Source of the DNA: Diadema antillarum
Lineage: Eukaryota
Assembly: GCF_040938485.1 (NCBI RefSeq)
Contig: NW_027271191.1
Coordinates: 186,001 to 250,000, forward strand
Reading direction: 5' to 3'
DNA: 64,000 nucleotides
Each line of letters opens with the position of its first letter. Position 1 is the stretch's first letter. Under the pieces are notes generated by a model. That model saw only the letters and a program-made list of their open reading frames with translations, was not told the origin of the DNA and made no database searches. Positions 1-64,000 of the stretch are shown here, in pieces. A program made the translations under genes and the position numbers.

Positions 1-2245
1 CGATATACCATTTGTGTCACGCCTCTTTTGCTTAATAAAAGACCAAAATTTCTTGGGGTTAGAAGTGAGTGAGTCAAAAACTGTTGTTCCTAAAAAATGT
101 TGTTCAGCTTTTCGAAGTTCTTTTTGGACTTGCTTACGAAGCTGCCTATAAGGCACCAGTTCCGATGGGATCCATCTGTTTTGGCACCATAAAACGCCCT
201 ATTTTTCTTTCTAATCAATCGCTTGAGGGTTCTGTTTATCCAAGGAAGATTAAATCGAGTACTCTTATACCTTGAAGGAACATTTGAATCAACACTGCTA
301 TAAATAGCTTCCTTAAATGCGTTCCAGTTCTCCTCCACTGTCTTATGTGCATAGTTGGCCTGGAAAACTTGAAAGAAATTTTCCATATCCTTTCTGAGAT
401 TAAATGTATTATTTTATCCCATAAATAAATCTTTCTACGTTTTGCTTTATGGAGAACTGGGCGTAAAGAAATTTCTGCTATCATATTGAAATGATCAGAT
501 ATTCCTGCTTTTGTTACGATTGGTGCAAAACAGCCAGGGTTTGTTACGAGAAGTAGGTCCAGGATATTTCTAACATTGCCTGATCTCGTCTTCTGGTTGT
601 GATTGGGTTCGTAAGCCAATTGAGTTAGTGAGAAATCGTGGATTAAATCGAGAAGCTCTGTGGTCAGTTCCTGGGGGTACACGCAGTGGTGTTCAGGCTT
701 TCTACACAGATTGGACCAATCAATGTCTGGGACATTAAAGTCACCTCCTACCCATACTATAGGGTTTTTACTGAAATCTATCCTAGACAAGGATTCCCTG
801 AGTTTCTTGATAGGGTCTGAACCCTTACTCGGTGGGCAATAAAAACACCCAATGTGGATTTGTTTGGAGTTCACCATCTGCAGTGAAATCCATATCAGTT
901 CACAATCTACATCCAAAGAGATTAAATGAGTGGAGATGAGATCATTCCTTACTGCTATAAATACTCCTCCTGCTTTTCCCCTCTCTCTGTCTTTCCTATA
1001 CACTGTATAATTCTCCGGAAAACACTCACTATTCTTTATGCTTGGGTTTAACCAAGACTCAGTGCCAACAATGATATGGGGGTCTGAAGAGTGAACAAGT
1101 TCAGCAAAGGCGGCTCTTTTACCAAAAATACTTTGACAATTGAGTATTAATAATCGCAATTTATTCTGATCAGCTGTTTGCCTAGAATGGTGGCTTGGCC
1201 CTGAGAAGGACCTTTTTTGTTTCTTACTGGGTTTACTAGGTGTGGATGAAGATACAGGTTCTCCTACAGAGCTATTCTTTCTGGAAGATGGTGAATCTGA
1301 TAAATGGCTATAATCAGAATCAGAGTTGTTGTTTGATAGCTCTGGGCTGGACAATATTGCAAAACTATTATCATGAATAAAACTATTAGTTCCAGAGGTC
1401 CAAAACAGACTAGAGCTAAAAGAGGGCATGCCACATGTACAACAGCACCATGAAAGCTGGGAGTGTTCTGAAAGAATTTGGTACATGCCAGGGGACATAG
1501 GTATGCAGTCTCTATGGAGCCACTGCTCACAATGGTCACACTGAATGCCTTCTTGATTCCACCTGACTGCTTTGCCACAAATACCACATGGCCATTTACA
1601 CTTCGGGCCTGGATTGGGATGTATGTCCCCTGAGGAGGACAAAATGACTAGCATCTGAGACATCAATGACATCTTGCATAGAATGAAAAGAGAGTTGGAC
1701 TTTTGAAGGTGGAAAATGTGAGTGCTCACAATTGCAAAAGAGGGAGTAGTGATGTGAAGACCTTTTATCTTAAACCTGTTCTTCACTGGGTTGTGATCAA
1801 AACATACTATCTTGGACAAATCATGTGCCTGTAAAGACTGACAGAATCTCTCGTCTATGTAAAGGACGACAGTAAAGCCACATTCACGAGTGTGTGTGGA
1901 CATGTTATTGCTGAAATCATGAGATGTGTAGGGGTTGGGTACCGAGTCAGCAAGGTAATCAAAGGGTAAAAAACTGACAAAAACCAGCAACAAGTATGAG
2001 GAGTGACTCTTCTGGTTATGACTGATGTCAGTACTGAGGTTCAGAGCTGGACTATGGCCAGCAAAATTTTGTAGTCCTAAGTTTGTTGTAAAGAGGAGAA
2101 AAATAACTGCTACAAGAACCCATAGGTTCTTGGATTTGCTGCAGGTATTGATGTCATACATTGTCATTGTCGAGAAAAAACGTCTGAAGTTCTTTAATAG
2201 GCAGACAAAGTTCAGTGAACTGCTGAATATCTCCTGGTAGAAACG
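1..2245 (-). mobile_element. APE-type non-LTR retrotransposon (CR1/L2/Jockey group), 5' part; RT domain would lie left of the window
   Basis: ORF 2167..236 reads: hydrophobic leader, 2A-like GDIHPNPGP (1630..1604), PHD finger (CGIC...CDHC...H..C...CCTC), then APE endonuclease motifs (LNCQSI, GTESWL, RKDR...GGVFI, GDFN.PDIDW, LDLLL, SDH). It continues through two frameshifts (~410, ~150) into a typical LINE linker (ENWNAFK, PWIN, NPKKFWSFIK). Confidence 0.92.
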
Positions 2246-3195
2246 TCAGATAATCTGAGCCGATATAATAAGTCTGCGAATTCTGAGTCTAACTGTTGAT
2301 GCTCGCTTTAACATCTAAGTAAAGCAGATAAATGTCGACAATCAGTCAGAGACTTTAAATCTGATATCGATAACAATATCAATTGTTCGAATAATTCTAA
2401 TTTCAATAAGGGAGGAATGAATGAGTGTACTTCCCTTCTTGCTGTGAAACTTCTCGGTGCTCAAAATTGCTCTGGATATACTCCTTCTCCTTTTGGTTTG
2501 CCGAATACTTCAATAGGCTTCTAATCCTTCCAAATTCCCACTGTAGCCGACATGAGACAAAATGACTGCCGAGGTTCCCGCCACTGAAATTAGGTACACG
2601 TTGTAACTTGTAGTAGGCGTAGAAAACAAAATGGCTGCTGATATCCCGCCAAATGAATCAGGAGTGATTTCTCATAAAATATACACAAATATGATGACAA
2701 AACCGATGAAAAACAATCCTTCACGATGTGATGAAGAATGATGATAATGGATTGCAATTCGTTAAAAATGATTTCAGTCTTAAAACACAAGTTGTACACG
2801 CTGGTCAAAACTCCGAGGCAAGGGTTGATGCAGTAGGACGTGTCGTAGGAACACGTGCGTTTCACCGCCGCAGCGTGGCGTGGGTCGTATGTTGAGTAGC
2901 GTGGAGAAGTGTGTTCAAATGCACATTGACCGTGTTCCTCAGTTTCCTCAAACTTTTGGGTGCTCCATCCACAGATAAAATTTGAAAATAACACCGCAAG
3001 ACTCACAGATGAATTAAAATACGCGGATTTTAATATATGCAGGTTTAAAAACACCAAAAGGTGACGAATAAGTTAACAAAAAATAATCATTCAGAAATTA
3101 AAAGACGGAGCTCCGAGCAGACACGTCCGTTCGCGAGCGCTGCACACCACTTGTGGTGCACTTTACGCCTTCCGCCTAATTAAGTTACGGCCCTA

Positions 3196-3314
3196 TACCG
3201 TAGTTATGGGTAAACTCTGGCCCCCAGCGCGCACGTCACAATTATCTAACGTTATAATGCGCGCGCTGGGAGCCAAGTTTACCCGCTAGGCCGAGTTTAC
3301 CCATAACTACGGTA
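3196..3314. mobile_element. Tc1/mariner-like MITE
   Basis: TA-CCGTAGTTATGGGTAAACTC ... GAGTTTACCCATAACTACGG-TA; perfect ~20-bp TIR, TA flanks, inner IR. Confidence 0.8.
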
Positions 3315-3316
3315 TC

Positions 3317-3521
3317 TACTGTAAAAGTAGAAATTTTTGCGGTGTTGACATTTTCGCACATTTTGCGCAACCAGAAACTAGCGCAAAAATAAAAGCATAC
3401 AAATATTTTTGCTAGCTGAAGTGTATGTTCCTGTCCTTGGTATCTTGATTCCGCTGAATTAAAAACACAGGAAATGACTCTTCTCACTCGGCCAAACGCG
3501 AAAATATCCACTTTTACAATA
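3317..3521. mobile_element. TA-flanked MITE (CTGTAAAAGT family)
   Basis: TA-CTGTAAAAGTAGAAATTTTTGCG ... CGCGAAAATATCCACTTTTACAA-TA; homologous copy at 16722-16934. Confidence 0.8.
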
Positions 3522-4429
3522 TTGGTACGTCATTATGCCATGGTGATCAGGGTCTATCCCATGAACCACCACACTTGCTATAAGGGACGCCATTTGACAA
3601 GTGATAATATAAAGTCACTAGCGTCGCGCGTCAGTAGAAGCCTGCACGCCTCACTCACGGCCACTGAACTGCTACTAAGAGTGCTATGTACACACTTTGT
3701 AGCTAGCTGCGTAGCTGACCTATCAAACACTGCGATTGCGATACTGCGTGCCTTTGCTCTCTGCTGTAGGATTATCCAGCTTTACATTTCGTCGGTTGAG
3801 AATGATAAGGGTGTTAAGTTGCCACAAAACCCATAGTGTTTCAAGACAACTTGATGCCCTTCTCATTCTCAACAGACGAATTTTGTAATGTTACATCGCA
3901 GAAGATTACCGTGATCATGACGCAAAATGTGAGAAAGTTGGCAGTAAGTCTGTGCTACAGTAGCTTCCATTTCTGAACATCCTGGCTAGCCACAACATAC
4001 AGTTACATGATTATTTTTATGTCTCTGTCATCCATCCCGACCTCATCACAAATCGTGCAAACCAATTTAACCACGCGGATGAGGCTTGTGTGTGGATGAT
4101 ACACAGCCCTGTCGCTGTATACAAGTGGGTGCTTCACATGATGTCTGGTCGGGGCCGATCGTGCAAGTAAATCGGAAACTGTGTAGACGATACAGTATAA
4201 ACACAACAAACTGACGAATCAGGATAAGATTTTGGATTTTTTTGTTCATTATTTCGCAGAATGATTCCGCCAAGACAGTAGACATAATGTCCTCTGTGAT
4301 AGGTTAATTACTGATCCCCTGCTTGAGATATAAAGAACGCAGCATCCATTCATTTAAAATTATGAATGAAGGAGGAAAGTTTACCACTGGTTGCATTCCG
4401 TTGTGTGTCATTGCACAGTACTCTGCTGT

Positions 4430-4784
4430 TTGTCTCTTCATAACTTTTCTGAGCATTATTAAAGAGCACTTAACTAACGGCTTTCAGAGAGCAGGGGGAA
4501 TAATTGCTACCCTTAACATATGTCAGTATCAAGTTGATGGAATTTGTAATTTTATATGAAAAATGAATTTTTGTGGAATTTTCTTTATATTTTCTGGTTT
4601 ATTGTCCACTCATATGTCATAACCTCTAGTCGTCTCCTAATCCAGCGGTTCCAATACCAAAACTTCAAAAATTCATAACTTTTGCATCAATGGCCCAATT
4701 TTCTTCAAACTTTCACTGATGTGTTCTACTAATATTGCTGCTTTCACTCAATCCACATTGCTCTTAGGGTTTGCGTTCCCTTTA
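4430..4784. mobile_element. Truncated Kolobok-like MITE (centre and right arm)
   Basis: Matches the centre and right arm of the 7407-7975 family and ends ...GTTCCCT-TTAA. Confidence 0.65.
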
Positions 4785-4911
4785 ACATGGAAGAGGGTAC
4801 ACACATACTCCGGGCAAGCAGTCTTCAAGTTCGAAACAAAACAGAACCCAAAGAAGATGCTGTGTTCGTTCAGTCACTAGACACAAAACGAGCTGCTGCA
4901 TTGTGTACCAG

Positions 4912-6418
4912 GGGTGGTATTCTGAACACCGTTTTATCTCTGTTGTAACTTGTGTTGTAAGTCTGTGAGTTACAACACCGCTAAAACAGTTGTAAATCGG
5001 TATTCTGAAAACTGTGTTAATGGTGTTGTAAGTCATGACACAAAATCTGAAAGAAGAGCACAAATACTTTAGAACCTTAATGTGGTAGGCTGTCAGCTTT
5101 CATAATTCTTGAAATATTGCTCTGTGAAAAGTGTTACAAAACACGTATTACATAATATTGTATGCAGAGCAATGAGGAAAATGGAGCAATTTATTGTTTT
5201 TATCAAAATTTGGATTAAATTTCAAGGTCATTATTATGTAATGAAAGTGTTTTGTGGTGTATATTACTAAAATATGTATAACAGACTATCCCTACTGCAA
5301 ATAACACAGGGCTAGGCCTTTTTATCTTGAAAGCCTGGACATCTGAAATGTCCTCTAAACCCAATATGTGATATTACATGGGAATTTGGTCATTTACGAC
5401 CATTTTCGGTAGGGTAAATTTGCCACTGAACATTTCGGGAGCAAAATTTCTTTGGTAACCCAAGATAATATAGGTAAATGTCTATCAATACACAAAAATT
5501 GGTGCCATTCCTTGGTGGGACGAAGGATGATCCGTGACCTTGAATTTGGCACATTTTTCATTTTTGTCAACTTTGAGGGCGCTCTCCGTAAAAACGGTGG
5601 GCATGAATGCGCCGATTTTTTTCAAAATTACTGAGCAAGTCAAAGCCTTCAACAGCATAATATATTAGAACCTAAGGTGATGAAATGTGGAAGATATTAG
5701 CCTCTAAATATGCATCAAAATTTTGGAAATTAACATTTAATGACCATTTTCGGTGACCTCGTGCACGTTAACGAAAAGTCAATTTCGCGTCACAGTCAGT
5801 TTTTCTTGCAAAGACTATAAAGTTCTCTCAATTTCCTGAAAATGAACACTTTTGCATAAATATCCATGCCACCACAATCAATCAAAAATGCCTAATTTTC
5901 TTTTAACTAATTTTTTTGAATGCGCACCGGTTGCTATGTGAGGCTGTATCTTAGCAACCAATTGACCTTGGGGCAAAATATTTTGGGATTTTCCGTCAGA
6001 CACTTAGGGGAACATTTGGTGCGATTTTCAAGAAAATCGGAGGGGGTCGGGTGACAAGCACTGGATGATTTGACATGGATTGACCCATAAGTTAAAACGA
6101 AAGTTACAACGGAGTTAAAACACCTTCCACCCTGTTTTATCTCAGAAGCGTAATTTGCAGGGGGCATGACTTACAACTGAAGATAAAACAGTTTTCAGAA
6201 TACCGTGTAATATAATGGGTGTTCAGGTTTGCGCCCACTGTTACGCGCTTGCGCATACCACAAGACAATGGTATGCGCAGGCAAAGAGTGTGCAAGATAA
6301 AACACAAGTTACAACACTAGTTACAACAGAAGTTACAACAGAGATAAAACGGTGTTCAGAATACCGATTTGTTACAACAGACTTACAACAGAGATAAAAC
6401 AGTCTCAGAATACCACCC
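4912..6418. mobile_element. Harbinger/PIF-like non-autonomous element
   Basis: TIR GGGTGGTATTCTGA / TCAGAATACCACCC, flanked by CAG and CTG. Long imperfect inverted arms with TTACAAC sub-repeats (4912-5038, 6165-6418). Confidence 0.7.
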
Positions 6419-7048
6419 CTGGTCTTTCTCTCTGACCACTGTTGTGCTGTGATGATTCCATACTCCTGAAGAGTACTCTAGCTGGTTGGGAGCTAAGGCA
6501 GTACACTGACAGGCCCTGGCTTTGACCTCCTTTGAGCAGACGGAAGAGTTCTCTGTTGCATTACTGGACTGGTACATTTCTTACAACATTTTGTTACAAT
6601 GTTGTAATGAGGCTTGATTGGTTTCAGTGGTTCTGCAAACCTCTCAGATTGGTAGTAGCCAAAGTAGCTTCTTGATAAATCTGAACTTGTTACTACATGT
6701 ATGTCTAGATATAAAATGTGAACCTTTCCTCTTAATCAAAAGTCACAGCGTTTAGATGAATATCATGCTTTTCTCTGCGTTTTTTTTTTTAAAGTTTTGT
6801 CCAATAAAAAGAAAAGAAAAGCAGGCAGCCTCAAAAATGAAGTGGATGTAATGCTAAATATTTTGTTTTTATTCATTTATTTTTTTTTTTTACTCTGCCG
6901 AATGATTTCTTTGCTCAGTTGTGACCAGGAAAGTATCTGAAAGACAAAAATTCACAGTCATGAGTTGTCATGTGATACACATTTTCATGTGAGGCAAACA
7001 TCACTCACTGGATGTGAACCCTCTCTCTCCTATCTTTCTGACATACAG

Positions 7049-9831
7049 GTACATCCAGTACTCATCAATATGTGCTCGACTGGTGAGGAGAGCACTGAAG
7101 CCAGAGCTGAGAACAGAAGCGCTCAAAGTGGAAGACACAGGGGCACGCTTCACAAAATGGGAGGGTGGCAAACCAGTATCAGCCAGTAAGTTCCATTTCT
7201 TTGACTTCAGCAGTAAGAGCTTTTTTCTCCTGCATGATCGAGTTGACCTTACTAAGGTGGCCCTTGTACCATTGCCCACGTTGAAATGGAATGAAAAGTT
7301 TTTGAAAACAATTAATACACATAACTGGAATTTATAAACGTTGTTACTTTCGTGAGGGTCTAATTTTTTGCAAATTTTGTGAATCACTATCAGACCACAA
7401 ATTTAAAGGACAAGTTCACCCTCATAAACATAAGGATTGAGAGAATGTAGCAATATTAGTAGAACACGTCATTGAAAGTTTGAGGAAAATCGGACAATCC
7501 GTTCAAAAGTTATGAATTTTTGAAGTTTTTGTGCAGTAACCGCTGGATGAGGAAGACTACTGCAGTGTATGAATAACTTAGATGTCACATGCGTACAACA
7601 ATATAAGGAAAATATAAAGAGAATTTCACAAAATTCCATCTTTTGAAAAAAGTACATATTCCCTTGACTCGTTACCGACATATGTTAGGGGTAATATTAT
7701 TCCCCCTGCCTTTAGAAAGAGGCAAGTCAAGTGCTCTTTTATTATGCGAAAAAAGTGCAAATATGTTGAATTTTCTTTACATTTTCTTTACACTGTTGTA
7801 CGCATATGACTCACAAGCTGTAGTAGTCTCCTCATCCAGCGGTTCCAACACAAAAATTTTAAAAATTCATAACTTTTGCATCGATTGTCCAATTTTCCTC
7901 AAACTTTCACTGAAGTGTTCTACTAATATTGCTGCATTCTCTCAATCCTTATGTTTATGAAGGTGAACTTGTCCTTTAACAACATGCGAAAATATTGTTG
8001 TGTACAGTGTGGCGTGTACTTGCAATAGCCTAGTGTTCTTTCATGTACATTATATTGGATAAACTGTCTTAGGCTTAGCACTTACCTGTAGTGATATCAC
8101 AAACTGTCAGAGTTACTGTTGACTTTATAGCATGAGAAAAGAAAGCTAGCAATATTGATTAGTATTGGATACCTATTTCTGGCATGTTCGGTTGTGGTTG
8201 GGATGATGATAGTCAGCTCCTCCACTTGATGGAATTGTACTTTATGTAATATTGGTAGTCACACAGTTGTAAGGACTGTAACAATGTAGCTCTTTTTCCT
8301 CTAAAAATTTTGTTCTGTCAAGGTACTCCAGAAAATCCTGATGTTATTTGTGTGTTGTAAACATGTTTCATTCTTTTTTACTGTCTTGTGAAACTTTTCA
8401 AAATATGACTGAGTCTTTGGGTAAGTCTTGGCTGTGTCGAAACATTATGTTACCCTCTAATGAAAGTAAACAAAGGATTCTACTCTAATATGGAAGCCAC
8501 TGCTCATCAACACACAGCCACAGCAGTAAACATTGACATTATCCACATGGCTGCTTTTAGCCCTTCATTTGTGTTGTTATGTTTTTGAGGATGATGCACA
8601 ATAATGACACTGTTGTTTGCTGCAGGGGTAGTAATAGCAAAGGTACTTATCCACTTATGTTATGTCACAGACTAAGGTAATGCTGTTAGATTGACTGACA
8701 TCCTTTTAATGATACAGATGAGGTGGTCAGAACTCTTGAAAAGAGATTAAAGATCTGGTAGTAATGGAAGACCATGGAGTGGGAAGGCTGGCCCAGCTGG
8801 GATATACTAGTATACAAATAATGACTGCTATGAGGGGCACAGTTAAAATTGTGGGCCCTCGGTGATGTGAAAACCGTAACCATGCCCGGAGCAAAGCTGA
8901 GGGCATGGTTATGGTTTTCACATCACCGAGGGCCTACATAATTTTAAGTGTGCCCCGAATATCAAGCAGTCATTATTTGTTTTATGTACCGAAAATATAG
9001 ATTCCGAAATAAAGATACCGAAAATATAGATTCTAGTCTCTTTTACAGCACTCGTAATCAATGCTGATCGACAGCGCGGCGGTCGTATCATTGGTGCGTA
9101 CGTACATGAGTGATCATTCTATGTGTACAGTGTACGGGGTTGCGACTAGACTGCCTCCAAACCAGTCTCTTTTACAGCTAGTCTCTTTTACAGCATGCTG
9201 ATCGAATGCGCGGCGGTCGTATCATTGGTGCGTACATAATGAGCGATCTATGTGTACGGGGTCGCGACTGTCTCCAAACCTATTTACTAACTGTGCCCGG
9301 GCCCCGGTCACAGTAACTCAAAAAATAGGGCACAGCTATTTTCATGACTCCCCTTTTAACCAATCAGATGAGAGGATTCTCGAAATGAGGTATATAATAT
9401 TCAAGAATCAATTCCTGTAACGAATTTTGTACAGCTCTATTATTGATCTCTCTGTGTAAAGTACACACACAGCCACACACACTCACACACACACACAGTC
9501 AACTTAAGTTGACTGTTACTGACGAGTGTACACTTCAATGTACATATTCGTTGACTGGTGCTACTTGTGGTTTTTTAATGTACCCTGGTGGGCAGCAAGT
9601 CAAATCGGGTCACCCTTAAATCCCCACACTATTGCATCTGTAACACACTTACAAAGTAATGTGTCCCTCGAGAGTATTATCAATTCTTGCCAACACAGAG
9701 AAAATAAGGAATGCTTAACATGAAATGTCTGTACAAAATGAATTCATGAAGTGGATGAAACGGTACTCACTCATTGTTATCTTTTTCCCACCTTTTTGTC
9801 CTTCTTGTGTGCAGAGGAAACTAAAGCGTGA
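7049..9831 (+). CDS. ATP5F1E: ATP synthase F1 subunit epsilon, mitochondrial (partial: exons 2-3)
   Basis: Exon 7049-7185 (cag|...|gtaagt) encodes YIQYSSICARLVRRALKPELRTEALKVEDTGARFTKWEGGKPVSA, the epsilon-subunit signature. Phase-compatible terminal exon 9815-9831 after a long pyrimidine tract gives KETKA*. The short first exon was not found and is probably left of the window. Confidence 0.88.
7407..7975. mobile_element. Kolobok-like palindromic MITE
   Basis: TTAA-AGGACAAGTTCACC ... GGTGAACTTGTCCT-TTAA; homologues at 49909-50470 and 58003-58561; lies in an ATP5F1E intron. Confidence 0.85.
8811..9410. mobile_element. Non-autonomous element with terminal long hairpin and internal direct duplication (superfamily unresolved)
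   Basis: ~80-bp inverted arms 8811-8985 around a 13-nt loop; direct repeat GTCTCTTTTACAGC...CGCGGCGGTCGTATCATTGGTGCGTAC at ~9037 and ~9166; ends CCAATCAG...TATAAT. Confidence 0.5.
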
Positions 9832-11357
9832 TGATTCGCCCTCAAAGATTAGTTGACATCTCTGCCATCAAGCTGGACTCAGATCAAGGAGACTGGAGTG
9901 AGACCAGGGAAGACCTATCACCCTTACAGAATGCATGGTGCTGGACTGCTTGAGGGATCTATTTTGCCACTGGTGTCGGATCAGCACTGTGGACATCTTT
10001 CTGCCCTTACAGACTTGGAGTTCAGGGAAATATTTGAAAATTTCACAGCGTCCCTTTCGGTTATTCTTCAAGTCGCAATGTAGAAGTAAAGAACATACTG
10101 CATGAAAATTCAGACTTTATGAACCTTGTCAATGATAACACAACCTCTTTCTCTCTTGACACAGATAGTGATTCTTTCAGAAATATCTAAAACTAATTGC
10201 TTAACTTTTCTGCTCAGATATTTGTTTTCCTACTTGAACAAGAGCTAGATGCCAGCTACTTCTTCTCAGATTAGTCTCAAAGTGGCAAACTGGGAGATGA
10301 CTTTGAGCCAGGTTGATGGTAAAGACCATAGTTTATATCAAATTTGTGATGCATATCCTGCATTTTCAGTGGGACAGATTGTTGTTTATGTAATGAAGTT
10401 CGTTTTAAGATGAGGAAAACAAAGTACCAAAAGTGGATACTTGAAAGAGAAAGCTGTGTAATAAATAATTGACAAAGCACTGATCAGTTTTGGTGTCATG
10501 ATTTGTGAGCGTTCAAATGGTTGTTGTATGGGCAAGGAAGCTTTTATTTCATGTAGCTTTATCAGCAGATCTTTTTTTTCAGTCTTTGTCTCTGTATTTT
10601 ATATCCATTTTCTGTTTATTTGTGTGCTTGTTTGTTTGTCTTTCTGTCTAAAGCCTTCAGCATGAGTTTGTGTTGGAGGTGTTCATATGTTTCGAGTGGT
10701 CTCTGTCACATACAGGGAAGCCGCATTCTAACAACCTCATGAACGAGGATGTACCATTTCTAACAAGGTGAACTTGGTGGTCCCAAGATTACATTACTGC
10801 ATTTATCTGGTCTCTTTAGTGTGTATAATTCAACGGGGTACTGGTTATGACATGGTTAAGGTCAGCAATCCTGGTGACCTTGTTATAACAGGGTTTGCCT
10901 GTAATTATTACAAAGAGAACTGAAGATAAGCTGTCCTGAAATTAGCTGGAAGTTATGTTGAAATGCGACAGATGTGTACATGATATACCATACAAAACGG
11001 CTGAAAACATTTTGAATATGGATCAGTGGTCTAGATGGGGGAGAGTCAGAAGGTAACATAAAACCTGAAGCATTACATTGCAATTCTGTAAAGGAAAAAA
11101 AAAAGGGGTGGGGGCTTCAGCTCCAAGATTTGATTTTTATTCTTTGAAACAACAACCCGAATTCATGTTATTCTAAATGTTACTCATAATCGTCGTATCT
11201 AAAAAAAAAAAAAGTTGAGTGCTAGCGTTGCTGCAAAAAAAAAGAAGAAAGAAAGATGGGTCTATATTCTTTTGTTATGCAGGAATAATGACTTTATGAT
11301 TGTCAGGAGCACTCTGAAAGCTGGATTGATTACCAAACTGTAGTGTTTCATTTTGTT

Positions 11358-30971: not shown

Positions 30972-31003
<32 letters not shown>
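30972..31003. repeat. (TA)n microsatellite
   Basis: TA run; a second TA-rich tract lies at 31299-31362. Confidence 0.9.
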
Positions 31004-31008
<5 letters not shown>

Positions 31009-31124
31009 ATATGTATATGCATCAAAATATGAAAGTTCTGCGTCGGTGTGTAGTAAATAGATATCAAGAGTAAAATCAGTCGTATAAACACCGCAGGACT
31101 CAGCTGGAGCGAAAAAAAAAATGG

Positions 31125-31157
31125 ACTGACGTTTCGGTCAAAGACCTTTATCAAAGT
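31125..31157 (-). ncRNA. Minimal type I hammerhead ribozyme motif (minus-strand copy)
   Basis: Reverse complement reads ACT-TTGATAA-A-GGTC-TTT-GACC-GAAA-CGTC-AGT, identical to the plus copy. Confidence 0.6.
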
Positions 31158-31208
31158 AAGTCTGAACACAAACAATTTGATAGCATCAAATTGTTTGTGT
31201 CCAGACTT

Positions 31209-31241
31209 ACTTTGATAAAGGTCTTTGACCGAAACGTCAGT
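31209..31241 (+). ncRNA. Minimal type I hammerhead ribozyme motif (plus-strand copy)
   Basis: Stem I ACT/AGT, core UUGAUAA (CUGAUGA with U3-A8), stem II GGUC-UUU-GACC, GAAA, loopless palindromic stem III ACGU, predicted GUC cleavage after 31238. Confidence 0.6.
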
Positions 31242-31362
31242 CCATTTTTTTTTTTGGGCTTCTGCGGTGTTTATACGACTGATTTTACTCTTGATGTTGT
31301 ATATATGTATATATATATATATATAATATATGTACATACATATATTATATATACTACATATA

Positions 31363-32041
31363 TACACTGGACAGCAAAAGAAAGTACCCACTTCTGTCAA
31401 AGGCCGCACACAAAAATTCAACCGACTAGAAATAAACAATTTTTGTACACAGGTTTGCTACAATGCCCCTTACCCTAATCACATGCACATAAGCAAGTGA
31501 ATGTCTTCAACAAAGAGGAACTTGACATGCCCAGCATTGTTGGTCACTAAATCAAAAGTCCCACACAAAAGCACTTTCCACCACGCCTAAATGGCCACTG
31601 AATGGACAACACTTTAAACAACCAATATGTCAAAGTGAACACCTGTTTTGTCAAAATGATGTTAATGAGTGTATTCTGTATCTAAGGATGCTATCCTTCC
31701 TAATTATGCTAATTTCTCTTTAGACTGGACATTAATTTACTCTGGTCTAAGCAAGCTTTCATCAGGAAGATTATGCCACGTCTTGTAAGGCTTGTAAGGC
31801 TTGTAAACAAGGCTCATTCTGTTACATTTTGTGACTTTTGATTCAGTGACCAAGATGCTGTGCATGTCAAGTTCTTCATTGTTATGAAGACATTCACCTG
31901 CTTATGTGCATTGTGATTAGTAAGGGGCATTGTAGCACACTAGAGTCCTGTGTACAAAATTGTTTATTTCTATAGGGGTGAATTTTTGTGTTCGGCCTTT
32001 GACAGAAGTGGGTATACTTTCTTTTGCTGTCCATCAGTGTA
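31363..32041. mobile_element. Tc1/mariner-like MITE with long TIRs
   Basis: TA-CACTGGACAGCAAAAGAAAGTA ... TACTTTCTTTTGCTGTCCATCAGTG-TA; arms pair for over 150 bp. Confidence 0.85.
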
Positions 32042-32053
32042 TATTGGAGCTAA

Positions 32054-32194
32054 NNNNNNNNNNNNNNNNNNNNNNNNNNNNNNNNNNNNNNNNNNNNNNN
32101 NNNNNNNNNNNNNNNNNNNNNNNNNNNNNNNNNNNNNNNNNNNNNNNNNNNNNNNNNNNNNNNNNNNNNNNNNNNNNNNNNNNNNNNNNNNNNN
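32054..32194. other. Assembly gap
   Basis: 141 N bases. Confidence 1.
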
Positions 32195-33894
32195 AGAATG
32201 ATAATCCATCGTTCAATATGATTAAACCGTCTAAATGCTACCTCAGAATCTTAAAATAATGTCTTAGCTCTATATTTGCAGAAAACCCCATTCAATTCGG
32301 TGATATACAGCGGTCACAGAAAAATGTGGATTTTTGTAAAGCATGTCATGAGTCCAAGTTTAGCACTTGGGTGCTCTTGGAAATTGTGTGAACACAGTGG
32401 ACAGAACTTGGAGGGAAGAGACTTCTGACATGCATGCTCCACAAAAATAATATTGCTAATTTCTCCTTGACCAATGAAGCAAATCTTTTTATAATGGGGT
32501 CTACTGAAGATGTGGGCAATGAGTTACACAACTGTACAATGTAGTTTCATACCGTTAAATTGTATACTAGTATTGGATTGATTCACTATTTCAAAGAGCT
32601 CTAGATCGTTGCGGGAGATATCGTTGTAATCTTTTTGGGACATCGGTACAATATTATACTGGATGTACTTTACGTATAGCGTATACAGCAGCGATTAATC
32701 GATCTGTTGAATGTTTATAGACCTACAACTGCTTTTAATTACTTCAATATACACACTACTAATTTTGGTGACGTGGTTGATTGCATTATAAACACAAAAT
32801 AATAGGATAAACAACCACAAACTTATGATTATACCGCCATTTAGCCATTGCGATTATGATTATCATATTCTGTATAATCAACATTTTGTTCTGCTGCATA
32901 AACCAACAGATTACACAAACTACATAATCTTATGCTGTTACTTATAATTTTACTGTCGCTCCAGTGTACTGATACCTCAGTGACGTACGGTATAGGTACC
33001 AACTATAAGTTGTCTAACGTATAGAGCACAAACATGTAAGAATCAGTATTAGGGCCTATACGGTTAAAGTGATGGAACGTGCATGTAGTATCTTTGGACG
33101 ATTATACGGCGTTCACGACATTCATGCGAACCTTTATACATGTTAACATCTGACTTGAAAAATAGAAACGCTATAGAAAATAATTGATTTTTAAAATCCA
33201 ATACATAGTAATAGTAAGGGAGACTTTTAAGAGCATGTATAGCCCCATATTCAGAAGGAAGGCCAATAGCTGCTGAATTATTGACCGAAGACACAAAATC
33301 GTATCCAACTATACCAAACCTATTGATGTTGAGAGGACATCGTATAAATATAATCTCATTCATTAATGTGATTGCATCTAGACAGCCGCTGCTCAGTAAA
33401 AAAAAATAAATAAATAAATAAAATAAAAATACAAAATACAAAAATTCATATCTCATTCCCATTTTCATTCCAACACGTTTCGTATTTCATGCTCAATTTC
33501 AATAACCGCTTTCTTTTGTTGGGACATTAATTGATTTGCTCTGATAAATCAAAATCGGCCTAAACATGGAATAGATTGTGAGATTTTTCACGACGGAAAG
33601 CGTGGACTATAGATAGCATGCCCCGCTGGTAGACTGCACTCTTATAATATAACAGAGGAATACCTATAATAGGAGGTAACTCATGTAAGCCTAATTATCA
33701 CACAAGACATCTCCTTGGGGATACTCCCATCATCTGCCTCATGCATGCAATAAACGCAGATGTTGTGGCTCACTGGACATACAAGCAAGACCATTGCCTG
33801 ATATCAATCACGAGGTATATCCCTTGGTATATCTTCGGGTGGCATTTTACGTCGTCGGTCCCTTGGTTTCATGCTTATAGTTTATTCACATGGT

Positions 33895-34847
33895 GGCCAC
33901 CTGTGTGGGGGAATTGCGGTGTTAACAAAATAAAGTCGATATTGTTATTTCAAAAACGTAAGGTAAGACTTATTACCGGTTCACACTACTTAGCACACAC
34001 TGAATCTTTATTTTATGATTTAAAGACTCCCATTCTGATATACAAACAGCAATATTTATGTATAAATATACATAACAATCAGCTCCCTGATTTGTTTAAA
34101 GACATATATATTTCAAATTATAGTATTCATTCATATCCTATACACCGTCCGCAGCAGATTATCATTTTGGAAAACCCTAAATTCATTGTAGCTCAAAATT
34201 CTATAAGACATCGTGGTCCAGATGTATGGAACTCATTGAAAGATGACCTTAAACGCAGTTCTTCTTTACAATGTTTTAAATCATCTTATAAACATATTCT
34301 TCTCGCAATGTACCACTCGAATTAGAAATTACGCTTTTGTTTTATAGTCCCCAACTCCTGAACACTGTATCTTATCGCTTTTCTTCTCTTCTCTCTATCT
34401 TCCTATTCGGGTACCTTATTCTCGGGCTTTGTTTTATTTTATTTTATTTTGTTCTGTCCTTCTTTCGCCTTTTTACATTCCACCTTGTGTTGTCCTTTTC
34501 CGTTAAATGACAGTTAAAATAATTTAAAGATTTACTCTATATTTTGTTCTATACGTGTGTATAATTGTTCCGTTCCTTCCTTTAGTTAAATTTTAAAAAA
34601 ATTGTTATAAGGCATGTTATGTGCAGAGGCCGTTGTCCAAGTCAAGCGTTTTGCTGATAATTGATAACGGTCTCCTCCACCTGTACACTTAAAGATCGGA
34701 AATGATATCTATAATTCACATGATTATATATTTGTAATGCGACATTTTGTTTATATTTTCATGACTTGTGAATAATATGTTCGATATTGTCATACTTATC
34801 TTCTGTTACGTACAAATGGAGAAATAAAGCTTACTGAAACTGAAACT
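33895..34847 (+). mobile_element. 5'-truncated L2/Crack/Daphne-like LINE
   Basis: Degenerate ORF2 C-terminus (WG...QKRKVRLITGSHYLAHTESLF...IRHRGPDVWNSL...FK) ending at 34325; ~500-bp 3' UTR, AATAAA at 34823, and an (ACTGAA)n tail. Confidence 0.85.
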
Positions 34848-36559
34848 TCAAACACATACATTGATTTGTGTGCCATGTGCCATGCAGAACGTCATTTACA
34901 TCACCAGGAAAGAGGTGGATGAGCAAAAAGCATGCAGAGAAGGAGGTACCTCCTTGCTTATCCATTTAGAACTATATAATTTATCTCCATCTCACTGCTT
35001 TCACCATGGACCTTATCTAAGGTCCAATACAGTTCTTTGCTATTTACCAAGGAGATATAGCTCCATTCTTATCTACCACAATGAGTATACTATAAGTGCA
35101 TGCATTCCCCTATAACGAAGTCCTCGGGACTGGCGGGTTTCTTTCTTTATATCAAAATTTCGTGATAACCGAACAGTGAATTATGTAAAGAAATATAGCT
35201 TATAAAATCAAAGATATAGGTCTATAGATCATAATTCTGGGACCTCAATGTTAACCTCGATCTTTTCAACCGTGTTCGTTATGAGGGGAGCACTTTACCG
35301 ATCTTTGCATACCACCCGTCTCACCTTGTCGCCGAGCATTCTTTGCTGGTCATTGTTTTAATGCCAAAGAGTGTTGCAAGTAAGTTGACCGATGCGATTT
35401 CGTTGTTGAGACAAAAATGCATAATACACCCAACCAAAAGAAGAAAATTACCGAACTTTCCAATGACTACTTGCACTTTAGATAAACATGCGTGCATGTA
35501 TATTATGCTAATGATCAACTAGAGAATTCGGCGTTGAACTTTTAAAAGTTTTGATATTGTACTCAGACTTACATGTATATAAGTAGTAGTATAATACGGG
35601 ACTTTGAAGAATAATAATGACAATCTTCCGTCCAGTGATGCCAATAATGATAGCGTTACAAAGATCAAGATCACGACTGGCAACCAAATCTGCAATGGCA
35701 AACTTAAATCCCCATAATTCTTTCAAAATCTACGTTATTTTCTTCAAAAATGTTCTCTAAATATGGGATATCATGCCACATCAATATAATCTCCATCGTG
35801 GTAATCTTTATACACACAAAGTGTTAAAGAAATACAGTTCGGAAAGCACATCATGGATGATTGGCCTATTATTTTACCTCATGTCAAAAATTTATTGGCA
35901 CACACAATATGGATGGATGATTCCGTCAAGAGATTCAGTGATCTTTATGTTGGTGCAATAGATATTTCCTTAAAAATTTGGGAGTGTCAAAGCTGTTGAC
36001 CATCCTTATTTCGTTGGCGCATATCCCAAAGACTGTCATTTTAAGAGACAGACAGAACTTTGAAATATTTAAACTTTCTTTGAGAAAGGCCTTTATTTTT
36101 TACATTCAGATATTGCTTTAATTCTTTAAATATCATGATGAAATTAAACCCTTCGTGACTGGCAATGAAATATAGCACGTGTATGTTTTTGTTCTGAATT
36201 AGCTACAGGCTGAATTGCTTTATTTCAGAAAGTTATCACACTGTCACTCTCCACCGCAGACATTACATTTTATTTCGAAGAGGGTTTTAGAGATAAAAAT
36301 GGCGATTGTGTTAATATCGCTATCTTGCATTATTCTAATCAGCTCCATTACTCATTATTACTTGTCATACCCATATAGAAACATCGAGCATTAAGATTTG
36401 CTAAAAAAGAAATCCACAAAACAAAACAAAACAAAACACACACACAAACACACACACACGAACACACCAAAAAATAACGCCAAATGAGGTACTTCTTGAA
36501 CTGGTCATAGACCACTAAACTCCTATAAGAATTGAACCATTTACTGAAGAGTTTGTTAA

Positions 36560-36792
36560 TCCAAACAAGTTTAGGGCGTTATTCCGAAGTATCGTAATTC
36601 CGAAAAAAAGCTGAATATGAAAAACAGGTATCGTTATTCCGAAGGTTTGTTATTCCAAAAAAGAAAAAAAATCGTCATTCCCAAGGTTCAATAATTCGAA
36701 AAATACAAATTGAAAGGATGATGTGAATACATAACAAACCTTCGGAATTTCGATTTTTCTTTTTCATTTTCGAATTAACGAGCCTTCGGAAT
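36560..36792. repeat. Fragment of a TTATTCCGAA-repeat DNA element
   Basis: Several TTATTCCGAA copies followed by inverted TTCGGAAT copies. Confidence 0.5.
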
Positions 36793-38220
36793 ATCTAACT
36801 GCATGCAATCGGTTTCGCGGCACTTATATACAACATGCACTGATAGAGATTGAACTATATTACAGGCCGTGGAGGTTACATTTTAGATTCAGGAATTTGT
36901 TTTCTAGAAACATCATTACATTCGAAATTCATCTTGTGTGCTTGGTCTTCTGGATTCAATACCATATAACTATACATGGGCAAACGGTAGTTCTTGTTTC
37001 ATATATCATTTACATTCGAACCTTCGAAAAGTTTCGAATTTGACACAACTGTGCAAGGAGGTACGTCGAGTGAGCGCTTTCAAGGGGGGGGGGGGGGGAA
37101 GGCACTTCCGGGTTTCATGAGCTAACAAGTGAAAAAAAAAAAGGTCTTCAGCTCATCTCTCCTCTTCCCCTTTCTTCAGCTGACAAAAAAGGGGGTTTTC
37201 AGTGCAAACACATAACCTTACCTCACTCACACTTCAAGATCTCTATCTATTTCTTTTTAGTGCCGCTTACGTACTTCGGGGTTAAAAAAAAAAGTTGGGG
37301 GGGGGGCAAAGTGATGACTTCTTATCTGAATAAGTAGGAAAATATATTCCTTGCAAAACATTGATGACTTATGACAAAAATTGTTAGTAGGACAATGAAT
37401 AAAATGGATAAAAAAACAGAAGACGGAAAGAGAGAGAGAGAGAGACAGGGAGAGAGGGAGATCACGAATGGATCTGAGACAGCTGACGCAAAAAGTTAAA
37501 GAACGCTCGTGGTCATACATTTTCGTCACATGCATCTTTAATAATTATGAATCTTGAAGGTATAGAATGAAATGCCATCTTTTCATGTACATCATTTAGA
37601 GGTTTGCTTATCATTCAAGCACATTGATCGATTTTGGTCTACAAGGCCGTCCTGAAGTGGGGACAACCACTCATCAGCTACGTTCAGAATATTCTCATTT
37701 GACGATAATTATATAAATACACTATGTAATTATGATGACGAATATAGTTTTGGGATTTCATTGACCTGACTATCATAAACCATACCACAGGTTGATGATA
37801 TATCAAGCAATAATCATCATGACATGACCAAGCTATCACAAAATGTATAAAAAATCCAATTTCTGTATTAAAAATGACGGAGTTGTTCCTATGTATAGAT
37901 TTTCGTTCATCCAGTGTTTCGATTCACATCTACAGTCTATACACTACACCGAATTACACAAGATCACGACAACATTAGCAATGATGAATACTTTAGTAAT
38001 TCACTGTTTAAAAAAAAGAATTATGAAGCATGCACAAAAAGCGTTCATTTCTTCAACAGCAACAGGTATAGGCTTATCATCGATAAGGCGATTTAAAGAG
38101 GTGAACAGAAGGCAAAGGTGAGACATAACGGATCAACCTGGCTAAATTCCCTGCAAAGTTCATTTCTTTTCTCCCCCTCTCTCTCTTTCAAGAATTCGTT
38201 ATAGGTGAGAGAAATATTGA

Positions 38221-49702
<11,482 letters not shown>

Positions 49703-49785
49703 GTTGATTTTTGTTCTACAGGATGATGAGACAAAACGATCATGATGAGAGAAGACAATGAGTGTAATCATATGTCCTCGTTTAA

Positions 49786-50675
49786 AGGGCATGGCTAGTA
49801 ACTGATCAGTGGGAATCAGTAGGAATGCTGGGGGAAGATTGTTCCAATCCTTTGTTGTGTGATCATTTGCTTCAGAATGGTCTCATATTCAAGTAATGTG
49901 CAGTTTAAAGGACAAGTTCACCTTCATAGACAAGTGGGTTGAGTGAATGCAGCAATATTAGTAGAACACATCAGTGAGAGTTTGAGCAAAATCGGACAAT
50001 CCGTTAAAAAGTTATGAATTTTTGAAGTTTCTGCTCAGTCACGGCTTGATGAAAAGACTACTATAGCTTGTGATGTCACATGAGTACAACGATATAAAGA
50101 AAGAATAAAGAAAAATCAACATATTTCCATTTTTCTCGCATAACAAAAGAACACTCGACTTTTCTCTTTCAGAAGGTAGGGGGAATAATATTACCCTTAA
50201 CATACGTCAGTAGCAAGTCAAAGAAATGTGCACTTTATTCAAAAAGTAAAGTTTTGCGAAATTCTCTTTTTATTTTCCTTATATAGTTGTACGCATGTGA
50301 CATCATACACTGTAGTAGTCTTCTCTTCCAGCAGTGACTGCGCAGATACTTAAAATATTCGTAACTTTTGAACGAATTGTCCAATTTTCCTCAAACTTTC
50401 ACTGATGTGTTCTACTGTAAATATTGCTGCATTCTCTCAATCCTTATGTATATGAAGGTGGACTTGTCCTTTAATGTTTCCATGTTAGCATGCCTGTACA
50501 GTGACAGGGCGATTAAACTGGTCATTACTTGAATATGAGACCATTCTGAAGCAAATAATTTTCAGACAACAATAGCTATATATTGTATACTCTTAAATGA
50601 ATCCCACAAAGATTGGAATAATCGTTCCCCAGCATTCCCACTGATTCCCACAGATCAGTTTACTAGCCATCCCCT
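49786..50675. mobile_element. Kolobok-like MITE, family 3 (host of a nested copy)
   Basis: TTAA-AGGGCATGGCTAGT ... ACTAGCCATCCCCT-TTAG; arms pair for ~110 bp. Confidence 0.75.
49909..50470. mobile_element. Kolobok-like palindromic MITE (nested)
   Basis: TTAA-AGGACAAGTTCACC ... GGTGGACTTGTCCT-TTAA. Confidence 0.85.
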
Positions 50676-50757
50676 TTAGAATTACGAATAGGCTTCAGAT
50701 TGATAGCTCTAGAGAATGTCGACTGAAATAAAATGTCGGAATGACAATGAATGCGAT

Positions 50758-50838
50758 GGATGAATGAATGAATGAATGAATGAATGAATGAATGAATGAA
50801 TGAATGAATGAATGAATGAATGAATGAATGATGAATGA
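50758..50838. repeat. (TGAA)n microsatellite
   Basis: ~18 units. Confidence 0.95.
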
Positions 50839-53800
50839 AGAAATTCAGAAAGGATTTGAAAAGCTTGTATTCTGTTAAACAAATCGCTTGCTGAGATTTT
50901 GCAATAATCAGAGTAATGTCTGCAAACGCCAACCAAACATAAACCCATAACACTGTTATATGTTGAGAAGTCGTAAGCATTTTCTGTTTCATGTTATCGT
51001 GCTGAAACATCAGCCATTCTGAAAACTCAAAATTCTATTATATAAAGCTTCCCATAGTATATAATATTATATAAAGCCTAAGAATCGATTGGTTTTCCTG
51101 CAATGATTAATGAACTAAACAACAATAACAAGCAAAAGCGAATTTGATCAAAATATGGTGAAAATAGCGCGTAATCTCACACAATCAATACAATATAATT
51201 ATACTCACAAGACTTCAGGTGTAGGGGTGCAGAGAAGAGAAGCTCTTGCCGATGAATGGGACAAGGATATTTGCTCAGCAGGGTAATATACTAAAGAAAA
51301 TGAGACTATCGAAAATAGGCTTCATCCCGTCGCTAAATAAGAATATCCTCTCTCGCTGGCGTGCAGGGGCGCGCTTGGCTCAGATCATCCGTTCGTTGCA
51401 AATGTGCCATAAAAGCAGAGATAAAGTGACAAATGACAGCTGTTTTAGTTCTTTTGTTGTTGTTGTTGTTGCTTTTTTCTAGAAACGCTATATGATATAA
51501 ATCTCAGCGATAATGTGATGTATATAATAGTAAACATTCTATCCTTACAAATTTCATATCTGTACTTAGAGGTAGGAGAAATCTTTCAATTCCTTTTTTC
51601 AATTTACTTGCTTTGTCCACGGTAACGTCTCCGATATCGCGCAAAAAAAGGAAGCTGTATGAAAAGAAAAAAATGTGGATGAAACTGACCGCTTAATAAT
51701 TCAAATATTTTAGAGGGTGAAAATAAATTTGAGGGAATGACTGGATTTACTTCTCTTATATTTATATAAACAAAATGTCACACAGTGTTGAGAATAAACC
51801 ATTGAGTAGTAAACAGTTCATTTTATTTGTGCTATTTGTTCACACAGATAATGATGACAACTGGCCGACAACTTTTGCATTGAGTCCCCACACAACAGTG
51901 TCTAGAAATAGTAACAAACACCTTGAAAATATTACAATTTTACAGAGTTTGATAACAGTGAGAGATTAAGTGCTATATACGACGCTTTTTTTTTCGAGGC
52001 GCTTTGTTTGCATCTTAATTATCGTTCAAGGAAGAGATGAAGATCTCATCTGTCACCATGTGAGACTTTGCCTGGCCCAAGTCAACCATGGGTGATTCAA
52101 GCGACAGATTAGCGTAGCAGGAAGCAAACAGGAAAAGTGCGCCTCAAAGACGGGGGTGCCGCGGCTGTGACCCCTTGTCAATTCTCGCTTCCTGTGAGCA
52201 CATTGGGTGTCGAGGGTCTATAGCAGAAACCCATTCCTGCACAATAATAACGTACAAAGAAAACAAAGAAAGTGAAAAAAGCAAAGCAACGATCCAACAA
52301 TAGCAAGAACTGTTTGAATGGGAATTTACTCGCTACAATGAAATAATGCTGTTATAAATTATTATGCAGACATCACTGGGAATGGGAATCATTTTTGGAT
52401 TTCAACGACGAATGTTTATGGCGTCTTGTCAGTCCACATGAAAGAAGATTCAAAATCATGATACATCTGTAATATACTCACAAAGGCACGGTAATTTAGA
52501 GCAAAGGATTTCTCCTTCATATCTAATCATAATTATTCTGTACAGTTCCATGACCTGTGACTGTCGCCACCATTAATCTAACTGCCAAATCTAGGGTACT
52601 CCACAACAACCACTACAACAACACCAACAATCAGACAGTAAAATTTCCTCAACTTTCACTTTCACTTTCGTACACGGTGTCGTTTTTGTTACTGCTGTTG
52701 TTGATGCCGTTATTCATTTCAAATCCATGTCCGACATTGCTACTAAAGCAAGTGCATTGGCGCCATGATTTCTACAAGCAAGTGTCTACACCATTGACCA
52801 TGTCTTGTCAACAAAGCGGGCTATATAGCCCCCTGGCCATTACAACCCGCACTCTGTTCAAGAGTTGTGTTTTTATTATATATTTTATTGATTTCAACAA
52901 TTGACATACAAATATAAACCATTTCAAAATATTATATATAAATAACACAACCAGGAAAATGGATTTGAAAATAGAAAACCAAGAGAAAAGGGGAATAAAG
53001 ACAGCAGGACAGAAATATGCTTGACCTCAAGACCTCCATTAGGGGGAGAGGGGAAATGATAAAACCCGATGATGATTGCTATAGTTCACACGGAAAAAAA
53101 AAGAGAGAAAAAAAAAGAGAAGAATATATTTCATTTTTAGGCCCTATCTCGATTCGTCAAGGAGAGAGGGGAAGAGGGCAGACTCGTTTACTCAGTATAC
53201 TTGAAATGTGCAAATATTGTGATGAAATAGAGAAATTGATAGAGCACCCATTCCATCTTTCGAAGTGTTGAAACAAAGAGGTGGGAAACCACCAGAGCCA
53301 GAGACGAGATCAAGAGGGGCTGGCGATAAATGGATAAGGATCGAGAGTCAAGTGTTATGTTGTGTGCGCAGTCTCGGCCTGATTAGCGCGTGTGTGCAGG
53401 CATGGTACATGGGATTGGCAGAGTCGTACGACGTGGCTGTCCAGGCTGTCAAAGATAAAGATTATTACAAGGTGAAGTCAGATGTTGATATCAACACTCC
53501 CGATTTCGCTTATATTCTCCATAACCATCGGCAATCCGAAAATGCTACTACTTTTACTACAATAGAACTTTAGTTACTTCCGAGGATCCAGCTCTCCCGG
53601 TGTTCAGCTAACGGTCCCACATATGCTATTCTGTGTTACTTTCATGAATAGGTTTACACACTGCACAGCTGTCGCTATTTACAGCGCGACTGGGCTGTGC
53701 AGTGTACAGTTAAAGTTACACTATAGATCTATACACAGCCCAGTCGCTGTATAAATAGCTGTGCTTCGCACAGCGTCTGGTCGGGCTGAAGTTACACCAG

Positions 53801-54567
53801 CTTCTTACTAAAGTCTCATTTTTAGATATAGACTCTTAATGTTCCTTGTCCGTATGGGGTCGCTGCTGCGGTTACCCCTCTGGGGCTCTGTTTATACTGT
53901 AACTAGTTACTGCTACTGCACTGTCTCTAGATCGATACTTGTGAAATCAACTTTAAGTTGGTGTGGTGTGCGTGTGGGCACTGCACAATTGCTTAAACTC
54001 AAAGTTCAAATGTAGGGTGGGGTGTCTCTACCCCTCTCTAGTTCTAAGCAGGGCAGGGCATCCAAAAAGTCCATGATGCGATAATACTAATAGATGAATG
54101 TGTTTTCATGGGTGCATGCGCATGCCATAATTTACCAGGCATTGTGCTTGCACGAGTTTTTTTTTTTTCATTTTCTTTGTACCCTAAAAGAGACTCTGTC
54201 TTAGCCACTGCAGAGCTAAACACCTGACATGACAGATAACAGCTCAAGGGTACTTCAGAGAATCTAATATCTAAGTTGTTACTTTTACCCCATTTGTATA
54301 CTTTTGCAGATTGTTCAAGCCGCACAATATGCAGCATCGACTGCAGAAACCAGTGTACAACTACAAGAATACCTTGCAAGTTAAAAAAACAGACTTTATC
54401 ACTGTGGCAAACATTCTATGGTACTAGCCATTGTCCATTTGACAGGATAGTCAATTACAACATACAAGAGCTCTCCAGAGACAAGAGAGGTGCCTGCTAG
54501 TTTTTTGAGGATATCACCTGTAAGTAGATGGTCCTTCACTGCTTCGCCAAGCTTCTATCTTTTCCCA

Positions 54568-64000: not shown

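What the first reader, a model, noticed from the sequence alone, without database searches (positions are those of the whole stretch)
31063..31295. Palindrome carrying two inverted minimal hammerhead ribozymes with a U3-A8 core
Seen: each arm holds ACT-TTGATAA-A-GGTC-TTT-GACC-GAAA-CGTC-AGT, which gives stem I, core, stem II, GAAA, a loopless ACGU stem III and a GUC site. Established: Penelope-like elements carry minimal type I hammerheads with palindromic stem III that cleave as dimers, and often leave inverted pLTRs. C3-G8 is a tertiary pair whose U3-A8 swap can retain activity. Inference: the double change from CUGAUGA to UUGAUAA is compensatory, not decay. Transcription in either direction yields one sense ribozyme plus its antisense in a ~115-bp hairpin, so folding could switch between self-cleavage and long dsRNA. 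It lies about 1.1 kb upstream of tubulin B and no RT ORF is visible, so it may be a pLTR remnant or a retrozyme-like unit.
Basis: partly seen in the sequence, partly recalled or inferred. Interest (0 to 1): 0.8.

Follow-up and report, generated by a model that had tools for sequence, protein, structure and literature searches.

The report
Dead Penelope stubs carrying hammerhead motifs
The palindrome is two mirror-image, truncated tail ends of a Penelope-like jumping gene inserted in a TA repeat, each carrying that element's minimal self-cutting (hammerhead) RNA motif: a real feature, but of a kind described since 2014.

Summary
Window 31063-31295 is a 233-bp near-perfect palindrome, and each arm carries the stated motif (31209-31241 on +, 31125-31157 on -).

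It is not a chance match. A structural descriptor gave 0 hits in 20 shuffles of 307 kb. The genome holds 228 copies of this motif within 3 mismatches, against 0 for the reversed-pattern control.

The arms are the last ~111 nt of a Penelope-like element (PLE). Four lines support this:
- Copies are head-to-head pairs with variable inner truncation points, or solo arms.
- One end carries a 42-nt "tail".
- Both ends abut (TA)n.
- Longer copies run upstream into a decayed RT/GIY-YIG ORF.

The U3-A8 core is a true compensatory variant. A second, intact PLE family has the same core with covarying stems I and II and a covarying helix III palindrome. Genome-wide, U3/A8 (3111 matches) and C3/G8 (5324) vastly exceed C3/A8 (493) and U3/G8 (401).

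All of this matches published minimal PLE hammerheads, including U3-A8, the extra base after A9 and inverted pairs. This copy is probably inert: stem I has only 3 bp, a transcript holds one sense ribozyme, and the -172 kcal/mol hairpin dominates. The ribozyme/dsRNA switch and retrozyme ideas are unsupported.

This scan has already reported several equivalent stubs elsewhere in this sea-urchin genome. Interest is low.

The parts
30970..31020 (.). Left (TA)n-rich microsatellite: the target tract into which the element inserted
   Evidence: repeat families D1/I3. Nearly all copies of this and of sister families abut (TA)n on both sides.
31021..31062 (-). [quoted passage not shown]
   Evidence: The same 42 nt follow the terminus ...CTCTTGAT at exactly one end of most copies. 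The family unit aligns to the window out to 31007. A 30-40-bp tail at one end is a published PLE hallmark (PMC8557442).
31063..31181 (-). Left arm: 5'-truncated 3'-terminal segment of the PLE, sense strand = window minus strand
31125..31157 (-). Minimal hammerhead motif (U3-A8 core) of the left arm; predicted cut between 31128 and 31127 on the minus strand
   Evidence: G000:C303:217125-217157:-.
31182..31184 (.). 3-nt junction between the two head-to-head truncated copies
   Evidence: The junction position differs from copy to copy in the family.
31185..31295 (+). Right arm: 5'-truncated 3'-terminal segment of the PLE, sense strand = window plus strand, ending at the element terminus ...CTCTTGAT
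31209..31241 (+). Minimal hammerhead motif. Stem I is 31209-11/31239-41; core U3..A9 is 31212-18; extra A is 31219; stem II is 31220-23/31227-30; G12-A14 is 31231-33; the palindromic helix III tetranucleotide ACGU is 31234-37; C17 is 31238; predicted cut is 31238/31239
31296..31353 (.). Right (TA)n-rich microsatellite flank

Best explanation
Window 31021-31295 is one dead insertion of a Penelope-like retrotransposon (PLE) into a (TA)n microsatellite. It consists only of two 5'-truncated copies (~111-119 nt each) of the element's 3' terminal region, joined head-to-head, plus the 42-nt tail that PLE integration leaves at one end. The two copies were most likely made in a single integration event (inferred: they share variants absent from the family consensus and are about 99% alike, while being about 88-90% like other copies). 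Each copy carries the element's minimal type I hammerhead, about 52 nt from the element's 3' terminus. That hammerhead has a U3-A8 core, an unpaired A between A9 and G10.1, a 4-bp helix II, no helix III of its own but the self-complementary ACGU, and a GUC site. In the parent element this motif is thought to pair with a second same-sense copy (tandem pLTRs) to form helix III and cut read-through transcripts to unit length. That role is taken from the literature and is not shown here. In this stub the motif is a relic. There is no ORF, and a transcript contains one sense and one antisense copy. The family's helix I has only 3 bp, and the whole unit folds into a ~115-bp hairpin. Self-cleavage at this locus is therefore unlikely, and no function for the neighbouring tubulin gene is indicated.
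For: (1) It is a repeat family. The arm has more than 100 scored matches in the genome, and the 33-nt motif has 228 matches against 0 for the control. (2) It has PLE insertion anatomy. Copies are head-to-head pairs with different inner truncation points, and solo arms also occur. A 42-nt tail sits at one end only, and (TA)n lies at both ends. These are the diagnostic PLE features listed in PMC8557442. (3) There is a link to a PLE ORF. In L055/L059 a minus-strand copy runs from a decayed C-terminal ORF with a GIY-YIG-type core through the 3'UTR. Its head-to-head partner, L055:1323-1790, overlaps that 3'UTR (97% over 77 nt) and continues to the hammerhead and the terminus. L060 adds an RT fragment. 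The ORF remnant aligns to an intact PLE ORF at 35% identity, E = 6e-31, and that ORF has RVT_1 followed by a C-terminal GIY-YIG. (4) Covariation between families. That intact family (F2) carries UUGAC-UUGACAA-A-GCCC-UAU-GGGC-GAA-AAUU-C/GUCAA at the same distance from its terminus. Across F1, F1b and F2, 7 of 9 stem pairs change on both sides and 92.6% of cells are paired, against 11-37% for slid controls. Helix III changes from ACGU to AAUU and stays palindromic. (5) Positions 3 and 8 covary. Genome-wide counts are U/A 3111 (control 444), C/G 5324 (control 170), C/A 493 (control 253) and U/G 401 (control 285). (6) Every motif feature matches the published min-HHR: the extra nucleotide between 9 and 10.1, G10.1-C11.1, palindromic 15.2-16.2, the U3-A8 variant, and opposite-strand pairs (PMC4209133).
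Against: No cleavage has been measured, and published PLE min-HHRs cut poorly in vitro even as dimers. This family's helix I has 3 bp. Its hammerhead fold (-4.0 kcal/mol) is less stable than an alternative fold (-6.6), whereas F2's MFE is the hammerhead fold itself. Helix II has 4 bp, against 6-8 bp in the Schistosoma and Drosophila virilis PLE min-HHRs described in PMC4209133. Rfam gives no hammerhead hit even at E up to 10. Only two loci (each on two haplotigs) keep ORF remnants of this family, and none shows an uninterrupted ORF-to-terminus copy, so the link rests on an overlap between two partners. Within the family, the 33 non-redundant copies show only single, mostly disruptive changes. 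That is expected for dead copies but gives no within-family covariation. No pLTR-type tandem was seen for this family.
Confidence: 0.9

Rival explanations
1. A MITE or foldback DNA transposon with ~110-bp terminal inverted repeats, in which the hammerhead-like string is a chance resemblance.
For: It is a short palindrome with TA-rich flanks and many genomic copies. This was my own first reading. Rfam shows no hammerhead, only sub-threshold miRNA-hairpin look-alikes.
Against: Inner junctions differ between copies and solo arms exist, so there is no fixed TIR plus internal sequence. The tail is at one end only. The arms continue upstream into an RT/GIY-YIG ORF remnant. The motif descriptor has 0 chance hits in shuffles. 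The motif covaries with sister PLE families.
Confidence: 0.03
2. A retrozyme-like non-autonomous unit that is transcribed, self-cleaves and circularises.
For: Animal retrozymes are proposed to be non-autonomous PLE derivatives (bioRxiv 10.64898/2026.07.22.740005). ORF-less copies far outnumber ORF-bearing ones. About 370 nt is the longest stretch shared by several ORF-less copies.
Against: Retrozymes are head-to-tail repeats with same-sense hammerheads. Here the copies are inverted, truncated at variable points, and never seen in tandem. No RNA run holding the stretch was found.
Confidence: 0.03
3. A functional RNA switch or regulatory hairpin upstream of beta-tubulin B: either a ribozyme/dsRNA toggle or a hairpin-RNA/miRNA gene.
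For: The hairpin is perfect and about 115 bp long. Generic matches to miRNA precursor models reach 68 bits (mir-559), below the gathering score of 95. The site lies 1.1 kb upstream of the tubulin ATG.
Against: The same architecture recurs at hundreds of unrelated loci and in other PLE families, so it reflects the insertion mechanism rather than locus-specific selection. The miRNA matches are structure-only and below threshold. There is no expression evidence.
Confidence: 0.04

Closest known systems
Minimal hammerhead ribozymes (min-HHR) of Penelope-like elements (Cervera & de la Pena 2014, PMC4209133)
   Same: It is type I. It has no helix III of its own but a palindromic 15.1-16.1 tetranucleotide for dimer formation. 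It has an unpaired nucleotide between A9 and G10.1, the G10.1-C11.1 pair and the GAAA box. It sits in the PLE terminal repeat region and occurs massively as single or opposite-strand paired motifs. A U3-A8 core variant is already reported (Schistosoma Cercyon).
   Different: Helix II has 4 bp with a 3-nt loop, against 7-8 bp in Schistosoma. Helix I in this family has only 3 bp (5 bp in sister copies). The host is an echinoderm, which the main text of that paper does not mention. Here U3-A8 cores make up about a third of all such motifs genome-wide.
PLE insertion structures (Arkhipova 2006; Craig et al. 2021, PMC8557442)
   Same: Strong 5' truncation, an inverted 5'-truncated copy head-to-head, a 30-40-bp tail at one end, and a (TA)n microsatellite target. 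[quoted passage not shown]
   Different: Both copies here are truncated to about 110 nt, so nothing but a palindrome remains. No tandem pLTR was seen for this family.
Animal non-LTR retrozymes (PMC7229834; bioRxiv 10.64898/2026.07.22.740005)
   Same: They are short, ORF-less, carry a hammerhead and are probably PLE-dependent.
   Different: Retrozymes are tandem direct repeats with canonical type I hammerheads that give circular RNAs. This is an inverted pair with minimal hammerheads and no RNA evidence.

Membership tests
PLE minimal hammerhead (min-HHR) | Catalytic boxes N3-UGANNA and GAAA with a Watson-Crick-compatible 3/8 pair (C-G, or the reported U-A) | tested here: met
   UUGAUAA ... GAAA at 31212-18 and 31231-34. 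The genome-wide 3/8 combinations strongly favour C/G and U/A.
PLE minimal hammerhead (min-HHR) | One unpaired nucleotide between A9 and G10.1, and a G10.1-C11.1 pair | tested here: met
   A at 31219, G at 31220 and C at 31230. The same holds in all six families compared.
PLE minimal hammerhead (min-HHR) | No own helix III; positions 15.1-16.1 form a self-complementary tetranucleotide allowing a dimer | tested here: met
   ACGU at 31234-37. Sister families have AAUU. In the matches listed the free dinucleotide is mostly AT, GC or CG, judged by eye rather than counted.
PLE minimal hammerhead (min-HHR) | Helices I and II supported by compensatory changes | tested here: met
   7 of 9 pairs change on both sides across F1, F1b and F2, with 0 of 500 shuffles reaching this value and slid controls giving 0-1. 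Caveat: there are only 3 sequences, and F1 itself pairs just 3 of the 5 helix I positions.
PLE minimal hammerhead (min-HHR) | Site-specific self-cleavage after H17 (as a dimer) | not testable with these tools
   No RNA run holds the stretch, and read laying returned nothing. The thermodynamics are unfavourable for this family.
Penelope-like element insertion | Parent encodes an RT followed by a C-terminal GIY-YIG endonuclease | tested here: met
   Decayed ORF remnants of this family are in L059/L060. [quoted passage not shown] The link from ORF to hammerhead rests on overlapping partner copies.
Penelope-like element insertion | 5' truncation, adjacent inverted 5'-truncated copy, 30-40-bp tail at one end, microsatellite target | tested here: met
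   with criteria from PMC8557442.
Penelope-like element insertion | Partial tandem copies forming pseudo-LTRs | tested here: not met
   Not seen for this family in 57 loci. It is seen for the sister family F2, which has same-strand ORF copies 3.3 kb apart on C546 and C1430.
Retrozyme | Head-to-tail repeats with same-sense hammerheads giving a circular RNA | tested here: not met
   Copies are inverted or solo. There is no RNA evidence.
MITE / foldback DNA transposon | Fixed terminal inverted repeats around a fixed core, with target-site duplication | tested here: not met
   Junctions vary, solo arms exist, the tail is one-sided and the arms continue into a retroelement ORF.
Rfam hammerhead families | Match to a curated hammerhead covariance model | tested here: not met
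   No hammerhead family was listed even at E up to 10. My explanation, which I did not test, is that the curated models were built from hammerheads that have their own helix III and a C3-G8 core.

The most novel reading that the evidence does not exclude
U3-A8 cores are not rare oddities in this echinoderm but a major, long-maintained lineage of PLE hammerheads, about 3100 against about 5300 canonical motifs in this apparently diploid assembly. The hundreds of head-to-head stubs such as this one could be transcribed into long perfect hairpins that feed siRNA/piRNA silencing of their own PLE families, giving the 'dead' palindromes a genome-defence role.
Probability: 0.1. Interest if true: 0.45.

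Novelty: new member of a known kind. Interest (0 to 1): 0.22.

Why it matters
It matters mainly for annotation. Such palindromes should be masked as PLE stubs rather than called miRNA hairpins, MITEs or new ribozyme switches. The genome-wide counts give a clean natural experiment on the hammerhead 3/8 tertiary pair: U-A and C-G are tolerated, while C-A and U-G appear only as decay products. They also point to an intact, apparently recently active sea-urchin PLE family (F2) in which the role of the minimal hammerhead could be tested experimentally.

Tried and rejected
- Rfam scan of 30500-31900 at E up to 10: no hammerhead hit, only sub-threshold miRNA hairpin look-alikes caused by the long stem.
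- MITE/foldback reading (my first guess): rejected after the alignments and the ORF link.
- Single-arm folding: the local hammerhead region is no more stable than shuffles (z = -0.2). This is uninformative for a dimer-type motif.
- Within-family covariation: 33 non-redundant copies show only single, mostly disruptive changes. That is neutral decay and cannot test the structure, so I turned to between-family comparison.
- Covariance model R1, built from three U3-A8 sequences: it recovered all F1/F2 copies and F3 (23 bits, E = 0.036), but not the C3-G8 families with longer helix II. The MAFFT alignment of six families (A1) was not structurally consistent, so I tabulated their pairs by script.
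After that I sent none of those letters to any search tool: the window, L001 and L002 were left out, and later patterns came from 31209-31241 or were generic.
- The genome search was busy.
- The masked N run at 32054-32194 was left alone.

Full report
**Observation**

Window 31063-31295 is a 233-bp palindrome. The arms are 31112-31181/31185-31254 (70 nt, 99% complementary, 3 nt apart) and 31063-31096/31262-31295 (34 nt, 100%). A small asymmetric patch lies between them. As RNA the whole stretch forms one hairpin of -172.1 kcal/mol, z = -30.

The element lies 1112 bp upstream of a beta-tubulin ATG at 29951 on the minus strand.

**Is it chance?**

No. I wrote a descriptor requiring:
- a core N3-UGANN8A;
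- an optional extra base;
- a G10.1-C11.1-closed helix II of at least 4 bp;
- GAAA;
- a self-complementary helix III insert between A15.1 and U16.1;
- H17;
- a helix I of at least 3 bp.

It found 0 hits in 20 Markov shuffles of the 307 kb in hand, against 62 real hits. Genome-wide, the 33-nt motif has 228 matches within 3 mismatches (53 exact) and 0 for the reversed-pattern control.

**What the palindrome is**

The arm is a dispersed repeat in this 1.75-Gb sea-urchin assembly. The window is G000:C303:186001-250000.

Alignments of copies show four things:
- Most copies are head-to-head inverted pairs whose inner junction lies at a different point in each copy. Some arms are solo.
- All arms end at the same outer terminus, ...CTCTTGAT.
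- At exactly one end of an insertion the terminus is followed by the same 42-nt extension. In the window this is 31021-31062.
- Both ends abut (TA)n.

A MITE would have fixed inverted repeats around a fixed core, so I dropped that first guess.

The four features are the published signature of Penelope-like element (PLE) insertions: strong 5' truncation, an adjacent inverted 5'-truncated copy, a 30-40-bp tail at one end, and a (TA)n bias (PMC8557442).

**Link to a PLE ORF**

Walking upstream along longer copies, the sense strand extends about 370 nt from the terminus in several copies.

In L055/L059 a minus-strand copy continues into a decayed ORF. Its C-terminal part reads as a GIY-YIG-type endonuclease with the cysteine motifs typical of PLEs, and it is interrupted by stops. 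Its head-to-head partner, L055:1323-1790, overlaps the 3'UTR of that copy (97% over 77 nt). The partner then runs without a break to the hammerhead and the terminus.

L060 keeps an RT fragment and 216 codons of the linker/endonuclease region. These align at 35% identity (E = 6e-31) to an intact ORF of a second family. That ORF has RVT_1 followed by a C-terminal GIY-YIG.

Only two loci, each on two haplotigs, retain ORF remnants of this family. The autonomous parent therefore appears extinct.

**Is the hammerhead real, and is U3-A8 compensatory?**

Within the family, 33 non-redundant copies differ only by single, mostly disruptive changes. This is neutral decay of dead copies and neither supports nor refutes the structure.

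The informative comparison is between families. The intact family F2 has frames still open over 707-709 codons in the loci held, and open frames of up to 979 aa in the search listing. About 50 nt from its own terminus, and with its own tail and (TA)n flanks, it carries UUGAC-UUGACAA-A-GCCC-UAU-GGGC-GAA-AAUU-C/GUCAA.

Compared with F1, F2 shows:
- the same U3...A8 core, extra A, G10.1-C11.1 pair and C17;
- two helix II pairs changed on both sides;
- the three helix I pairs that F1 forms changed on both sides in F2, whose helix I has two further pairs;
- a helix III tetranucleotide that changes from ACGU to AAUU and stays self-complementary.

On the three-sequence alignment of F1, F1b and F2, 7 of 9 pairs change on both sides and 92.6% of cells pair. 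Slid controls give 11-37% pairing and 0-1 covarying pairs.

Three more families found by chance in the fetched loci fit the same scheme. One has U3-A8 and two have canonical C3-G8.

Genome-wide pattern counts, with the reversed-pattern control in brackets:

| 3/8 combination | Matches | Control |
|---|---|---|
| U3/A8 | 3111 | 444 |
| C3/G8 | 5324 | 170 |
| C3/A8 | 493 | 253 |
| U3/G8 | 401 | 285 |

Many of the mismatched hits are visibly point mutants of C-G or U-A families. Many C3/A8 hits, for example, are CpG-to-CpA derivatives of one abundant C-G family.

It is also already published: PMC4209133 describes min-HHRs without helix III, the extra nucleotide between 9 and 10.1, the G10.1-C11.1 pair, palindromic 15.2-16.2, a U3-A8 variant with about 1300 hits in Schistosoma, and pairs of motifs 100-700 bp apart on opposite strands.

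**How it most likely works**

These steps are shown:
- the insertion anatomy;
- the derivation from a PLE;
- conservation and covariation of the motif between families.

These steps are inferred from the literature:
- the GIY-YIG endonuclease nicks (TA)n;
- reverse transcription primed at the target gives 5'-truncated copies and often an inverted partner;
- in tandem pLTRs two same-sense min-HHRs pair through helix III and trim read-through RNA to unit length.

For this locus I infer inactivity for four reasons:
- There is no ORF.
- Each transcript would hold one sense and one antisense motif, so no same-sense partner is at hand.
- F1's helix I has 3 bp, and its hammerhead fold (-4.0 kcal/mol) loses to an alternative fold (-6.6). 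F2's minimum-energy fold is the hammerhead itself at -10.5.
- The long hairpin dominates the fold.

The two arms share variants that the family consensus lacks and are about 99% alike, while being only about 88-90% like other copies. They therefore most likely came from one template in one event.

A 3.2-kb stretch that is 99.5% identical, on contig C662, carries the same palindrome. It is probably the other haplotype.

**What is not supported**

- The retrozyme alternative. It would need tandem direct repeats and circular RNA, and neither was seen.
- A ribozyme/dsRNA switch or a role for the tubulin gene. The same architecture recurs at many unrelated loci and in other families.
- The miRNA-family matches from Rfam, which are below threshold and reflect only the long stem.

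**Limits**

- No RNA evidence could be obtained. No RNA run holds the stretch.
I worked beside those places afterwards and sent none of their letters to search tools.
- Counts come from an apparently diploid assembly, so haploid numbers are about half.

**Comparison and verdict**

This is a genuine member of the known class of PLE minimal hammerheads, sitting in a known type of PLE insertion relic. Its only distinctions are the host phylum, a short helix II and a weak helix I.

Other notes of this scan reached the same reading for equivalent stubs elsewhere in this genome. I consulted them after my own analysis. Interest is low. Novelty: new member of a known kind.

Noticed in passing
L072:1162-3288 (-), also L067, L076; G000:C546:1786908-1792674 and C1430:478807-484611: A second PLE family (F2) looks recently active. 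Frames are still open over 707-709 codons within the loci held, and the search listing gives open frames of up to 979 aa. Its 3' ends are near-identical across more than 10 loci. Same-strand copies lie 3.3 kb apart with an inverted copy beside them, which is the classic pLTR-plus-inverted PLE array.
   Followed up: partly
L069:2700-2860: Another head-to-head palindrome in a (TA)n tract, from a different family. It carries a canonical C3-G8 min-HHR (AUCC-CUGAAGA-A-GAGGAA...UUCCUC-GAA-AAUU-C-GGAU) on each strand.
   Followed up: partly
L065:600-760: A short head-to-head structure of a third U3-A8 family (UUGAGAA core, 5-bp helix II with G-U/G-C variants, U17). This family dominates the first 100 genome-wide U3/A8 pattern hits.
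   Followed up: partly
G000:C54:2046598-2046664, C1130:774166-774232, C403:38304-38368: Several F1 pairs have their two motifs abutting within 0-1 nt, so both copies are truncated exactly at the 5' edge of helix I. The recurrence of this junction at separate loci is unexplained. Some of these loci may be haplotigs or duplications.
   Followed up: no
listing (e.g. G000:C11:962703-962733): Many of the listed C3/A8 'mismatch' hits are CTGACAAAG... copies of an abundant CTGACGAAG... family, i.e. CpG-to-CpA transitions at position 8. This is consistent with methylation-driven decay of dead copies.
   Followed up: no
window 31021-31062 versus L073/L076 tails: The one-sided tails of families F1 and F2 share a recognisable core (...CCGA-N-GCAGAA...). 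The tail is therefore a conserved part of these elements rather than random filler.
   Followed up: no
L001 (G000:C662:2340324-2343556) versus window 29563-32795: A 3.2-kb stretch that is 99.5% identical, in opposite orientation on another contig, carries the identical palindrome. Many other loci also come in near-identical pairs, so the 1.75-Gb assembly seems to contain both haplotypes.
   Followed up: partly
L017:2168-2210 (-) and C37 duplicates, C41:1892467: A sister copy type (F1b) has GGACU instead of UUACU before the core, giving a full 5-bp helix I with the same 3' strand AGUCC. F1's weak 3-bp helix I may therefore be a derived, degenerate state.
   Followed up: partly
window 32054-32194: A run of N (masked or gap) about 0.8 kb to the right of the element. 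It was left untouched.
   Followed up: no
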